Shown here in pieces: positions 1 to 64,000 of a stretch of DNA of 64,000 nt. The stretch is from an uncultured Actinomycetes bacterium (GTDB lineage: Bacteria; Actinomycetota; Aquicultoria; Subteraquimicrobiales; CAMTWV01), in the NCBI GenBank assembly GCA_947085535.1, contig CAMTWV010000002.1, forward strand, positions 94,199-158,198, given 5' to 3'. Both the position numbers and the translations under genes were made by a program. The number at the start of each line of letters is the position of its first letter. Positions within the stretch are counted from its first letter, which is position 1. The notes under the pieces were generated by a model that was not told where the DNA came from, did no database searches, and saw only the letters and a program-made list of their open reading frames with translations.

Positions 1-86
1 GTTGCAACTGTTTCACGCACTTCAAGCTCAAAAGGATTAAATTCGGATTTGTATTCGACTTGTCTTTTCTGCACACGCCATGTCAT
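1..86 (-). CDS. N-terminal fragment of an ORF running off the window start (MTWRVQKRQVEYKSEFNPFELEVRETVAT...). Product unknown.
   Basis: ATG at 86..84 preceded by AGGAG about 11 nt upstream. Open frame to the window edge. Confidence 0.25.
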   Translation of the reverse strand, partial: MTWRVQKRQVEYKSEFNPFELEVRETVA

Positions 87-255
87 TCTGAATACTGCTC
101 CTTAGCTTTTTGGATTTATTATAAACTACAACTGTAAGCTAGTTTATCAAACGTTTGTTCGGAAAACAAGGATTATTTTTTGAGGTTAGTATGGCAAGCC
201 ACAATCTTAAAGATTCAACAAAATGTGGTTTTGTCCTCTGTGGTCGATAGTTGGA

Positions 256-414
256 AGTCGGGAGCATAATTAACTTCCAGCCATCAGCTAATTCAGGGAT
301 AAGGGATGAGTCTCTAGTCTAAAGGGATATTAAAGGGTTTTTCCCTCCAGATTCCTCCCTCTTCGCTAATCCCTCTCCCATAAGCCATAAGCCATAAGCT
401 ATCAGCTCTCTGCT
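256..414 (+). repeat. Copy A of the composite intergenic repeat: taattcagggataagggatgagtct / gtctaaagggatattaaagggtttttccctccagattcctccctcttcgctaatccctctccc / (cataagc)x3 / tatcagctctctgc.
   Basis: Near-identical to the reverse complement of 39781-39995 and to 8765-8812. Tandem CATAAGC heptamers at 381-401. Confidence 0.6.
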
Positions 415-726
415 TTACTTCATTTTTTCAATTTTAATTACTTCAATGGGTGTTCCCCACATATGGTACGTAGCAACATCTTTGCGTGTTTTTGCTTCAA
501 AACGCACACGCATGCCCTCAACTTGGAATTTTTTATCTAAGTTAATTGGGTCATAGTGATTGCCGTCATCGGCTACTATGCCATAGAATCCACTCTCGAG
601 GTCAACAAACCGAACGGTACCTGTCATAGAAATAACGCCTTCTTTATCTGGTTCTTTATTGGCTTTCTGGCAGCCACAGATAAGTATCAAGGTTAAAATG
701 ATGATTAGCGGCGCAATTTTTCTCAT
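415..726 (-). CDS. Small secreted or lipoprotein-like protein (signal peptide, LILICGC lipobox-like cysteines).
   Basis: Hydrophobic N-terminal signal sequence followed by Cys-Gly-Cys. No recognisable catalytic motif. Confidence 0.55.
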   Translation of the reverse strand: MRKIAPLIIILTLILICGCQKANKEPDKEGVISMTGTVRFVDLESGFYGIVADDGNHYDPINLDKKFQVEGMRVRFEAKTRKDVATYHMWGTPIEVIKIEKMK

Positions 727-751
727 TTAAACCCTTTATTGGTTAGCATTC

Positions 752-1162
752 TTATTCGCATTCACCGTAGCCATCTTTTTCGTGGGTTTTTACCCATTTT
801 TTCTCGTGTTTAACCATACAGCGGCCGAATCGTGTCATTACTGATTTTACTTTGTCTTCTAATCCAACTTTTTTATCTCGACGGTCATCAATTTCAATGG
901 TGGTAATTACACGGAGGATGCCTTTTTTAAAAGGTGTTTCGTGAAGTTTTTGAGCAAGTGCAAATAAATCAGTCGGTTCCCCTTCGATAATTGTTCCCAT
1001 GTCTGTTAGTTTAAACTTTGCTTTTTCTTGCTCGAGGGTTTTTACCACTTCAGCGATGTAATCGCCAATGCTGGGGGTAAGAGTTCCAACTGGAACGACG
1101 CTTATTTCCATTAATGCCATCTTTCCCTCCTTTCTGTTGGTTAGGAGTCGAGAGTGTTCCAA
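752..1162 (-). CDS. MTH1187/YkoF-family (UPF0045) small protein. The true start is probably the internal Met at MALMEISVVPVG.
   Basis: MEISVVPVGT...YIAEVVK...MGTIIEGE...RVITTIEIDDRRDK matches the MTH1187/YkoF fold family signature. Confidence 0.55.
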   Translation of the reverse strand: MEHSRLLTNRKEGKMALMEISVVPVGTLTPSIGDYIAEVVKTLEQEKAKFKLTDMGTIIEGEPTDLFALAQKLHETPFKKGILRVITTIEIDDRRDKKVGLEDKVKSVMTRFGRCMVKHEKKWVKTHEKDGYGECE

Positions 1163-1178
1163 ATGAAAAAGTAAAAAC

Positions 1179-1335
1179 GCTATGTCTGCCGACAGGCAGG
1201 AAAAATGTAAAATTATAATTAAAAACTAAGAGTGATTTTAAGGCTTTTAAAACATTTTAATCCTTTACCCTTTACCAATACCATCAGCTATCTGCCACCC
1301 GCTATCAGCCATCAACTATCAGCTGGCGACTGATT
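1179..1335 (+). repeat. Copy B of the intergenic repeat family: GC hairpin motif tgtctgcc-gaca-ggcagg, then ccatcagctatctgcc / ctatcagcc / ctatcagctgg heptamer-like repeats.
   Basis: Shares the tctgccgacaggcagg hairpin with 39884-39901 and the ATCAGC-type short repeats with copies A and D. Confidence 0.45.
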
Positions 1336-1340
1336 TTTCT

Positions 1341-2087
1341 TTACTCGGCTGTTATTGTGGCCTCAAAGGTCCCTCGGGCGAAAGGTATAATTAATGTATC
1401 GTTTAATTTAATCTCTAAACCAGGAGGATTGCCTGCAAATAAGTAAACAGATTCATCTGCTTCCCACTCTTTTTCATCTCCGGGATTAAGAGTTCCCTCA
1501 AAACTAAGATTACCATCAACTTTAACTCTCAACCAACATCGTTCAACCACTTTTATATTTAAGGTAAATTTAGCTGTTTGAGTCTCTTCTGCGGTTACTG
1601 TTGTTTCAGGAAATATTTCAGGCGGAACTGTGATTTCAGGAGTTTCTTTTGCCACTTCGGTTGGTTCTTCTGAGAGAAGCAATTCTTGGTCGATGGTCGG
1701 ACTGGATTTTCTTAATGCGTTAACGGCAATTGCTCCAATTATAATTAAAATAATTATGGCTACTACGATGTATATTTTTCGAGGTGGAGCAAATCTTCGG
1801 GTAAATTTTTCTTCTTTAGTTTCAGGCGGCTTAGCGGGAATTTCAATTTTATATGAAGTGCTTCGGGCTTTAAATTCACGAATTAGCGGTGCGGGGTCGA
1901 CTTCAAGAAATCGGCAATATGAACGGATAAAACCAATAACAAAAACATCTTCTGGCAAAACTTCGAAATTTTCTTTTTCCAACGCTTCAAGATATTTAAC
2001 CCTTATTTTTGTAGCTTTTTCCGCGTCTTTGAGGGTTTTGTTAAGTTTGCGTCGAGTTTCAAAGAGTGTGTCACCAATTAAACCCAT
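1341..2087 (-). CDS. rodZ: RodZ-like cytoskeleton protein: XRE HTH, one TM helix and a DUF4115-like C-terminus.
   Basis: N-terminal HTH (LKDAEKATKIRVKYLEALE), central hydrophobic helix and an extracytoplasmic C-terminal domain. Confidence 0.6.
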   Translation of the reverse strand: MGLIGDTLFETRRKLNKTLKDAEKATKIRVKYLEALEKENFEVLPEDVFVIGFIRSYCRFLEVDPAPLIREFKARSTSYKIEIPAKPPETKEEKFTRRFAPPRKIYIVVAIIILIIIGAIAVNALRKSSPTIDQELLLSEEPTEVAKETPEITVPPEIFPETTVTAEETQTAKFTLNIKVVERCWLRVKVDGNLSFEGTLNPGDEKEWEADESVYLFAGNPPGLEIKLNDTLIIPFARGTFEATITAE

Positions 2088-2179
2088 AAACGCTCCCGAT
2101 TTTGTCTTTTTAAGATAATGCTATCTTATAATATAATTTTATTATTGGCTAATATTTTTTAATCGGGACTAATATTTTT

Positions 2180-4315
2180 TTAATCAGGATTTTTTCTAAT
2201 CTGGTCAAGTTCGTCGGGTGTGATTAAAACTGCCCGAGGTTTGCTTCCCTCATATCCTCCAACAATGCCTCTTTCTTCCATCATATCAATTAAACGAGCA
2301 GCTCGAGAATATCCTATTCGCAATCTTCTTTGCAGCATAGACACAGACGCCATCCCGCTCCTAGCGACAATATCGACAGCATCGTCGAATAGTTTATCTT
2401 CGAAAAGGTCTGCTCCATATTTAGCTTTGCCTGCTCTTAATATTTCTTCATTGTAATGGGGTTTTGCCTGTTTTTTGATAAAGCTTGTAATTAGTTCTGT
2501 TTCTTGCTCGGTAACAAAGGCACCCTGAACCCGCCGCGGTTTAGTTAAACTAGCAGTGGCAAACAGCATATCCCCCTTCCCTACTAATTTCTCTGCTCCA
2601 GCCATATCGAGGATAACTCTTGAATCTGTTTGAGAAGACACAGCGAAAGCAATGCGGGTTGTTATGTTTGCTTTAATAAGTCCAGTGATAATATCTACAG
2701 AGGGTCTCTGAGTAGCAACGACAAGATGAATACCGACGGCCCTTGCCATTTGAGCAATGCGACAAATTGAATCTTCTACTTCATTTGGCGCTGCCATCAT
2801 TAAATCGGCTAATTCGTCAATTACAACCACAACGTAAGGCATAAAAGAATCTTCGCCTCTTGCTTTAAGAGTCGCATTATAAGAATCAATGTTTCTGACA
2901 CCTGCTTCTGAGAGAGTCTCGAAACGGCCTTCCATTTCTCCCACTAACCAGGTTAAGATGGTTGCGGATTGTTTTGGATGAGTTGCCACAGGCGTTAAAA
3001 GATGAGGTATGTGGTTATAAAGATTAAGCTCGATACGTTTTGGGTCGATGAGAATAAGTTTTACTTCGTCGGGTCGAGCACGAGTAAGAATTGAAACAAG
3101 CAAACTGTTTAAACAAATGCTTTTACCTGAACCAGTGGCTCCAGCAATTAAAAGATGGGGCATATCTCCTAAATCAGCTAACACTGGTTGACCAGCAATA
3201 TCTTTTCCTATGCCGATGGTTAAAAGGGAGCGATTTTGTGTCTCGGGGGCATTTAATATATCTCCTATGGTAACTAATTCTCGATACTGGTTGGGAACCT
3301 CAATGCCCACGGCTGATTTTCCAGGGATAGGAGCAAGTATGCGCACATCAGCGGTGGCTAAAGCTAAAGCAATATCGTCTGACAAGCTTAAGATTCGATT
3401 AACTTTAACGCCAGAAGCAAGCTGAATTTCATATCTGGTTACGGTGGGTCCTTTGATTACCCGACTAACTGCAGCATCAACATCGAAATTTCTTAAGGTT
3501 CTTTCGAGAATAGCCACATTTTCTTTAACATCTTTTTTGGCAGCGGACACCGTTGATTTTGGCATAGTTTTTAAGAGCGAAAGAGGTGGAAGTTGATAGG
3601 TCTCTTTTAAAGAAGGTTCGACTTCCATTATCTGAAGCTGGGTTGTTTTTCTTAGAGATTCTTCACCCGGGTAAGGGATTTGCTCAAGTCTTTCAATTGG
3701 TTCGAGAGGAGCTTCCTCGATTATCAGGGGGCGTCCTCCTTTTTCTTCGTAAAGCTCGTCTCTTGTGAAGACAGGCATTTTCTTTGCTTTAAGACCTTTT
3801 AATTTCCCATAAAGTTTAGCAAGTGTTTTTGATGGAGAAATTGTGGTAGAGATAATGACGCCAATTGTGAAAGTCGCCAATAGAACAATGTAGACTCCTT
3901 TTTTAATCAATATGCCGAGTATGTAAGCAAAAAGAGCCCCAACAAGCCCACCATAAGCGTTTATTAAGTCGGGTTCAAAGGCGCGAGAAATAGAAATGTT
4001 CTGGTAATCAAGGGCAATGAAGTGAATTAAAGAAATTAAGCTCACAAAAGAAATTAATAACCCGAGGCCAACTGATTTTCCATCAAGAGTGGTTTTGCGT
4101 CTCATGAAAGCAATTCCCCAGCCTGCTATAAGAAGAGGAACTAAAAATCTACCTACCCCGATTAAAACTCGTAATATTTTTGTGGTGTAAGCTCCAATAA
4201 ACCCTGTAGCGTTACTGAAAATAAAAAGAGCCAGCAAAAGACCTATGGAAATTAAGGCAATGCCGTAAACTTCATCTAAGTATTCTTTTCTTTTGTTTAC
4301 TTTATTCCTGCTCAT
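2180..4315 (-). CDS. ftsK: DNA translocase FtsK/SpoIIIE.
   Basis: N-terminal TM helices, Walker A GATGSGKS, C-terminal winged-helix gamma domain. 711 aa. Confidence 0.92.
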   Translation of the reverse strand: MSRNKVNKRKEYLDEVYGIALISIGLLLALFIFSNATGFIGAYTTKILRVLIGVGRFLVPLLIAGWGIAFMRRKTTLDGKSVGLGLLISFVSLISLIHFIALDYQNISISRAFEPDLINAYGGLVGALFAYILGILIKKGVYIVLLATFTIGVIISTTISPSKTLAKLYGKLKGLKAKKMPVFTRDELYEEKGGRPLIIEEAPLEPIERLEQIPYPGEESLRKTTQLQIMEVEPSLKETYQLPPLSLLKTMPKSTVSAAKKDVKENVAILERTLRNFDVDAAVSRVIKGPTVTRYEIQLASGVKVNRILSLSDDIALALATADVRILAPIPGKSAVGIEVPNQYRELVTIGDILNAPETQNRSLLTIGIGKDIAGQPVLADLGDMPHLLIAGATGSGKSICLNSLLVSILTRARPDEVKLILIDPKRIELNLYNHIPHLLTPVATHPKQSATILTWLVGEMEGRFETLSEAGVRNIDSYNATLKARGEDSFMPYVVVVIDELADLMMAAPNEVEDSICRIAQMARAVGIHLVVATQRPSVDIITGLIKANITTRIAFAVSSQTDSRVILDMAGAEKLVGKGDMLFATASLTKPRRVQGAFVTEQETELITSFIKKQAKPHYNEEILRAGKAKYGADLFEDKLFDDAVDIVARSGMASVSMLQRRLRIGYSRAARLIDMMEERGIVGGYEGSKPRAVLITPDELDQIRKNPD

Positions 4316-4318
4316 AGC

Positions 4319-5134
4319 TTACCTCGGATAAGTTAAAATCATTGAGATTATGCCAATAGCAAAACAATAATAAGCAAAAATATTTAACTTGCCTTTTTGA
4401 AGAAATTTTAGCAAGTATTTAATGCATAGGTAACCACTGATAAATGCGGCAACAAAACCGAAAAAATAATTTATTAAAAGGGCTGTGTTGGTTTGGCTTA
4501 ACAAAATAAGGTCTTTTGTTTTATTTGCAGTCGCAGCAAAAATTATGGGGATGCTTAGCAAAAATGAATAACGAGCTGCCACTTCTCGTTTAAAACCCCT
4601 CAGAAGTCCACAAGAAATGGTGACTCCTGACCTTGAAATTCCAGGAGCGATGGCTAAACCTTGAGCAAAACCAATAATTAAACTATCAGTGAGATTAATT
4701 TTATTTAAAGCTCTATTTTTTGATGACATTCTTTCGCTACTCCATAATATAGCACCAGTGACAATTAAAAAACAGCTTACATAGAAAGGCAGCTCAAATA
4801 AGTTTTCAAAGAAATCTTTAAAAAGTAGAGCCATAACAACAGCAGGAAGTGTGCCAATAATAATTAGCCAGGCTAATTTCCGCTCAAAGTCTTTTTGAAT
4901 ATCTCTTTCTTTAATGCTTGCCAGAAAAGCGTTTAAAAGCTGTATGACTTCGGAACGGAAGTAAACAAGAAGGGCTAAAAGTGTTCCAGCGTGCAATAGG
5001 ACATCAAAGACAACGGATGGTTGTTTCCAGCCGAGCAGGTACGGCAATAGAACTAAATGACCGCTACTGCTAACTGGAACAAATTCTGTTGTTCCTTGAA
5101 CGATTCCTAAGATAACTGCTTGAATCAAACTCAT
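4319..5134 (-). CDS. uppP: Undecaprenyl-diphosphate phosphatase (BacA/UppP).
   Basis: GIVQGTTEFVPVSSSGHL signature. Polytopic membrane protein. Confidence 0.9.
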   Translation of the reverse strand: MSLIQAVILGIVQGTTEFVPVSSSGHLVLLPYLLGWKQPSVVFDVLLHAGTLLALLVYFRSEVIQLLNAFLASIKERDIQKDFERKLAWLIIIGTLPAVVMALLFKDFFENLFELPFYVSCFLIVTGAILWSSERMSSKNRALNKINLTDSLIIGFAQGLAIAPGISRSGVTISCGLLRGFKREVAARYSFLLSIPIIFAATANKTKDLILLSQTNTALLINYFFGFVAAFISGYLCIKYLLKFLQKGKLNIFAYYCFAIGIISMILTYPR

Positions 5135-5148
5135 TTAAACTCCTTAAG

Positions 5149-6816
5149 TTAAACCTCGATAACGATAGGCATAATCATGGGTCTTCTGCCTGTTTGCTCA
5201 TAAAGAAAACGACTTAAACTGCTTCTGATGTCATTTTTAAGAGCGCTAATGTCTGTTATTTCTTTAGCTCTTGTATCGGACAGGACTTTTTCAATTAAAT
5301 CTTTCGCTTCGTTCATAAGTTTGGTTGATTCTTTGACATATACGAAGCCCCGAGAGGTTAAATCAGGTCCAGCGACTATTTCTCCTGTATTTTCGTTTAT
5401 GCCCACGATAACAATAAAAGCACCGTCAGTTGAAAGTTGTTGTCTGTCGCGCAAAACTACATTGCCAATATCTCCCACTCCAAGTCCGTCAACATAAATG
5501 ACGCCCGCTGGTATACGGCAAGCAATACGAACTTTGGAATCAGTAAATTCAATAACATCACCGTTGCTTACTAATATTATGTTGCGCTTTGGCAACCCTG
5601 CCTCAAGAGCTAAATCGGTATGATGTTTAAGGTGACGATATTCTCCATGGATAGGAATAAAATATTTTGGATTGACGGAATTTATCATAATTTTAAGTTC
5701 TTCCTGAGTTGCGTGGCCTGAAACGTGAACAGGCGAAATTGCCTCATAATAAACCTCAGCTTTAAGTTTATATAATCTGTCGATAGTTCTTGCCACTGAT
5801 TTTTCATTACCGGGGACAGGGCGAGCCGAAATTATTATCATGTCTCCAGGTTGAACATCAATATGTTTATGTTCACGAGAAGCTATGCGGACAAGAGCAG
5901 AGAGCGGTTCACCCTGGCTTCCCGTACAAAGAATAGCCACTTCTTCTCGTTTAAATTTATTTAACTCACTTATGTCTATAAGCGTATCAGCGGGGATTTT
6001 TAAATAACCCAATCTCTGACTAATTTCAATATTTGTGCTCATTGTTCTGCCTGCTATAGCAATTTTACGTCGAGTTTGATGGGCAACATCAATTATTTCC
6101 TGAATACGGTGAATATGAGAAGCAAAACAGGCGACAATAACACGCTTCCGAGCTTTTTTAAACAGTTTTTTTAAAGTTTCTCCGACTACCCGTTCCGAAT
6201 GACTATAACCCTGAGTTTCTGCATTCGTGCTGTCTGAAAAAAGAGCTAAAACATTTTTCTCTTTAAAGGAAGAAAATTTATTAAGTTCAGTTGGTTTTCC
6301 ATCGACAGGGGTCTGATCGAGCTTAAAATCTCCTGTGTGGATTAAGATGCCGAGAGGAGTGCGGATAGCCAATCCTACTCCATCGGGGATACTGTGGCAC
6401 ACTCTCATAAATTCTATTGTAAAAACACCTATTTTAATAGGTTTAAGTGGGTTAATAACATTTAGCTTAACATTATCGAGGTTGTGCTCTTCAAGTTTTG
6501 ATTCAACCAGTCCCATGGTAAGTTTTGTTCCATAAACAGGGACATTAAGTTGTTTTAATAAATAAGGAAGAGCGCCTACATGGTCTTCATGTCCGTGAGT
6601 TAGAATGATTGCTTTAAAGCGGCGCTTGTTTTTAATCAGGTAGGAAAAATTAGGTAAGACTAAATCAATGCCAAGCATTTCTTCCTCAGGAAACATCAAA
6701 CCAGCGTCAATCGCAATAATATCTGCTCCGTATTCGATTACCATCATATTTTTGCCAATTTCGCCCAATCCCCCGAGGGGAATTACTCTCAGTTTAGTTT
6801 TTCTTTTTTTATCCAT
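5149..6816 (-). CDS. rnj: Ribonuclease J (metallo-beta-lactamase / beta-CASP).
   Basis: HGHEDHVGALPYLL motif. 555 aa with RNase J domain order. Confidence 0.9.
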   Translation of the reverse strand: MDKKRKTKLRVIPLGGLGEIGKNMMVIEYGADIIAIDAGLMFPEEEMLGIDLVLPNFSYLIKNKRRFKAIILTHGHEDHVGALPYLLKQLNVPVYGTKLTMGLVESKLEEHNLDNVKLNVINPLKPIKIGVFTIEFMRVCHSIPDGVGLAIRTPLGILIHTGDFKLDQTPVDGKPTELNKFSSFKEKNVLALFSDSTNAETQGYSHSERVVGETLKKLFKKARKRVIVACFASHIHRIQEIIDVAHQTRRKIAIAGRTMSTNIEISQRLGYLKIPADTLIDISELNKFKREEVAILCTGSQGEPLSALVRIASREHKHIDVQPGDMIIISARPVPGNEKSVARTIDRLYKLKAEVYYEAISPVHVSGHATQEELKIMINSVNPKYFIPIHGEYRHLKHHTDLALEAGLPKRNIILVSNGDVIEFTDSKVRIACRIPAGVIYVDGLGVGDIGNVVLRDRQQLSTDGAFIVIVGINENTGEIVAGPDLTSRGFVYVKESTKLMNEAKDLIEKVLSDTRAKEITDISALKNDIRSSLSRFLYEQTGRRPMIMPIVIEV

Positions 6817-6849
6817 CTTTATTTCCTGCTGTGTCGATTGGTGCGATTT

Positions 6850-7731
6850 TTAGAGTACTCCTACTTCTTCCATTACTTTCTTGAGCTTATTAATTTGTTC
6901 TTCTGTTGCGCTGATAAGAGGTAATCTTAAACCACCAACGTTTAAGCCCTTTAAATTTACTGCTGCTTTAACCATAATTGGATTTGTGGTCATAAATAAA
7001 GCTTTAAATAAAGACATCAATTTTAGATGTAAATCTTTTGCTTTTGAAACATTGCCGTCCTTATATCCTTTTATCATTTCCGCAATCTCTTTTCCTGCAA
7101 CATGGCTGGCAACACTAATTACGCCTGTTCCACCCAGAGCAAGTATGGACAAAGTCATACTGTCGTCTCCACTGTAAATTAAGAAATCATCGTCTGTTTC
7201 CTTAGAAATTTTAGCAATTTGTTCGAAATTTCCACTTGCCTCTTTAACTGCCACAATGTTTTTGATGGCAGATAGCCTAATAATTGTTTCTGCTTCGATA
7301 TTACAGGCGGTTCTTGATGGAACATTGTAAACAATCACAGGAAGAGAGGTATTTTCTGCAATAGCTTTAAAGTGCCTAAATAAACCTTCCTGTGGTGGCT
7401 TGTTATAGTATGGACCTACCAGCATACAGCCATCAATTCCCGTTTTTTCGGCTTTTTTAGTAAGTTCTATGCTTTCGTTTGTGCAATAGTTTCCTGTTCC
7501 GCCAATAACAATGGCTTTGTTGCCCACAGTATCTTTGACGGTTTTAAAGAGATTAAGTTTTTCTTCCGAGGTTAAGGTGGGAGATTCACCTGTTGTACCT
7601 GAGATTACTAATCCGTCAGAACCATTCTCGATAAGGTAAAGGGCAAGTTCCTGAGCTTTTTCGTAATCAACACTTAGATTATCTTTAAAAGGAGTAACCA
7701 TTGCAGTTAAAACATTGCCAAAATTAATCAT
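6850..7731 (-). CDS. dapA: 4-hydroxy-tetrahydrodipicolinate synthase.
   Basis: DapA/NAL family (GTTGES...K active-site region). 293 aa. Confidence 0.9.
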   Translation of the reverse strand: MINFGNVLTAMVTPFKDNLSVDYEKAQELALYLIENGSDGLVISGTTGESPTLTSEEKLNLFKTVKDTVGNKAIVIGGTGNYCTNESIELTKKAEKTGIDGCMLVGPYYNKPPQEGLFRHFKAIAENTSLPVIVYNVPSRTACNIEAETIIRLSAIKNIVAVKEASGNFEQIAKISKETDDDFLIYSGDDSMTLSILALGGTGVISVASHVAGKEIAEMIKGYKDGNVSKAKDLHLKLMSLFKALFMTTNPIMVKAAVNLKGLNVGGLRLPLISATEEQINKLKKVMEEVGVL

Positions 7732-7764
7732 TCAAATTCCTCCTGACTAAATTATCAAATTTGA

Positions 7765-8499
7765 CTATATGCCGAGGAGTTGCTCTAAACCATAGGTTAG
7801 TCCTGGTCTCTGTCCTACATTTTTGATTGCCATTATAACACCGGGCATAAAGGAAGTTCGATCGATTGAGTCGTGTCTGATGGTTAGGGTTTGCCCTGTT
7901 CCGCCAAAAATTACTTCTTGGTGGGCAACTAATCCAGGCAGTCTAACACTGTGAATCGGGATATTTGGGTTATTTGTGATTCTCGAGATGCCCTGCGCAG
8001 TTTTTAAAGCGGTTCCTGACGGGGCATCTACTTTTTGCTTATGATGAAGTTCGATTATTTCCACATCGGGCAAGAAACGAGCAGCTATTTCTGATAGTTT
8101 CATCATAAGTACAGCACCAACAGCAAAATTAGGAGCAATAAAAGCATTTACCCCTTTTTTTTCGCACAGAGATTTAACTTCGAATAAATTATCCTCTGTG
8201 ATGCCTGTGGTTCCAATGACTGTGTGTACCCTGGCATTTAATGTTTTTCTGATATTATTCATTACCGCTCCAGGATGAGTAAAATCGACCACAACATCAG
8301 GTTGAGAAGACTTAATGGTTTCCTCTAAGTTATTCTGGATTAAAACACCTATTTTCCCTAACCCGATAAGTTCACCTATGTCGGTGTTAACCATTGATAT
8401 ATCTACTGCTCCAACCAGCGAAAGTTCTTGGTCAACCAGAACAGCCCGACAGACTTCTCGTCCCATTTTCCCGGCAGCGCCTGAAACTAACACGCGCAT
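7765..8499 (-). CDS. dapB: 4-hydroxy-tetrahydrodipicolinate reductase.
   Basis: N-terminal Rossmann GAAGKMGR. 244 aa. SD ggaggtgaag upstream. Confidence 0.88.
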   Translation of the reverse strand: MRVLVSGAAGKMGREVCRAVLVDQELSLVGAVDISMVNTDIGELIGLGKIGVLIQNNLEETIKSSQPDVVVDFTHPGAVMNNIRKTLNARVHTVIGTTGITEDNLFEVKSLCEKKGVNAFIAPNFAVGAVLMMKLSEIAARFLPDVEIIELHHKQKVDAPSGTALKTAQGISRITNNPNIPIHSVRLPGLVAHQEVIFGGTGQTLTIRHDSIDRTSFMPGVIMAIKNVGQRPGLTYGLEQLLGI

Positions 8500-8535
8500 C
8501 GTTCTTCACCTCCTTAAAATTCAGACTATAGACAT

Positions 8536-8812
8536 CTGACACCTGCCCGCCATTGGCTATCGCCTTCAGGCGTAGGCAGGCGGGTCAGGTGGTCTGAGAT
8601 TAATTAAGATTTAGAATAAGGTTGAGTTTAAGATTAAAGTTAAGTCATTGCTAAGTTTTAAGACCTTTATTAGCTTATTCAAATCTTTACATAAGAAACA
8701 AAGTATTACATCAATATTTTCTTTGTCTTGACTGCTTAACCTTAATCTCTATTAATCTCTACTTAATTTCCCTCTAGACTCCTCCCTCTTCACTAATCCC
8801 TTTACTATCAGC
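8536..8812 (+). repeat. Copy C of the intergenic repeat family: GC-rich imperfect palindrome (8536-8598), AT-rich spacer, then tccctctagactcctccctcttcactaatcccttt-actatcagcc (8770-8812).
   Basis: Right-hand module about 90% identical to 343-380. Left module resembles the hairpin module at 39871-39911 in inverted orientation. Confidence 0.5.
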
Positions 8813-8824
8813 CACTTTTGACTT

Positions 8825-10090
8825 CTAACCGACTGTCTTTGCAAGTGTTTTTTCATTTACTGGCCCAATAGCTACCAGCAACATTTTTTCAGGTTTAAAT
8901 AAAAGTTTAGCTATCCTTTGCACATCTTCAAGAGTAACTTTGTCAATACGTTTAACTATTTCATCGAGACTTAAAATTTCTCCCTGTGTTAATTCAGACT
9001 TACCTAATCTTATCATTCTGTTGTGCGTGCTTTCCAAACTCAGCACCAACTGTCCTTTTAAATGTTCACGAGCTATATTTAGTTCTTTTTCAGTTACCCC
9101 GTTCTCAGCAATATTCATTAGTTCGTTTTGAGTAATCTTTAAAACTTCTTCGACTTTTGATTTTCTTGTTCCTGCGTAGACAGCAAATAATCCTGAATCT
9201 GAGTATAGCGAATGGTAAGAGTAGACGGTATAGACAAGCCCTCTTTTTTCTCTTATTTCTTGAAATAGTCTGGAGCTCATTCCCCCGCCCAAAATGACAT
9301 CAAGGATAGCCAGAGTAAATCTATCAGCATGTTTAGCTGGAACAGCAGTAGTTCCGTAGCATATGTGGACTTGCTCTGTCTCCCGTGAATTGACAAGCAA
9401 TCCTTTTTTAGGTTTGGATTCAAGTTCCTGTCTTTTGGTTGATGCTAAAGGTGAAGGAGTTTTAGTTTTCGGAAAATGTTTGTTGATTAAATTAACAATG
9501 CTTCTTGTTTCAAGATTACCAGCGGCGGCAACAAGGATGTTTTCAGGAACATAATTCTCACTAAAAAACTCAGAGATATTTTCGCGGTTAAAAGATTTAA
9601 CCGTTTCAATTCTTCCAAGAATGTTTTTGCCCAAGGGGTGATTTTGAAAAAGCGTTGACGCAAAAAGGTCATGAATTAGCTCATCTGGTGTGTCTTCATG
9701 AAGATTTATTTCTTCCAGAACAACATTTTTTTCGGACTCGATGTCTTTTTTGTTTAGAAGTGGATTCTGGAGCATGTCTGCTAATACATCAACCGCAATG
9801 GGAAGATGCTTATCGTGAAAACGAGCATAATAACAGACATACTCTTTTGAAGAAAAGGCATTAATATCTGCCCCTAAAGACTCGAAGATTTCGGAAATGT
9901 CGCGAGATGAGTATTTTTTGGTTCCCTTAAATAGCATATGCTCAATGAAGTGTGAAATTCCTTCATGTTTGTCATTTTCATCTCGCGTGCCCACTTTTAT
10001 CCAGAAACCAAGAGCTATTGATCTCATGTGAGGCATGGGTTCGCTTAATATCTTAATGCCTGAATCAGAATATGAAAAAGTGAAAGACAT
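8825..10090 (-). CDS. M16-family zinc peptidase (insulinase-like, HxxEH).
   Basis: Inverted zinc motif HFIEHMLFKG. 421 aa. Same position as mlpA/ymxG beside pnp in Bacillus. Confidence 0.85.
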   Translation of the reverse strand: MSFTFSYSDSGIKILSEPMPHMRSIALGFWIKVGTRDENDKHEGISHFIEHMLFKGTKKYSSRDISEIFESLGADINAFSSKEYVCYYARFHDKHLPIAVDVLADMLQNPLLNKKDIESEKNVVLEEINLHEDTPDELIHDLFASTLFQNHPLGKNILGRIETVKSFNRENISEFFSENYVPENILVAAAGNLETRSIVNLINKHFPKTKTPSPLASTKRQELESKPKKGLLVNSRETEQVHICYGTTAVPAKHADRFTLAILDVILGGGMSSRLFQEIREKRGLVYTVYSYHSLYSDSGLFAVYAGTRKSKVEEVLKITQNELMNIAENGVTEKELNIAREHLKGQLVLSLESTHNRMIRLGKSELTQGEILSLDEIVKRIDKVTLEDVQRIAKLLFKPEKMLLVAIGPVNEKTLAKTVG

Positions 10091-10099
10091 AGAGGTATC

Positions 10100-12196
10100 C
10101 TAAGCTTTATTTGTATCTTCTACTAGTGCAAGGCTAGTTCGGTTTGTCTTTTTATCAAATTCAATGACTTCAACGAGAATTTTATCCCCTGCTTTAACAA
10201 CATCTTCAACAGCCCTTATCCTTTGGCGTGATAGTTTAGAGATATGAACCAACCCCTCTTTCCCGGGAAATATTTCAACGAATGCGCCAAAAGCAGTTGT
10301 TTTGGTGACCGTTCCAAGATATTTTTCACCAACCGCTGGTTCTTTTATTATGCTTTCAACAATTTGTCGAGCGCGCGCTCCATTTATTACGTTTTTAGAA
10401 GCAATATAGACGGTTCCATCGTCTTCGATATCTATGGAGACCCCGGTCTCTTCAATTATGCCTCTTATTATTTTTCCTCCTGGTCCAATTAATTCACCGA
10501 TTTTATCTTTCGCCACTTTTAAAATGTAGATTTGCGGAGCGAATTCAGAAATTTTCTCTCGAGGTGTGGCAATTGCTTCATTCATTTTTTCAAGGATAAA
10601 CAGTCGGGCTCGTTTAGCCTGCTCAAGTGCTTCTTTTAGTATCTCTTTTTTGATACCGGCTATCTTTAAATCCATTTGAAGTGCGGTCACGCCTTTAGTT
10701 GTTCCAGCAACCTTAAAATCCATATCGCCAAGAGCGTCCTCCATGCCTAAAATATCAGTTAAGATAGCATGTTTGTCGCCTTCAACTACAAGACCCATGG
10801 CAATACCACCAACATTTTCCCGAATAGGAACCCCGGCATCCATTAAAGCCATACTGCCTGCGCAGACAGAAGCCATTGAGGTTGAGCCGTTAGATTCCAG
10901 AGCTTCAGCAACCAATCTAATTGTATAGGGAAATTCAACTTCATCTGGAATGAGTGGAAGCAGAGCCCTTTCCGCCAAAGCACCGTGTCCAATTTCCCGT
11001 CTCCTTGGACCACGCAACACACCAGTATCTCCTGTTGAAAAAGGTGGGAAATTATAGTGGTGTATAAATCGCTTTGACTCTTCAGTACCAATGCTGTCGA
11101 TTCTTTGTTCATCGCTTAAAGTTCCAAGCGTTACAGTGCTTAAAACTTGAGTTTGTCCCCGAGTGAAAATTGCAGAGCCATGAGGACGTGGCAAAGGATG
11201 AATCAGACACGAAATTTGCCTGATTTCATCAGTTTTCCTGCCATCAGCTCTCTTATTTTCTTCTAAAATCATTCGCCTAATTTCTTCTTTCTGAATTTTT
11301 TCCAGCGTTTGAACAATATAGCGCTCTTTTCCTTCCAGCATGGTTGTAATTCGTTCAACCGTTTCATCTTCAACTAAAGCAAGTGTTTCTTCTCGCTCCA
11401 GTTTGTCTGGATTTTTTAAGGCTTCTCTGAGTTTATCCGTTGCATGTTCGCGCACTTTATATTCAACTTCGCCCGGGATGGTAATTATTTTGGGCTCCTT
11501 TTTTTGGGTGCCAACCTGAGTTTGGAACTTTTCCTGAAAGTTAATTAACTCTACGATGTACTTATGAGCTTCTTCAAGAGCCTGCATGGTTTCTTCTTCA
11601 GATATTTCATTTAATCCGGCTTCAACCATCAGGATTCCTTCACGGTTGCCGGCAACAGTGACATCTATGTCGCTTTGTTCTAACTCTTGAAAAGTGGGGT
11701 TGACCACCCAGCGATTATCGCACCGACCTATTCGCACAGCGCCTATTGGACCTAAAAAGGGAATATCGGAAATAGAAAGCGCAGCTGAAGCACCTATTAT
11801 AGCAAGCACATCGGGTGGGTTTACCTGGTCAACTGATAAAATACTCGCTATTACTTGAACTTCATTTCGATAACCTTTAGGAAAAGATGGGCGTATCGAC
11901 CTGTCAGTTAATCGGGCGGTTAAGATTGATTTTTCACTAGGTCGCCCTTCACGCTTAATGTAGCCGCCGGGAATTTTTCCTGCAGCATACATTTTTTCTT
12001 CTACATCAACGGTTAATGGAAAAAAATCCGTACCTTCAAGTGGTTTATCTGAAGCTGTAGCTGCTGCTAAAACTACTGTGTCTTCGCATCTGACTAAGAC
12101 ACTTCCGTTTGCCTGTCGGGCAAGTATTCCTGATTCAATAGAAATAGTCTTCCCGCCCAGCAAAATTTCTTCTTTAACAGTGTTTTTTAAATACAT
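10100..12196 (-). CDS. pnp: Polyribonucleotide nucleotidyltransferase (PNPase).
   Basis: Two RNase PH domains, KH and S1 domains. 698 aa. Follows rpsO. Confidence 0.95.
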   Translation of the reverse strand: MYLKNTVKEEILLGGKTISIESGILARQANGSVLVRCEDTVVLAAATASDKPLEGTDFFPLTVDVEEKMYAAGKIPGGYIKREGRPSEKSILTARLTDRSIRPSFPKGYRNEVQVIASILSVDQVNPPDVLAIIGASAALSISDIPFLGPIGAVRIGRCDNRWVVNPTFQELEQSDIDVTVAGNREGILMVEAGLNEISEEETMQALEEAHKYIVELINFQEKFQTQVGTQKKEPKIITIPGEVEYKVREHATDKLREALKNPDKLEREETLALVEDETVERITTMLEGKERYIVQTLEKIQKEEIRRMILEENKRADGRKTDEIRQISCLIHPLPRPHGSAIFTRGQTQVLSTVTLGTLSDEQRIDSIGTEESKRFIHHYNFPPFSTGDTGVLRGPRRREIGHGALAERALLPLIPDEVEFPYTIRLVAEALESNGSTSMASVCAGSMALMDAGVPIRENVGGIAMGLVVEGDKHAILTDILGMEDALGDMDFKVAGTTKGVTALQMDLKIAGIKKEILKEALEQAKRARLFILEKMNEAIATPREKISEFAPQIYILKVAKDKIGELIGPGGKIIRGIIEETGVSIDIEDDGTVYIASKNVINGARARQIVESIIKEPAVGEKYLGTVTKTTAFGAFVEIFPGKEGLVHISKLSRQRIRAVEDVVKAGDKILVEVIEFDKKTNRTSLALVEDTNKA

Positions 12197-12229
12197 AAAA
12201 CCTCCATTTGTTTTGCGGAAACATGTTTA

Positions 12230-12499
12230 TTATCCGCGCAAACCTAATTTTTTAATTACATCATTGTATCTTTTAGGGTCGATTTTTTTGATGTAAGCCA
12301 AAAGACTTCTTCTCTGCCCCACCATTTTAAGTAATCCGTGTCTTGAGCTATTATCTTTTTTGTGGATTTTGAAGTGGCTGGCTAATTTGTCGATTTTTTT
12401 TGTGAGAATTGCAATTTGGACTTCTGGGGAACCAGTATCAGTTGTATGCAGCTTAAAATCGTTAATAATCTTTTCTTTTTCGTCCTTAGCTAAAGACAT
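12230..12499 (-). CDS. rpsO: 30S ribosomal protein S15.
   Basis: 89 aa. [29 protein letters not shown] signature. Confidence 0.95.
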
Positions 12500-12684
12500 T
12501 TTTTCACCTCCCCTTTTTAATCCCGCTTACCAAGAATGCGTTGGTGATTCGCGATCCCAGTGAAACGGTGAAACAGCTTGTTGCCGCTCCATTGTAAAAA
12601 ATAATGATACCATAGGTTGAAATTGATGTAAAATTCAACCAAAATAGACAAGAAAAAATAGACAAGAAATTTTTGCTATCTTTA

Positions 12685-12713
12685 TTTACAAAATTGAGTT
12701 TATAAAATATATT
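12685..12713 (+). promoter_or_regulatory. Candidate sigma-70 promoter of the HTH-peptidase-7TM operon: -35 TTTACA (12685-12690), 17 nt spacer, -10 TATATT (12708-12713).
   Basis: Hexamers and spacing read directly from the sequence. SD AAAGGAGG at 12741-12748, 7 nt before the ATG at 12753. Confidence 0.4.
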
Positions 12714-12752
12714 TAAAGTCAGTAACGAAATTAAATTAAAAGGAGGATTAAA

Positions 12753-13142
12753 ATGGCAAGTATTGACGAAAAGTTGAGATTTTTATTTACCACACATTTA
12801 AGCCCTGACGGAGATGAATACACCTACGAGGAAGTTGCTCAAGGAACCGGAGGTGTAATTTCACCAAGTTATGTCTGGAATCTCCGAAATGGGAAGAAGC
12901 TGAATCCAAGCCGGTCTAAGATGGAAATACTGGCAAAATTCTTCGATGTGTCACCTTCCTACTTCTTTGATGAGGAAGACGCTCTAAAGAAAAGCTTAAG
13001 CATTGATACAAGAATCGTGAGAGCAATTGAAGACCCAGTGGTAAGAGACATTGCTTTGCGGGCAATGGACTTAAGCGACAGAAACAAAGAGTTTATTTTA
13101 GCTATGGTTGATAAAGCGAAAGAGTTAGTTGAGGAAAAATAG
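12753..13142 (+). CDS. XRE-family helix-turn-helix transcriptional regulator (ImmR/CapH-like: HTH plus helical C-terminal extension).
   Basis: HTH_3-type core (YTYEEVAQGTGGVISPSYVWNLRNGKKLNPSRSKMEILAKFFDVS) and about 50 aa helical tail. Strong SD. Confidence 0.85.
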   Translation: MASIDEKLRFLFTTHLSPDGDEYTYEEVAQGTGGVISPSYVWNLRNGKKLNPSRSKMEILAKFFDVSPSYFFDEEDALKKSLSIDTRIVRAIEDPVVRDIALRAMDLSDRNKEFILAMVDKAKELVEEK

Positions 13143-13660
13143 TGCTCAACCAGAGCAAGCTTAGAAAAAAGGTTAATAAATTGCTAAAAGAATTGAATTT
13201 TGAAGGAAGTTTTGATTCTTTTAGGTTTGTTGAGAAACTCGGGGAGCAATTAAACTTAAAGATAAAACTCCAATCTGTTCCCATGCCGCCCGGTTTTTTT
13301 GGCTTCTGGAGTTTAATCAATGACTGTCATGTCATTCTTTATCGGGCAAATACTTCTTGGTTTCATCAGCAACAAATTATCTTCCATGAATGCGGGCATA
13401 TTTGTTTAGGCCATCATTCAGGAAGCATTGAAAAGTTTTTAAAAAGAGAAATTCTCTACTCCGAGCCCGAGGAGCAAGAAGCAGAAACTTTTGCCACACT
13501 TCTTCTATGTAATGCTATAACTCAGGGATTGACTGAGCAAGGTATTTCTCTAAGCCAATATTATAACCAAAACAGTTCTTTTTACAACGAGTGTCCCCAG
13601 GATGTAATTTCAATGCAGGATTTTATGCTTCAATTAAAAGAAGTAATGGAAATGAGGTGA
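13142..13660 (+). CDS. ImmA/IrrE-family (COG2856) zinc metallopeptidase.
   Basis: HEXXH motif in IIFHECGHICLGHH. GTG start overlaps the upstream TAG (taGTG), implying translational coupling with the HTH gene. Confidence 0.8.
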   Translation: MLNQSKLRKKVNKLLKELNFEGSFDSFRFVEKLGEQLNLKIKLQSVPMPPGFFGFWSLINDCHVILYRANTSWFHQQQIIFHECGHICLGHHSGSIEKFLKREILYSEPEEQEAETFATLLLCNAITQGLTEQGISLSQYYNQNSSFYNECPQDVISMQDFMLQLKEVMEMR

Positions 13661-13670
13661 GGTAACTCCC

Positions 13671-14960
13671 TTGCTTTATTACTTAGATTACCTTTTTCTT
13701 ATGCTCTTTTGGACTTGTACTTTGTATGCGCTTAAAGCTTATTATGTAAATCCACGTGATTCGAAGAATAAGCATGTTTTTTTGGTTTTTTTATTTGCTT
13801 CTATTGCTTTTACCTTTGCCGCACCCATTATTGCTCAAAAATTCAATAAGTTTTTGGGAATTAGCAGCATCAGTCGACCAATCGAGAATATCTCGAGCCT
13901 TATAGCTCTTTACTTTGGCTACCTTTTTTTTACGGATTTTGCTCCTAAAAAAAAGAAAAGAATTCCATGGCTTACTTTCTATCTTTTTTTGGTTACTGTA
14001 GCTCTAATTTCAATTTTTTCCCTGTTTTTGTCCAAACCTCAGCTTGAACCAATTTTTTTGGGTGAGGACACAAGAAATTTATCTGTTTTCATTTACAGTT
14101 TAGTTCTTCAGTCCCTTTTTCTCCCCCTTTTTGCTATTTATGCTTTAAATTTTTATAGATATGCTCGCCTGGTCAAAGAGCAAGCAACAAGAGTCAGACT
14201 TTATTCTTTATCGATAGGTTGTTTAATGGGCGCTTCGGGTCGCATTCTTGAACTCGTTTACTGGTTTGATATGCGGTATTTTGCTTATCTAAAGTTTTTC
14301 GGATTCTCTGCGGTTATTAGAATAATCAATTTATTTATGGTTTTATTTCTTTACGCTGGTTTTATAATGCCTGCTTTTTTAAGGAAAATTGTAGAGTCGT
14401 TTGGCGAACTGTTAGGATTGCGTCGAACTCGATATAATTTGATTTCCTTGCTTGCTTTAATTAACGACGCCCGTTCTTTTCTTCATTCTGATAATGAAAT
14501 GATTAATTATGTGCGGCGACTGTGCGAAAAATTTTTCTTAAGCTTAGAGGAGACAGCGCAGGCGGTAGAAAGTGCTCGGATAATTTCTGCTCTGGCTGGA
14601 AAAACAGATCAAAATTCAACTATGGAGTCTGCTCAGGTTTTTCATAGCGCTGCCAAGTATGCAGCGGCTGCCTTTGCTGAAGAAATTAAGTTTTATGACC
14701 AGGTTTATAAGAATATTTTGTATGCCAAGGAAAGGTATGACGGAAAGGATGCTATTTCTGACTTAAGTGGGGATAAATTACCAATGGGCTCACGCATTAT
14801 AAAAGTGGTTGATTGCTATTTCAATTCAAATCTTTTTCCCTTCGAAGCAGTCAAAGTTTTAAAGAAAGGTGCGAATAAAGAATTTGATCCCGAAGTAATA
14901 AAAGCTTTTATTGAAATACTCGAGGAAGAAAAAAACCTCAATCTCTTAAGATCTTCTTAG
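13671..14960 (+). CDS. 7-TM membrane protein with a C-terminal degenerate (non-catalytic) HD-GYP-like domain.
   Basis: Seven predicted TM helices in residues 1-240. The C-terminus aligns to the HD-GYP tail (ERYDGKDAIS...GSRIIKVVDCYFNS...EFDPEVIKAFIEIL) but the HD dyad (ALAGK instead of LHDIGK) and GYP are lost. TTG start 10 nt after the peptidase stop. Confidence 0.7.
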   Translation: MLYYLDYLFLMLFWTCTLYALKAYYVNPRDSKNKHVFLVFLFASIAFTFAAPIIAQKFNKFLGISSISRPIENISSLIALYFGYLFFTDFAPKKKKRIPWLTFYLFLVTVALISIFSLFLSKPQLEPIFLGEDTRNLSVFIYSLVLQSLFLPLFAIYALNFYRYARLVKEQATRVRLYSLSIGCLMGASGRILELVYWFDMRYFAYLKFFGFSAVIRIINLFMVLFLYAGFIMPAFLRKIVESFGELLGLRRTRYNLISLLALINDARSFLHSDNEMINYVRRLCEKFFLSLEETAQAVESARIISALAGKTDQNSTMESAQVFHSAAKYAAAAFAEEIKFYDQVYKNILYAKERYDGKDAISDLSGDKLPMGSRIIKVVDCYFNSNLFPFEAVKVLKKGANKEFDPEVIKAFIEILEEEKNLNLLRSS

Positions 14961-15864
14961 CTTTTTTAATATCTTCATGTATCTCTTCTATTAGTTGTTT
15001 CTCATCTTCAAACATTTTAATATCTCGAACTCTTTCTCTTATTTCGAGTTCAACTGGCTTTCCATATAAATTCTGGTTAAATCTAAAAATATGAGCCTCA
15101 ATGTGTCTTTTTAAGATACCAAAAGTTGGACTCTCTCCTATGTGAATAACACACGGGTTTTTTTCAGCGTTATACCAAAAAAAGCCAGCATAGACTCCTT
15201 TTTTGGGAACAGAAGCTTTATCGGGTGTTTTTATGTTAGCGGTAGGAAGTCCTAATTTTGAGTGAGCAATTCCTGTTCCTTTGATAACTTTCCCCGTAAT
15301 TCTTGGCCAGTGCCCGAGCAAACTTTTTGCTTTCTTAATATCCCCTGCTCTAATATGGTGTCTTATATTGCTGCTGCTGACCAATTCTTCCTCCAGATAC
15401 AGGAATGGTACGATTTTAGTTCCAAAACCCGTCTTTTTTTCGTAACCAATTAAGAAATCATGATCTCCTTTTGCGCCTTTTCCAAAATGAAAGTCCTCGC
15501 CTACCACTAAACTTGAGGCTTTAAGTTTTTTAAGGACTATTTCGTTAAGGAATTTTTCAGGGCTTAAGTTAGCTAACCGTTTGTTAAATTTAAGGATGAG
15601 TAAATAATCGACACCTAATTCTTCTATTAACTCTGCTTTTAAATGGGTGGCTGTCAAAATGGGGGGATGACTGCCTGGTTTAAGAACTTCGAGCGGATGA
15701 GGCTCAAAAGTAATAACAATGCTTTTGGCTCCACTTATTTTTGCAGTTTCTACCGCGGTTTTAATGATTTTTTGGTGCCCTTTATGAACACCATCAAAAA
15801 CGCCGATGGTGACAACGCTTTTTTCTATGAATGGCATGTCTTTAAGTTCTCTTATAATTTCCAT
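14938..15864 (-). CDS. ribF: Bifunctional riboflavin kinase / FMN adenylyltransferase.
   Basis: N-terminal FAD synthetase (GVFDGVHKGHQ) and C-terminal riboflavin kinase domain. 308 aa. Confidence 0.92.
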   Translation of the reverse strand: MEIIRELKDMPFIEKSVVTIGVFDGVHKGHQKIIKTAVETAKISGAKSIVITFEPHPLEVLKPGSHPPILTATHLKAELIEELGVDYLLILKFNKRLANLSPEKFLNEIVLKKLKASSLVVGEDFHFGKGAKGDHDFLIGYEKKTGFGTKIVPFLYLEEELVSSSNIRHHIRAGDIKKAKSLLGHWPRITGKVIKGTGIAHSKLGLPTANIKTPDKASVPKKGVYAGFFWYNAEKNPCVIHIGESPTFGILKRHIEAHIFRFNQNLYGKPVELEIRERVRDIKMFEDEKQLIEEIHEDIKKAKKILRD

Positions 15865-15866
15865 TT

Positions 15867-16778
15867 TTATTCGTTAAATACTCTTATGGGTTGAGCGAAA
15901 AAATGTTTTGTTTTTTTGGCAATGGCAACTAAATTCTCTTTTTCGTCGACTATTTTTAACAACTTGTTTTCAACTAACGTGGTGTGCGGTGCAATTTCAA
16001 TTATCATGTTTTCGATTAAAGCCTGCCCCTGACGGATGACTTTTGCTGCCTCATTTCCGATTTTAATGGAAGGATAAGGCAAAATCCGATTTAAGGAAAA
16101 AATGTGCTTTTTGAGTTCATTTAAATTCATTTCTTTAATTTTGTCTAAATCCATAGCTTGTTTTAAGTCAAATTCCCCTACCTTTGTTCGAGTTAACTTG
16201 CTTAAATGGCCACCACAGTCAAGTCTCTTTCCTATGTCGGCACACAGGCTTCTTATGTATGTTCCACTGGATGAGAGAACTCGAAAATCTACCCTCGGGT
16301 ACTCGCCATTCTCTATGTTTATTAATTCTAATTCATGAATCGTTACTTCTCTCTCAGGTATTGTAATCGTTGTTGCAATGCCTTTTCGTGCCAGTTTATA
16401 AAGGGGTGTTCCGTTTATTTTTATAGCGGAAACAAGAGGTGGTGTTTGTTTAATTTTCCCTCTAAATTCATCAAAAACGGTTGAAATTTTCTCGGTGGTT
16501 ATGCTTACAGGTTTTTGGGTAAGAATTTTTCCCCATTTATCCAGGGTATCAGTGGTTATTCCTAATGTTAATTGAGCAAGATATTCTTTATTCTGATTTT
16601 GCAGAAAAGGGGTAAGTTTTGTGGCTTCTCCAAGACATAAAACTAAAATTCCTGTTGCCATCGGATCTAAAGTGCCGGTATGACCTACTTTCTTAAGTTT
16701 AAATAGCTTTTTCACAATTAAAACTGCATCATGCGAAGTTATTCCGGCTGGTTTATTGATAATTAATACACCATTCAT
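15867..16778 (-). CDS. truB: tRNA pseudouridine(55) synthase.
   Basis: GHTGTLDP catalytic Asp motif. PUA-like C-terminus. Confidence 0.92.
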   Translation of the reverse strand: MNGVLIINKPAGITSHDAVLIVKKLFKLKKVGHTGTLDPMATGILVLCLGEATKLTPFLQNQNKEYLAQLTLGITTDTLDKWGKILTQKPVSITTEKISTVFDEFRGKIKQTPPLVSAIKINGTPLYKLARKGIATTITIPEREVTIHELELINIENGEYPRVDFRVLSSSGTYIRSLCADIGKRLDCGGHLSKLTRTKVGEFDLKQAMDLDKIKEMNLNELKKHIFSLNRILPYPSIKIGNEAAKVIRQGQALIENMIIEIAPHTTLVENKLLKIVDEKENLVAIAKKTKHFFAQPIRVFNE

Positions 16779-16780
16779 AT

Positions 16781-17827
16781 TTACTCTGTTTGGGTAAGCT
16801 TTTTGGTCAAATCAATTAAAATCTCAATAGTCTTTTCTTCTTTGAAGGGCGAAGAGAATCCAGCGGCGTTAGGATGTCCCCCTCCACCAAATTTTTCAGC
16901 AATTTTAATTACGTTAAATGGACCATGCGACCTCAAGCTCACCTTTATAGTTTTGTCGGGTAGCTCTTTTAAAATAGCTGCCACTTTTGTACCATTAATA
17001 CCTCTAATAATGTCGATAAAGTTTTCTGTTTCTTCCATTTTTGCGCCTGTTTGCGCGAGGTCTTTTTGGGTGATAACTGAGTAAGCAAGTCCAATTTCAG
17101 GAAGAAAGTTTAGCTTTTGAAGAGTATGCATAAGCAACTTAACACTTTCATGGGAATAATTTTCATAGACATTTTGAAAAACAAAATTAGGGGAAACACC
17201 GTATCCTAAAAGCTCTTCTGCCATTTTAAGAGTCTTTTTTGAAGTGTTTGAATACTGGAATTTGCCTGTGTCAGTAACAAGTCCTGTATAAAGACAAAGA
17301 GCAATTGAGTGGTCAATTTCCTCATTTAAATATTTAATTAAATCAAATATCACTTCTGTTGTGGCGCTAGCTTTTCCGTCAACTATGTTTATGACGCCGA
17401 ACATTTCGTTGTCTGCGTGATGATCGATGTTGACCAAGGTAATTGCACTTTTTGCTTCTTCGATGAGATTACCCAGACGCTCAATGTTAGCACAGTCTAA
17501 AGCAATGAATACTTCAGGTTTTTTAGGGCATTCGAAGTGTGGTTTTATAAGGTTTGCTCCCGGAAGAAAGGTATATTGAGGTGGGATGCGTAAAATTGGT
17601 TCACCCCAGCTTAAACAAACTTCTTTGCCCAGATTGGAGAGAAAAAGCCCCAAACCCAACAGCGAACTGATGCCATCGCCATCAGGCTGAACATGGGTGG
17701 CAACAACAAAACTGTTTGTCTTTTGAATTAAATTTGCAAATGGTTGAAAATCATTCATCAGGTGTTCCCTCGTGAATTTTTTTAAGTATTTCGGTAATTC
17801 TAATGCCGTACTCAATTGATTCATCAA
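16781..17827 (-). CDS. nrnA: DHH/DHHA1 phosphoesterase (NrnA-like nanoRNase / pAp phosphatase).
   Basis: DHH motif (NIDHHADN) and DHHA1 GGGH motif. The real start may be the internal Met (MNDFQ), which would remove the 77-nt overlap with rbfA. Confidence 0.8.
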   Translation of the reverse strand: MMNQLSTALELPKYLKKFTREHLMNDFQPFANLIQKTNSFVVATHVQPDGDGISSLLGLGLFLSNLGKEVCLSWGEPILRIPPQYTFLPGANLIKPHFECPKKPEVFIALDCANIERLGNLIEEAKSAITLVNIDHHADNEMFGVINIVDGKASATTEVIFDLIKYLNEEIDHSIALCLYTGLVTDTGKFQYSNTSKKTLKMAEELLGYGVSPNFVFQNVYENYSHESVKLLMHTLQKLNFLPEIGLAYSVITQKDLAQTGAKMEETENFIDIIRGINGTKVAAILKELPDKTIKVSLRSHGPFNVIKIAEKFGGGGHPNAAGFSSPFKEEKTIEILIDLTKKLTQTE

Positions 17828-18107
17828 TTTTAAAAGTTAGTTCAGGGAGAAATTTAATTTGCACTCTTTTTCCCAATTCATTTCGAATATGACCTTTAGC
17901 GTGCTCTATTGCTTTAAATGTTCGCGCAATTTCCTTTTCTTTTCCCATAATACTTAAATAAACGTGGGCGTTTTTCAAGTCAGGAGAAACCTCAACGCTT
18001 GTAATGGTGACAAATCCAATACGAGGGTCTTTTAGCTCTTTCTGGAAAATAGACGATATAGTTTCTCTTAGAACTTTATTAACACGAAGAGTTCTTGGAC
18101 GTCGCAT
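17751..18107 (-). CDS. rbfA: Ribosome-binding factor A.
   Basis: 118 aa, KH-like RbfA signature (ELKDPRIGFVTITSVEVSPDLKNAHVY). infB-rbfA-truB synteny. Confidence 0.9.
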   Translation of the reverse strand: MRRPRTLRVNKVLRETISSIFQKELKDPRIGFVTITSVEVSPDLKNAHVYLSIMGKEKEIARTFKAIEHAKGHIRNELGKRVQIKFLPELTFKIDESIEYGIRITEILKKIHEGTPDE

Positions 18108-18123
18108 ATCAGTTCCTTTCTTC

Positions 18124-18441
18124 TTAGTCAGGAGTCATGATTGAGACATTTGTTTTTAAGATGCTTACTGAATGCATTTGTTCAATAAAACGTTCAATGG
18201 TGTGAAGTGTTCTTTTTGCTTGAAAACTCGACTGGCTGATGCAAGCAATTCCTATTGTTGCTCTTTGCCAGAGGTCGTGATGGTCAACCTCATTTACTGC
18301 CGCATTAAATTGGTTTTTAACTTTATTTATGAGACTTTTAATTACCCGTCTTTTTTCTTTAAGGGAGTTGCAGCCGGGTATAAGCAAATCTAATTTCATT
18401 AAACCCACTACCATACAAACTCCTGATTCGATCGTAAGCAA
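18124..18441 (-). CDS. DUF503 (YlxP-like) protein.
   Basis: Conserved small ORF between infB and rbfA, as ylxP is in Bacillus. Confidence 0.7.
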   Translation of the reverse strand: MLTIESGVCMVVGLMKLDLLIPGCNSLKEKRRVIKSLINKVKNQFNAAVNEVDHHDLWQRATIGIACISQSSFQAKRTLHTIERFIEQMHSVSILKTNVSIMTPD

Positions 18442-18444
18442 AAC

Positions 18445-20253
18445 TTAAACGCGCGGTTTTTCAATAATTTTATATGTTTCTATGATGTCTCCCTCTTTTA
18501 CATCATTGAAATTTTCAAGTCCAATGCCACATTCGAAACCAGATTTAACCACAGAGACATCTTCTTTAAATCGTCTTAGTGAGTGAATTAAGCCGTCGTA
18601 AACAACCACGCCATCTCGAATAAGTCTTGCTTTAGCGTCTAAATTAATTTCTCCATCCTGCACAAAAGTACCTGCAATAGTTCCTACTTTAGTGATTTTA
18701 AAAATAGCTCTAACTTCTGCTCGACCAAGGAGAATCTCCTCGTATTCAGGTTTTAACAAACCAATGCGAGCGGCGTTTATATCCTCAATAACTTGATAAA
18801 TTACCCGATAAGTTCGTATGTCAACTTTTTCTTTTCGAGCAAGCTCTCGGGCTTTTGGAGCAGGGCGAACATTGAAACCGATAATTATTGCGTTTGAAGC
18901 TGCCGCGAGCATAACATCAGTTTCACTGATTGCTCCAGCACCCTGATGGATAATGTTAATTTTTACTTCGGACTGGTCTAACTTGTTAAAAGAATCTCTT
19001 AAAGCCTCTACGGAACCTTGCACATCGGCTTTAATAATAAGATTTAACTCTTGAAGTTCGCCTTCTTGAATTTTCTGGAATAAGTCTTCCAGGCTTAATT
19101 TTTTCTCCCTTCCTCCTTCAATGATTCTAAGTTTTAAGGCACGTTCTTCGGCTTTCTGTCGGGCAACTTTTTCATCGGCGACTACCTTGATTTCATCGCC
19201 TGCATGTGGAACAGATGAAAAACCAATCACTTCTACAGGCATTGATGGGGTAGCTTCCTCCACAGGGTTTCCCTGGTCATTAGTGAGAGCGCGGACTTTA
19301 CCGTTAACTACACCACTAATTATGGAGTCACCAACTTTGAGTGTTCCTTGCTGTATAAGTACTGTAGCGACAGGTCCCCTTCCTTTGTCCAACTTCGCTT
19401 CAATGACAAATCCTTTAGTTGTGGCTTTGCAGCTTGCTTTTAGTTCCTGTAATTCGGCAGTGATTAAAATCATTTCAAGGAGATCATCGATATTAGTACC
19501 AAGTTTGGCTGAGATTTCCACAAAGATGGTGTCTCCTCCCCATTCCTCAGAAACGAGACCATATTCAGTTAGTTGTTGTTTTATTTTTTCCGGGTTAGCT
19601 TCGGGCTTGTCTATTTTATTGATAGCGACAATTATTGGTACTTTTGCGGCGTGAGCATGGTCAATGGCTTCTATTGTTTGAGGCATGACTCCATCGTCAG
19701 CGGCAACAACTAAAACAGCTATATCAGTAACTTTAGCACCGCGAGCTCGCATGGCTGTGAAAGCTTCATGGCCAGGTGTATCAATGAAGGTTATTTTTTT
19801 ATTATTTTTGATAACCTGATAAGCACCAATGTGCTGAGTAATTCCACCTGCTTCGGAAGCAATGACATTTGTTTTCCGAATTCCATCTAAAAGCGAAGTT
19901 TTTCCATGGTCAACGTGACCCATAACGGTAACAACAGGAGGCCGAGGCTCTAAATCTTCCAAAGTTTCTTTAACCTCGGGTGCTGTTTCTTCTACCGGGG
20001 AAACTATTTTTAATTCATAACCTAATTCTTCAGCCAGAACATTGATTGCCTCGTTGCTTAACGGCTGATTTATGGTAACCATTTCGCCTAAAGAAATTAG
20101 CCTTTTTATTATGTCACTCGGGTTCTTTTTAACAAGTTCAGCAAAATCTTTAACTGTGGCGCCTTCTGTAACAACTAATTCACCCAAGGACTTAGGATCA
20201 TCGAGTTTATGTTTATCTTCATTTTCGCTGTCGCTAACAATCTTTTTAACCAT
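18445..20253 (-). CDS. infB: Translation initiation factor IF-2 (short form lacking the long N-terminal region).
   Basis: G-domain [21 protein letters not shown]. 602 aa. Confidence 0.95.
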
Positions 20254-20536
20254 TTTCCATCTTCCCGGAAGATAAGATTTTTACTGCTTCTAATTCTAAC
20301 TCTTTTATTTTTTCTAGAGTTAACTTAGATTTTAGCGAATACCCCAATCTTCCTTCCTTAATAGCTTTAGCTAAACATTCTTTGTTGTAGCAAATATACA
20401 CCCCACGGCCATTTAGTTTGCCTGTGGTGTCAACCTTAATTTCGTCTGATGGTGTTCGAACAACCCTTAAAAGCTCTTTTTTAGATTTAACTGCTTTACA
20501 ACCAACGCAAGTTCTTAAAGAAATCTTCTTAGGCAT
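20246..20536 (-). CDS. ylxR: YlxR-family (DUF448) RNA-binding protein.
   Basis: CVGCK cysteine pair and RGVYIC motif. Sits between nusA and infB. Confidence 0.8.
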   Translation of the reverse strand: MPKKISLRTCVGCKAVKSKKELLRVVRTPSDEIKVDTTGKLNGRGVYICYNKECLAKAIKEGRLGYSLKSKLTLEKIKELELEAVKILSSGKMENG

Positions 20537-21650
20537 TTGATTCCTTATCTTCTAAATTTTTGTGTCTTCCGCAATATTTGCTCCCTGGTTTGGCTTTTGC
20601 TTTGCATTGCCCGCCGCTTGAAGTAATTGCCTGGCATTGCTCAGAAGAAGTTTCGGTTTTAACCTCAATCTCAACCTCTTTTACTTGAGATTCACTTTTA
20701 ATATCGATTCGCAAACCAGTTAGTTTAGCTGCTAATCTTGCATTTTGGCCTTCTTTTCCTATGGCTAAAGAGAGCTGGTTATCAGGAACAATCACAAAGG
20801 CACCATGCTCTTTCTCGTTTATTTTTACTTCTTTAACTTTAGCTGGACTTAATGAGTTAGCCACAAAGATGGGAGCGTTTTCGTTCCATTCAATAATATC
20901 AATTTTTTCGCCTCTCAGCTCACTTGTGATCATGCGAACGCGAGAACCTTTAGGTCCGACGCATGCACCTATGGGGTCGATGCTTGGGTCGCGAGAAAAT
21001 ACAGCAACTTTTGAACGATGACCAGCTTCGCGAGCAATGGCTTTAATTTCGACAAAGCCATTGTAGATTTCAGGAACTTCAAGCTCAAAAAGCCTCATTA
21101 GAAGACCCGGATGAGTTCTTGATAGAACAATCTGGGGCTCTTTAGTTGTTTTTCTTACCTCAACAATATAAGCCTTTATTCGTGTTCCGTGTTCATATTT
21201 TTCTGTTGGAATTTGTTCAGTTGGGGGCAATAAGGCTTCGACGCGACCTAAATCCACAAGGGTATAACGTTGGTCGCTTTGTTCAATGATGCCTGTTACA
21301 ACCTCGCCTTCCCTATCAATGTATTCTTCATACATTTGTTTGCGCTCGGCTTCTTTAATTTTTTGCAAAATTACTTGTTTAGCAGTCTGCGTGGCGATTC
21401 GTCCAAAACTTTCAGAAGTTACTTCAATTTCAGTAATTTTTTCTTTGCCGTTTTCTTCAATTATTTGCTGAGAAAACACCCTAATCTCTCCTGTTTCTGG
21501 ATTGATGTCAACGCGAACATCTGCCTCTGTTCTATGGTCTCTTTTGTAGGCAGCAGCCAAGGCGGCTTTAAGGGTTTCTAAAACAATTTCCCGACTAATT
21601 CGTTTTTCAGTTTCTAATTGTTTTAAGGCATCAATGAGTCTTGGGATCAT
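20529..21650 (-). CDS. nusA: Transcription termination/antitermination factor NusA (with a Cys-rich C-terminal tail).
   Basis: S1 plus two KH domains. 373 aa. Confidence 0.93.
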   Translation of the reverse strand: MIPRLIDALKQLETEKRISREIVLETLKAALAAAYKRDHRTEADVRVDINPETGEIRVFSQQIIEENGKEKITEIEVTSESFGRIATQTAKQVILQKIKEAERKQMYEEYIDREGEVVTGIIEQSDQRYTLVDLGRVEALLPPTEQIPTEKYEHGTRIKAYIVEVRKTTKEPQIVLSRTHPGLLMRLFELEVPEIYNGFVEIKAIAREAGHRSKVAVFSRDPSIDPIGACVGPKGSRVRMITSELRGEKIDIIEWNENAPIFVANSLSPAKVKEVKINEKEHGAFVIVPDNQLSLAIGKEGQNARLAAKLTGLRIDIKSESQVKEVEIEVKTETSSEQCQAITSSGGQCKAKAKPGSKYCGRHKNLEDKESNA

Positions 21651-21668
21651 TTTGGCTTTAGTCTCCTT

Positions 21669-22139
21669 TCAAAACTCAATATCCACTTTAAGGTGAGCTT
21701 TTAAAACAAGCTCATAAGGGATTTCATACAAGTTTTTATCACAATCAATAATAAATGCCTGGTTTCCACTGGCTTTTACAGTTCCTGTAAATTGCCGTCT
21801 TTTGTTTATAGGCTCAGCTGTTTTGACAAATATTTTAGAACCAACAAACCGTCTAAAGTCCTCTGGTTTGGTCAACGGCCTTTCGATTCCAGGCGAAGAA
21901 ACCTCTAAGTTATATGGCTCGTTAATTAAGTTATGAATATCGAGCAAAGGACTAATTATTTTACTTGCCCGACAACATACATCAAGGTTAACACCGCCTT
22001 CTCTGTCAATAAATAAACGCAAAACAAGTCCTCCCTGTGGCTCTCTTTTTAATTCGATATGTACAAGCTCGAGTGCTTCTTCGTTTAGCACAGGCGTGAT
22101 TATCTCTGTAATTTTTTCTAATATTTCCTCGTTTTTCAT
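21669..22139 (-). CDS. rimP: Ribosome maturation factor RimP.
   Basis: 156 aa, directly upstream of nusA. Confidence 0.88.
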   Translation of the reverse strand: MKNEEILEKITEIITPVLNEEALELVHIELKREPQGGLVLRLFIDREGGVNLDVCCRASKIISPLLDIHNLINEPYNLEVSSPGIERPLTKPEDFRRFVGSKIFVKTAEPINKRRQFTGTVKASGNQAFIIDCDKNLYEIPYELVLKAHLKVDIEF

Positions 22140-22152
22140 CTTACCTAACTAA

Positions 22153-22178
22153 TGAAAAGAGTGGGTTTAAGCCCACTC
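22153..22178 (-). terminator. Terminator- or attenuator-like hairpin: 8-bp perfect stem agagtggg/cccactct with a 6-nt loop, followed by TTTT on the minus strand.
   Basis: Inverted repeat read directly. The U-tract is only on the minus strand. Lies 14 nt upstream of the rimP start, between the GT2/proS unit and rimP-nusA-infB. Confidence 0.4.
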
Positions 22179-22251
22179 TAAGTCGAGTTTAAATTTCATA
22201 TTTAATTTAACATAATTAAGGCAATTGTGCAAACAGGAACGAGTTCTAAAG

Positions 22252-22947
22252 TTATTTTGTTTTAAACAGATGGGAAAATATTTCTTTGTACATTTTGAGA
22301 CGATAAACAAATCCGTGCGGATAGCCCAACTTTTCCTCTTTCATAACGTGGGTTAAATTTTTCAAGAGTACTTCTTTTAATCTGGTTTTCTTAGTTTTTG
22401 CATGTTGGGTAAAGATTATTTCTACTGCAAAACCAGAAGAGGCAAAATCCGGGATATCCCGGACAAAATTTCGTCTGAAAGCTCTTTGTCCTGATATAAA
22501 AGGAACCATTTTTTGGGAAAGGTCGGTGCAGATTCTACCCCCTGAGAATTTACCCACTGTCATCATAAGTTTTGGGTCTTGAATTAAAGGGTCGACTAAA
22601 CTTTTAAGGTGATTGACGGTTAATCCAACAAGGTCTGCGTCAATAAAGGCAATAATATCTCCTTTAGCAGAATCGAGCCCGTCTTTTAAAGCCGCGCCTT
22701 TTCCACCGTTTTTTTCGCGGTTTATTAGTTTTACTGCAGGGTAGGTTTTTACTATTTCGGCTGTCTTATCTGTGGAACCATCGTTGACAACAATTATTTC
22801 ATCGATGAATGATGCCTTGCTGACAGTATCAAGAACTGGCTTTACATGATTTTCTTCATTGTAAGCAGGTATAATAACAGAGATTTCTGGCAAATCTTTC
22901 TTGTTAGTAAGACCTGGCAAAGTAAACCCTCTCCCCTTCTTTTTCAC
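22252..22947 (-). CDS. Family-2 glycosyltransferase (polyprenyl-phosphate glycosyltransferase-like). Likely real start is the TTG at 22920 (GGGGAGAGGG SD).
   Basis: GT-A fold motifs: ISVIIPAYNE, DGSTD, DAD. Overlaps the proS 3' end by 44 nt as called (about 14 nt from the TTG). Confidence 0.75.
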   Translation of the reverse strand: MKKKGRGFTLPGLTNKKDLPEISVIIPAYNEENHVKPVLDTVSKASFIDEIIVVNDGSTDKTAEIVKTYPAVKLINREKNGGKGAALKDGLDSAKGDIIAFIDADLVGLTVNHLKSLVDPLIQDPKLMMTVGKFSGGRICTDLSQKMVPFISGQRAFRRNFVRDIPDFASSGFAVEIIFTQHAKTKKTRLKEVLLKNLTHVMKEEKLGYPHGFVYRLKMYKEIFSHLFKTK

Positions 22948-24346
22948 ACACTACGCATTTGCCTGTGCCCTCTTTTGTGAGGGGTATGAAGCGTATAGTT
23001 GCCATAGTTTTCTCTTTAACATGAGCTTCGCAATCAGGGTTTCCACACCAGAAAGCACGGACAAATCCTTTTTTATTTGAAATGATGTTTTCTAACCCTT
23101 TAAGATTTTTCGCATCAGAAGTAAGTTCTTCCCTGAACCTCAAAGCTTTATTAAATAAATCTTTTTGGATTTCACCAAGGAGTTCTCTTACTCGTCCCGG
23201 GGCGTCCTCAAATGAAACAAACTCTTTGACTCGATTGTCTCTTCTAAATAAAACTACCTGATTTTTTTTAATGTCTTTAGGTCCAATTTCTAATCGTAAA
23301 GGTACCCCTTTAAGCTCCCATTCGTTAAATTTCCAGCCAGGGGTATACTCCTTTCGGTCATCGATTTCTACTCTTATGTCAGGAAACATTTCCTTAAGTT
23401 CGCTTAATTTAGCCGAAACGATTTCTTCATTTTCTTTCTTGCCAAAAATTGGAATAATGACTAATTGAGTCGGGGCAATTTTTGGGGGAAAAACAAGCCC
23501 AAAATCATCGCCGTGAACCATAATAACAGCGCCAATCAAACGGGTAGATACTCCCCAACTGGTTTGCCAGACATATTTTCTTTCGCCGTCCATGTCCTGA
23601 AAAGTGATATTAAACACTCGGGCGAAATGTTGACCGAGATTGTGAGAAGTACCAGCTTGAAGTGCTTTTCCGTCGCCCATTAAAGCTTCCAGGGTATAAG
23701 TTCTAAGTGCGCCAGCAAATTTTTCTTTTTCTGTTTTTTGTCCAATATAAACCGGTATAGCCAATTCGGTTTCAGCAAAGTCTTTATAGACATTGAGCAT
23801 TTTTAAAGTTTCTTCCTCTGCCTCTTCTTCAGTTCGGTGAGCTGTGTGTCCTTCTTGCCATAAAAATTCGGTTGTTCTTAAAAAAAGTCGAGTTACTTTC
23901 TCCCAGCGAACCACATTTGCCCATTGATTAATTAAGACAGGCAAGTCTCGCCAGGAATCAATCCACTTAGCATACATACTGCAAATAATTGCCTCCGATG
24001 TCGGCCTTATAGCTAATTTTTCTTCTAATTTTTCTCGGCCCGCATGAGTTACCCAGGCAACTTCTGGGGCAAATCCTTCCACATGCTCGGCTTCTTTCTC
24101 TAAAAGGCTTTCAGGAACGAAAATGGGGAAATAAGCATTCTTATGGCCTGTTTCTTTTATGCGTTTACCCAACAAAACTTGCATGTTTTCCCAGAGTGCA
24201 TAGCCAAAAGGACGAATAACCATACAACCTTTAATGGGAGCGTAATCTGCAAGCTGTGCTTTGGTAATTACATCTGTATACCAGCGAGAGTAATCCTCGC
24301 TTTTGTCAACAATGGCTTCAACAAACTTACTCTCCTCTTTTGTCAT
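22904..24346 (-). CDS. proS: Proline--tRNA ligase (archaeal/eukaryote-like class II type).
   Basis: 480 aa, class II motifs, C-terminal zinc-binding-like domain. Confidence 0.93.
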   Translation of the reverse strand: MTKEESKFVEAIVDKSEDYSRWYTDVITKAQLADYAPIKGCMVIRPFGYALWENMQVLLGKRIKETGHKNAYFPIFVPESLLEKEAEHVEGFAPEVAWVTHAGREKLEEKLAIRPTSEAIICSMYAKWIDSWRDLPVLINQWANVVRWEKVTRLFLRTTEFLWQEGHTAHRTEEEAEEETLKMLNVYKDFAETELAIPVYIGQKTEKEKFAGALRTYTLEALMGDGKALQAGTSHNLGQHFARVFNITFQDMDGERKYVWQTSWGVSTRLIGAVIMVHGDDFGLVFPPKIAPTQLVIIPIFGKKENEEIVSAKLSELKEMFPDIRVEIDDRKEYTPGWKFNEWELKGVPLRLEIGPKDIKKNQVVLFRRDNRVKEFVSFEDAPGRVRELLGEIQKDLFNKALRFREELTSDAKNLKGLENIISNKKGFVRAFWCGNPDCEAHVKEKTMATIRFIPLTKEGTGKCVVCEKEGERVYFARSY

Positions 24347-24350
24347 ATCT

Positions 24351-25403
24351 TCACCTCTTTGCCACTTTTTCTATTTCAGCTAAAAGTGCTTTTATTAGCT
24401 CTTTTTCAGGCACTTTTTTAATGGCTTTTCCTCGGGCAAAAAGTACCCCGCTCCCTTTTCCGCAAGCTATTCCTATATCAGCTTCTCGTGCTTCGCCAGG
24501 TCCATTAACAATACAGCCCATAACAGCAACAGTTATAGGTGAATTATACCTTAAAAGTGCCCGTTCGACTTCTTCGGCAATCGGAATTAAATTTACTTCA
24601 CACCGACCACAGGTAGGACAAGAAATAAGAATAGGTCCCTTTATTAAATTAAGAGTTTTTAAAATTTCTTTGGCAACCAGTACTTCATTAATTGGATTAG
24701 CGGTTAGAGAAACACGAATTGTATCGCCAATTCCTTCGTAAAGCAGCATACCCAGACCAATTGCTGATTTTACTGTGCCTGAGGTAATTGTTCCAGCTTC
24801 AGTTATTCCTAAATGTAATGGGTAGTCTATTTTCTTAGCTATTGAACGGTAAGCTTTAATGGTAGTTAAAACCGATGAGGATTTAACGGAAATAACTAAA
24901 TCATAAAAGTTCAATTTTTCGCAAAAATCAATATATTCAAGTGCGCTTTCAACTAAAGCTTGAGCGAGATTTTCTTCTCTTTTTGCCCCGTATTTTTTAT
25001 GAAGAGAACCAGCGTTTACCCCGATTCTTACGGGTATCTTTTTTTCTCTGGCTTTTTCAATAATAGCTGCTACTTTAGCTTCATTCCCGATATTACCCGG
25101 ATTAATTCGTATTTTGTCAGCCCCGGCTTCAATCGCAGCAATAGCTAAACGCCAGTCAAAATGTATATCGGCAACAATTGGGATTTTTATTCTCTTTTTA
25201 ATTTCAGAAATAGCTAAGGCGGACTCTCTATCCGGAACAGCCACTCTAATTATTTCGCAACCTGCCTGCTCAAGTTCTTTTATTTGAGCTGCTGTTGCTT
25301 GAACATCAGAGGTTTTTGTGGTTGTCATGGACTGTATGGATATTGGGGCGTTATCGCCAATTGTAAGAGTGCCAACTTTTATTTCTTTTGAAAAGCGACG
25401 CAT
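24351..25403 (-). CDS. ispG: 4-hydroxy-3-methylbut-2-enyl diphosphate synthase.
   Basis: TIM-barrel N-domain plus C-terminal 4Fe-4S domain (CPTCGRC). 350 aa. Confidence 0.92.
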   Translation of the reverse strand: MRRFSKEIKVGTLTIGDNAPISIQSMTTTKTSDVQATAAQIKELEQAGCEIIRVAVPDRESALAISEIKKRIKIPIVADIHFDWRLAIAAIEAGADKIRINPGNIGNEAKVAAIIEKAREKKIPVRIGVNAGSLHKKYGAKREENLAQALVESALEYIDFCEKLNFYDLVISVKSSSVLTTIKAYRSIAKKIDYPLHLGITEAGTITSGTVKSAIGLGMLLYEGIGDTIRVSLTANPINEVLVAKEILKTLNLIKGPILISCPTCGRCEVNLIPIAEEVERALLRYNSPITVAVMGCIVNGPGEAREADIGIACGKGSGVLFARGKAIKKVPEKELIKALLAEIEKVAKR

Positions 25404-25416
25404 TTTTCTTTCCTCG

Positions 25417-26448
25417 TTACCAGCCAGGTGAAACTTGGGGAAGTAATCTCATAATATCTGAAAATATGACATAAAGCATTAAAATTAGTAGAAGAGTCAT
25501 ACCAACAGCCTGAATGATTGCCAATTTTGATGCGTCTACAGGTTTTTTTCTTATTTTTTCGGCTAAAAATATCAAGACTATTCCTCCGTCGAGAGGCGGT
25601 ATGGGGATTAAGTTGACAATAGTTAAGTTTAAGCTGATTATCGATAAAAACATGAGAAAATCAAGAAAACTTTCTCTCGCAACCTGTGTTGCTTCTGAAA
25701 CGATTCCTATGGGTGAACGGGCTTCTTTGAAAAATGTGTCAAGTTGTTGTGTGATGAGTTTGTAAAATAATTTAAGCATTTCCTTAAAAACGGCAAATGT
25801 CCACGTTACTCCCTCTTTAATTGAACCAACTAGCCCCAAACTTCTTGTTTCGAGTTTTGTTTCAACACCTAAAAATCCAATTGAATCCTTTTCAGCAAGT
25901 GTTGTTTTAAGCGCGACTCTTTTATCATTTCTTAAAACAACAAATTCAACTTCTTTATTTGGATTGGCTCGGATAATTTTAATAATTTCACTCCATTCTG
26001 AAACCTTAGCTCCGTTAATTTCAACTATTTTGTCTCCACTTTGAAAACCAACCTTTTCGGCAGGAAAACCTTGAAGAGTATGTTTAATAGTGTTTGTGGG
26101 GTAAGGAACACCGATTAAAAAAACAGTGGTGGCTAAAAATATTGGAAGAATAAAATTCATCAATGGTCCAGCTAAAATTACGGTAATTTTTTTCCAGATG
26201 GGCTGGAGTTCAAAAAGATGTTTAGAATTTTTGCTACCTTTGGAATCAGCGAATTTCACATAACCGCCAAGAAGAAGTGCTGTGACCCCATAAGTAGTCT
26301 CTTTTCTTTTGAATTTGAAAAGCTTAGGTCCTGGTAGCCCTAACATGAATTCGTTTACTTCAATTTTCATTAGTTTCGCGGCAATAAAATGGCCAAATTC
26401 GTGAACAAAAATTAAAAGCCCAATACCTATTATTGCTATGATGACCAT
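25417..26448 (-). CDS. rseP: RIP metalloprotease RseP (site-2 protease).
   Basis: HEFGHF zinc motif, PDZ domain and LDG motif. Confidence 0.9.
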   Translation of the reverse strand: MVIIAIIGIGLLIFVHEFGHFIAAKLMKIEVNEFMLGLPGPKLFKFKRKETTYGVTALLLGGYVKFADSKGSKNSKHLFELQPIWKKITVILAGPLMNFILPIFLATTVFLIGVPYPTNTIKHTLQGFPAEKVGFQSGDKIVEINGAKVSEWSEIIKIIRANPNKEVEFVVLRNDKRVALKTTLAEKDSIGFLGVETKLETRSLGLVGSIKEGVTWTFAVFKEMLKLFYKLITQQLDTFFKEARSPIGIVSEATQVARESFLDFLMFLSIISLNLTIVNLIPIPPLDGGIVLIFLAEKIRKKPVDASKLAIIQAVGMTLLLILMLYVIFSDIMRLLPQVSPGW

Positions 26449-26482
26449 TGATAACTCCTTTATTCAAACTTTGAATTTTGAC

Positions 26483-27643
26483 TTAATTTTTTGAAATGGT
26501 TTTGATTATTTCTTTTGCTTTATTCCTTGCCCAGTTTCCAGCTTCTTTCAATGTTACAATGTTTTTGACTTCGAGAGGAGTATGTGCATTAAGAGTTTTC
26601 TCAATAATTTTACTGATATCGGTAAAATTAATCTGGTTGTTTAAAAGAGCAGCAACTGCCTCTTCATTGCTCGCGTTAAGGACAGCAGGATAAGTTTTTC
26701 CTTCTTTTCCAGCTTGAAGAGCATATTTAAGACATGGAAAGGTTTCCAAATCAGGTTTTTCAAAGGTGAGATTAGCTATTTCAATAAAATCTAAGGGCGG
26801 CAAAGGCGAAGACAATCTTTCTGGATAAGAAAGCGCATACTGAATGGGAATACGCATATCTGTTTGTCCAAGGTGTGCCTTAATGGAACCGTCTTTGAAT
26901 TCAATCATTGAATGAATAATGCTTTGTGGATGAATAAGCACCTCTATTTTGTCGTAGTCGATACCAAAGAGAAAATGAGCCTCAATTACCTCCAAACCTT
27001 TATTCATCAGTGTGGCTGAGTCAATTGATATTTTCTTGCCCATTCTCCAGCGAGGATGCACAAGTGCTTCTTCGACTGTAACCTTTTTAAGTTCGTTATT
27101 TTTTTTGCCTCGAAAGGGTCCGCCTGAACCCGTGATAATTAAACGAGAAATATCTTCCTTTCTTTCTCCAATCAGGCACTGAAAAATAGCATTATGCTCA
27201 CTGTCAATGGGAATTATTTGTGCGTTTTTTGCTCGTGCAACCTTTATAACAATTTCTCCTCCGACCACCAAAGATTCTTTATTGGCTAAAGCAAGAACTT
27301 TGCCAGATTCAAGAGCAGCAATGGTTGCATCAAGTCCAATTGAACCGACTAAAGCATTAACAACCACATCATTTTCTTTAAGAGAGGAAAGTTCAACTAA
27401 TCCTTGCAAGCCAACAACGAGAGAAATTTTTTCAGGAATGATATCTCGAATTTTTTGAGCTGCTTCTAAATCTACAACACCAATAAATTTTGGTTTGAAT
27501 TGTTTTATCTGGCTTATCAAAAGTTCAATATTTTTATGAGTCGATAGGGCAATGACCTTAAATTTATCAGGATTTTGTGAAACTACTTCAAGAGTTTGTT
27601 TTCCTATCGAACCTGTTGAGCCAAGAATTGAAAAATTTTTCAC
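26483..27643 (-). CDS. dxr: 1-deoxy-D-xylulose 5-phosphate reductoisomerase.
   Basis: N-terminal GSTGSIG NADPH-binding motif. 386 aa. Confidence 0.93.
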   Translation of the reverse strand: MKNFSILGSTGSIGKQTLEVVSQNPDKFKVIALSTHKNIELLISQIKQFKPKFIGVVDLEAAQKIRDIIPEKISLVVGLQGLVELSSLKENDVVVNALVGSIGLDATIAALESGKVLALANKESLVVGGEIVIKVARAKNAQIIPIDSEHNAIFQCLIGERKEDISRLIITGSGGPFRGKKNNELKKVTVEEALVHPRWRMGKKISIDSATLMNKGLEVIEAHFLFGIDYDKIEVLIHPQSIIHSMIEFKDGSIKAHLGQTDMRIPIQYALSYPERLSSPLPPLDFIEIANLTFEKPDLETFPCLKYALQAGKEGKTYPAVLNASNEEAVAALLNNQINFTDISKIIEKTLNAHTPLEVKNIVTLKEAGNWARNKAKEIIKTISKN

Positions 27644-27649
27644 TCAAGC

Positions 27650-28522
27650 TCACCCGATTATGAGTTTAAGAATGTAATATGCGGCTGGCGCAGCGAACAA
27701 TAGACTATCAAATCTATCTAAAATACCACCGTGACCAGGCAGAATGAAACCTGTATCCTTAACTTTCATTTCGCGCTTAAGGCGCGATTCAGCCAGGTCG
27801 CCAACAGGCGCAGCGATGCCAAGAATAAACCCAACTAAAAATCCCCAGAGGATGCCTTTTAAAGAATGGAAGGGTTTTACCAGTAAAAAATAGAGAAGCC
27901 CTGAAATGAGCGCACTTGAAATGAGACCTGCCAATGTGCCTTCCCATGTTTTATTTGGGCTGATTGACGGCAAAAATTTCTTTTTTCCTTTCCAAATGCC
28001 ATAACCATAAGCAGCAGAATCAGAAATCCAAACGGTTATAAGAGTAATTAAGGCAAGTACAGCGCCATATTTTTCAATGCCTCTGATTAAAATGAGATGG
28101 CTAAGGAGAAAAGCCACATATAAATCGGCGTAGATGGTGATACCAAAATCAGACACGGTAAAAGTTTTTGGGGTAAATACTTCCCAGAAAAGCGAGAGAA
28201 AAATAGTTGTCAATAAAGCAGTAGCTAAACCTACGCCTCCTCCAACATAGGCGCCTGTGCAGAGAAGGATGCCGCTAAACATGCCGAAAAGTATGTTGGG
28301 ATTCATACCGCGGAAGCGGACCAGCGAATAAAATTCATCAAGACCAATTAAAACAATGGCGGTGATTAAAAGGTAAAAAGTAAAATGACTTAAAAATAAA
28401 AAGAACAGCATTAAAGGAACACCAATTACTGCTACCAGAATTCGCTGTTTTAACATTGTTTCGTTTTGCTTAAGTTCTTCAGTCAATAGCTCCAAACCGC
28501 CTTTTTCTTTGCTGAAATTCAT
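27650..28522 (-). CDS. cdsA: Phosphatidate cytidylyltransferase.
   Basis: Polytopic membrane protein with C-terminal CDS signature (GHGGILDRFDS). Confidence 0.9.
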   Translation of the reverse strand: MNFSKEKGGLELLTEELKQNETMLKQRILVAVIGVPLMLFFLFLSHFTFYLLITAIVLIGLDEFYSLVRFRGMNPNILFGMFSGILLCTGAYVGGGVGLATALLTTIFLSLFWEVFTPKTFTVSDFGITIYADLYVAFLLSHLILIRGIEKYGAVLALITLITVWISDSAAYGYGIWKGKKKFLPSISPNKTWEGTLAGLISSALISGLLYFLLVKPFHSLKGILWGFLVGFILGIAAPVGDLAESRLKREMKVKDTGFILPGHGGILDRFDSLLFAAPAAYYILKLIIG

Positions 28523-29261
28523 AAATAGCTTTAAAAAATTCTAGTCGAGAAAAATCAGGCCAGAGAGTCTCAGTTACCCAGAGTTCAGAATAAGTTGATT
28601 GCCAGGGCAAGAAATTACTTAAACGCATCTCCCCACTTGTCCTGATTAAAAGCTCAGGATCGGGCATGCCTGCTGTATAAAGGTAATTTGCCACGGTTTC
28701 GGGTGTAATTAAGTCAGGGCTTAAGTTCTTTAATAATACCTCTCTGACTATTTTTTTAACCGCCTCAGTTATTTCTTGTCTGCCCCCATAGTTTAAAGCT
28801 AAGTTTAAAACCAACCCTGTATTATTTGAAGTTGCCTTAATGCTATTTTCGAAGCATTTCTTGGTCGAATCAGGAAGTTCTTCAAGATGCCCTAATACAT
28901 TCAACCTTACATTATTTTCACTAAGTTCACCCAACTCTTCTTTAAGCGTATTTTTAAAAAGACTCATTAAGCTTGAAACTTCCTTTTTTGGTCTTTTCCA
29001 ATTTTCAGTTGAGAATGTGTAAAGCGTTAGGTATTTAATTTTAATTTCGGCTGCGGCCTTCACAATTTCACGAGTAGCTTTAACACCTGCGTGATGACCA
29101 ACAATTCGAGGCAACCCCTTTTTCTTTGCCCACCGTCCGTTTCCATCCATTATTATGGCAATGTGCCGAGGGAGCTTATCGAAATTGATTTTTTTTAAAA
29201 AAAAATCCTCACTTTCCTCTTTATGAGTTTTACGAAGACGTTCTCTATTTTTACTGGGCAC
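28479..29261 (-). CDS. uppS: Isoprenyl (undecaprenyl) diphosphate synthase.
   Basis: HIAIIMDGNGRWA signature. 260 aa. Confidence 0.93.
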   Translation of the reverse strand: MPSKNRERLRKTHKEESEDFFLKKINFDKLPRHIAIIMDGNGRWAKKKGLPRIVGHHAGVKATREIVKAAAEIKIKYLTLYTFSTENWKRPKKEVSSLMSLFKNTLKEELGELSENNVRLNVLGHLEELPDSTKKCFENSIKATSNNTGLVLNLALNYGGRQEITEAVKKIVREVLLKNLSPDLITPETVANYLYTAGMPDPELLIRTSGEMRLSNFLPWQSTYSELWVTETLWPDFSRLEFFKAIYEFQQRKRRFGAID

Positions 29262-29274
29262 TTTATTGGCTCAC

Positions 29275-29832
29275 CTATATTTCCATTATTTCTTTTTCTT
29301 TAGCTGCCAAAAGTTCATCAATTTCATGAATATTTTTGTCAGTCAATTTTTGAATTCTTTCTTGAGTGCGAAGTAGTTCATCCTCAGAAATTTTCTTTTC
29401 TTTTTCTTCATTTTTGAGTATGTCATTTGTGTGTCTTCTGATATTTCTAATAGCAACCCTTCCCTCTTCTGCGTATTTTTTAGCGATTTTAGCGAGTTCT
29501 TTTCTTCGTTCTTCAGTTAGTGGTGGTATTGGTAATCTAATGACATTACCGTCGTTTGTGGGAGTTATTCCTAAATCAGACTGCTGAATTGCCTTTTCAA
29601 TATTTCTTAAAATTGATTTGTCCCAGGGCTGGATGACTAATAACTGTGGTTCAGGAGATAGGATGGTTGCCACCTGGTTTACCGGCATTTTTGCTCCGTA
29701 ACAATCAACAAAAATTCTGTCGAGAAGACTGGCTGAAGCCCTACTTGTTCTTAGTCCTTTAAACTCCTCAACCATAGTTAAAACAGCTTTTTTCATATGT
29801 TCTTCAGCATCTTTAACAATAGTTTCAGTCAT
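29275..29832 (-). CDS. frr: Ribosome recycling factor.
   Basis: 185 aa. pyrH-frr synteny. Confidence 0.95.
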   Translation of the reverse strand: MTETIVKDAEEHMKKAVLTMVEEFKGLRTSRASASLLDRIFVDCYGAKMPVNQVATILSPEPQLLVIQPWDKSILRNIEKAIQQSDLGITPTNDGNVIRLPIPPLTEERRKELAKIAKKYAEEGRVAIRNIRRHTNDILKNEEKEKKISEDELLRTQERIQKLTDKNIHEIDELLAAKEKEIMEI

Positions 29833-29837
29833 TTTCC

Positions 29838-30566
<729 letters not shown>

Positions 30567-30570
30567 CTAA

Positions 30571-31170
30571 TTAAATAGTCACGCCTAATTCGTAACGAAC
30601 GAATCGTCTGATAACAATATTTTCGCCGATTTTTGTAGCAATTTCACCCAGGTAATCTTCAATTTTAATATCAGGATTTTTAATGTAAGGTTGGTCAAAC
30701 AAACAAACTGACTGATAAAATTTTTCTATTCTTCCTTCAGCTATTTTTTCGATAACATGAAGGGGTTTTCTTTCCTCAAACCCTTGAGCTTTGTAAATTT
30801 CAATTTCTTTTTCAATTACTTCCGGCGGCACATCGTCTCTTTTAATATAAAGGGAATTACTTGCTGCGATATGTAAAGCAATATTATGGACGAATTCTTT
30901 AAAGTCTTCGTTTCTTGCGACAAAATCTGTCTCACAGTTTACCTCAACCAGAACTCCGATTTTTCCGCCTGCGTGAACATATGAATCAATGAGTCCTTCT
31001 TTGGTGATTTTAGCGGCTCTTTTTTTAAGTTCAGCTAATCCCTTTTTTCTTAAAAGTTCAACCGCAGTTTCTATATCTCCCTTTGCTTCTTCAAGAGCTT
31101 TTTTGCAGTCCATAAATCCAGCTCCGGTGCGAACGCGTAAGTCTTTTACTAATGATGCGGATAACTCCAT
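30571..31170 (-). CDS. tsf: Elongation factor Ts (short form, about 200 aa).
   Basis: N-terminal UBA-like LRVRTGAGFMDCKKAL. rpsB-tsf synteny. Confidence 0.93.
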   Translation of the reverse strand: MELSASLVKDLRVRTGAGFMDCKKALEEAKGDIETAVELLRKKGLAELKKRAAKITKEGLIDSYVHAGGKIGVLVEVNCETDFVARNEDFKEFVHNIALHIAASNSLYIKRDDVPPEVIEKEIEIYKAQGFEERKPLHVIEKIAEGRIEKFYQSVCLFDQPYIKNPDIKIEDYLGEIATKIGENIVIRRFVRYELGVTI

Positions 31171-31202
31171 CTTTGCCTCCGTAATTAATTTAACTCTGGA
31201 AT

Positions 31203-31994
31203 TTAAGCTTTTTTAACTTCGACCATATCATCTGCTTCAGGTTTGATGCGGCTTTCTTTGCCTTCAAAGCAGGCGTTGGAAATGATTTTTGTAATTAAAG
31301 CTATGGCTCTTATGGCGTCATCATTACCAGGAATCACAACATCAACTTCGTCAGGGTCACAATTTGTGTCAATAATGGCAATAACCGGAATGTTTAACCT
31401 TCGGGCTTCTTTTATAGCGATTTCTTCCTTTTTTGAATCGACCACAAAAATAGCCGCAGGAAGTTTAGTCAAATTTTTCATGCCGCCAAAGTTCTTTTCC
31501 AATTTTTCTTTTTCTTTAAGGAGTGCTTGCGCTTCTTTCTTGAGTAGTTTCTGAAGTGTTCCATTGGCTTCCATAGCCTCAAGCTCTTTTAATCGCTTAA
31601 TTCTTGATTGAATTGTCTGAAAGTTGGTTAGTGTTCCACCCAACCATCGATTGTTTACGTACGGCATTTCACAGCGAGTAGCTTCTTCTTTTATGGCATC
31701 CTGAGCTTGTTTTTTAGTTCCGATAAATAAAATGTCACCGTTGGTGCTTACTGTGCTGCGAGTAAACTCATAAGATTTTTCGATTCCGACGAGAGTTTTT
31801 TGAAGGTCAAAGATGTGAATATCATTTCGCTTGGTGAAGATGTAATTCTTCATCTTGGGATTCCATCGGCGAGTTTGATGTCCGAAATGCACCCCCGCTT
31901 CCAAAAGCTGTTTCATTGAAACTACTGACATATAGATTTTTTCTCCTTTTCTGGTTTTTTCCCGCCACCCGCTTCGATCTTTTCTTTGCCCCAC
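31203..31994 (-). CDS. rpsB: 30S ribosomal protein S2.
   Basis: 263 aa. [15 protein letters not shown] signature. Confidence 0.95.
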
Positions 31995-32049
31995 TTTTGG
32001 CGAGGACCAGAAGAAAAGTCAGCGGATGTGAGTATTTAAAACGGTCAAT

Positions 32050-32078
32050 AGTTTAGCATAGTCAGAAATTAACATCAA
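32050..32078 (-). promoter_or_regulatory. Candidate rpsB promoter on the minus strand: -35 TTGATG (32078-32073), 17 nt spacer, -10 TAAACT (32055-32050). Overlaps the 3' end of the sigma gene.
   Basis: Hexamers read from the reverse complement. Weak -10. Confidence 0.3.
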
Positions 32079-32084
32079 TTATTT

Positions 32085-32870
32085 TTATTCCAGGACAGCC
32101 TGCGATTTTATTTTGCGAAGATATGTTTTTAACCTGAAAATAGCTTTAGTGTGAAGTTGGGAAACTCTCGATTCAGTTATGCCCATGATTTCCCCGATTT
32201 CTTTTAAAGTTAAACCTTCGTAGTAATAAAGTGCAACCACAATATTTTCTTTATCAGGGAGCCGTTCTATCGCTTTCATAAGAGATTCCTTAAGCTCTAA
32301 AAATTCAAAAACTTTAGAGGGGTCACGAGCAGTCACATCTTCAATTGTGTCAATTACGGCAATTTTGTCTTCCTTGTTTGTGTCAATTGTGTAAAGGTCT
32401 TCAAGTCCGGCTACACAGGAATGGCTTAGTTGAAACATTAAATTGTAAAGCTCATCCTGACTAACATTGAGCGCTTTGGCTAATTCTTCGTCTGTGGGAA
32501 TGCGTTTTAATTTTGCCTCTAAATCATTATAAGTTTTTTCCATTTCTCTTGATTTATGTCTGAGAGAGCGAGGCACCCAGTCCATAGCCCGAAGTTCGTC
32601 GATTATTGCTCCCTTAATTCGAGTTATTGCATAGTTCTCAAATTTGATATTTCGGGATGGGTCGAATTTTTCTATAGCATCGATTAAACCCAGGATGCCA
32701 TAACTAATTAAATCGGCAATCTCAATATTTGATGGGAGTTTGGAGTAAATTTTGCCTGCTACATATTTTACTAAAGGAGCATAATAAAGAATAAGTTTAT
32801 CGCGGGTCTCATTGGATTTGGCTTTTTTATATCCATCCCAGATTTTTTGGATTTCTGGTGCGGTTTCTAT
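32085..32870 (-). CDS. fliA: FliA/SigD/WhiG-family (sigma-28-like) RNA polymerase sigma factor. No canonical start: the open frame carries conserved regions 1.2-2 upstream of the first ATG (32585), and the best start candidate is ATA at 32870 after AGGAGG.
   Basis: My translation of 32586-32870 gives IETAPEIQKIWDGYKKAKSNETRDKLILYYAPLVKYVAGKIYSKLPSNIEIADLISYGILGLIDAIEKFDPSRNIKFENYAITRIKGAIIDELRAM, continuous with the 166-aa track ORF. Regions 2, 3 and 4 are present. Confidence 0.8.
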   Translation of the reverse strand: METAPEIQKIWDGYKKAKSNETRDKLILYYAPLVKYVAGKIYSKLPSNIEIADLISYGILGLIDAIEKFDPSRNIKFENYAITRIKGAIIDELRAMDWVPRSLRHKSREMEKTYNDLEAKLKRIPTDEELAKALNVSQDELYNLMFQLSHSCVAGLEDLYTIDTNKEDKIAVIDTIEDVTARDPSKVFEFLELKESLMKAIERLPDKENIVVALYYYEGLTLKEIGEIMGITESRVSQLHTKAIFRLKTYLRKIKSQAVLE

Positions 32871-32905
32871 TTTTACTCTCCTCCTACTTGTTCTTTTAAT
32901 TAAAC

Positions 32906-33814
32906 CTAAGCACGTGGGTGAGTTTGTTGATAAATTTCTTTTAACTTTGTTTTACTTAAATGAGTATAAACTTGGGTTGAGGATAAATCAATGTGCCCTA
33001 AAAGCTCTTGAACAGACCTTAAGTCAGCTCCACGCTCAAGCAAATGGGTGGCAAAAGTGTGTCTTAAAAGGTGAGGAAAAATTTTAAGGTCACTGCCTAT
33101 TTTTTTAATGTACTTATCCAAGCAAGCTCGAATTGCTCTTTGAGTGAGTCGTTCGCCGTCTTTATTTAAAAATAAGGCTTTTTCAGTTTTTGCTCGTTCG
33201 GGGTGTTTTGAAAGAAGTTTTTTTCGTCCGTTTGCAATGTAGACTTGAATTGACTCGAGGGCTTTTCTGTTTAAAGGAAGGATTCTTTCTTTTCTTCCCT
33301 TTCCGACAACCTTAATTTCGCCTTGAGCAAAATTAACCTCGTTTATATCCATGTTTGTAAGCTCACCAACACGTATGCCTGCGCCATAAAGTGTTTCAAT
33401 CATTGCTTTGTCTCTTTGTCCTAATGGGGTGGTTTCATCAGGTGCAGATATCAATCGTTCTATGAAATCGACTTTTAAAATGCGAGGCAGTCTTTTTTCG
33501 ATTTTAGGAGAAGAAAGCATTGTAGTGGGATTTGTTTTAAGCTGGCTGGTTTTTTTAAGATAAGCGAAGAATGTTCTTAAAGCAGCTATTTTCCTAGCGA
33601 TGCTTGTTTTGCTGTACTTTAAAGTTTGAAGATAAGCAAGATATTGACGAAGAAGATTATAATTGACGTTTGAAAGCTTAATCCTGCTACGCTCGAGAAA
33701 AGTCAAAAATTGAGTTATGTCAAATTTGTATGCCTCAATGGTGTTTAAAGAGAAATTTCTCTCGGAAGATAGATACATTAAAAACTTTTTTAAAGCGTCC
33801 TTTGCTTGTGCCAT
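32906..33814 (-). CDS. xerC: Tyrosine recombinase XerC/XerD (CodV-like).
   Basis: R...HxxR...Y catalytic residues (HLLRHTFATHLLERGADLRSVQELLGH...Y). 302 aa. Sits at the codV position next to dprA. Confidence 0.88.
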   Translation of the reverse strand: MAQAKDALKKFLMYLSSERNFSLNTIEAYKFDITQFLTFLERSRIKLSNVNYNLLRQYLAYLQTLKYSKTSIARKIAALRTFFAYLKKTSQLKTNPTTMLSSPKIEKRLPRILKVDFIERLISAPDETTPLGQRDKAMIETLYGAGIRVGELTNMDINEVNFAQGEIKVVGKGRKERILPLNRKALESIQVYIANGRKKLLSKHPERAKTEKALFLNKDGERLTQRAIRACLDKYIKKIGSDLKIFPHLLRHTFATHLLERGADLRSVQELLGHIDLSSTQVYTHLSKTKLKEIYQQTHPRA

Positions 33815-33820
33815 TAATTT

Positions 33821-34912
33821 TTATCGTAACCTGATATAGTTTTTACCGATGTCTTGCTTAACATAACCTTTTAGTTCTAAAATCGTTAAGCAGCCAATAA
33901 CTGTTGCAATATCTAAGTTAATAAGCTGACTTATTTTATCTATGTGTACAGTTTCCCACCCAATAGTTTCAATTATCTGTTTTTCGAGATGAGAAAGCCC
34001 TTCTTCGCTTTCTTTCTTTTCCAGCTTCTTTGTCCGAAAAAGATTAAGAATACTAAGAATATCGTTAGCATTTTCAACAAGATAAGCACCTTGTTTAAGC
34101 AAATTATGAACTCCTTTACTTAAACTGCTTTTGATGTGACCTGGAACTGCCATTACATCTCGTCCTTGTTCGAGAGCAAAATCGGCTGTAATTAAGGCGC
34201 CGCTTTTTTCTGACGCCTCGATAACAATAACGCCCAGAGAAAGCCCACTAATAATTCGGTTTCGGGCAGGAAAGTTTGATTTAAACGGTGGTGTCCCTAA
34301 AGGATATTCTGAGATGAGAGCACCATGTTCTTCAATTTTTTCAAAAAGTCTTCGATTTTCGGGTGGGTAAATAATGTTTAAGCCGCAGCCAACAACTCCA
34401 ATAGTGCTGCCAACTTCCGATACTGCTCCTGTATGAGCAGCTGAATCGATTCCTCGAGCAAGACCACTTACAATTGTTATTCCGCATTTTGATAAATCAC
34501 GGGCTAATTCTTGAGCAAAAGTTTGTCCAGATAGACTGGCTCGACGGGCACCAACAATTGCCACACAGGTTGGAAAATTGGAGAGCGAATGTCCTTTAAT
34601 AAACAAAACCGAAGGAGGACTTGCTATCTCGCGAAGCAAAGGTGGATAGTCAATATCATCCATGGTTAATATTTTAATATTATAGGAAGAAAGTTTTTTA
34701 AACTCTTTATCGAGGTCAATTTTTGCCTGTTTTTCTTTAATTTTTTGAGCTGTTTTTTCAATGACAATCCCTGAATCGATAAGTTCTTTAAGTGAGACAT
34801 TCCAGATGTTTTCAGGAGTTTTAAAATGAGTGAGCAAATACCTTTCTCTGGTTGAAAATTCGCTTATTAATTTTAGTCCGAGCCAGAATTTCTTGTCTGA
34901 CAAATAGTTCAC
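33821..34912 (-). CDS. dprA: DNA-processing protein DprA (Smf).
   Basis: Rossmann-like DprA core (GLARGIDSAAH) plus C-terminal winged-helix domain. 363 aa. Confidence 0.9.
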   Translation of the reverse strand: MNYLSDKKFWLGLKLISEFSTRERYLLTHFKTPENIWNVSLKELIDSGIVIEKTAQKIKEKQAKIDLDKEFKKLSSYNIKILTMDDIDYPPLLREIASPPSVLFIKGHSLSNFPTCVAIVGARRASLSGQTFAQELARDLSKCGITIVSGLARGIDSAAHTGAVSEVGSTIGVVGCGLNIIYPPENRRLFEKIEEHGALISEYPLGTPPFKSNFPARNRIISGLSLGVIVIEASEKSGALITADFALEQGRDVMAVPGHIKSSLSKGVHNLLKQGAYLVENANDILSILNLFRTKKLEKKESEEGLSHLEKQIIETIGWETVHIDKISQLINLDIATVIGCLTILELKGYVKQDIGKNYIRLR

Positions 34913-34928
34913 CCTACGGGTCGTAGAC

Positions 34929-36449
34929 CTATTTTAAACTCGTTCTATACTGAATAGCTTCAGCAATATGTCCTAACTCGATATTTTCTGAATTGACTAA
35001 ATCCGCAATGGTTCTTGCCACTTTTAAAATGCGGTCGTAAGCCCTCGCGCTTAAGGCAAACTTATCAACAGCATTTTCAAGAAGCGATTTAGCCGATGGC
35101 GAAAGAGAACAAAATTCCTTAATCTCTTTTGCTCTCATTTGCGCATTCAAAACAATATTTCTTTCATAGAATCTCTCTTGCTGTTTTATTCTTGCCTTCT
35201 GGATTCTTTCTTTTATTGAACTTGATGGCTCACCGCTAAGATTTCCAGAGAGCTCTTCTTTGGTGAGTCGAGGCACCTCAACACAGATATCCATTCTGTC
35301 CATAAGTGGTCCAGAAATCTTATTTCTGTATTGCTGAACTTTTATTGGCGTGCAAACACATTCTTTTAATCGGTCGCCTGAGTGGCCACAAGGACAAGGG
35401 TTCATTGCTGCGATGAGGACAAATTTACTTGGATAAGTAAGTGCTGTAGAAGCTCTTGAAATGGTTACATAACCATCTTCTAAAGGTTGTCTGAGAACTT
35501 GAAGAACACTTTTGCTAAATTCAGGAAATTCGTCTAAAAATAAAACACCGTTATGACTGAGCGAAATTTCACCCGGTTTAGGAAAGTGACCACCGCCCAC
35601 AAGACCAGCATAAGAAATTGTGTGATGAGGGGATCTGAATGGTCGGGTTAAAATTAGAGATGTATTGGAAGCCAGAATTCCAGCAACGCTGTAAACTTTA
35701 GTTGTTTCTATTGCTTCGTTTAAAGTCAAATCAGGAAGTATTGTTGGAATTCGGCGAGCAAGCATTGTTTTACCCGAGCCAGGAGGTCCAATCATTAAGA
35801 CATTGTGGCCACCTGCGGTGGCAACTTCGAGTGCCCTTTTAGCATGTTCCTGCCCTTTAATATCAGAGAAATCGATACCAAAATCAGTATTCGAGGTAAA
35901 AATACTCTTTAAATCAGTTTTTTGAGGTTCAATGATTATTTTATCATTTAAAAAATCAACTACTTCTCTTAGTGTTTTTACTGGAATGACTTTAACGCCA
36001 TCTACTATTGCGGCTTCTCTTGCATTATCAAAAGGGATAATGATTCCCTCTTTTTTCTCATTTTTGGCGCAAATAGCTAAAGAAATAGCCCCGTTAACCC
36101 TTCTTATTTCACCATTTAGAGAAAGCTCGCCAACAATTAAGTATTTTTTAAGGTTATGGTGAGAAATAACTTTAAATGCAGCCAGTGAAGCTAAGGCAAT
36201 AGGTAAATCAAAAGAAGGTCCTTCTTTTTTAATGTCAGCCGGAGCTAAATTTATTGTGATACGCTTTAAGGGAAACTCAAACTCGGAATTACGAATGCTG
36301 GACCTGACTCTTTCTCTTGATTCCTGAACGACTGTATCAGGAAGTCCAACAATGTTAAAAGCAGGTAAGCCCGTTGAAATATCAGCCTCAACCTCTACTT
36401 TTATAGCTTCCAGTCCGTAAAGTGTAGCGCTTTCTAATTTAGCAATCAA
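34929..36449 (-). CDS. comM: YifB/ComM-family Mg-chelatase-like AAA+ protein.
   Basis: Lon-like N-domain, Walker A GPPGSGKT, ChlI-like C-terminus. 506 aa. Confidence 0.88.
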   Translation of the reverse strand: MIAKLESATLYGLEAIKVEVEADISTGLPAFNIVGLPDTVVQESRERVRSSIRNSEFEFPLKRITINLAPADIKKEGPSFDLPIALASLAAFKVISHHNLKKYLIVGELSLNGEIRRVNGAISLAICAKNEKKEGIIIPFDNAREAAIVDGVKVIPVKTLREVVDFLNDKIIIEPQKTDLKSIFTSNTDFGIDFSDIKGQEHAKRALEVATAGGHNVLMIGPPGSGKTMLARRIPTILPDLTLNEAIETTKVYSVAGILASNTSLILTRPFRSPHHTISYAGLVGGGHFPKPGEISLSHNGVLFLDEFPEFSKSVLQVLRQPLEDGYVTISRASTALTYPSKFVLIAAMNPCPCGHSGDRLKECVCTPIKVQQYRNKISGPLMDRMDICVEVPRLTKEELSGNLSGEPSSSIKERIQKARIKQQERFYERNIVLNAQMRAKEIKEFCSLSPSAKSLLENAVDKFALSARAYDRILKVARTIADLVNSENIELGHIAEAIQYRTSLK

Positions 36450-36459
36450 ATTGCTCCTC

Positions 36460-36801
36460 CTAAAAAGCGTTTTCTATGTGAATAATCTCTGTTCTATCTT
36501 CATTGACAAGAATTCCTATAACGTCAAATCTGAATGATTCCGCTTGAGGCTTGTGGAAAGCAATAAAAGAATCAGCAAGTTTTTTTAATCTTTTCTGTTT
36601 TGAAATATTGACAGCCTCAAATGGTTCGCCATATTTTTTATTGGACCTTGTTTTTACTTCAACAAAGACAAGAGTCTTTTTATTAAAAGCAATTATATCA
36701 ATTTCACCAAATTTTAAGCGATAATTTCTTTCAAAAATTTTAAAACCTTTTTTGAGAAGAAGCTGGCAGGCGAGGTCTTCGCCTTGAGATTTGAGTGGCA
36801 T
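36460..36801 (-). CDS. yraN: YraN-family (UPF0102) endonuclease-like protein.
   Basis: 113 aa. FGEIDIIA...VFVEVKTR motif. Confidence 0.8.
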   Translation of the reverse strand: MPLKSQGEDLACQLLLKKGFKIFERNYRLKFGEIDIIAFNKKTLVFVEVKTRSNKKYGEPFEAVNISKQKRLKKLADSFIAFHKPQAESFRFDVIGILVNEDRTEIIHIENAF

Positions 36802-36804
36802 AGC

Positions 36805-37449
36805 TTAACCTTCGCATATTAATTTTTTAATGGGAGAAAAGTTTTTCCGATGGATTTTTGACGGACCCCATCGGGCAAGTGCTTCCTGGTGATATTTTGT
36901 TCCGTATCCTTTGTTGAAAGAGAACCCAAAGCTGGGAAACTCTTTATCGAGTTTATCCATAATTCTATCTCGTGTAACCTTGCACACTATTGAGGCAGCA
37001 GCAATGCACGCACTTATGGAGTCACCTTTAATTAAAGCTTTATTGGGAATTTCCAAATTGGGCAGAAGATAGCCGTCAGAAAGAACAAAATCGGGCTTAA
37101 CTGAAAGTTTTTTAACCGCTTCTTTGAGACATTCAAGATTTGTTTTTTGCAGTCCGAGAGCTTCGATTTTTTTTACGTCAAAAATAGCGACGCTCCAAAA
37201 GCAAGAATCAGTAATTGTTTTAAATAGTTTTTCTCGAGTCTTAGGAGTTATTTGCTTGCAATCTTTTAATCCAGAAATAAAAACATTTTGAGGAATGATA
37301 ACTGCGGCAGCAACCAGCGGTCCAGCCCAGGCACCCCTTCCTGATTCATCAACACCAGCAATTAGCTGGTATTTCTTACTGCGTAAATCATTTTCAATTT
37401 GACACAAATTTTTAAAATCTTCAATTTCGAGGTTATCCTTGGCTTTCAT
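36805..37449 (-). CDS. rnhB: Ribonuclease HII.
   Basis: GVDESGRGAWAGPLVAAAV catalytic motif. 214 aa. Confidence 0.92.
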   Translation of the reverse strand: MKAKDNLEIEDFKNLCQIENDLRSKKYQLIAGVDESGRGAWAGPLVAAAVIIPQNVFISGLKDCKQITPKTREKLFKTITDSCFWSVAIFDVKKIEALGLQKTNLECLKEAVKKLSVKPDFVLSDGYLLPNLEIPNKALIKGDSISACIAAASIVCKVTRDRIMDKLDKEFPSFGFSFNKGYGTKYHQEALARWGPSKIHRKNFSPIKKLICEG

Positions 37450-38045
37450 TCTCGACCTATTAAAGCAATTCTGTGAGGGGGCCAGTAAGTTAAAATTGCT
37501 TTTCCAATTATTGTGTCTTTATCTATGGGTCCGAAAATTCGACTGTCCTGACTGCTTGGACGGTTATCTCCCATCACAAATAATTTGTCTTCAGGGATAG
37601 TTATAGGTCCAAAGTTGCTCAAATCAGGCATATTAATCAAATAAGGTTCATCAATTTTTTTGCCGTTGATGTAAACAATGCCACTTTTAACCTCAATAGC
37701 TTCGCCCTCAGTAGCGATAACTCGTTTAATGTAGTCTTTGTGAGAGTCAAAGGGTGCTTCAAAAACAATGATATCGCTTCTTTTGGGTTCTCCTAGCCAG
37801 TAGGAAAATCTGGCGACTAATACACGGTCGCCGGGGTAAAAAGTGGGTTCCATTGAACTACTTGGAATCATGAACGGTTGAACAATAATGGTTTTAAGCA
37901 AAAAAGCTAAAATGTAGGCAATTACGAGGATAAAGAAGACTTCTTTTATAAATACCCAGACTAAGTTAACAGGTCTTTCAGATTTGGTTTGTTCAAAAGA
38001 ATCAGAACCAGACTCCTCAAAATCTTCTTCGTTATTCAAATCCAC
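37446..38045 (-). CDS. lepB: Signal peptidase I.
   Basis: SSSMEPT (catalytic Ser) and GDNR boxes. Single N-terminal TM helix. Confidence 0.9.
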   Translation of the reverse strand: MDLNNEEDFEESGSDSFEQTKSERPVNLVWVFIKEVFFILVIAYILAFLLKTIIVQPFMIPSSSMEPTFYPGDRVLVARFSYWLGEPKRSDIIVFEAPFDSHKDYIKRVIATEGEAIEVKSGIVYINGKKIDEPYLINMPDLSNFGPITIPEDKLFVMGDNRPSSQDSRIFGPIDKDTIIGKAILTYWPPHRIALIGRE

Positions 38046-38057
38046 GCTTTCCTTTCC

Positions 38058-38408
38058 TTAAGAGTCCTGTCTTTTTTCTTTAATTCGAGATGCTTTGCCA
38101 ATTTTTTCACGCAGGTAATAAAGTCGGGCTCGTCGTACTTTTCCTTTCGTTGAAACTTCAATTTTGGAAATTCGGGGGGAATGCAGTGGGAATGTTTTCT
38201 CTACCCCTACACCAAAAGAAATTTTTCTTACCGTGAAGGTTGATTTAATTCCACTTCCCTGTTTTCTGATGACTGTGCCTTGAAAGACTTGAATTCTTTC
38301 ACGGCCACTTTCACTGATTTTGTAGTGGACTTTAACTGTATCGCCTGTATCAAAAACAGGCAAATCTTGTCTCATATTCTCTTTTTCGTAAACATCGATT
38401 TCCTGCAT
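38058..38408 (-). CDS. rplS: 50S ribosomal protein L19.
   Basis: 116 aa. GDTVKV...[10 protein letters not shown] signature. Confidence 0.95.
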
Positions 38409-38470
38409 CGTAGTCGCCTCCTTAAATCAAACAAAGTCGAATTATAACACAGTTCATTTTGGATTAAAAG

Positions 38471-39253
38471 TTATTTTGAGATTAGCCCTTTTATTTCTTT
38501 AAGGATTTCTTTCTCTTCTTCAGTTAAGGAGTCTTCGTAAATTAAATCAGGACGTCTTGCAAGTGTCTTTTCTAAAGATTTGCGTATTCGCCACTTCCTT
38601 ATAGCTTCATGATGACCACTTATGAGAATCTCAGGCACTGCCCAGCCTTGCCATTCGCGAGGACGAGTATATTGGGGGTATTCCAGAAGACCGCGGGTAA
38701 ATGTTTCTTCGGCAAGAGACTCACGTTTGCCGAGCACTCCAGGAACTAAACGAATAACACTGTCAACTAACGCCATAGCTGCATATTCTCCTCCTGAAAG
38801 AATATAATCCCCAATTGAAATTTCATCAGTTGCCAGATTTTCGTGGACTCTTTCGTCAATTCCCTCATATCTTCCGCAAAGAACAATAAGGTGCTTTTCT
38901 CTTGATAGCTCTTCGGCTAAACGTTGATTAAAAGGTTTGCCCTGGGGGGTAAGTAAAATAACTCTTGGTTTTCCTGAAATTGAATTTTTAGAGATGGATT
39001 CAACAGCTTCAAAAAATGGCCCAGGTTTCATAACCATACCAAAACCTCCGCCATAAGGTGCATCATCAATTTGAGAATGCTTATTATGCACATAATCTCG
39101 CAGATTATGTAACTTAACATCAACAAGCTTTTTTTCAAGAGCTATTTTAATAACGCCCTCTTTCAGGGTTGACTCAAACATTTGAGGGAAAATAGTGATG
39201 ATATCGATTTTCATAGAAGTACTCCTAAAATAAGCCTGGTATCCTTGACACAA
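38471..39253 (-). CDS. trmD: tRNA (guanine37-N1)-methyltransferase. Probable real start is the internal Met (MKIDIITIFP, about 39214).
   Basis: SPOUT knot motifs. rimM-trmD-rplS synteny. Confidence 0.92.
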   Translation of the reverse strand: MCQGYQAYFRSTSMKIDIITIFPQMFESTLKEGVIKIALEKKLVDVKLHNLRDYVHNKHSQIDDAPYGGGFGMVMKPGPFFEAVESISKNSISGKPRVILLTPQGKPFNQRLAEELSREKHLIVLCGRYEGIDERVHENLATDEISIGDYILSGGEYAAMALVDSVIRLVPGVLGKRESLAEETFTRGLLEYPQYTRPREWQGWAVPEILISGHHEAIRKWRIRKSLEKTLARRPDLIYEDSLTEEEKEILKEIKGLISK

Positions 39254-39734
39254 CCATTCGTTTTCGTTTTAAGTCAATTTTTTTAATTACTTCTTTAATG
39301 GCAGGTATTAAAATTTCGGTTTGTTCATTCGAAATCACGTAAACATCATTTGCCGGCGTTTTTATTATCTCCTTGATTATACCAAGAAGTTCGCCTTCTT
39401 CCGTAAAAACATCAAGACCAATGATTTGGTAAATCCAGAAGTGTCCTTTGGGCAATTTTTTTGTTTCGTTAGACGGGACTTCGAGCCAATATTCGACAAT
39501 TTCATTTGCTTCGCCTCGATTATTAATTTCTTCAAATTTAACCAGTCCGAAATCGCCCCTAAAAGAAGCATGTTCAACTTTGAGGGTTTGATATTTGCCG
39601 TGTGGCGGATAAACATAGAATATTTGTCCTTTGGCAAATCTTTCAGGAAAATCTGTGTGGCTTGCCACTTTAGTCAAGCCTTTTGTGCCATGAACAGAAA
39701 CAATTTTACCGACAGCTATGAACTCATCAGCCAT
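39225..39734 (-). CDS. rimM: Ribosome maturation factor RimM.
   Basis: 169 aa. HGTKGLTKV...TDFPERF signature. No purine-rich SD upstream (AT-rich tandem ACAATTT-like repeats instead). Confidence 0.9.
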   Translation of the reverse strand: MADEFIAVGKIVSVHGTKGLTKVASHTDFPERFAKGQIFYVYPPHGKYQTLKVEHASFRGDFGLVKFEEINNRGEANEIVEYWLEVPSNETKKLPKGHFWIYQIIGLDVFTEEGELLGIIKEIIKTPANDVYVISNEQTEILIPAIKEVIKKIDLKRKRMVVSRIPGLF

Positions 39735-39769
39735 ACTATCATTATTAATTGTAAATTGAAAATTGTAAA

Positions 39770-39995
39770 TTGTAAAAAACAGTTAGCAGATGGCAGATAG
39801 CTTATGGGAGAGGGATTAGTGAAGAGAGAGGAGTCTGGAGGAAAAAATCTTTTAGTATCCCTTTAGACTTCCTGCCTGCCCTGTCTGCCGACAGGCAGGC
39901 ATCAGACACGGTAGACCCATCCCTTTTCCCTAAATTAACTGGAAGCTGGTAACTGTGCTATTAGCTATCGAGGCTGTAAAGCTGAGCTATGTCGC
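39770..39995 (-). repeat. Copy D (inverted) of the composite intergenic repeat, inserted between khpA and rimM. Its reverse complement aligns end to end with copy A (256-414) but additionally carries a 45-nt GC hairpin module (39871-39911).
   Basis: Reverse complement of 39808-39842 = cctccagactcctctctcttcactaatccc. gtctaaagggatactaaaag matches copy A gtctaaagggatattaaag. Hairpin tgtctgcc-gaca-ggcaggca (8 bp). Confidence 0.6.
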
Positions 39996-40035
39996 TATGT
40001 CGAGAGACGATTGAAATAAAGAAGGCGGATAAAAA

Positions 40036-40266
40036 TCAATCGATAATTTCAACAATTGCTCTTTTGTTTTCTTTAGCTGCGGCAGCTCCCACAATTACTC
40101 TAAGGGCTTTAGCTATCCTTCCCTCTTTACCGATTACTTTACCAATGTCGTCGGGAGCAACTTTTAATTGCAAAATGACAGATTTCGCACCTTCTACTAT
40201 GCTAACATCAACTTCCTCGGGAGTGTCCACAAGCGCTCGGGCTAACGTCTCTAACAGTTCTTTCAA
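40036..40266 (-). CDS. khpA: KH-domain RNA-binding protein KhpA (YlqC).
   Basis: 76 aa. VIGKEGRIAKALRVIV KH GXXG motif. rpsP-khpA-rimM synteny. Confidence 0.88.
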   Translation of the reverse strand: MKELLETLARALVDTPEEVDVSIVEGAKSVILQLKVAPDDIGKVIGKEGRIAKALRVIVGAAAAKENKRAIVEIID

Positions 40267-40320
40267 CTCAGCACCTCCTATTCTTTCTCAACGGGTTTCG
40301 CTTTGGTTGACGCCTTGGAT

Positions 40321-40677
40321 TTAGACGGTTTTTTTTGCCTCAACAGTCTTTTTTGCTGGAGCTTTTTTAGCGGTAACTTTTTCTTCTGGCAACTTTTCTT
40401 TTGACTCTACTTTCTTTTCTACTTTTTTTGTAGGAAGAGCTATATTTGCAATTTTAAGCAGCTTTTCCACTGTATTAGTAGGTTTCGCTCCTTGCGAAAG
40501 CCATAATAACGCTCTTTCTTCATCCATTTTCACAAAGGAGGGTTCTTGCCTCGGATCATATTGACCAATGATTTCGATAAATCTACCATCTCTCGGCATC
40601 CGAGAATCTGCTATAACAACACGGTAAAATGGCTTATTCTTGCTGCCCCCTCTGCTTAATCTGATTTTGACTGCCAA
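40321..40677 (-). CDS. rpsP: 30S ribosomal protein S16 with a Lys/Ala-rich C-terminal tail.
   Basis: [21 protein letters not shown] signature. Confidence 0.95.
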
Positions 40678-40695
40678 TCACTCACCTCCTTATTC

Positions 40696-42030
40696 TTATT
40701 TCATAAACGGAAAAAACTTTTTACCAAAAGGTACACGATTAATTTTACCAAACTGTTTCACTATTTTACGCATTTGTTCAAATTGTTTCAATAACTGATT
40801 TACATCCTGAATGGTTACACCACTTCCCTGCGCAATCCGAGCTCGTCTGTTTCCGTTTAAGATGTTTGAATTTTTTCTTTCCTCTGGCGTCATCGATTGG
40901 ATGATTGCCTGAGTACGCACAAAATATTTTTCATCTACTCGGGTATCATTGCTTTTTAATTTATCTAAACCGGGAAGCATTTCAAAAATCTGGTTAACAG
41001 GACCCATTTTCCTCAAGTCTTCAATTTGACTTAAAAAATCTTCCAAAGTTAGCTCTTGCTTTTTTAATTTATCTTCAATTTGTTTAGCTTTTTCGAGGTC
41101 GATTACCTCTTCAGCTTTTTCTACGAGTGTAAGAACATCGCCAAATCCTAAAATACGAGAGGCAATTCTATCAGGATAAAATATTTGCAAGCTATTAGAT
41201 TTTTCTCCAAAGCTAGCAAAATAAATTGGTTTTCCTGTGATGGATTTAACTGAAAGAGCAGCTCCACCGCGGGCATCACCATCAAGTTTGGTCATAATTA
41301 ATCCGTCTATTCCCACTTGCTCATTAAACGAAGAAGCAATATTTACAGCATCTTGACCTGTCATGGCATCGACAACCAAAAGTATGTAATGCGGGTGAAC
41401 CTCCTGTTTTATTCTAAGAAGCTCGTCTAACATTTCTTTATCAATATGAAGACGTCCAGCAGTATCTAAAATTACCGCGTCATAAAAGCCTGAAGAGGCT
41501 TCGCTTACTCCCTTTCGGGCAATTTCAACAGGAGATGTTTTTGGTCCCAATGAAAAAAATGGAACAGAAATTTCTTCACACAAAGTTTTTAGCTGGTCAA
41601 TAGCTGCGGGACGATAAATATCTGCTGCTATTAATAGAGTCTTTTTGTTTTGTTTTTTTAAAAAGTAAGCCAACTTTGCTGCTGTTGAAGTTTTTCCTGA
41701 ACCTTGAAGTCCGACAAGCATAAAAATGGTGGGCGGTTTAGAGGAGTAAGAAACTTTTTGAGGTGTGTTTCCCAGTAGCTCCACAAGTTCATCATGAACA
41801 ATTTTTATTATTTGTTGAGAAGGAGTCAGGCTTTTTGTAATTTCAGTTTTTTCTATTTTTCCTCTGATGTTTGAAATAAAATCTTTGACAACTTTAAAAT
41901 TGACATCGGCTTCGAGCAAAGCCAGTCGAATTTCTCTCAAGGTCTCATCAATGTCTTTTTCATTAATAAAACCGCGACTGCGAAGCTTTCGAAAAGTTTC
42001 ATTTAATCGTGAGGATAAGAGGTCAAACAA
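40696..42030 (-). CDS. ffh: Signal recognition particle protein Ffh.
   Basis: N, G (GLQGSGKTST) and M domains. 444 aa. Confidence 0.95.
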   Translation of the reverse strand: MFDLLSSRLNETFRKLRSRGFINEKDIDETLREIRLALLEADVNFKVVKDFISNIRGKIEKTEITKSLTPSQQIIKIVHDELVELLGNTPQKVSYSSKPPTIFMLVGLQGSGKTSTAAKLAYFLKKQNKKTLLIAADIYRPAAIDQLKTLCEEISVPFFSLGPKTSPVEIARKGVSEASSGFYDAVILDTAGRLHIDKEMLDELLRIKQEVHPHYILLVVDAMTGQDAVNIASSFNEQVGIDGLIMTKLDGDARGGAALSVKSITGKPIYFASFGEKSNSLQIFYPDRIASRILGFGDVLTLVEKAEEVIDLEKAKQIEDKLKKQELTLEDFLSQIEDLRKMGPVNQIFEMLPGLDKLKSNDTRVDEKYFVRTQAIIQSMTPEERKNSNILNGNRRARIAQGSGVTIQDVNQLLKQFEQMRKIVKQFGKINRVPFGKKFFPFMK

Positions 42031-42044
42031 AGTCGTCTCCTTAT

Positions 42045-42971
42045 TTACTCTGACAAGAGGGCTTCCGTGAATTCATCAGGATTAAATTCACGCAAATCTT
42101 CCAAGCCCTCACCTATGCCAATTAGTTTAATGGGTATTTTTAGTTCGTCCTGAATAGCTATAACTATGCCGCCTCTGGCTGTACCGTCAAGCTTAGTCAG
42201 AATTATTCCATCAATACCCAGAGTTTCTTGAAAAACTTTTGCCTGGGTAATTCCGTTGTGTCCTGTCGTAGCATCAACCACAAGAAGTGTTTTTAAGTTC
42301 GCCTTGGGTGCCTCGCATTCAATTATGCGTTTAACCTTTTTTAGTTCTTCCATTAAATTTAAATAAGTATGCAGTCTTCCGGCCGTATCGATTAATAAAA
42401 CATTTGCTTTTCGGGCAAGTGCAGCGTGTACAGCATCAAAAGCTACAGCCGAAGGATTAGCGCCGCGTTTATGGCAAACACACTCAATGTCTAATTTTTT
42501 TGCCCAGACTTGAAGCTGTTCAATAGCAGCAGCCCTAAAAGTATCCGATGCGCAAAGTATTGGTTTTAAGTTTTTTTGCTTCACCTGATGGGCCATTTTT
42601 GCAATGGTAGTGGTTTTACCTGTGCCATTAACTCCCACAATTAAGAAGACATTTAGCTGATTGTCCTTTAAAAGTACATCCTCTTCCTTTCTTAAAATGG
42701 TTATTAATTCCCCCTTTAGATACTCCAAAATTTCCGGAGGATTTTTTAATTCGCCTCTTTTAACTTTCTCTTTTAAGTTGGAGACAAGCTTTATAGTAGT
42801 AGTCACACCTACATCAGCCCCAAGGAGTATTTCTTCGACTTTTTCCCAAACATGTTCTTCGAAACGAGTAAGTCGAGGAAAAATAGAAGAAAGCTCATGC
42901 GTAAGATTCTCGCGACTTTTTCTCAATCTTCTCTTAAGTTTTTCAAACAATTTTTCATCGGTAATTTTCAT
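42045..42971 (-). CDS. ftsY: SRP receptor FtsY (short form, NG domains only).
   Basis: GVNGTGKTTT, DTAGR motifs. 308 aa. Confidence 0.93.
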   Translation of the reverse strand: MKITDEKLFEKLKRRLRKSRENLTHELSSIFPRLTRFEEHVWEKVEEILLGADVGVTTTIKLVSNLKEKVKRGELKNPPEILEYLKGELITILRKEEDVLLKDNQLNVFLIVGVNGTGKTTTIAKMAHQVKQKNLKPILCASDTFRAAAIEQLQVWAKKLDIECVCHKRGANPSAVAFDAVHAALARKANVLLIDTAGRLHTYLNLMEELKKVKRIIECEAPKANLKTLLVVDATTGHNGITQAKVFQETLGIDGIILTKLDGTARGGIVIAIQDELKIPIKLIGIGEGLEDLREFNPDEFTEALLSE

Positions 42972-45900
42972 ACTGCTTCACGCTCAGCGTTAAGTTTTTG
43001 TGAAATCAGTTTGGAAACACCATCAGCCTGCATGGTTGTGCCATAAATTGTGTCAGCCATTTCCATGGTTCGTTGCTGATGGGTGATGATTAGAAACTGA
43101 GTTTTGTCCTTTAACCTTAATAAAAGATTAATGAAGCGCTGAAGATTAGCTTCATCCAGAGACGCTTCAACTTCATCAAGGATGTAAAATGGGCTAGGCC
43201 TTGTAAAGTATAGGGCAAACAAGAAAGCTAAAGCAGCGAGTGCGGTTTCGCCCCCTGACAAAAGAGAAAGTTTCTGAAGTTTTTTCCCTTGCGGCTGAAT
43301 CTGTATCTCAATTCCTGACTCAAGAAGATTATCTTCTTTTTCTAAAACAATCTCAGCTTTTCCACCGGGAAATAAATAAGAAAAAACGGATTGGAAATTC
43401 TTATTAACTTCAACAAGAGTTTGGGCAAATTTTTCTTTTATTTTTTCATCTATTGCTCTGGTGACTTTTTCTAAAGCTTTTTTGCTATGCGATAAGTCAT
43501 TTATTTGTTCGTTCAAGAATTCATAACGCTCATCAAGCTCTTTAAATTCCTCAAGCGCCATGGGATTAACAGGACCCAGACTGCTTATTTTGCGCTTAAT
43601 TTCGCCAATTTTAGTCTGGCACTCAGAGTAAGAAATTTTTAGAGGATAATTTTCAAGTGCTTTCTCGAGCGGCGTATCGTATTCATCGACAATTTTTTCA
43701 ACAGCTGAGGTGATTTGTCCTTCCAACTGCACCCGACTTAATTCTTTTAAGCGTAAATCTTCTTGAAGTGTCTCTTTTTTTGCCTCGCATCCCTCTTTTT
43801 CTTCTTTAAGTTTTTTGAAAGCCCGCCTGATTTCTTCAAAGAATGTTTCATCCCCTGAAGCAATATCAGTCAGTTTCGCCGCCCACCAGTTTCCTTTTTC
43901 GTATAGGGCGGTAAAGAGCTCATAAGTGGGTTGTATGCGACCGACTAAAACTTCAAGCGCTTGAGAAATTTTGTGTTCGGATTCAGTTAAACTTTCAATT
44001 TCTCTTAAATCCTGATTTAATTTTTCTTTTTGCTGGTTTAGATGATTTTTTTGATTGACCAGCGATTTTAAATTAACTTCATTTTCCATTATTTTATGGC
44101 TGAGAGTAAGTTCTTCTTTATGGTTTGCATTTAATTCAACTTTGAAAACCTGGAGAGCTTCCTTTGCTTCATCTATTTTTGCTACAATATTTTTACTTTC
44201 TTTTGAGAAATTTTCTTTTGTGGTTTTGTCAATCTTTATTTCTTCACCAAGTTTATTTGACTCATTTTCAGCTTTTACTAAGTTATCTTTAAGCTTAATT
44301 AAGTCAGCCTCAAAATTGTGTATAGTCACTTTAAGAATTTCAATTTGAGAAGACTCATTGTTTAGCTTTTGTTGATATGAAGCTAAATTTTCTTTTGTTT
44401 GAGCGAGCCTTTCTTTATCTTTTTTAATTTCTGCCTCTAAAGTTGAAATCCCATGAGTTAATTTATTTTTTTCATCTTCAAGTGCTGTAAGCTCTCTTTT
44501 TCTATTTAAGATTTCCGAGGAATTGTTGCCAGCGATATTCCCGTAGCTTATTTTAAATGGGCAAAACACTTTGCCATTAGTTGTAACAAAAGTTAAATCA
44601 GAGCTTGTTTTATCGCTTAAACAACTGTCTTCGTTGATCAAATAAATATCTCTGGTTAGATACTCAATCGCCGATTTAAATTTTTCGTTTATTTCAATAA
44701 CGTCGCTTAATTTTTGTCCATTTGATTTGTGAGTATCAGGCATAGGAAGATTATTTATTGGAAGAAAAGAGATACCGCCCTGAATCGAGTTTCTTCGAAT
44801 AAGCCCAAGAGCATTTAAAGCCGTTTCTTTTGTGTCGCAAAGCACTGTGAATAAGTCAGGACCTAAAGCTGCCTCCAAAGCTTGTTCAAATTTAGGGGAA
44901 ATTTTAATTAAATCAATAAGGCAACCTGCTATGCCTTGAGGTTTGTTTTCTTTTTTTAATAACCAAGCTACTGCCTCAGGATAACCGGTTAAGTTGTTGT
45001 TCATGCCTTGAAGAGCATTGCTTTTTGATTTGCATTCAGCTGATTTTATTTTTAAGTCAGATAACTTCACCAGATGATTGTCTAATTTAAGTTGAACCTT
45101 ATTTAGTTCCTCTTCTAATTGTTTTATTTCTTTCCGGGAGTTTTTAATGTTACCCTCAAACCCTTCTCTTTCTTTGCTTTTAGCTTCAATTAACTTATTT
45201 AGCTCACTTATTTTTGTGAGATTAGAATTTCTTTCCGAGTCGATGAGTTTTAATTTTTCTTCGTTAAGGGTAATTTTTCTGTCAATATCAGATAACTTGT
45301 GCTGAATTTCAGAAAGATAAGCAGTGTTTTTATTAAGCGTCTCTTCCAAATTTTCAATCGTTTCTTCCAGATTAGAGCTTTTCTTAGTTTGATTTTCTTG
45401 AGAATTTTTAAGTTCATTTAAAGTATTTTCAATATGGCTTATTTCTTCCTCTGTTTTTTTCTTTCTATCATTTGTTTCTGTTATCTCTTTGTTCTTTTGG
45501 GTCTTTTGTTTTTCAAGCCGGTAAATTTCCTGCCGAATCTCGCTCATTTTTTCAATTAAGTGTTTACCTTTTTCCTCTAAAAGCAACATACTGCTATGAA
45601 GTCTTTCCTGAATAGCAGCAAGATGTCTTCTTTGTTCACTTAAATTTCCGGTAAAAAGTCTTTTCTCCTCTAAAGAGATCTGAAACTCTTCAATTTGGGT
45701 TTCTTTTTGTTTAAATTCATTTTTAAAAGTTTCAAAGCTTTCTTTTAACTGCTTTTCCTCTAAATTAAGCTTTTCCCATCTCTTTTGCATCTCTTTTAAT
45801 TCGAAAATTGTCTGACTTAGCTCTAACGTTTTTAACTCGTCGGTCAGCTTCTGGTATTCTTGAGCTTTTTCCGCCTGAGATTTTATGGGTCTAAGTTGAC

Positions 45901-46501
45901 GATGTACTTCTTGAGAAATATCTCGAATTCTTGATAGAGTTTGCTCCATTGACTCCAATTTTTTAATTGCCTTTTCTTTCCTTTTCTTATACTTCAATAC
46001 ATGAGCAACTTCCTCAATTAGAAGCCTTTTTTCTTCTGGCTTACTGGTTAAAATTTCTTCTAATTTCCCCTGACTGATAACAGAGTGGCACTCCCTTCCC
46101 ATTGCGGAGTCAGATAATAATTCCTGGATATCAAACAGTCGGCAAGGGGAATTATTTATGAAGTACTCTGAATCACCTGAGCGAAACAGACGGCGGCTAA
46201 TTGTTACCTCAGAAAATTCCAGGGGTATACTTTTATCTGAATTATCCATACAAAGAGTAATCTCGGCTAAGCCTAATGCTGGACGAGCGCTACTACCAGC
46301 AAAAATTACATCTTCCATAGCAGTGCCTCTAAGCGAGCGTGGACTTTGCTCTCCCAGCACCCAGAGGACTGCATCAGAAATATTACTTTTGCCGCTGCCG
46401 TTTGGACCTGCAATTACAGTTATTCCTGGTTTAAACTTTAAAATTGTTTTATCAGCAAAGGATTTAAATCCTTTGAGCGTTAAAGATTTAAGATACATCA
46501 A
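42968..46501 (-). CDS. smc: Chromosome partition protein Smc.
   Basis: Walker A GPNGSGKSN, long coiled coils, hinge, C-terminal LSGGE signature. 1177 aa. Confidence 0.95.
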   Translation of the reverse strand: MMYLKSLTLKGFKSFADKTILKFKPGITVIAGPNGSGKSNISDAVLWVLGEQSPRSLRGTAMEDVIFAGSSARPALGLAEITLCMDNSDKSIPLEFSEVTISRRLFRSGDSEYFINNSPCRLFDIQELLSDSAMGRECHSVISQGKLEEILTSKPEEKRLLIEEVAHVLKYKKRKEKAIKKLESMEQTLSRIRDISQEVHRQLRPIKSQAEKAQEYQKLTDELKTLELSQTIFELKEMQKRWEKLNLEEKQLKESFETFKNEFKQKETQIEEFQISLEEKRLFTGNLSEQRRHLAAIQERLHSSMLLLEEKGKHLIEKMSEIRQEIYRLEKQKTQKNKEITETNDRKKKTEEEISHIENTLNELKNSQENQTKKSSNLEETIENLEETLNKNTAYLSEIQHKLSDIDRKITLNEEKLKLIDSERNSNLTKISELNKLIEAKSKEREGFEGNIKNSRKEIKQLEEELNKVQLKLDNHLVKLSDLKIKSAECKSKSNALQGMNNNLTGYPEAVAWLLKKENKPQGIAGCLIDLIKISPKFEQALEAALGPDLFTVLCDTKETALNALGLIRRNSIQGGISFLPINNLPMPDTHKSNGQKLSDVIEINEKFKSAIEYLTRDIYLINEDSCLSDKTSSDLTFVTTNGKVFCPFKISYGNIAGNNSSEILNRKRELTALEDEKNKLTHGISTLEAEIKKDKERLAQTKENLASYQQKLNNESSQIEILKVTIHNFEADLIKLKDNLVKAENESNKLGEEIKIDKTTKENFSKESKNIVAKIDEAKEALQVFKVELNANHKEELTLSHKIMENEVNLKSLVNQKNHLNQQKEKLNQDLREIESLTESEHKISQALEVLVGRIQPTYELFTALYEKGNWWAAKLTDIASGDETFFEEIRRAFKKLKEEKEGCEAKKETLQEDLRLKELSRVQLEGQITSAVEKIVDEYDTPLEKALENYPLKISYSECQTKIGEIKRKISSLGPVNPMALEEFKELDERYEFLNEQINDLSHSKKALEKVTRAIDEKIKEKFAQTLVEVNKNFQSVFSYLFPGGKAEIVLEKEDNLLESGIEIQIQPQGKKLQKLSLLSGGETALAALAFLFALYFTRPSPFYILDEVEASLDEANLQRFINLLLRLKDKTQFLIITHQQRTMEMADTIYGTTMQADGVSKLISQKLNAEREAV

Positions 46502-46523
46502 TGCCTCTTTGTCAAAGTTGATA

Positions 46524-47237
46524 TTATTTAATTATTTTTAAAGCTTTTAAGACTTCTTTAGCAGCTAACTGTTCAGCCTTCTTTTTACTGCCTGCTTTTC
46601 CCTGTTTTTTTATTTTCGAACCTATGTTTACCTCGACATGGTAAAGTCTATTATGTGGCGGACCTAATTCTGAAATAACTTTATATTCAGGCATAAGCTT
46701 AAATCTTTGAACAGCTTCTTCTTGCAGGGTTGTTTTAAAATCAAAAAACTTATTTTCGCTTGAAAGTTTTTCAATAACTTCGCCAAAGAGTTTTGTTAGA
46801 AACTTCTCCGCTTTCCTTAAACCCTGGTCGAGAAAGATAGCGCCAATAATAGCTTCAAAACAACCACTTAATATTGAAATATTTTCTTTAACCCCAGCGA
46901 GCTCAACACCCTTTCCGGTTTGCACAAAATTTTCCAGATTTAACTTTAGAGCTAATTCGTACAATGTCTCCGAGTTGACTGCTGCTGCTCGCAGTTTGGA
47001 CAGTTCACCCTCATTATAACTGGGGAATCTCGTGTAGATAAACTTGGTTATAGCAAAGTTAAGTACAGAATCCCCTAAAAACTCAAGTCTTTCATAGTTG
47101 TTAATTTTATCTTTAGACTCGAAAACAAACGAACGGTGTGTCAAAGCATTAGATAGAAGAGTTTTATCTTTAAATGAAACATTCAGAGCTTTTTCGGCTT
47201 GCTTAAGCAATTCAATTGAGATCATTTTTTTAATCAA
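46524..47237 (-). CDS. rnc: Ribonuclease III.
   Basis: ERLEFLGDSVL signature plus dsRBD. 237 aa. Confidence 0.93.
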   Translation of the reverse strand: MIKKMISIELLKQAEKALNVSFKDKTLLSNALTHRSFVFESKDKINNYERLEFLGDSVLNFAITKFIYTRFPSYNEGELSKLRAAAVNSETLYELALKLNLENFVQTGKGVELAGVKENISILSGCFEAIIGAIFLDQGLRKAEKFLTKLFGEVIEKLSSENKFFDFKTTLQEEAVQRFKLMPEYKVISELGPPHNRLYHVEVNIGSKIKKQGKAGSKKKAEQLAAKEVLKALKIIK

Positions 47238-48468
47238 GTTGGCGAATGATTATTGCTGCGTTATGACCACCAAAACCAAAAGAGTTAGACATCGCGCACT
47301 TAATCTCTTTCTTAACTGCTTTGTTTGGCACATAATTGAGATCACACAAGGGGTCGGGATATTCAAGATTTATTGTGGGTGGAACAATCCCATTTTTAAT
47401 TACCAGCGCGCAGGCTATCAATTCAAAAGCACCTGCCGCACCCAGAGCATGGCCAGTCATTGATTTAGTCGAGCTTACTAAAAGCTTATAAGCGTGGTCT
47501 CCAAATATATTTTTGATAGCCATTGTTTCAAACTCGTCATTGTATTGCGTGGAAGTTCCATGAGCATTTATATAATCGATATCTTCAGCTATAAGTCCTA
47601 CTTCATCAAGAGCCTGTTGTATAGCACGAGCAGCACCTTCGCCATCCGGAGAAGGTGAGGTTATGTGATAAGCATCGCCCGTTGCCCCGTAACCAACAAT
47701 TTCACCATAGATATGAGCGTCACGAGAAAGTGCGCTTTCTAAAGTTTCCAAAATTAAAATCCCTGCGCCCTCAGCAATAACAAAACCATCACGCTTGGTA
47801 TCAAAAGGACGACTGGCTTTTTGAGGCTCATCATTTCGAGTTGAGAGTGCTCTTGCCGCACAAAAACCAGCTACTCCTAACGGGGTAACCCCGGCCTCTG
47901 TACCACCTGTAATGCAGATATCAATGGCACCTCGTTTAATGGCTTCAAAAGCTTCCCCGATTGCATGGGTGCCGGAAGCACAAGCAGTGACTGTACAAAG
48001 ATTGATACCCTTTGCGCCCGTAGATATTGAGACATAACCGGCAGCCAAATCGCAAATCATCATGGGTACAAGGAAGGGGCTGACACGCTTAACTCCCTTT
48101 TCGAGTAAGATTTTGTGCTGGGCTTCGAGGGTACCCAGTCCACCGATACCCGAGCCAATAATAACACCTGTCTCATTGGCAATTTCGGGTGTTATTTTTA
48201 ATTTTGCGTCTTCTAAAGCTAATTGGGCGGCTGCCACGGCAAAATGACAGAAGCGGTCCATTCTTCTAATCTCGCGTTCGTCAATGAAGTTTTTAGGCTC
48301 AAAGTCTCTAACCTCACCGGCAATTTGGGATGGATATTCAGAAGCATCAAACAAGGAAATCTTATCAATTCCAGATTTTCCTTCTACCAAAGATTGCCAG
48401 TAAGTATCTTTTCCGATGCCAATTGGGGTAATTGGACCAATGCCTGTAACGACTACTCTTCGATTCAA
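47230..48468 (-). CDS. fabF: 3-oxoacyl-ACP synthase II.
   Basis: Active-site Cys (TACASG) and His-His. 412 aa. Confidence 0.93.
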   Translation of the reverse strand: MNRRVVVTGIGPITPIGIGKDTYWQSLVEGKSGIDKISLFDASEYPSQIAGEVRDFEPKNFIDEREIRRMDRFCHFAVAAAQLALEDAKLKITPEIANETGVIIGSGIGGLGTLEAQHKILLEKGVKRVSPFLVPMMICDLAAGYVSISTGAKGINLCTVTACASGTHAIGEAFEAIKRGAIDICITGGTEAGVTPLGVAGFCAARALSTRNDEPQKASRPFDTKRDGFVIAEGAGILILETLESALSRDAHIYGEIVGYGATGDAYHITSPSPDGEGAARAIQQALDEVGLIAEDIDYINAHGTSTQYNDEFETMAIKNIFGDHAYKLLVSSTKSMTGHALGAAGAFELIACALVIKNGIVPPTINLEYPDPLCDLNYVPNKAVKKEIKCAMSNSFGFGGHNAAIIIRQLD

Positions 48469-49445
48469 TTTCTACCCATCCTTGAAGCCGCTTCATTAAA
48501 CTCGTTAATTAAATTCGCCATTATTTCCTTAACAGAAAGAACTTCTTTAATCTCAGACACTCTTTCGCCAATGGTAAAGAGACCTTTTATTACGTCTCCT
48601 TGCTGGGCTTTTTCGAGAGCCTCGATTATGCAGTAGTTTTTCTTGCAATCCTGCAAACATTGGCGGCATCTGACAAGGGTATCTTTGCCAGGAATAGGAA
48701 CTTTCCCTTCCCTTAAGTTTTTAACAAATGTGCTTACGACTGCCCTAAAAGGCATTCCGACAGGACTTTCAATTATCGTAACATTTTCTTTTTCTGCTTC
48801 TAAACAAATCTTTTTCCATTCATCGGCGCCGCTTGCTTCTTTACTTAAAGAAAATCTTGTCCCCATCTGTACACCCTTAGCACCCAAACTTAGTGCTTTG
48901 GCTATGTCGAATCCGCCAATTATTCCGCCTGCAGCAATTAACGGTAACTTCACGCTATTTATAATCTCAGGCAATATGGAAAAGAGTGTTTTGTCTGTGC
49001 CAAGATGTCCGCCTGCCTCAAAACCTTCAATTATAATAGCGGGTGGATCAAATTTTTCTGCCAATTTAGCTGCTTTCAATGACGAAACAACAGGTAAAAA
49101 TGGTATGTTTGCTTCGCGACAACGTTTAAAGGCTTCGCGCGAAAACCCGGCGCCTGAAACCACCAAATCGACTTTTTCCCTGATTGAAGTCTCGAGAAGG
49201 TCGCTAAAGTTTTTTAGAGCCACCATGATATTCACGCCAATTATTCTGTCAGTTAACAAACGAGCCTCTCTGATATGTTTAGCAAGCTCATTGCTTTTTA
49301 ACCCTGAACCGGCTATTAACCCAATGCCTCCTTCATTAGCTACAGCAGCAGCAAGTGGTGCTAACGAAATTCTAACCGCCATACCTCCTTGTATAACTGG
49401 AAGTGGCGCTTCTAAATTTCCAATTTTTAAAGTAGGAAGTTTCAC
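48465..49445 (-). CDS. fabK: Enoyl-ACP reductase II (FabK, NPD/FMN family).
   Basis: 2-nitropropane-dioxygenase-like TIM barrel (GGMAVRISLAPLAAAVANEGGIG). Position inside the fab operon. Confidence 0.8.
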   Translation of the reverse strand: MKLPTLKIGNLEAPLPVIQGGMAVRISLAPLAAAVANEGGIGLIAGSGLKSNELAKHIREARLLTDRIIGVNIMVALKNFSDLLETSIREKVDLVVSGAGFSREAFKRCREANIPFLPVVSSLKAAKLAEKFDPPAIIIEGFEAGGHLGTDKTLFSILPEIINSVKLPLIAAGGIIGGFDIAKALSLGAKGVQMGTRFSLSKEASGADEWKKICLEAEKENVTIIESPVGMPFRAVVSTFVKNLREGKVPIPGKDTLVRCRQCLQDCKKNYCIIEALEKAQQGDVIKGLFTIGERVSEIKEVLSVKEIMANLINEFNEAASRMGRN

Positions 49446-49462
49446 TTTTTTCTCCTGTTTAA

Positions 49463-49699
49463 CTATTGTTTTTTGCTTTCGATGTAATTAACAGCATCGC
49501 CAACGGTGACAATCTTTTCAGCATCTTCGTCAGAAATTTCGATGCCAAATGATTCCTCGAGAGCCATTACAAGCTCAACAATATCGAGCGAATCAGCACC
49601 AAGGTCGTCAACAAAGGCTGTTTTTTCAGTGACTTCACTTACCTCCACACTTAGTTGGTCAGCAATTATATCCTTTACTTTTTCAAAAATAGCCGACAT
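49463..49699 (-). CDS. acpP: Acyl carrier protein.
   Basis: 78 aa. DLGADSLD phosphopantetheine site. Confidence 0.95.
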
Positions 49700-49757
49700 A
49701 AATTCACCTCCTTATCTAACAGAAATTGCAAATTGACTTTTGACTTCCAACTACCTA

Positions 49758-50504
49758 TTAGGTAACCATTCCACCATCAATCTGAATGACCTGGCCTGTG
49801 ATATAGCCCGATTCATCAGAGGCAAGAAAAGCAACTAAATTTGCCACATCTTCGGGTTGACCAAATCTGCCAAGCGGAATTTGTTTATTTATAGCACTTC
49901 TTGTGTCCTCGGAAAGCTTTTGAGTCATTTCTGTTTCAATAAAACCAGGAGCTACAGCGTTAGCCCTGACTCCTCTTGAAGCCATTTCTCGAGCGATTGT
50001 CTTGGTTAAACCAATAACCCCGGCTTTTGAAGCCGAGTAATTTGCTTGGCCAGGGTTTCCAGTGATTCCAACAACAGAAGCTATGTTAATAATATTCCCG
50101 CTTCGCTGTTTCATCATATATTTACTCACTGCCTGACTGCAATTAAAGGTGCCTTTAAGATTAACAGTTAAAACAGCATCCCAATCTTCTTCTTTCATCC
50201 GAACAAGAAGATTGTCGCGAGTAATCCCGGCATTGTTAACGAGAATATCAATTTTACCAAACTTTTCAATTATGCTCTCGATAAGTGAATTTGCTTCATC
50301 GAGTTTCGCGACATTTGCTTTTATAAAAACAGCTTCGCTTCCCATCTTTTTTATTTGTTCGACCAGTTCTTGAGCTAACTCTTCATTTCTTATAGCATTT
50401 ACAACTATGTTTGCGCCTAACTCGGCTAATTTTAAGCAAATTGCTTTGCCAATTCCGCGAGCGCCTCCTGTAACGAGAACCACTCTACCAGTAAGTTCAG
50501 GCAT
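49758..50504 (-). CDS. fabG: 3-oxoacyl-ACP reductase.
   Basis: SDR motifs TGGARGIG, YSASK. 248 aa. Confidence 0.92.
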   Translation of the reverse strand: MPELTGRVVLVTGGARGIGKAICLKLAELGANIVVNAIRNEELAQELVEQIKKMGSEAVFIKANVAKLDEANSLIESIIEKFGKIDILVNNAGITRDNLLVRMKEEDWDAVLTVNLKGTFNCSQAVSKYMMKQRSGNIINIASVVGITGNPGQANYSASKAGVIGLTKTIAREMASRGVRANAVAPGFIETEMTQKLSEDTRSAINKQIPLGRFGQPEDVANLVAFLASDESGYITGQVIQIDGGMVT

Positions 50505-50506
50505 TT

Positions 50507-51460
50507 TTAATACTCCTTTCTTAAAAAATCAATCGTTTTTTGAAGCGATTCGCTATCTTCAACATTTAAAATTGTACAATCAGTAGAAATTCTTTTCACT
50601 AAACCTGAAAGAATTTTACCGGGTCCTACTTCAATAAAGATATTAGCCATTTTAAGCATCTTGTTTACTGATTGCTGCCACTTAACAGAACCTGTAATTT
50701 GTTTTCTAAGAGTCTCTTTGATTGTCTCTGGCTCTACAGAAACCTCTGCCGTGTAGTTTGAGATAACAGGAATCCTTGCTTTCTTAAATAATGCCTTATC
50801 TAAAAATTCACCAAATTCGTTCTCAGCTTTTTTCATTAGTGGAGAATGAAAACCTCCACTAACTGCTAATTTTACTACACGTTTTGCTCCTGCTTCATTA
50901 AAAAATTTAATCGATTCGTTTATAACTTTTGATTCGCCTGACACAATTATCTGACCAGGAGAATTGTAATTAGCTATGGTGATAACACCCTCGTCTTTTA
51001 AAGACGCGGTAACTTTTTCAACTTTTTCTTCTTCGAGCCCTAAAACAGCAATCATTTCACCGTATTTTCCAGAAGTCGAGCTTGTTGCAGCTTTTTGCAT
51101 TAATTCTGCTCGCTTCATAACTAATTTTAAGCCATCATTGAAATTAAAGGCATCAGCCACAGCTAAAGCTGTGTATTCGCCAAGACTATGTCCTGCCATA
51201 ACCTCAGGAATTATACCTTCTTTAGCAAGAAGCATCCAGGCAGCAAAGCTAACTAAAAAAATGGCAGGCTGGGCATTTATAGTTTCAGTTAGTTTTTCAA
51301 TCGGTCCATTAAAGCATAACTCTTTTAAATCAAAGTTTAAAATTTCATTTGCCTGCAAAAACAAATCTTTAATCTCAGGATAATTTTTATATAAATCTAA
51401 TCCCATTCCCACATATTGTGAGCCCTGACCTGGAAATACTAAAGCAATTCCTTTTTTCAA
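50507..51460 (-). CDS. fabD: Malonyl-CoA:ACP transacylase.
   Basis: FPGQGSQ and GHSLGE motifs. 317 aa. Confidence 0.93.
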   Translation of the reverse strand: MKKGIALVFPGQGSQYVGMGLDLYKNYPEIKDLFLQANEILNFDLKELCFNGPIEKLTETINAQPAIFLVSFAAWMLLAKEGIIPEVMAGHSLGEYTALAVADAFNFNDGLKLVMKRAELMQKAATSSTSGKYGEMIAVLGLEEEKVEKVTASLKDEGVITIANYNSPGQIIVSGESKVINESIKFFNEAGAKRVVKLAVSGGFHSPLMKKAENEFGEFLDKALFKKARIPVISNYTAEVSVEPETIKETLRKQITGSVKWQQSVNKMLKMANIFIEVGPGKILSGLVKRISTDCTILNVEDSESLQKTIDFLRKEY

Positions 51461-52645
51461 CTAAGAACACCTTGTCTCTTTAAGTTTAGAAATTAAAACA
51501 GGGACGACCTCAAATAAATCGCCCACTATCCCATAATTGGCTACACTAAAGATAGGAGCATCTGGGTCTTTATTAATAGCCACAATTGTCTCTGATGTTT
51601 GCATGCCAGCTAAATGCTGAATTGCACCCGATATACCACAGGCGATGTATAATTTAGGACAAACTGTCTTTCCTGTTTGTCCAACTTGATGAGAGTAAGG
51701 TATCCACTCGGCGTCAACAGCTGCTCTTGAAGCACCAACTGCAGCGTTCAAAAGAGAGGCAAATTCCTTGATTAGTTTAAAATTATCAGCTTTCCCTAAA
51801 CCTCGACCGCCAGAAACGATAACATCTGCTTCCTCAAGTTTTACTTTCTCGGTTAAATCTTCGACAAAATTAAGGACATTTATTTTTGAAGAAAGATTTT
51901 TTGGTTCGAATTTAATAATTTCACCTTGCCGCGAACTTGAAAAGTCAAGCTTTTTCATTACACGAGGCCGAACAGTTGCCATTTGCGGTCTTTTATTAGG
52001 ACAAACAATTGTAGCCATGATGTTTCCACCGAAAGCCGGTCGGGTTTGAAGAAGTAATCTGTTTTTTAAATCAATTTCAAGTCCAGTGCAATCAGCAGTT
52101 AAACCTGTTTTTAAGATAGCAGCAATCTTGGGAGCAATTGATCTTCCAACAACTGTTGCTCCAAAAAGCACAGTCTCTGGCTTATATTGATTAATTAAAT
52201 CAACCATGACTTGTGCGTAGGCATCGTCAAGGTGATCTTTTAATAAGTCATCCTCAACAAGAAAAACCTTATCAGCTCCATGACCAATTAATTTGTCCGT
52301 TCCATCTTTTATGTTTTTCCCTAAAAGAACCGCTGCGAGATAAGTTCCTAACGAATCGGCTAACTTCCTTCCTTCCCCTAAAAGCTCATAAACAACAGAA
52401 GCAATATTTTTGTTTCTTTGCTCGGTAAAAACCCAAATTCCATTATACCCAGAGGTATCCTCAATTTTTCTTTTGTCTTCAATAACAATGGCATTAGACT
52501 TGCAAACCTCCACACAAGCTCCGCACAAGTTGCAATTTGCTTCAATAATTGCTTTTTTTTCAAATACTTTAATGGCTTGATAGGGACAGCTTTTTACACA
52601 GAGTTTGCAGCCATTACATTTTTCAAGAATTACCTTGATTGACAT
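51461..52645 (-). CDS. etfA: Electron-transfer flavoprotein alpha subunit with an N-terminal 2x[4Fe-4S] ferredoxin domain (bifurcating-type EtfA/FixB-like).
   Basis: CNGCKLCVKSCP and CNLCGACVEVC cluster motifs, followed by the EtfA FAD-binding domain. Confidence 0.85.
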   Translation of the reverse strand: MSIKVILEKCNGCKLCVKSCPYQAIKVFEKKAIIEANCNLCGACVEVCKSNAIVIEDKRKIEDTSGYNGIWVFTEQRNKNIASVVYELLGEGRKLADSLGTYLAAVLLGKNIKDGTDKLIGHGADKVFLVEDDLLKDHLDDAYAQVMVDLINQYKPETVLFGATVVGRSIAPKIAAILKTGLTADCTGLEIDLKNRLLLQTRPAFGGNIMATIVCPNKRPQMATVRPRVMKKLDFSSSRQGEIIKFEPKNLSSKINVLNFVEDLTEKVKLEEADVIVSGGRGLGKADNFKLIKEFASLLNAAVGASRAAVDAEWIPYSHQVGQTGKTVCPKLYIACGISGAIQHLAGMQTSETIVAINKDPDAPIFSVANYGIVGDLFEVVPVLISKLKETRCS

Positions 52646-52646
52646 T

Positions 52647-53432
52647 TTAAATTAACCTACCTTGTTTTAATTTATCAATTAAAGTGTCGACCTGAGTTTC
52701 TAAGTTACCTTGAAGCATTCCACCTTTTTGGTGTCTTTCAGGAGTAAAAATTTTAATCACCTGAGTGGGTGAACCGGCTAAACCAACTTTATCTTTTTTA
52801 GCGTCTATATCTTGATGGTTCCAAATGGTAACTTGGGCACTTTTTGCCTTCATCATTCCCTTGAGCGAAGGAAGACGGGGCTCATTTATTTCCTTAACTA
52901 CAGTAATTAGACCTGGAAGAGGCATTCCAATAACTTCATAACCTTCTTCAACCATTCTTTCAACCACAATCTTATTTTCATTAATTTCTTCAACTTTTTT
53001 AACAAAAGTGACATAGGGAATGGAAAGAAAATGAGCAAGCTCGGGACCAACTTGGCCAGTGTCACCATCCATAGTTTGTTTACCACAAATTATAAGGTCA
53101 AATGAACCGATTTTTTCGATGGTTTTAGAGAGAGTATATGAAGTTGCCAGAGTATCGGCACCCGCAAACGCTCTATCGCTCAAAAGTATGGCTTCATCTG
53201 CTCCTACTGTAAGAGCATCACGTAAAACTTGCTCGGCTTGAGGAGGTCCCATAGTAATTACGGTAACTTTCCCACCCACACGCTCTTTTAATCTAACTCC
53301 CTCTTCAAGAGCGTATGTGTCAAAAGGATTGATGATACTATCGACTCCCTGTCTTATGAGAGTATTTGTGTTAGGGTCAATTTTTACTTCGGTTGTTCCA
53401 GGAACTTGCTTAATGCAAACAATAATTTCCAT
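52647..53432 (-). CDS. etfB: Electron-transfer flavoprotein beta subunit.
   Basis: MEIIVCIKQVPGT Etf-beta N-terminus. 261 aa. Confidence 0.88.
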   Translation of the reverse strand: MEIIVCIKQVPGTTEVKIDPNTNTLIRQGVDSIINPFDTYALEEGVRLKERVGGKVTVITMGPPQAEQVLRDALTVGADEAILLSDRAFAGADTLATSYTLSKTIEKIGSFDLIICGKQTMDGDTGQVGPELAHFLSIPYVTFVKKVEEINENKIVVERMVEEGYEVIGMPLPGLITVVKEINEPRLPSLKGMMKAKSAQVTIWNHQDIDAKKDKVGLAGSPTQVIKIFTPERHQKGGMLQGNLETQVDTLIDKLKQGRLI

Positions 53433-53450
53433 TTTGACTTCCTTTGGTCA

Positions 53451-54611
53451 CTAATTTGCTGTCAGAGTGCTTTCTTTAATTAGCTGAAGCGCAATAACAT
53501 TTCTTTGAATTTGATTAGTGCCTTCATATATCTGAATAATTTTTGCATCCCGCATCATTTTTTCGACAGGATATTCTCGCATGTAACCATATCCACCAAA
53601 AATCTGAACAGCATCAACTGTTATTTTCATAGCCACATCGGAAGCAAAAACTTTTGCCATAGCCGAAATTTTAGAGACATCTTTTGCCCCTGCATCTATG
53701 GATTTTGCCACTTGGTAAACCAAAGCCCTCGCAGCTTCAATTTCTGTAGCCATATCAGCTAACATATGCTGAATAGCCTGAAAAGAAGAAATTGATTGGC
53801 CAAACTGCACTCGCTGACGGGAGTAATTCAAAGTAGCTTCGAGAGCACCCGCAGCTAATCCCACAGCTTGAGCACCTATGCCAGGACGCGTCACATCCAG
53901 TGTTTTCATAGCAACAATAAAGCCAAGTCCTTCTTTCCCGATTAAGTTTTCGGCCGGTATTTTACAATTTTCAAAAATAAGTTCTCTTGTGGCTGAAGCT
54001 CTGATACCAAGTTTTTTTTCTTTCTTGCCAAAAGAAAACCCAGGGATTCCTTTTTCAACAATAAAAGCACTCGCTCCACGAGCACCTTTGCTTTTGTCTG
54101 TTAAAGCAATAATTGTGTATATTTCGGCTTCTCCGCCATTAGTTATCCATTGCTTTGTTCCATTCAATATATAGTAATCGCCTTCGCGAACTGCGTTTGT
54201 TTGGATGCCACCAGCGTCGCTTCCTGCGTTTGCTTCCGTTAAACCAAATGCTGCTAATTTTGTTCCCTTAGCAACGTCAGGTAAGTACTTCTTTTTTTGC
54301 TCGTCAGAACCAAAAAGAAGAATGGGATAAGCTCCTAACGCGCTTGCCGCATAACTCACCGAAACACCGCAACAACCTCGGCTCAATTCTTCCATGACTA
54401 AACAATTCTCAAAACAGCCCATCCCGAAACCTCCATATTCTTCCGGGACGTATAAGCCAAATAAATCTGACTCGGCTAAAATTTTAAGTATTTCCCAGGG
54501 AAACTCTTCTTTCTCGTCGAGTTCGGCTCGCGCTGGGATTATTTTTTCTTCAGTAATTCTTCTTGCTAAATCCTTAATCATTCTTTGCTCATCAGTTAAG
54601 AAATAATCCAT
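53451..54611 (-). CDS. Acyl-CoA dehydrogenase (short-chain/butyryl-CoA dehydrogenase-like).
   Basis: ACAD N-, middle and C-domains, including the catalytic Glu region YEGTNQIQR. 386 aa. Confidence 0.88.
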   Translation of the reverse strand: MDYFLTDEQRMIKDLARRITEEKIIPARAELDEKEEFPWEILKILAESDLFGLYVPEEYGGFGMGCFENCLVMEELSRGCCGVSVSYAASALGAYPILLFGSDEQKKKYLPDVAKGTKLAAFGLTEANAGSDAGGIQTNAVREGDYYILNGTKQWITNGGEAEIYTIIALTDKSKGARGASAFIVEKGIPGFSFGKKEKKLGIRASATRELIFENCKIPAENLIGKEGLGFIVAMKTLDVTRPGIGAQAVGLAAGALEATLNYSRQRVQFGQSISSFQAIQHMLADMATEIEAARALVYQVAKSIDAGAKDVSKISAMAKVFASDVAMKITVDAVQIFGGYGYMREYPVEKMMRDAKIIQIYEGTNQIQRNVIALQLIKESTLTAN

Positions 54612-54626
54612 ACCTTTGACCCCTCT

Positions 54627-55646
54627 CTATTTAAAATTTTTATGCCATCTAATAACATTGGCTCCCCAAGTTAAACCTCCTCCAAATCCAACGGAAAGAA
54701 CAATATTGCCTTTTATTAGTTTTCCGGCTGCCCAGAGCTCGTAAAGAGCTATTGGGATGGAGGCCGAGGAAGTATTTCCATACTTATTAATATTACTGAC
54801 AACTTTTGAAGAGTCTATTTTTAATCTTTCGACTGCGACATCAATAATTCTCTGATTTGCCTGATGCGGGATTAAAAAATCAATATCTCCAACTTTCAAA
54901 TTTGCTTTTTTAAGTGCTATTTTAGCTGCACGAGGAAGCACTTTGACGGCAAATTTAAAAATTTCATTTCCGCTCATATGGATGTAATGTAAATTATTTT
55001 TAACTGTTTCACTGCTGGTTGGGAGCATTGCGCCACCAGCAGGGATTTTTAAAAGGTCGCCTCGAGTGCCATCTGCTGATAAGTAATTTGATAAAATACC
55101 GTAACCTGGCTCCACTTCTTGCAAAACAACTGCTCCAGCCCCATCGCCAAAAAGCACACAGGTATTTTTATCTTTCCAATTGACAAAACGAGTAATGGCT
55201 TCAGCGCCGATTAGAAGAACTGTTTTATAAGTGCCGGTGGCAACAAAGCTTGAAGCCACGGCTAAACCATAACTAAAACCTGTGCATGCAGCCTGTAAAT
55301 CAAAAGCAGGACAACCTTTGATACCCATTTTTTGCTGGGCAACACAAGCAGTTGAAGGAAAAATCATGTCAGGCGAACCAGTGGCAACAATAATCAACTC
55401 AACATCTTTAGGACTTACATTTGCATCTTCTAATGCTTTTAAACCAGCTTCAGCAGCTAAATCCGAAGTAGACAAATCATCGGCTATGATGTGTCTTTCT
55501 GATATCCCTGTTCGACTGCGTATCCACTCATCACTGGTTTCAACCATTTTTTCTAAATCATGGTTATTAAGTATTCTTTCCGGAATTGATACACCAATTC
55601 CTGTAATACCAACCGGAATTAAAATTAGATTTTTCATTTGCAACAT
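54627..55646 (-). CDS. fabH: 3-oxoacyl-ACP synthase III.
   Basis: Cys-His-Asn triad context (AACTGF, HQAN, GGG). 339 aa as called. Confidence 0.92.
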   Translation of the reverse strand: MLQMKNLILIPVGITGIGVSIPERILNNHDLEKMVETSDEWIRSRTGISERHIIADDLSTSDLAAEAGLKALEDANVSPKDVELIIVATGSPDMIFPSTACVAQQKMGIKGCPAFDLQAACTGFSYGLAVASSFVATGTYKTVLLIGAEAITRFVNWKDKNTCVLFGDGAGAVVLQEVEPGYGILSNYLSADGTRGDLLKIPAGGAMLPTSSETVKNNLHYIHMSGNEIFKFAVKVLPRAAKIALKKANLKVGDIDFLIPHQANQRIIDVAVERLKIDSSKVVSNINKYGNTSSASIPIALYELWAAGKLIKGNIVLSVGFGGGLTWGANVIRWHKNFK

Positions 55647-55648
55647 CC

Positions 55649-56656
55649 TTAAGAACTTTTTAGAGATTCCTTAATTTCACCGATTAGGTTTTCCTGGATA
55701 GTTTTAGCGGCTACTTTTATGGCATTCTTTATTGCTTTGCTGCTTGAGCTTCCGTGACTGATGATGCAAACTCCGTCTACACCGAGAAGTTGTGCTCCGC
55801 CATACTCTTCATAATCGAGTTGTTTGATTAATTTTTTAAGTCCAGGTTTTAAAAGTAAAGCGCCGATTTTAGAAATCAATGACCCTTCAGCGGTTAATCT
55901 TATTTGCTTAAAAATGGTGCTGGCTAATCCTTCCATTAGCTTTAAAACAACATTTCCTGTAAAACCGTCACAAACACATATGTCAACTTTACCTTTAGGA
56001 ATATCGTTGCCTTCCACATTGCCAAAAAAGTTTAATTGTGATGCGGTGAGAAGTTTATGAGCAGCAACAGTAATTTCATTTCCTTTGCTTTTTTCTTCTC
56101 CAATACTTAAGAGTCCAACAGTCGGATTTTCAATGTTAAGAATTTTTTTAGCAAAAAGACTACCCATCTGGGCAAATCGTACTAAGTGTTCGGGTTTACA
56201 GTCAGCTGTAGCTCCAACATCTAAAATCACCACTGGTTTATAGGGTGTAGGAACAACAATGGCAATAGCCGGCCGCGAAATTCCTTTTATACGCCCATAA
56301 GTAAGCAAAGCTGCGCTGACCACAGCTCCTGTGTTTCCTGCAGAGAGAAAAGCGTGTACCTTACCTTCTTTTACCAATCTGGTACCGACAACAATAGATG
56401 AGTTGCTTTTTGAACGGACAGACCACGCTGCTTCTTCGCCCATTTCGATAACATCAGATGCTGTCTGAACTTCAAGATTTGGTAGTTTACTAAAGCGGTT
56501 TAGCTCTGCCTGAATAGCCGATAGTTCTCCAACTAAAATTACTTTTAAATTTTTTAACTCTAAAGCTGCCCTATGTGCACCTTTTACAATTTCGTGAGGC
56601 GCATGGTCGCCTCCCATAGCGTCTACAGCAATTATTAAATTATTTTCCTCTGGCAT
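55649..56656 (-). CDS. plsX: Phosphate acyltransferase PlsX.
   Basis: 335 aa. IAVDAMGGDHAP N-terminus. Confidence 0.93.
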   Translation of the reverse strand: MPEENNLIIAVDAMGGDHAPHEIVKGAHRAALELKNLKVILVGELSAIQAELNRFSKLPNLEVQTASDVIEMGEEAAWSVRSKSNSSIVVGTRLVKEGKVHAFLSAGNTGAVVSAALLTYGRIKGISRPAIAIVVPTPYKPVVILDVGATADCKPEHLVRFAQMGSLFAKKILNIENPTVGLLSIGEEKSKGNEITVAAHKLLTASQLNFFGNVEGNDIPKGKVDICVCDGFTGNVVLKLMEGLASTIFKQIRLTAEGSLISKIGALLLKPGLKKLIKQLDYEEYGGAQLLGVDGVCIISHGSSSSKAIKNAIKVAAKTIQENLIGEIKESLKSS

Positions 56657-56674
56657 ATCAAACCTCTTTAAGGT

Positions 56675-56869
56675 TTATTCAACCTCGATTACCTTTTTAC
56701 CATCATAATAACCGCAATTTGGACAAATATGATGTGGTAATTTTGACTGGTGACATTGAGGACAATTTGAAAGAGTAGGCTCGGTAGCACGCCAGTTTGC
56801 TCTTCGCTTATCTCTTCTTGCTTTAGATGTTTTTCTTTTTGGTACAGCCATTACAAGCACTCCTTCCAA
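56675..56869 (-). CDS. rpmF: 50S ribosomal protein L32.
   Basis: MAVPKRKTSKARRDKRR, CPNCG zinc ribbon. Confidence 0.95.
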   Translation of the reverse strand: MEGVLVMAVPKRKTSKARRDKRRANWRATEPTLSNCPQCHQSKLPHHICPNCGYYDGKKVIEVE

Positions 56870-57030
56870 CGGAATCTTTTCTAATAATAGAAATCTCTTT
56901 TTCTTCTTTTTGGGGGGATTTTAAGTCTAATTTAGTTTTAATTTTTAATTCTGCTCCAACGCTTTCTAAAGTTTGTGCAACGTTTATTTTGTATTGACTC
57001 ACCGCTTTACCTTCGGAATATTGAGAAAAA

Positions 57031-57059
57031 ATTATACCACAGTTTCAAACATAATCCAC
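57031..57059 (-). promoter_or_regulatory. Possible extended -10 promoter (TGgTATAAT at 57039-57031, minus strand) for rpmF-plsX-fab. The -35 is poor.
   Basis: TGnTATAAT read from the reverse complement. About 160-nt leader to rpmF. Confidence 0.3.
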
Positions 57060-57161
57060 TTTTTATAAAGACAAAAATTCCTGCGACACAATTTAGCACA
57101 GGAAAATTATTCAAAAAGTCACTATCTTTTTAGAAATTAAAGAATGATAAATTAGAAGAAA

Positions 57162-57620
57162 CTACCCTCGTTGTTCCATTTTTCCTTGTAGTCTATCTCT
57201 ACCACGCTGAACAGCTGCTAAAAGTTTTCCTAAATTGACTTCAAGGTTGGCTAACATCTCGTCAGCATAATCTTCAGCACCTAAACGAATTTCTCTTTCA
57301 TGTGCTCTTGCTTTATCTAATATTTCAGCTGCCTGCTGTTCTGCAAGTTTAACAACTTCAGTTTCAGAAGCTAAAGCTTTTGCTTGTTCTCTTGTATCTT
57401 CAAGAATCCGATTAGCTTCTTTTTCCGCCTCTTCAAGCATTTCCTGTCTTTCTTTGACTATCCATCGAGCTTGTTTGAGTTCATCCGGCAAGGTTGCCCG
57501 CAATTCGTCAATAATTTCGTAAATTTTCTGCTCGTTTATAATAACCGATGAAGTAAGGGGCATTTTTTTGCTTCTTGCTACCACGTCTTCTAATTTATCA
57601 ATTACTGTCATTATATCCAT
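57162..57620 (-). CDS. Coiled-coil protein resembling the F-ATPase b subunit / V-ATPase E soluble region (function unknown).
   Basis: Ala/Glu/Lys/Arg-rich heptad repeats (EEAEKEANRILEDTREQAKALASE...). No TM segment. Confidence 0.4.
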   Translation of the reverse strand: MDIMTVIDKLEDVVARSKKMPLTSSVIINEQKIYEIIDELRATLPDELKQARWIVKERQEMLEEAEKEANRILEDTREQAKALASETEVVKLAEQQAAEILDKARAHEREIRLGAEDYADEMLANLEVNLGKLLAAVQRGRDRLQGKMEQRG

Positions 57621-57631
57621 AAATTACCTCC

Positions 57632-58120
57632 TCAATATTTAACTTGTGAGAATGCCTTTTTTAATGCGATTTCAACATTCTCTGGCACCATACTCGTGAG
57701 ACATCCTCCATACTTAGCAATTTCTCTTACCGCGCTTGAGCTGAGATAAGCATATTTTGGAGAAGCCATTATGAACATTGTTTCAATGGAAGGGTCCAAT
57801 TTGTGATTTAATTGAGCCATTTGAAATTCATGCTCAAAATCAGAAACTGCACGCAATCCTCTAACTATTATATTGGCTTGATTTCTTTTGGCAAATTCAA
57901 CCAATAAGCAATCGAAAGATTCGACAGCAACATTTTCAAGATGTGCGCATGCGTTTTTAACCAATTCAATGCGGTCACTTAAGCCCAAAGAAGGTTTTTT
58001 AGTAACATTTTCCGCTATTCCAATAATAACCTTATCGAAAATACTTGCCGCTCTTTCTATGACGTCAATATGCCCATTAGTTATTGGATCAAAACTACCA
58101 GGGCAAATGGCTATTTGCAT
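57632..58120 (-). CDS. coaD: Phosphopantetheine adenylyltransferase.
   Basis: CPGSFDPITNGH motif. 162 aa. Confidence 0.95.
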   Translation of the reverse strand: MQIAICPGSFDPITNGHIDVIERAASIFDKVIIGIAENVTKKPSLGLSDRIELVKNACAHLENVAVESFDCLLVEFAKRNQANIIVRGLRAVSDFEHEFQMAQLNHKLDPSIETMFIMASPKYAYLSSSAVREIAKYGGCLTSMVPENVEIALKKAFSQVKY

Positions 58121-58689
58121 TAAGAGCTCTCTCCTTCACTTTTAATTTTATAAATAGAAACGCATGTATTGCCAAATTTTCGATTCTTAACACAAATTAA
58201 GCCTTCAACTGAATGTGCATAAAACTCTTTCGAGTGCTCAAGAACGACTAATCCTTCCGGATTAAGTATTAACGAGCAGTCTTTCAAAATTTCTATTAGT
58301 TTATCAAAGTCAATTTTATAGGGAGGGTCAATAAAAATCAAATCAAAAGCCCGTTTATCTCTTATAAACTGTTTAAGGATTTTTTCGACATTTATTGGTA
58401 AAGTTTTTGCTTTGTCTGAAAAACCTGTTAATTCAAGATTCCTTTTTAAGTAATTGAACACAACTTTGTTGTTCTCAATAAAGATTATAAAATGTGCTCC
58501 TCGGCTTAATGCTTCTATGCCTAAACTTCCAATTCCAGCGTAGAGGTCTAAAACACTGGCATCTTTAACTACGTCGCCTAAAATATTAAAAAGAGTTTCT
58601 TTTACTCTATCTGTTGTAGGACGCAAATCTTTAACTTTAGGCGCAAACAATTTTCTTCCTTTTGTGATTCCTGCAATTACTCTCATCAA
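58120..58689 (-). CDS. rsmD: 16S rRNA (guanine966-N2)-methyltransferase RsmD.
   Basis: DLYAGIGSLGIEALSRG SAM motif and DPPY. Confidence 0.9.
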   Translation of the reverse strand: MMRVIAGITKGRKLFAPKVKDLRPTTDRVKETLFNILGDVVKDASVLDLYAGIGSLGIEALSRGAHFIIFIENNKVVFNYLKRNLELTGFSDKAKTLPINVEKILKQFIRDKRAFDLIFIDPPYKIDFDKLIEILKDCSLILNPEGLVVLEHSKEFYAHSVEGLICVKNRKFGNTCVSIYKIKSEGESS

Positions 58690-58724
58690 AACTCCATTGT
58701 AAGTTTGTATCTTTTAAGCATATT

Positions 58725-60764
58725 TTAAGCATAAAACAACCAATCGAGATTGCTGGCAAATTTTCTTCTCACAGCTTGAAATAGTGGTCGATTTTCAGAT
58801 AATTTCAGAGCAGGGTCTTTTTCTATTAATTCGAATGCATCATCTCGAGCTTGAAGCAAAATATTTATGTCACGAGTAATCTTGGCTAACTTTAAATCGG
58901 GTAAACCCGATTGTCTGACTCCAAAAATTTGCCCCTCGCCTCTTATTTCAAGATCAAGCTCCGCGAGTTTAAAACCATCATGAGTGTTAACAATAGCTTC
59001 CATCCGTTGTCTGCCTTCATCTGTGGTTGGGTCAGCAAAAAGGAAACAATAGCCCTTGTGCTGTCCTCGTCCAATCCTGCCTCTTAACTGGTGAAGCTGG
59101 GATAAGCCAAATCTTTCAGCATCCTCAATTAACATAACAGTTGCATTGGGAACATCAACACCAACTTCAACGACTGTCGTTGAGATAAGAACATCTAATT
59201 CTCTTCCGACAAAGGATTCCATGATTGTTTCTTTTTCTTCTGTCTTTAATTTGCTGTGAATAAAACCCACTCTTAAATCAGGAAAAACTTCGTTTTCTAA
59301 TCTTTCAATTTCAGCCATAACTGCTTTAACTTCTAACTTATCGGATTCTTCGATTAAAGGACAAATTATGTAAGCCTGTCTTCCCTGCCTTACTTCGCTT
59401 CTTATTTTCTCATTGGCGAAATTTCGGTGAGTTTTATCTAAAACAGTAGTTTCTACATGTTCAGATAGGTTTCTCCCTCCGGGAAGTTCATTAATAATTG
59501 AAATATCGAGGTCTCCATATAAAGTAAGTGAAAGAGTTCGGGGAATTGGTGTCGCAGTCATGACAAGAACGTCAGAAAAAGTTCCTTTTTCTTTAAGTGC
59601 CACTCTTTGTTGAACACCAAATCTGTGTTGTTCATCCACGATAACTAAACCAAGTTTAGAAAAGACAACGTCTTTTTGGATTATAGCGTGTGTTCCGATA
59701 ACTATATCAACTTTACCTTTACTGATTTCTTCTTGTAAAACTTTCTTTTCTTTTTCAGTTAAACTTCCTTTAAGTAAGGCTATTCTTACGGAAGGCATTC
59801 TTTCATGGGATACAAATAAACTTTCCAGTAAGTGAGTTATTTTTTTAAAGTGCTGTTCGGCTAAGATTTCTGTTGGAGCCATCATGGCTGCTTGATAACC
59901 ACCTTGCACAGCAACAAGAAGTGAAGCAAGAGCCACTACTGTTTTACCTGAACCGACCTCACCTTGCAGCAAGCGATTCATTGGTAAAGGAGAAGCCATG
60001 TCTTTTAAAATTTCTGAAATGGTTTTTTTCTGGCTGTTTGTCAATGCAAAAGGTAAAGAGCAATAAAATTCATCAATGAGTGGTCCTTCAATCTGGTGAG
60101 CTATGCCTGTTGTTTGATTCTTAAATTGTTTCTTACGAAAAGCTAATCCGACTTGCATTAAGAATAATTCCTCGTAAAGCAATCTTCTTCGAGCTTCCTC
60201 ACAATATCTCTCCGATGTGGGAAAGTGTATTTCTTTAAGGGCTGAATAACGGTCTAAAAAATTGTATTTGGCTAATATAAAGGAAGGCAGCGAGTCAGAA
60301 AGAACCGGAGAAGTGTCAAGCATATTTTTAATTATTCGTCGAAGTCGGGCTGTGGTTAGATATTGGGAAGCAGGATGAAACGGAATAATTCGACTGGTAT
60401 GGACAGTGTCTTCGCCTAATCGGGTATCTTCATCAATTACTTCGTAAAGAGGATTTTCTATTTGGAGCTGACCATATCTAAAGGAAGTTTTTCCGCTAAA
60501 AGCAACGACCATACCATCTTTTAACCTATCCGCAATGAAATCCTGATTAAACCACACTCCATAGAGATATTCTGTTCCATCAAAAATACCCACATTTATA
60601 ACTCGAATACCGCTTTTGCCCACAGTTTTCCGAACAATTTTAACCTCGCCGACTACAGTTACCTCTTCACCAACCTTTACATTTGATATGGATAAAACTT
60701 TTGCCGTGTTTAAATAGCGATGCGGAAAGTGATAAAGCAGATCTTCAACAACAAAAATACCCAT
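58725..60764 (-). CDS. recG: ATP-dependent DNA helicase RecG (core as called from the first ATG). The conserved frame continues stop-free for 106 more codons up to the degV stop at 61085.
   Basis: Wedge plus helicase motifs (GDVGSGKT, DEQHRFG). The HhH element LKFVGPGISKQLNRMGIFVVEDLLYHFPHRY straddles the annotated Met. Confidence 0.9.
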   Translation of the reverse strand: MGIFVVEDLLYHFPHRYLNTAKVLSISNVKVGEEVTVVGEVKIVRKTVGKSGIRVINVGIFDGTEYLYGVWFNQDFIADRLKDGMVVAFSGKTSFRYGQLQIENPLYEVIDEDTRLGEDTVHTSRIIPFHPASQYLTTARLRRIIKNMLDTSPVLSDSLPSFILAKYNFLDRYSALKEIHFPTSERYCEEARRRLLYEELFLMQVGLAFRKKQFKNQTTGIAHQIEGPLIDEFYCSLPFALTNSQKKTISEILKDMASPLPMNRLLQGEVGSGKTVVALASLLVAVQGGYQAAMMAPTEILAEQHFKKITHLLESLFVSHERMPSVRIALLKGSLTEKEKKVLQEEISKGKVDIVIGTHAIIQKDVVFSKLGLVIVDEQHRFGVQQRVALKEKGTFSDVLVMTATPIPRTLSLTLYGDLDISIINELPGGRNLSEHVETTVLDKTHRNFANEKIRSEVRQGRQAYIICPLIEESDKLEVKAVMAEIERLENEVFPDLRVGFIHSKLKTEEKETIMESFVGRELDVLISTTVVEVGVDVPNATVMLIEDAERFGLSQLHQLRGRIGRGQHKGYCFLFADPTTDEGRQRMEAIVNTHDGFKLAELDLEIRGEGQIFGVRQSGLPDLKLAKITRDINILLQARDDAFELIEKDPALKLSENRPLFQAVRRKFASNLDWLFYA

Positions 60765-61082
60765 TCGATTAAGCTGCTTCGAGATACCAGGACCAACAAA
60801 CTTAAGATAAGTTACTTCTTTGTCTAAAAAGTTCGATTCTAAAGCATAACCATTTTTCGGGGATTCTTTTATAGAAATTCCTTTATTTATGTAAGAGTTA
60901 AGGAATTTTTCGCGCTCTTTAACAAGGGAAAAAGGATAAATGCGGGCAATTTCTTTGAAAGATTCATTTATTGAGGAAAGGTAAACATCAAATCCCCCGA
61001 TGACAGCTCTATTTTCCGCATTTAAGTTTTTTTCAACTAAAAAAGAAATTTTTTCAGAGGATTTTGTTTCGGAAATTTTCGA

Positions 61083-61940
61083 TTACCCCTCCTCGTAGAA
61101 AAAGAGAGCTACGGCACCTGGACCGATATAAGTTCCAATTACGCTTCCTATTTGAGCTTCAAGAAGAGAAACATGCTCAATATTTTCTTTTTTAATTTCC
61201 TTTATAAGTAAGTCAGCTACTTTTTTATCATCAGAATAAGCCACGCCTAAACGGAGGGGCTTTTCCCCACTGATACTTTCTTTAAGAGAACTAATTAGCT
61301 CAGGCATGATTCGTGCGGTTCCCCTGATCTTTTTATAAGGTGCGACAACACCGTCATCAAGGGTTAAAACAGGTTTTATGCTAAGCAAAGAACCTACAAG
61401 AGCTTGTGCTTTACCAATTCTCCCACCCAGATGAAGGTACTTTAATGTGTCAAGAACGAAGAAAATTTTAACTTTCTCACTTAAAGAATTGGCTAAATTA
61501 GCCAGGTCATTAAAAGATTTTCCTTCGTTTCTTGCCCTTACAAGAGCATCAACAATCATTCCGAGGGCAGCAGATGCTTGTTTTGAATCGATAATTTCGA
61601 TGGCTGCTCCTTTTATCATTTCTTTAGCCGCAGTGGCTGAACCAATGGTACCGCTTAATTTTTCAGAGATATGCACTGATATAATCTGAGAGCACCCTTC
61701 TTCAACAAGTTTTTTGTAAGCGCTCATAAATTCCATAGTGGTTGGTTGAGAAGTTTTGGGTAAAACCTCAGATGTTTTTAATCTCTGGTAGAAATCTTCA
61801 GGATTCATTTCTGTCCAGTCACGATAGATTTCTTCCTCTCCAAACCGAACGGTTAAGGGAACTATTATCACCTCGTTTTCTTTGTAATATGAAAGCGGTA
61901 AGTCGGCAGTACTATCTGTTACAATAGCAATTTTTTCCAT
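61083..61940 (-). CDS. DegV-family fatty-acid-binding protein.
   Basis: MEKIAIVTDSTADLP N-terminus. 285 aa. Confidence 0.88.
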   Translation of the reverse strand: MEKIAIVTDSTADLPLSYYKENEVIIVPLTVRFGEEEIYRDWTEMNPEDFYQRLKTSEVLPKTSQPTTMEFMSAYKKLVEEGCSQIISVHISEKLSGTIGSATAAKEMIKGAAIEIIDSKQASAALGMIVDALVRARNEGKSFNDLANLANSLSEKVKIFFVLDTLKYLHLGGRIGKAQALVGSLLSIKPVLTLDDGVVAPYKKIRGTARIMPELISSLKESISGEKPLRLGVAYSDDKKVADLLIKEIKKENIEHVSLLEAQIGSVIGTYIGPGAVALFFYEEG

Positions 61941-61951
61941 TCTTATCCTCC

Positions 61952-63556
61952 TTATTCAGCTGAAATTATGAGAGGGTAAAACAGTTGCTTGCCTTCGCAA
62001 ATTTCTATTTCAACATCAGAAAAGTTCTCTTTTAAAAACCTGGTTAATTTTTCAATATCTTCTTCGGTAACGCCTTCGCCTTTAATTAATGTTACTAAAT
62101 TTACAGTGTTTTTTGACACCATAAGCGAGAGCAGGTTTTGCGAAGCTTCAATTAAGTTTGAAGCTTTAATTTTTAAATCGTGATTTAAAAGTCCAATGTA
62201 ATCTCCTTCTCCAATTAAACCTATCTTTGATTTTGTTTCTCTAACAGCTCGAGTAATTTCTCCTGTTTTTACATTCTTTAGTGCTTCAGTCATCTCTTCC
62301 ACATTTTCTTCTAACTTTTTTTCTGGATTAAAAGCAAGAAGTGCAGCAAAAGCTTCTGGTATAGATTTTGTCGGGACAACTTCAATGTTTTTTTGACTGG
62401 CTTCTTTAGCTTTTTCAGCAGTTAAAATAACATTTTTATTATTTGGAAGTATAATCACATTTAAAGAGGAAGCTTTCTCGACTGCATGCAAAATTTCGGA
62501 AGTACTTGGATTCATCGTTTGTCCACCATTAACAATCTGGCTAACACCAAGACTTTTTAAAATATCATTAATTCCTTCTCCGACGGAAACAGCAACCAGA
62601 CTTATTTTTTCCTCCTTTGCTGCTTGAGCTAATGTGCGAGCTCTTTCTATACTTTGTTCTACCATATTATTTATCTGTACTTGTGAAATTGTGCCGAGCG
62701 AAGTCACGTAATTAAGAACATTTCCCGGTTCATTGGTATGTACATGCACGCGAGTTAATTGAGGTGTTCCAACTACCATTATCGAATCCCCAAGCGGTTC
62801 AAGATATTCTTCTATGTTTGTTAAATTAACACCTTCGCTTTTAAGTAAAAATTCAGTGCAATAAGTGTATTTGAGAGAAACTTCTTCTTCTACATAAGAA
62901 GGCGCTTTCCCCAAAGTAACCATTTCTTCAAGAGTTATTCCTTTAAGGGCAGCTAAAATACCTTCTCCCAAAACAACCAGACCAAGCGCTCCTGCATCAA
63001 CTACCCCGGCTTCTTTTAAGACAGGCAACAAATCGGGGGTCCGCTCTAATGAAGCTCTGCCTTCCATAAAAACAATCTCAAGAAAATTCTCTATTTCAAT
63101 ATCCTGTCCTTTTAAAGCTTTGGCTTGAGTTGCCATATCTTTAATGACAGTTAGCATTGTTCCTTCAACAGGTTTTCTTACTGCGTGATAGGCAACTTTA
63201 ACTGAATTTTCCAGAGCCTCAATTAAATCCGACACAGTAATAGTCTCGCATTTACTGAGGACTTCGCTCATTCCTCTAATAATCTGTGACAAGATAACAC
63301 CCGAATTACCTCTTGCCCCCATTAAGGAACCGTAGGATAAAGCATGCATTAAGGCAGAAATAGAAGTTTTATCGGTTTTGGAAATCTCTTCGCAAACAAC
63401 TTGCATTGTTAAAACCATATTGGTGCCCGTATCACCATCGGGGACAGGAAAGACATTTAATCTGTTTATTTCATCGCGATGAGCTTTAAGATTTGCAAAA
63501 GCCGCCTCAATCAATCTGGGTATTTCCATTGAGGTTAAGCGGGAAGTCATAAGCAA
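61952..63556 (-). CDS. DAK2-domain protein (YloV-like DhaL-domain fusion).
   Basis: 534 aa. N-terminal DhaL-like domain. Sits at the yloV position between asp23 and degV/recG. Confidence 0.85.
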   Translation of the reverse strand: MLMTSRLTSMEIPRLIEAAFANLKAHRDEINRLNVFPVPDGDTGTNMVLTMQVVCEEISKTDKTSISALMHALSYGSLMGARGNSGVILSQIIRGMSEVLSKCETITVSDLIEALENSVKVAYHAVRKPVEGTMLTVIKDMATQAKALKGQDIEIENFLEIVFMEGRASLERTPDLLPVLKEAGVVDAGALGLVVLGEGILAALKGITLEEMVTLGKAPSYVEEEVSLKYTYCTEFLLKSEGVNLTNIEEYLEPLGDSIMVVGTPQLTRVHVHTNEPGNVLNYVTSLGTISQVQINNMVEQSIERARTLAQAAKEEKISLVAVSVGEGINDILKSLGVSQIVNGGQTMNPSTSEILHAVEKASSLNVIILPNNKNVILTAEKAKEASQKNIEVVPTKSIPEAFAALLAFNPEKKLEENVEEMTEALKNVKTGEITRAVRETKSKIGLIGEGDYIGLLNHDLKIKASNLIEASQNLLSLMVSKNTVNLVTLIKGEGVTEEDIEKLTRFLKENFSDVEIEICEGKQLFYPLIISAE

Positions 63557-63570
63557 GATTCTCCCTTAAA

Positions 63571-63924
63571 TTACTCCTTAGTTCTTATGCCTTGAACATG
63601 GACATCGACGCTAACTACATTAACCTGCGCCAGTCTTTCAAGCTCATACTTAATTTTAGTTATTAAATTATGCGCAACTTCAGCAACATTTATTCCGTGC
63701 TCAACAACAACATACAAATCAACTTCAATTCCTTCATCAACCGGGGTTACCTTTATACCCTTTTTTAATTTATCACGGCTGAGTAGCGAAGCTACCCCAG
63801 ATTTTAAATTTGGATTAGCCATACCAACCACGCCATAACATTCGAGAACAGTATAACCTGCTATCTCAGCTAAAGCATTATTGGAAATTTGAATTTGTCC
63901 AAGATTTGGCAGATAGTTACTCAT
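63571..63924 (-). CDS. Asp23/Gls24-family (alkaline shock) protein.
   Basis: 117 aa. Asp23 signature (IAGYTVLECYGVVGMA). Confidence 0.88.
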   Translation of the reverse strand: MSNYLPNLGQIQISNNALAEIAGYTVLECYGVVGMANPNLKSGVASLLSRDKLKKGIKVTPVDEGIEVDLYVVVEHGINVAEVAHNLITKIKYELERLAQVNVVSVDVHVQGIRTKE

Positions 63925-64000
63925 CTTCCTGGGTTAACTTGTTTAATTCATTAATAAGTTTATCAGGGTCGATACCGTGAGCAAGTGCTCCTTCTTCAAT
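63917..64000 (-). CDS. C-terminal fragment of an upstream ORF entering from the window end (...IEEGALAHGIDPDKLINELNKLTQEDE*). Product unknown.
   Basis: Open frame from the window edge to TAA at 63919-63917. Overlaps the asp23 start by 8 nt. Confidence 0.3.
   Translation of the reverse strand: MEEGALAHGIDPDKLINELNKLTQEDE

Follow-up and report, generated by a model that had tools for sequence, protein, structure and literature searches.

The window analysed here, a 64,000-nt stretch of DNA from an uncultured Actinomycetes bacterium, contains three plus-strand genes flanked by the minus-strand genes rpsO and ribF. The first (12753-13142) starts with ATG and encodes a 129-aa XRE-family helix-turn-helix (HTH) protein, the second (13142-13660) starts with GTG and encodes a 172-aa HExxH peptidase, and the third, referred to below as gene 3 (13671-14960), starts with TTG and encodes a 429-aa protein combining a seven-transmembrane (7TM) bundle with a degenerate HD-GYP domain. 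On the left, rpsO (12230-12499), encoding S15, was assigned from the ORF list and by the Pfam Ribosomal_S15 match of its L002 orthologue; on the right, ribF (14938-15864), encoding FAD synthetase/riboflavin kinase, was assigned from the ORF list and by Pfam FAD_syn and Flavokinase matches of its orthologues. Base 13142 is common to the TAG stop of the HTH gene and the GTG start of the peptidase gene (taGTG), a 10-nt gap (13661-13670) separates the peptidase stop from the TTG of gene 3, and gene 3 overlaps the convergent ribF by 23 nt. Because alignments of homologues begin at residue 1 of both the peptidase and the gene 3 product, the GTG and TTG starts are supported. Purifying selection acts on all three genes, with dN/dS values against a 96%-identical relative of 0.05 (HTH), 0.23 (peptidase) and 0.31 (gene 3). 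The gene anatomy, coordinates and overlaps in the original prediction agree exactly with the ORF list, and its statement that everything else in the window is minus-strand holds for ORFs of at least 150 aa, shadows of longer ORFs left out. Its description of the rpsO|ribF junction as universally conserved was too strong: in E. coli, rpsO adjoins truB and ribF lies elsewhere.

Upstream of the trio, a promoter scan identified a candidate promoter/operator block on the plus strand (12680-12713; 10/12) with a -35 box TTTACA (12685-12690), a 17-nt spacer and a -10 box TATATT (12708-12713). A stretch of ~30 nt here (TTTATTTACAAAAnTGAGTTTATAAAATA) is almost invariant between the window and locus L034, where the trio proteins are only 54-61% identical to those of the window. 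A repeat search also revealed a tandem 14-nt repeat (AATAGACAAGAAA, twice; 12643-12669, plus strand) in the interval that separates the trio promoter from the divergent one of rpsO. This repeat is present in L002 and missing in L034, and it is therefore lineage-specific and was downgraded to a weak candidate for the trio operator. An ACTATAG motif lies near the -10 box in L001, L008 and L009/L036, is found in neither the window nor the Actinomycetes loci, and could be no more than a portion of the -10 box. On the rpsO side, a conserved leader reaches ~12580, with a weak Rfam S15-leader match at 12443-12559.

In the HTH protein, an N-terminal extension precedes the HTH, which spans residues 23-75, and the helical region at the C-terminus is conserved (D94, A101, L107). 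Its Pfam HTH_3 match (26.7 bits, 5.6e-6) passes the cut-off of 23 and places it in the XRE family, and its identity across trios is 41-69%. It is presumed to be both an autorepressor and the substrate of the protease encoded next to it. This protease comprises an ImmA/IrrE/CapP-type peptidase domain alone, a minimal zinc metallopeptidase in which the motif H82-E83-x-x-H86 is encoded at 13385-13399 and E111 or E115 is the candidate third ligand; all five residues are invariant in alignments of 10 and 25 sequences. Its score against Pfam Peptidase_M78 (PF06114), 19.2 bits, is just under the cut-off of 22, with HExxH nonetheless present, and of its orthologues, that in L006 has a recorded PF06114 match and that in L115 a weak one. 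The protein has the fold of the ImmA/IrrE peptidase domain, and CapP is its top structural match, although the alignment with CapP (278 aa) extends over just 121 aa. In CapP and in IrrE of Deinococcus (with DdrO), the peptidase is joined to HTH and GAF domains, and ssDNA is bound in a groove between peptidase and GAF; the window peptidase represents the first domain only and lacks this three-domain architecture. No conserved cysteine switch was found in it.

Gene 3 encodes two domains. Residues 1-235 (13671-14375) form a 7TM bundle with the N-terminus outside and the C-terminus inside. No Pfam model recognises this bundle, which shares homology with the MAB_1171c membrane domain (hhalign probability 99.5); the full-length protein scores 63.3 bits against NCBIfam NF042915 (MAB_1171c; cut-off 100), matching only profile positions 2-239 of 362. 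Residues 236-429 (14376-14960) form a cytoplasmic domain with the HD-GYP fold and overall HD-GYP homology, with a Pfam HD_5 sequence match confined to its C-terminal half. Like the HD-GYP phosphodiesterases RpfG, PmGH, PA4781 and DvhD and the degenerate relatives Bd1817 and PA2572, it has the whole fold and retains ERYDG, LPxGSRI (LPxGxRI), VD and FDP. It differs from them in its fusion to a 7TM bundle and in the loss of its catalytic residues: in comparison with 25 true HD-GYP domains, the HD dyad is replaced by SA, HHE (with the HH pair) by AKE and GYP by AIS, the 8-residue substrate loop (AMTSxRxYR) is deleted, and only the final D of the metal-binding H...HD...H...HH...D residues is kept. 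GYP is kept in one of ten gene 3 family members (P0008). The loss of the HD dyad and GYP described in the original prediction is thus borne out, and the motif loss rules out an active phosphodiesterase. DUF6545, the shorter domain that Actinomycetes MAB_1171c proteins carry in place of a complete HD-GYP-fold domain, aligns to the first part of this domain (probability 78.5, E 1.7e-5) and did not align with true HD-GYP domains. Through the window family, DUF6545 and HD-GYP domains seem to be connected, a hint at the origin of DUF6545.

The three genes recur together. The same HTH and peptidase genes lie upstream of every full-length gene 3 homologue with enough flanking DNA, in at least six unrelated contexts, including loci whose gene 3 homologues are 26-54% identical to that of the window (L001/L003, L006, L008, L009/L036, L034 and L115). 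The trio also surrounds bona fide MAB_1171c/DUF6545 proteins, P0089 among them, and in L013 the HTH protein and the peptidase match those of the window with hhalign probabilities of 99.9 and 99.3, respectively. Besides the homologous membrane domain and partners, these loci share the gene order and translational coupling of the window: in each of the 15 annotated loci on actinobacterial plasmids, the 7TM gene is immediately preceded, and often overlapped, by that of the peptidase. Related trios are widespread on plasmids of Actinomycetes (Streptomyces, Mycobacterium, Amycolatopsis, Kineococcus), where RefSeq labels the products as 'XRE regulator', as 'toxin' or 'ImmA/IrrE peptidase', and as 'MAB_1171c family putative transporter' (DUF6545). 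The window trio is a deep-branching (Ca. Aquicultoria) version of this widespread actinobacterial cassette. A metagenome search with the gene 3 alignment recovered mostly ordinary HD-GYP proteins, with three of the 80 listed loci full length and one of these new; a genome contig search with the HTH alignment, which used one narrow peptide pattern, returned the L001 contig only. A triad that had not been recognised as a described system is accordingly no isolated oddity, although it does seem to be undescribed: our literature search found neither a description of an HTH-peptidase-7TM trio nor the term 'DUF6545', and one paper mentioning MAB_1171c, as a transposon mutant (PMC8707978).

The peptidase and the 7TM protein have also diversified together. 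Across 23 trios, their similarity matrices correlate with r=0.84 (0.88 in Streptomyces alone), a value reached by 0 of 2000 permutations. Moreover, head-to-head doublets carry a second peptidase-7TM pair (L024, L031 and L022); no HTH-like ORF was found in the intervening gap of the L024 and L031 doublets, and no HTH is annotated in that of L022. Every 7TM protein is thus accompanied by a peptidase of its own.

At its present site the trio is old. It occupies the same rpsO|ribF junction in relatives with just 70% identity in ribF, which contradicts the recent event implied by calling the block an insertion. Recent horizontal insertion was ruled out by synteny and composition, and the trio has been inherited vertically at this junction in the Ca. 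Subteraquimicrobiales lineage. Such vertical stability in a core-gene cluster argues against an Xre-COG2856-type toxin-antitoxin or addiction module of three components, in which the peptidase or the membrane protein would be toxic and the XRE protein the antitoxin. In favour of such a module, plasmids often carry the trio, other toxin-antitoxin pairs adjoin it in L001, and the peptidase appears in RefSeq as 'toxin' or 'toxin-antitoxin system, toxin component'. These labels go back to a prediction on Xre-COG2856 pairs by Makarova et al. 2009 (PMC2701414), who themselves favour COG2856 not as a classical toxin but as a protein that most likely cleaves the Xre repressor. Metabolic enzymes are, in addition, regularly coupled to the trio as a fourth gene, and an addiction module of this kind would be a very improbable reading.

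This fourth gene, which follows the 7TM gene, is the variable part of the cassette. It encodes a P450 in five cases and an amidase in two, and further examples encode a FAD monooxygenase, a PAP2 protein, a deacetylase, a ketoacyl synthase and a PNP nucleosidase; several trios, including that of the window, have none. The 7TM protein, taken in the original prediction for the cargo of the regulator pair, is instead its fixed core partner. The frequent translational coupling of the 7TM gene to P450, monooxygenase, amidase and PAP2 genes would suit a 7TM protein that transports the downstream enzyme's substrate or serves as a membrane partner for it, with the HTH and peptidase as an ordinary stress-responsive regulator of an uptake-and-modification operon. 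The NCBIfam name, 'MAB_1171c family putative transporter', points the same way, as do the phenotypes of a MAB_1171c transposon mutant of M. abscessus, in which cefoxitin and clarithromycin MICs are down and biofilm is reduced by ~50% (PMC8707978). However, the 'transporter' label in that paper is an annotation and not a measurement, and none of the 60 fold-search matches listed is a transporter, all being receptor-like 7TM bundles. A conserved cytoplasmic signalling-type domain derived from HD-GYP would be unusual in a transporter, and trios without an enzyme, such as that of the window, would have nothing to feed. We consider this explanation quite unlikely.

The resemblance to CapH/CapP raises another explanation, protease-gated defence or abortive infection, in which the pair would derepress on infection or DNA damage and the 7TM protein would be a membrane-damaging effector or a nucleotide-signal sensor. 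The best PADLOC matches of the HTH protein and the peptidase are capH (3.8e-8) and capP, respectively, in line with the structural match to CapP, and some neighbourhoods are defence-like. The L009/L036 trio lies between an AriA/GajA/OLD-like ATPase gene (1e-15) and an Argonaute-associated-nuclease-like gene (5.5e-8), with a fourth gene resembling a PN-superfamily effector (3.8e-11); L115 is near a HerA-like ATPase gene (7e-25); and L001 is flanked by two PIN toxin-antitoxin pairs, with an integrase ~5 kb off. In PADLOC, though, the regulators alone were matched and gene 3 was not, homologues of gene 3 and of its DUF6545-type relative P0089 were absent from the phage records searched, and, in contrast to CapH/CapP systems, no genes of CBASS, BREX or any other established defence system are attached to the window trio. 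The GAF/ssDNA-sensing part of CapP has no equivalent in the peptidase, and the fourth genes encode mostly small-molecule enzymes, which are atypical as defence effectors. Stable inheritance inside a housekeeping cluster with low dN/dS also speaks against defence, and peptidase-7TM pairs without an HTH gene are hard to square with the 7TM protein as a mere regulated effector. The defence function considered in the original prediction thus has some support from gene neighbourhoods and is, on balance, unlikely.

We favour, tentatively and at somewhat less than even chances, a self-contained three-component proteolytic derepression switch in which the 7TM protein is the signal receiver. The XRE protein would repress the promoter of its own operon, and elsewhere also the variable fourth enzyme gene; the small ImmA-like zinc peptidase would cleave and inactivate this repressor; and the 7TM protein would receive a signal and gate the peptidase via its HD-GYP-derived cytoplasmic domain, which is no longer hydrolytic. 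The window copy would be a 'bare' version without an output gene. As the sensor domains of CapP and IrrE (GAF and HTH) have no counterpart in the peptidase, we assign signal sensing and the gating of repressor cleavage, by inference, to the 7TM protein. We count in favour of this switch the invariant trio, the correlation of the similarity matrices, the HTH-less doublets, the variable fourth gene and the conserved promoter stretch of ~30 nt.

Parts of this logic have precedents. In ICEBs1 of Bacillus subtilis, the XRE repressor ImmR is followed by ImmA, a ~170-aa single-domain HExxH peptidase that cleaves it; ImmA is sensor-less and relies on a separate activator protein, and the system is activated by RapI or RecA. 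The window pair matches ImmR/ImmA in gene order and size, and the proposed switch can also be likened to RapI acting on ImmA/ImmR. In contrast, the window has no integrase or mobile-element cargo, its peptidase is only marginally similar to Pfam M78 as scored above, and its proposed activator would be a co-operonic 7TM protein rather than the soluble TPR protein of ICEBs1. BlaR1/BlaI and MecR1/MecI, in which a repressor is removed, and an operon induced, through a membrane sensor linked to zinc protease activity, offer a functional analogy only; in the window, the sensor and the protease of the proposed switch would be on separate polypeptides.

Pairs of a repressor and an ImmA-like protease govern mobile elements, radiation responses and phage defence. 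If the proposed switch is real, a co-evolving 7TM partner would be a concrete and testable answer to how a signal reaches small single-domain proteases. The MAB_1171c/DUF6545 family, which is common in Streptomyces and pathogenic mycobacteria, is often coupled to orphan cytochrome P450s and is now labelled 'transporter' or 'toxin' without evidence, would gain a role. More broadly, and rather doubtfully, the family might represent a new class of transmembrane signalling, in which a GPCR-like 7TM protein with an HD-GYP-descended domain (still discernible in the window protein, shortened to DUF6545 in Actinomycetes) activates a private ImmA-like protease against an XRE repressor. Hundreds of copies in Streptomyces, Mycobacterium and their kin would then turn on P450s, monooxygenases, amidases and other enzymes upon sensing ligands at the membrane or outside the cell.

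The three plus-strand genes lie between the minus-strand genes rpsO (12230-12499) and ribF (14938-15864), and comprise an HTH gene (gene 1, 12753-13142, ATG start, 129 aa), a peptidase gene (gene 2, 13142-13660, GTG start, 172 aa) and gene 3 (13671-14960, TTG start, 429 aa). Their predicted positions matched the ORF list exactly, and all other long ORFs of the 64 kb, shadows of longer ORFs left out, were on the minus strand as had been proposed. Base 13142 is common to the HTH stop codon and the peptidase start (taGTG), a 10-nt gap separates the peptidase stop from the TTG start, and gene 3 overlaps the convergent ribF by 23 nt. The GTG and TTG starts were backed by homologue alignments beginning at residue 1. 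Compared with L002, a 96%-identical relative, dN/dS was 0.05 for the HTH gene, 0.23 for the peptidase gene and 0.31 for gene 3, versus 0.12-0.19 for flanking housekeeping genes, with similar dS throughout; all three are therefore real genes under selection.

Gene 1 encodes an XRE-type HTH protein (Pfam HTH_3, 26.7 bits) whose top PADLOC match was capH (3.8e-8). The gene 2 product consists of a peptidase domain only, scoring 19.2 bits against Pfam M78, slightly under the cut-off of 22. It carries the motif H82-E83-x-x-H86, and H75, H91, E111, A114-E115 and A118 were also invariant in alignments of 10 and 25 homologues. CapP and IrrE have extra HTH and GAF domains, with the activating ssDNA bound in the peptidase/GAF groove (bioRxiv 10.64898/2026.05.16.725639); in contrast, the gene 2 peptidase, like ImmA, is without such a sensing apparatus. 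Reading the trio as a toxin-antitoxin module goes back to labels only: trio peptidases are named 'toxin', 'toxin-antitoxin system, toxin component', 'ImmA/IrrE family metallo-endopeptidase', 'ParH-like protein' or hypothetical in RefSeq, and the 'toxin' label stems from the Xre-COG2856 prediction of Makarova et al. 2009, who themselves preferred repressor cleavage (PMC2701414). 'ParH-like protein' is the NCBI name of some trio peptidases (e.g. P0195, P0197 and P0207), and its origin was not found in the literature searched.

Gene 3 encodes a two-part protein (AF2 model, pLDDT 82.5). Residues 1-235 form seven membrane helices, oriented by their K/R-rich loops with the N-terminus out and the C-terminus in. 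Motif-by-motif comparison with 25 genuine HD-GYP domains revealed replacement of HD by SA, HHE by AKE and GYP by AIS, and deletion of the 8-residue AMTSxRxYR loop, while ERYDG, LPxGSRI, VD and FDP were retained; the product is thus the 7TM protein with a degenerate HD-GYP domain that had been predicted. Its membrane domain matched the NCBIfam 'MAB_1171c family putative transporter' under cut-off (2e-17), and profile-profile alignment of this 7TM family with MAB_1171c gave a probability of 99.5 (E 9e-23, 313 columns). The name, together with the phenotype of an M. abscessus transposon mutant (PMC8707978), is the basis for regarding the 7TM protein as a transporter, but the fold search of gene 3 lent this no support. 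P0089, a bona fide MAB_1171c member (206 bits, Pfam DUF6545), sits in an equivalent trio (hhalign probability 99.9 with 46% identity for the HTH protein, 99.3 for the HExxH protein). DUF6545 could be aligned to the initial portion of the HD-GYP-like domain in the window family (probability 78.5, E 1.7e-5, 94 columns) but not to true HD-GYP domains (probability 8%). Therefore, with moderate support, the window family may be an intermediate that reveals DUF6545 as a decayed HD-GYP domain.

The gene 3 family is rare: 1.84 billion representatives, searched exhaustively with phmmer, yielded 761 matches, about 8 of them full length and the remainder covering the HD-GYP part alone. A neighbourhood comparison, named as a check in the original prediction, found HTH and peptidase genes upstream of every full-length homologue with sufficient flanking DNA. 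These trios (gene 3 identity; protein lengths) were followed by another HTH gene in L006 (31%; 127, 161 and 421 aa), a ketoacyl synthase gene in L008 (35%; 129, 172 and 498 aa), an overlapping PNP_UDP_1 gene in L009/L036 (31%; 220, 183-188 and 431 aa) and an overlapping FAD monooxygenase gene in L115 (28%; 134, 173 and 467 aa); that of L001/L003 (50%; 129, 179 and 466 aa) lies between two PIN toxin-antitoxin pairs with an integrase near. The 220-aa HTH protein (L009 4034-4696, L036 3054-3716) has an additional N-terminal HTH domain, making it a tandem-HTH repressor.

A defence or abortive-infection function has some contextual support, most of all from L009 (1124-8568) and L036, the most defence-island-like context seen. 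There the trio, with a PN-superfamily nucleosidase (PNP_UDP_1) as fourth gene, is flanked by an OLD/AriA/GajA-like ATPase gene on one side and a pP_pnuc_1/Argonaute-associated-nuclease-like gene on the other; a HerA-like ATPase is near the L115 trio. However, gene 3 had no PADLOC match, phage genomes held no homologue of it, and fourth genes are mostly metabolic enzymes. An IS481-type transposase also lies near the L036 trio.

The trio occupies the same junction in a partial locus from a Ca. Subteraquimicrobiales MAG (L004; class Ca. Aquicultoria, Actinomycetota) and in a complete locus from a Logan assembly (L034; gene 3 identity 54%; 129, 167 and 427 aa). Identity to the window in this comparison was only 70% for ribF, 60% for truB and 53% for gene 3, and trio GC (0.367) equals that of the surroundings (0.36-0.41). 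Shared position despite this divergence, together with matching GC, marks the trio as an old resident of the rpsO|ribF junction in Ca. Subteraquimicrobiales and rules out a recent insertion; other lineages carry the trio at other sites.

Two blocks of the rpsO/trio intergenic region are conserved. One is the rpsO 5' leader (12443-12580, minus strand), strongly conserved against L034; its match to the Rfam S15 leader RF00114 was weak (23.1 bits, under the gathering score of 39.5; E 0.019), and it may represent a divergent form of the S15 autoregulatory leader in the class Ca. Aquicultoria. The other, a ~30-nt stretch (12680-12713, plus strand), is the candidate trio promoter with predicted -35 and -10 elements. 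The predicted trio promoter (12685-12713, plus strand) stands back to back with, and ~50 nt from, the predicted rpsO promoter (12632-12604, minus strand; TTTACA/TATCAT with TG), with a 14-nt tandem repeat in between. A repressor bound there could also affect rpsO-pnp transcription. In three diverged trio lineages, a palindromic (T)ACTATAG(TA) lies upstream of the HTH start codon (L001, -32; L008, -77 and -36; L009, -99; L036, -100), with CTATAG at only 0.06 per kb across the loci. The window, L034 and the Actinomycetes loci lack the palindrome, which may serve as an operator or just belong to a -10 box.

Among 72,556 plasmids, tblastn with P0089 hit 21 records (20 Streptomyces, 1 Amycolatopsis); tblastn with the window HTH matched 55 plasmids, all organisms named in the output being actinomycetes (Streptomyces, Mycobacterium, Pseudonocardia, Rhodococcus, Nocardia, Kineococcus and others). 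In the annotated MAB_1171c/DUF6545 loci, the peptidase gene was directly upstream of the 7TM gene in 15/15, preceded by an HTH gene in at least 13. A same-strand fourth gene, mostly overlapping the 7TM gene, followed in 12 of the 15, encoding a cytochrome P450 (five), an amidase (two), or, once each, an FAD monooxygenase, a PAP2 phosphatase, a polysaccharide deacetylase, a hypothetical protein, and a second DUF6545 protein with an oxidoreductase encoded next to it downstream. The last is a Streptomyces locus (L027 3486-7424) with a tandem second 7TM gene and a pyridine nucleotide-disulfide oxidoreductase gene. The remaining three trios were bare, as is that of the window. Two bare Streptomyces trios (L030 4614-6659, L033 4368-6235), mutual closest relatives, are both followed by a convergent SMP-30/gluconolactonase and DUF1611 pair, which may reflect a conserved neighbourhood and not coincidence. 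Since the 7TM gene is constant and the fourth gene variable or absent, gene 3, originally taken for the cargo, belongs to the constant core, and the role of cargo falls to the fourth gene.

A link between 7TM protein and peptidase is supported by three findings. Across 23 trios, the pairwise-similarity matrices of the two correlated (r=0.84; Streptomyces alone, 0.88), a value reached by none of 2000 permutations; fourth-gene type follows 7TM subclades; and head-to-head doublets hold a second peptidase-7TM pair. In such doublets on several plasmids (L024 1-1546, L031 1-1497, L022 1022-3143), a peptidase-7TM(-enzyme) unit diverges from a complete HTH-peptidase-7TM-enzyme unit; no HTH-like ORF was found in the gaps of L024 and L031, and none was annotated beside the second pair of L022. 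The doublets look as if one repressor served two sensor/protease pairs.

Regulation by a repressor and an ImmA-like protease is an established principle, and RefSeq annotates each of the three genes separately; as anticipated, literature searches found no paper describing DUF6545, the trio as a unit or an ImmA-like protease with a 7TM partner. Homology with ImmR/ImmA, CapH/CapP and DdrO/IrrE predicts that the HTH protein represses its own promoter and is inactivated when cleaved by the peptidase. Because the peptidase lacks a sensor domain and always has a private, co-diversifying 7TM partner with a conserved, non-catalytic signalling-type cytoplasmic domain, the simplest model would have the 7TM protein receive the signal and gate the protease, a tentative proposal to which, as a whole switch, we give somewhat less than an even chance. 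Such a system would resemble BlaR1/BlaI logic in split form, or the action of RapI on ImmA. Judging from the enzymes encoded downstream in other genomes, the cues may be small molecules or of lipid type, and the bare cassette of the window would control only itself or distant targets.

What the first reader, a model, noticed from the sequence alone, without database searches (positions are those of the whole stretch)
13671..14960. 7-TM protein with a catalytically dead HD-GYP-like domain
Residues 1-240 form seven hydrophobic helices with no extracytoplasmic domain. The C-terminal 190 aa align to the HD-GYP fold through its tail (ERYDGKDAIS, GSRIIKVVDCYFNS, EFDPEVIKAFIEIL). The metal-binding HD (ALAGK here versus LHDIGK) and GYP (KDA here) positions are substituted. 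Degenerate HD-GYP domains are rarely characterised. Fused to a 7TM module, it could be a receptor for a cyclic (di)nucleotide or other nucleotide signal that gates a membrane activity.
Basis: partly seen in the sequence, partly recalled or inferred. Interest (0 to 1): 0.6.

Follow-up and report, generated by a model that had tools for sequence, protein, structure and literature searches.

The report
Membrane protein with dead HD-GYP domain
This gene encodes a seven-helix membrane protein whose inner domain is a burnt-out copy of a cyclic-di-GMP-degrading enzyme; it is the third gene of a conserved, unstudied cassette (EspR-like repressor, small zinc peptidase, membrane protein) found across Actinomycetota, and it most likely acts as the membrane arm of a gene switch, not as a nucleotide receptor.

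Summary
ORF 13671-14960 (+) encodes a 429-aa protein with seven TM helices, no outside domain, a stalk helix and a complete HD-GYP fold (aa 247-424). Only one of seven metal-ligand positions survives, and GYP reads DAI.

None of the eight c-di-GMP contact residues of DvhD, the only solved degenerate HD-GYP receptor, is retained. The lid loop carrying two of them is deleted in every family member.

New findings:
- The 7TM module is homologous to the actinobacterial MAB_1171c/DUF6545 family.
- The gene is translationally coupled to an EspR-family HTH repressor and a 172-aa ImmA-like HExxH peptidase.
- This three-gene cassette recurs in four different genomic contexts and in all eight Streptomyces plasmid loci examined. 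There it is usually followed by a P450, monooxygenase or amidase gene.
- All three proteins are orthologous across these loci.

Best reading, inferred and not shown: the 7TM pseudo-enzyme is the membrane sensor or docking arm of a protease/repressor switch.

Main rival: it is a regulated membrane effector or transport partner.

The family is rare (about a dozen clusters) and unannotated. I rate it a new variant of a known kind, of moderate interest.

The parts
12641..12668 (+). Perfect tandem 14-mer AAAATAGACAAGAA x2, followed by an imperfect inverted copy (TTTTTGCTATCTTT, to about 12684). Candidate operator for the HTH protein.
   Evidence: Conserved in the 96 % relative L003 with a 2-nt indel. 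One EspR-type TTTGCTA site lies at 12672, but that is not above background (1.2 per kb). Function is inferred only.
12685..12713 (+). Sigma-70-like promoter (TTTACA-17-TATATT) 40 nt upstream of the HTH gene.
   Evidence: 10 of 12 matches. The number of such sites in the region is not above the shuffled expectation, so this is a consensus match only.
12753..13142 (+). Gene 1: 129-aa EspR-family HTH regulator. N-terminal HTH_3 domain, C-terminal domain with the conserved VVRDIALRA motif (aa 96-104, nt 13038-13064).
   Evidence: Pfam HTH_3 5.6e-6. PADLOC capH 3.8e-8 over nearly the whole profile. PDB EspR 5e-9 over aa 7-123. Profile of triad HTHs vs EspR 3.6e-29. R98, A101 and R103 are invariant or nearly so.
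13142..13660 (+). Gene 2: 172-aa ImmA/IrrE-like (M78) zinc metallopeptidase with HExxH at aa 82-86 (nt 13385-13399) and Glu111 as candidate third ligand. No GAF or other sensor domain. The start overlaps the stop of gene 1.
   Evidence: Pfam Peptidase_M78 19.2 bits (cut-off 22). PHROG metallo-protease 4.8e-9. PADLOC capP 2e-6, profile positions 3-112 of 242 only. H82, E83, H86 and E111 are invariant in 11 triad orthologues. No hit to any solved structure.
13671..14378 (+). Gene 3, aa 1-236: seven-TM module of the MAB_1171c type. Shared motifs are G63-x-x-S/N66 in outer loop 2-3, F116, R163-Y-A165 at the inner end of TM5, G183 and G230...P234.
   Evidence: NCBIfam NF042915 2e-17, 63 bits, aa 8-245. 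hhalign vs the MAB_1171c family 98.9 %, E 1.3e-17. AF2 helices. Conserved columns. Foldseek shows weak GPCR/bacteriorhodopsin-like 7TM hits (E 0.09-0.4).
14373..14480 (+). Gene 3, aa 235-270: long cytoplasmic stalk helix running from TM7 into the HD-GYP-like domain.
   Evidence: AF2 helix 235-270. It aligns with the first (stalk) helix of HD-GYP domains. In DvhD this helix transmits the signal.
14409..14942 (+). Gene 3, aa 247-424: complete but degenerate HD-GYP domain. HD position is RIISALAGK (nt 14577-14603). HHE-GYP position is AKERYDGKDAI (nt 14724-14756). Lid-loop deletion lies at DCYF|NSNL (nt 14811-14834). Retained scaffold: ERYDG, PMGSRIIKVV (nt 14781-14810), FDP (nt 14883-14891).
   Evidence: Family-invariant residues E300, F341, Y356, P371, I376, V379, D406, P407. 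dN/dS vs the 96 % relative is 0.16 for aa 237-420 against 0.56 for aa 1-236, on small counts.
14938..14960 (.). 23-nt convergent overlap of the 3' end of gene 3 with the 3' end of ribF (minus strand). This is the right-hand limit of the cassette.
   Evidence: No flanking repeats were found.

Best explanation
The 429-aa protein is the membrane component of a three-gene, self-contained regulatory cassette (nt 12641-14960). The genes, in order, are an EspR-family HTH repressor, a small ImmA/IrrE-like zinc peptidase and a 7TM protein with a cytoplasmic pseudo-HD-GYP domain.

Shown: the HD-GYP domain is homologous to active enzymes but has lost its metal site, its GYP motif and its nucleotide lid. 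The 7TM module belongs to the MAB_1171c/DUF6545 lineage. The three genes travel together and co-diverge.

Inferred: the 7TM bundle acts as a receptor for a membrane or extracellular cue, possibly a lipophilic xenobiotic. The signal passes down the stalk helix to the pseudo-enzyme domain. That domain has been re-used as a docking and allosteric platform for the sensor-less peptidase and/or the repressor. The peptidase then cleaves the repressor in its C-terminal oligomerisation domain (candidate sites V97|R98 or L102|R103). This de-represses the cassette and, where present, the enzyme gene that follows it. In loci without a peptidase the 7TM protein would control the repressor directly, for example by sequestration. 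The logic is that of BlaR1/BlaI or ImmA/ImmR, with sensor and protease on separate polypeptides.
For: 1. Dead enzyme under selection. The catalytic and ligand residues are gone. Yet the ERYDG / P.G.RI..VV / FDP scaffold is invariant across relatives of 20-50 % identity. dN/dS of the C-domain is 0.16, similar to the neighbouring housekeeping genes at 0.12-0.13.
2. Tight linkage. Genes 1 and 2 overlap, and genes 2 and 3 are 10 nt apart with the RBS inside the gene-2 stop region. The same trio occurs in four different neighbourhoods: between rpsO and ribF (window, L003); between TA pairs (L001/L002); between ispDF with a histidine kinase and cysS (L004, 24 % identity); and in L096 and L099.
3. 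The 7TM is homologous to MAB_1171c (99.4 %, E 2e-21). All eight Streptomyces plasmid MAB_1171c loci examined show HTH, then 'toxin'/ImmA-like peptidase, then 7TM.
4. HTH and peptidase are orthologous between the window and the Streptomyces triads (phmmer 1e-7 to 1e-16).
5. The peptidase has an intact HExxH...E but no sensor domain. It is 172 aa and matches only positions 3-112 of the 242-position capP profile. CapP needs its extra domains to sense ssDNA. An external activator is therefore required.
6. Variable, translationally coupled enzyme genes follow the 7TM gene elsewhere: P450 four times, FAD monooxygenase twice, amidase, deacetylase, PNP-like. This is as expected for outputs of a shared regulatory module.
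7. HTH+7TM pairs without a peptidase exist.
8. The 7TM fold is GPCR/rhodopsin-like, with few conserved polar residues in the membrane.
9. A transposon mutant of M. abscessus MAB_1171c is viable, more sensitive to cefoxitin and clarithromycin, and forms less biofilm (PMC8707978).
10. Related peptidases cut related repressors before an Arg in the C-terminal domain: CapH at F82|R83.
Against: No computation here shows contact between the three proteins, cleavage of the HTH, or any ligand. The window cassette has no downstream cargo gene, so its output is undefined unless the EspR-like protein acts in trans. Translational coupling of the 7TM gene to P450 or monooxygenase genes fits a 7TM-enzyme working pair equally well. 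PADLOC capH/capP similarity, and the location of some relatives among TA or defence genes (L001, L096), fit a regulated toxic effector. The operator and promoter are consensus-level predictions only. The dN/dS values rest on 5-22 substitutions.
Confidence: 0.42

Rival explanations
1. Regulated membrane effector or transport partner. The HTH and peptidase pair is only the on-switch, ImmR/ImmA- or CapH/CapP-like and responding to DNA damage or stress. The 7TM protein is the payload. It could be a pore or toxin acting in abortive infection or a tripartite toxin-antitoxin system. It could also be a permease or membrane adaptor that hands a lipophilic substrate to the enzyme encoded just downstream.
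For: PADLOC capH 3.8e-8 and capP 2e-6. PGAP labels the Streptomyces peptidases 'toxin'. L001 lies between PIN/MazE and PIN/RHH pairs, and L096 next to AAA_15/AAA_21, pP_pnuc_1 and a PNP_UDP_1 gene. There are 4-nt overlaps between the 7TM gene and P450, amidase or monooxygenase genes. NCBI names the family 'putative transporter'.
Against: In CapH/CapP systems the regulated operon is divergent from the regulators. Here all genes are co-directional and coupled, so repressor and payload would rise together. The 7TM protein has no PADLOC or PHROG hit and no match in phage or plasmid records. The only transporter similarity is an 18-bit, bias-laden hit to POT transporters. The M. abscessus mutant phenotype is loss of tolerance, not loss of a toxin. 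A roughly 180-aa signalling-derived cytoplasmic domain under purifying selection is not explained. The cassette sits stably inside a core housekeeping cluster in two strains.
Confidence: 0.28
2. The degenerate HD-GYP domain is a receptor for c-di-GMP or another cyclic (oligo)nucleotide, and ligand binding gates the 7TM module by inside-out signalling, as in DvhD or LapD.
For: DvhD shows that a metal-free HD-GYP domain (HD changed to SQ, HH changed to MN) can bind c-di-GMP and move its stalk helix. The window protein has the same TM-stalk-HD-GYP layout. DvhD is the best Foldseek hit. An invariant Glu (E300) three residues before the lost HD is shared with DvhD but not with active enzymes. P0008 still has GYP, and P0010 and P0011 have G-R/Q-P.
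Against: None of DvhD's eight canonical-site contacts is identical, and one is conservative (Y652 to F384). M646 and R650 fall in a loop deleted in the whole family. The L577/K582 loop is shortened and disordered. The GYP Tyr is Ala. The operon contains no cyclase or other nucleotide-signalling gene.
Confidence: 0.12
3. Decaying remnant. The C-terminal domain is a non-functional relic, and the gene is an orphaned, drifting copy of a mobile immunity (ImmR/ImmA-type) module.
For: All catalytic residues are lost. The family is tiny, about a dozen clusters among 1.84 billion representatives. There is no cargo gene in the window.
Against: The reading frame is intact in every homologue at 20-96 % identity, with the same architecture. 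The C-domain has the lowest dN/dS of the protein at 0.16. Conserved motifs persist across relatives assigned to different phyla (Actinomycetota and Thermaerobacter MAGs). The triad is maintained in different loci.
Confidence: 0.05

Closest known systems
MAB_1171c family / DUF6545 proteins (NCBIfam NF042915, Pfam PF20182) of Streptomyces and Mycobacterium
   Same: Homologous 7TM module (hhalign 98.9-99.4 %). Same gene order of HTH, ImmA-like peptidase, 7TM, with orthologous partners. Similar size and a similar AF2 layout of 7TM plus stalk plus helical cytoplasmic domain.
   Different: The C-terminal domain here is a recognisable HD-GYP domain, not DUF6545. There is no Pfam DUF6545 hit, and the NF042915 score of 63 is below its cut-off of 100. 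The alignment runs on into the first helices of the C-domain (to aa 310). On its own that stretch scores only 70 %, E 4e-5. DUF6545 does not hit HD-GYP directly, either by sequence (9 %) or by Foldseek. The family itself is uncharacterised, with no paper on DUF6545.
DvhD of Desulfovibrio vulgaris (PDB 9rbz/9rc0), a degenerate HD-GYP c-di-GMP receptor
   Same: Membrane protein with a stalk helix leading to a metal-free HD-GYP domain. HD and HH motifs are substituted. It is the best structural match.
   Different: DvhD has 2 TM helices, a periplasmic dCache domain and a PAS domain. It keeps GYP, the lid loop and all c-di-GMP contacts, and it controls a periplasmic protease in a Lap-like operon. 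The window protein keeps none of the contacts and sits in an HTH/peptidase operon.
Active HD-GYP phosphodiesterases (RpfG, PA4781 4r8z, PmGH 4mcw, V-cGAP3 5z7c)
   Same: Same domain over its full length, with a conserved ERxDG...IPxGxRI...FDP scaffold.
   Different: Metal ligands, GYP and the lid loop are lost, so no phosphodiesterase activity is possible. From my own knowledge, the GYP region of RpfG also mediates protein-protein contacts with GGDEF proteins, which is a precedent for a docking role.
ImmR/ImmA (ICEBs1), DdrO/IrrE (Deinococcus), CapH/CapP (CBASS and other defence operons)
   Same: An HTH repressor plus an HExxH metallopeptidase encoded side by side. capH and capP profiles match. 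Cleavage before an Arg in the repressor's C-terminal domain is the known mechanism.
   Different: The peptidase is short, like ImmA, and lacks the GAF/ssDNA-sensing part of CapP and IrrE. The regulated gene is co-directional, not divergent. A dedicated 7TM partner has not been described for any of these pairs.
EspR (Rv3849) of Mycobacterium tuberculosis
   Same: The cassette's HTH protein is an EspR homologue over both domains (5e-9 for the single sequence, 3.6e-29 for the triad profile). This includes the C-terminal VRxIAxRA motif. EspR is autoregulatory.
   Different: EspR is studied as a nucleoid-associated virulence regulator. No partner peptidase or 7TM protein has been reported in the papers searched. 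Whether its neighbours Rv3848 and Rv3850 correspond to triad members was not testable here.
7TMR-HD / PgpH-type receptors and BlaR1/BlaI (functional analogies)
   Same: PgpH is a 7TM module fused to a cytoplasmic HD-superfamily domain. In BlaR1/BlaI a membrane sensor triggers a zinc protease that removes a repressor. Both statements are from my own knowledge.
   Different: The 7TM family is unrelated: no Pfam 7TM-7TMR_HD hit. PgpH is an active c-di-AMP phosphodiesterase. In BlaR1 the sensor and protease are one polypeptide of another peptidase family.

Membership tests
HD-GYP domain (Pfam HD_5, PF13487) | Sequence and fold homology over the domain | tested here: met
   31.1 bits against a cut-off of 27.2. 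hhalign 99.9 %, E 1.8e-33 over aa 247-424. PDB profile hits 4r8z, 5z7c and 9rbz. The top six Foldseek hits are HD-GYP domains.
HD-GYP domain (active phosphodiesterase) | His-Asp dyad (LHDxGK) | tested here: not met
   RIISALAGK at aa 303-311, with no His or Asp in any register. The dyad is absent from all family members; P0005 keeps the His only and P0010 the Asp only.
HD-GYP domain (active phosphodiesterase) | HHExxDGxGYP motif | tested here: not met
   AKERYDGKDAI at aa 352-362. Both His residues are lost and GYP reads DAI.
HD-GYP domain (active phosphodiesterase) | Remaining metal ligands: first His (HSxRV), His of 'HP', Asp of 'ADx(F/Y)D' | tested here: not met
   Only Asp381 is retained. 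H272 and H325 lie one residue off the ligand columns and are not conserved in the family. The list of ligand positions is from my own knowledge of PmGH.
DvhD-type degenerate HD-GYP c-di-GMP receptor | Canonical-site contacts Y523, L577, K582, Y621, M646, R650, Y652, E668 | tested here: not met
   They map to L271, N315, S320, A361, gap, gap, F384 and A401/G400. The lid loop is deleted. I derived the residue numbering by matching all residues named in the paper to the chain sequence.
DvhD-type degenerate HD-GYP c-di-GMP receptor | Stalk helix linking the membrane to the HD-GYP domain and mediating dimerisation | tested here: inconclusive
   The helix at 235-270 is present in the monomer model. 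Dimerisation was not testable.
MAB_1171c family putative transporter (NF042915) | Whole-protein score at or above the curated cut-off (100 bits) | tested here: not met
   63.3 bits, covering aa 8-245 only.
MAB_1171c family putative transporter (NF042915) | Homologous seven-TM module | tested here: met
   hhalign 98.9 %, E 1.3e-17 for aa 3-236, and 99.4 % for the full length. Shared motifs are listed.
MAB_1171c family putative transporter (NF042915) | C-terminal DUF6545 domain (PF20182) | tested here: inconclusive
   No Pfam hit. The first roughly 60 residues of the C-domain align with the DUF6545 core at 70 %, E 4e-5. The AF2 model of P0089 gives no HD-GYP Foldseek hit.
MAB_1171c family putative transporter (NF042915) | Operon with an XRE/EspR-like HTH and an ImmA-like peptidase upstream | tested here: met
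   Window, plus 8 of 8 plasmid loci. The partners are orthologous.
ImmA/IrrE (Peptidase_M78), for neighbour gene 13142-13660 | HExxH plus a downstream Glu; family-level score | tested here: inconclusive
   H82, E83, H86 and E111 are invariant. Pfam gives 19.2 bits against a cut-off of 22. PHROG metallo-protease scores 4.8e-9. There is no PDB sequence hit.
CapH/CapP DNA-damage switch | CapP three-domain architecture (peptidase, HTH-like linker, GAF) with an ssDNA groove, and regulators placed divergently from the controlled operon | tested here: not met
   The capP profile matches at positions 3-112 of 242 only, and the protein is 172 aa. All genes are co-directional.
EspR family, for neighbour gene 12753-13142 | HTH plus the EspR-type C-terminal dimerisation domain over the full length | tested here: met
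   3qf3 5.2e-9 over aa 7-123. The triad profile hits EspR at 3.6e-29.
7TMR-HD (PgpH-like) receptors | 7TM-7TMR_HD membrane module plus an active HD domain | tested here: not met
   No such Pfam hit at E up to 10. The HD dyad is absent.
Known anti-phage defence proteins (PADLOC) and phage proteins (PHROGs) | Profile match of the 7TM protein itself | tested here: not met
   No families found in either library. No tblastn match in phage or plasmid records.

The most novel reading that the evidence does not exclude
The EspR-like HTH, the ImmA-like peptidase and the 7TM (MAB_1171c/DUF6545) protein together form a previously unrecognised three-component transmembrane signalling system of Actinomycetota. 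In this reading a GPCR-like 7TM receptor uses a cytoplasmic pseudo-HD-GYP domain to license proteolysis or sequestration of the repressor, and this switches on xenobiotic-modifying enzymes such as P450s, monooxygenases and amidases. The window protein would be the 'missing link' showing that the whole DUF6545 family descends from a 7TM-HD-GYP receptor. M. tuberculosis EspR would be a member of this regulator class, possibly one that has lost its partners.
Probability: 0.22. Interest if true: 0.8.

Novelty: new variant of a known kind. Interest (0 to 1): 0.55.

Why it matters
Degenerate HD-GYP domains are common in genomes, but only one (DvhD, 2026) has a demonstrated non-catalytic role.

This family has lost even the nucleotide site yet stays under selection. 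That points to a third fate for the fold, as a protein-docking or signal-relay module.

The gene also ties three things together: a large unstudied actinobacterial membrane family (MAB_1171c/DUF6545, linked to antibiotic tolerance in M. abscessus), ImmA-like peptidases, and regulators of the EspR family.

If the triad is a membrane-triggered protease/repressor switch, it would give a testable function to hundreds of Streptomyces loci that sit in front of P450 and monooxygenase genes. It would also suggest a new way of looking at how EspR-type regulators are controlled.

Tried and rejected
- Word-indexed homologue searches were swamped by generic HD-GYP proteins and returned only 4-11 relevant hits. 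The exhaustive representative search was needed.
- The search for related loci failed with the 12-sequence alignment. With a 5-sequence alignment it returned one true relative (the same contig as L001) and 79 ordinary HD-GYP genes among 185,579 species genomes.
- tblastn of the protein against plasmids and phages gave no match.
- PADLOC and PHROGs gave nothing for the 7TM protein.
- Rfam found nothing in the window.
- I considered homology between this 7TM module and the multi-TM modules of intact TM-HD-GYP enzymes (P0020 and others). It was rejected at hhalign 0.1 %. The long phmmer alignments into the TM region were hydrophobic carry-over.
- DUF6545 as a relic HD-GYP domain gets only transitive, partial support. 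DUF6545 vs the window family scores 70 %. DUF6545 vs intact HD-GYP scores 9 %. Foldseek of the P0089 model finds only GPCR-like 7TM hits.
- The EspR binding motif TTTGC[TC][GA] occurs once in the promoter region, which is not above background.
- No flanking direct or inverted repeats mark an insertion.
- The transporter reading rests on an 18-bit, high-bias hit to POT transporters, which I judged compositional.
- The source contig of the window could not be retrieved.
- The low-GC stretch at 44-46 kb is the SMC coiled coil and is ordinary.
Full report
**1. What is at the coordinates**

The ORF 13671-14960 (+) is real. It has a TTG start, 429 codons and a GAGGTGAGG Shine-Dalgarno about 8 nt upstream. 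Homologues begin with the same MLYYLD.

Hydropathy and an AlphaFold2 model (mean pLDDT 81.5, pTM 0.59, 12-sequence alignment) agree on seven TM helices: 3-26, 31-50, 68-88, 92-120, 137-167, 171-203 and 212-231. Two short loop helices lie at 52-62 and 123-130. No outer loop exceeds about 17 residues. The K/R-rich loops 27-34, 89-97 and 161-176 put the N-terminus outside and the C-terminal domain inside.

TM7 continues after Pro234 into a 36-residue stalk helix (235-270) and then an all-helical domain.

**2. The C-terminal domain is a whole HD-GYP domain, and it is dead**

- Pfam HD_5 passes its cut-off (31.1 vs 27.2 bits) but sees only profile positions 65-170.
- A profile of the protein's family against nine intact HD-GYP domains gives 99.9 %, E 1.8e-33. 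It aligns aa 247-424 to the entire domain.
- The family profile hits the solved HD-GYP proteins V-cGAP3 (5e-15), PA4781 (1.5e-14, aa 249-420 to chain 4-203) and DvhD (7e-10).
- The six best Foldseek PDB matches of the model are all HD-GYP domains: 9rbz, 4r8z, 9rc0 and 4mcw, probability 1.00, E 7e-3 to 6e-2.

I could place seven metal-ligand positions by motif; the ligand list is from my own knowledge of PmGH. They are the first His, the HD pair, the His of 'HP', the two His of HHE, and the Asp of 'ADxxD'. Only Asp381 survives. HD reads RIISALAGK, HHE reads AKE and GYP reads DAI. His272 and His325 lie one residue off ligand columns and are not conserved among homologues.

Its exact register at the HD position is off by one or two residues, which makes no difference.

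**3. Could it still be a nucleotide receptor?**

The best precedent is DvhD. A 2026 paper shows that its metal-free HD-GYP domain (HD changed to SQ, HH changed to MN) binds c-di-GMP and moves its stalk helix (PMC13090378).

I matched every residue named in that paper to the chain sequence printed. I then mapped the eight canonical-site contacts onto the window protein using an HMM alignment:

| DvhD contact | Window protein |
|---|---|
| Y523 | L271 |
| L577 | N315 |
| K582 | S320 |
| Y621 (the GYP Tyr) | A361 |
| M646 | deleted |
| R650 | deleted |
| Y652 | F384 |
| E668 | A401 or G400 |

N315 and S320 lie in a shortened loop modelled with pLDDT below 50. M646 and R650 fall in an 8-residue deletion of the 'AMTSxRPY' lid loop. 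Every family member has a 3-9-residue deletion there.

Nucleotide binding at the canonical site is therefore unlikely. I cannot exclude some other ligand.

**4. The family**

An exhaustive HMMER search of 1.84 billion representatives found 761 hits, but only about a dozen share the whole architecture. These are P0001, P0004-P0012 and P0046, at 96 % down to about 20 % identity.

All are unannotated 'hypothetical proteins' from MAGs: Actinomycetota, Ca. Subteraquimicrobiales/Aquicultoria and Thermaerobacter. All lack the HD dyad. P0008 still has GYP, and P0010 and P0011 have G-R/Q-P, so the family looks like a decay series from a genuine HD-GYP ancestor.

No member with this 7TM module and an intact catalytic site was found. 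Intact TM-HD-GYP proteins in the hit list carry an unrelated membrane module (hhalign 0.1 %).

What stays invariant is the scaffold: E300, F341/Y342, ERYD, P371-x-G-x-R-I-I-x-V-V and F405-D-P. Against the 96 % relative, dN/dS is 0.16 for aa 237-420 and 0.56 for aa 1-236. The flanking ribF and pnp genes give 0.12-0.13. Counts are small, so this is indicative only. The dead domain is being kept.

**5. The membrane module belongs to the MAB_1171c/DUF6545 lineage**

NCBIfam NF042915 matches aa 8-245 at 2e-17, with 63 bits, below its cut-off of 100. Profile-profile comparison with ten Streptomyces and other family members gives 99.4 %, E 2.3e-21. It aligns aa 3-310 to 7-362 of P0089. The 7TM part alone gives 98.9 %.

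Shared motifs are G63-x-x-S/N66 in the outer loop, F116, R163-Y-A, G183 and G230...P234.

The alignment runs on past the membrane into the first helices of the C-domain. On its own that stretch scores 70 %, E 4e-5 against the DUF6545 core. DUF6545 does not hit intact HD-GYP (9 %). Foldseek of an AF2 model of P0089 (pLDDT 80.8) finds only GPCR-like 7TM bundles. That DUF6545 is a reduced HD-GYP domain is therefore a lead, not a result.

Both models give weak but consistent GPCR/bacteriorhodopsin-type 7TM matches. No paper mentions DUF6545. The only phenotype is for a transposon mutant of M. abscessus MAB_1171c. It has lower cefoxitin and clarithromycin MICs and about half the biofilm (PMC8707978).

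**6. Context: a conserved three-gene cassette**

The gene is the last of three tightly packed + strand genes. They form the only sizeable + strand block in a 64-kb run of minus-strand housekeeping genes (ftsK, dapB, pnp, rpsO | ribF, truB, rbfA, infB, nusA ... smc, ffh, fabF, recG).

- *Gene 1 (12753-13142)* is an HTH protein. It matches PADLOC capH (3.8e-8) and, over both of its domains, M. tuberculosis EspR (5e-9). A profile of the triad HTHs hits EspR at 3.6e-29.
- *Gene 2 (13142-13660)* is a 172-aa ImmA/IrrE-like peptidase. It scores Pfam M78 19.2 bits against a cut-off of 22, PHROG metalloprotease 4.8e-9, and PADLOC capP 2e-6 over profile positions 3-112 of 242 only. H82, E83, H86 and E111 are invariant. 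It has no sensor domain.

The same trio accompanies homologues of 50 %, 31 %, 24 % and 22 % identity in quite different neighbourhoods (L001/L002, L096, L004, L099). All eight Streptomyces plasmid MAB_1171c loci I opened read HTH, then 'toxin' or ImmA/IrrE peptidase, then MAB_1171c.

The window's HTH and peptidase are orthologous to those partners (phmmer 1e-7 to 1e-16). Variants exist. L094 and L095 have HTH plus 7TM without a peptidase. L093 has peptidase plus 7TM.

In most non-window loci an enzyme gene follows the 7TM gene, often with a 4-nt overlap:
- cytochrome P450, four times;
- FAD monooxygenase, twice;
- amidase;
- polysaccharide deacetylase;
- a second DUF6545 gene followed by a disulfide oxidoreductase;
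- a PNP_UDP_1 protein.

The window, L001 and L004 have no such cargo.

Upstream of gene 1 lie a perfect tandem 14-mer (12641-12668) with an imperfect inverted copy, and a sigma-70-like promoter (12685-12713). These are candidate operator and promoter only.

**7. Mechanism**

*Shown:* homology, loss of catalytic and nucleotide-contact residues, purifying selection, gene linkage and co-divergence.

*Inferred:* the cassette is a membrane-triggered protease/repressor switch.
- The related pairs ImmR/ImmA, DdrO/IrrE and CapH/CapP work by peptidase cleavage of the repressor's C-terminal domain before an Arg. CapH is cut at F82|R83.
- The triad HTHs carry an invariant V-R98-x-I-A-L-R103 motif in that domain.
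- CapP and IrrE sense their signal through extra domains that this peptidase lacks, so something else must activate it.
- The constantly co-inherited 7TM protein, with a receptor-like fold, a signalling-type stalk helix and a conserved cytoplasmic pseudo-enzyme surface, is the obvious candidate.
- The variable downstream enzymes would be the outputs. This fits the antibiotic-tolerance phenotype in M. abscessus.

I put this at about 0.4.

*Main rival (about 0.3):* the 7TM protein is the payload, either a membrane toxin or effector, or a permease or adaptor working with the downstream enzyme.
- For it: the capH/capP similarity, the TA or defence neighbourhoods of L001 and L096, and the translational coupling to enzymes.
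- Against it: the co-directional layout, the absence of any defence, phage or transporter signature in the protein, and the unexplained conserved signalling-type domain.

**8. Comparison and novelty**

The protein is a homologue of HD-GYP enzymes but fails every catalytic criterion. It resembles DvhD in layout but fails its ligand-site criteria. It shares its membrane module and operon with the MAB_1171c family but not the family's C-terminal domain or its score threshold.

The architecture (MAB_1171c-type 7TM plus recognisable HD-GYP) and the triad as a functional unit are not described in any paper I could find. I rate it a new variant of a known kind: a degenerate signalling domain inside an ImmA/ImmR-like switch.

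The most novel reading still open is a new three-component transmembrane signalling system of Actinomycetota that includes EspR-type regulators.

**9. Limits**

- The plasmid sample is eight loci, all Streptomyces.
- The dN/dS values rest on few substitutions.
- The operator and promoter are pattern matches.

Noticed in passing
window 12753-13142 (and L085-L095 orthologues): The cassette's HTH protein is a full-length homologue of M. tuberculosis EspR. The triad HTH profile hits EspR at E 3.6e-29, including the C-terminal VRxIAxRA motif. EspR-type regulators may generally belong with an ImmA-like peptidase and a 7TM partner.
   Followed up: partly
L086 4722-5927, L087 4676-5854, L088 4535-5728, L092 3700-4905, L090 3654-5051, L089 3664-5238, L085 4759-5529, L099 3330-4409, L096 6293-7126: In most related loci the 7TM gene is followed, often with a 4-nt overlap, by a variable enzyme gene: cytochrome P450 four times, FAD monooxygenase twice, amidase, polysaccharide deacetylase, and a PNP_UDP_1 nucleosidase-like protein. 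The window, L001 and L004 lack such cargo.
   Followed up: partly
L094 3388-5308, L095 3314-5209, L093 3389-5221: Two-gene variants of the cassette exist. L094 and L095 have an EspR-like HTH (192 aa, with an N-terminal extension) plus a DUF6545 7TM protein and no peptidase. L093 has a peptidase plus 7TM protein with no called HTH.
   Followed up: partly
L091 2486-3637 and 3774-4982: Two MAB_1171c/DUF6545 paralogues sit in tandem behind one HTH and peptidase pair on a Streptomyces plasmid.
   Followed up: no
L096 862-2991 and 7149-8306: The relative that still has a GYP motif (P0008) sits between an AAA_15/AAA_21 ATPase gene and a pP_pnuc_1 nuclease-like gene. This is a defence-island-like neighbourhood.
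   Followed up: no
window 12641-12668: A perfect tandem 14-mer AAAATAGACAAGAA x2, followed by an imperfect inverted copy, lies immediately upstream of the cassette's promoter-like site. It is conserved in the 96 % relative with a 2-nt indel.
   Followed up: partly
window 12500-14960 within 1-64000: The cassette is the only sizeable + strand coding block in 64 kb of minus-strand housekeeping genes. It splits the usual ribF-rpsO-pnp neighbourhood, and its 3' end overlaps ribF by 23 nt. No flanking repeats or integrase are present.
   Followed up: partly
window 14568-14570 (Glu300): A family-invariant Glu three residues before the lost HD dyad (VES/VEA/IEA) is shared with the degenerate receptor DvhD (VETAANLSQ). 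Active HD-GYP enzymes have L, F, Y or K at that position. It may be a compensating residue in the emptied metal site.
   Followed up: no
window 18124-18441: A DUF503 gene sits between rbfA and infB in the nusA-infB operon. This is ordinary for many Gram-positive lineages.
   Followed up: no
window 42968-46501: The low-GC (0.32), strongly AT-skewed stretch at 44-46 kb is the coiled-coil part of an SMC gene. It is ordinary.
   Followed up: yes
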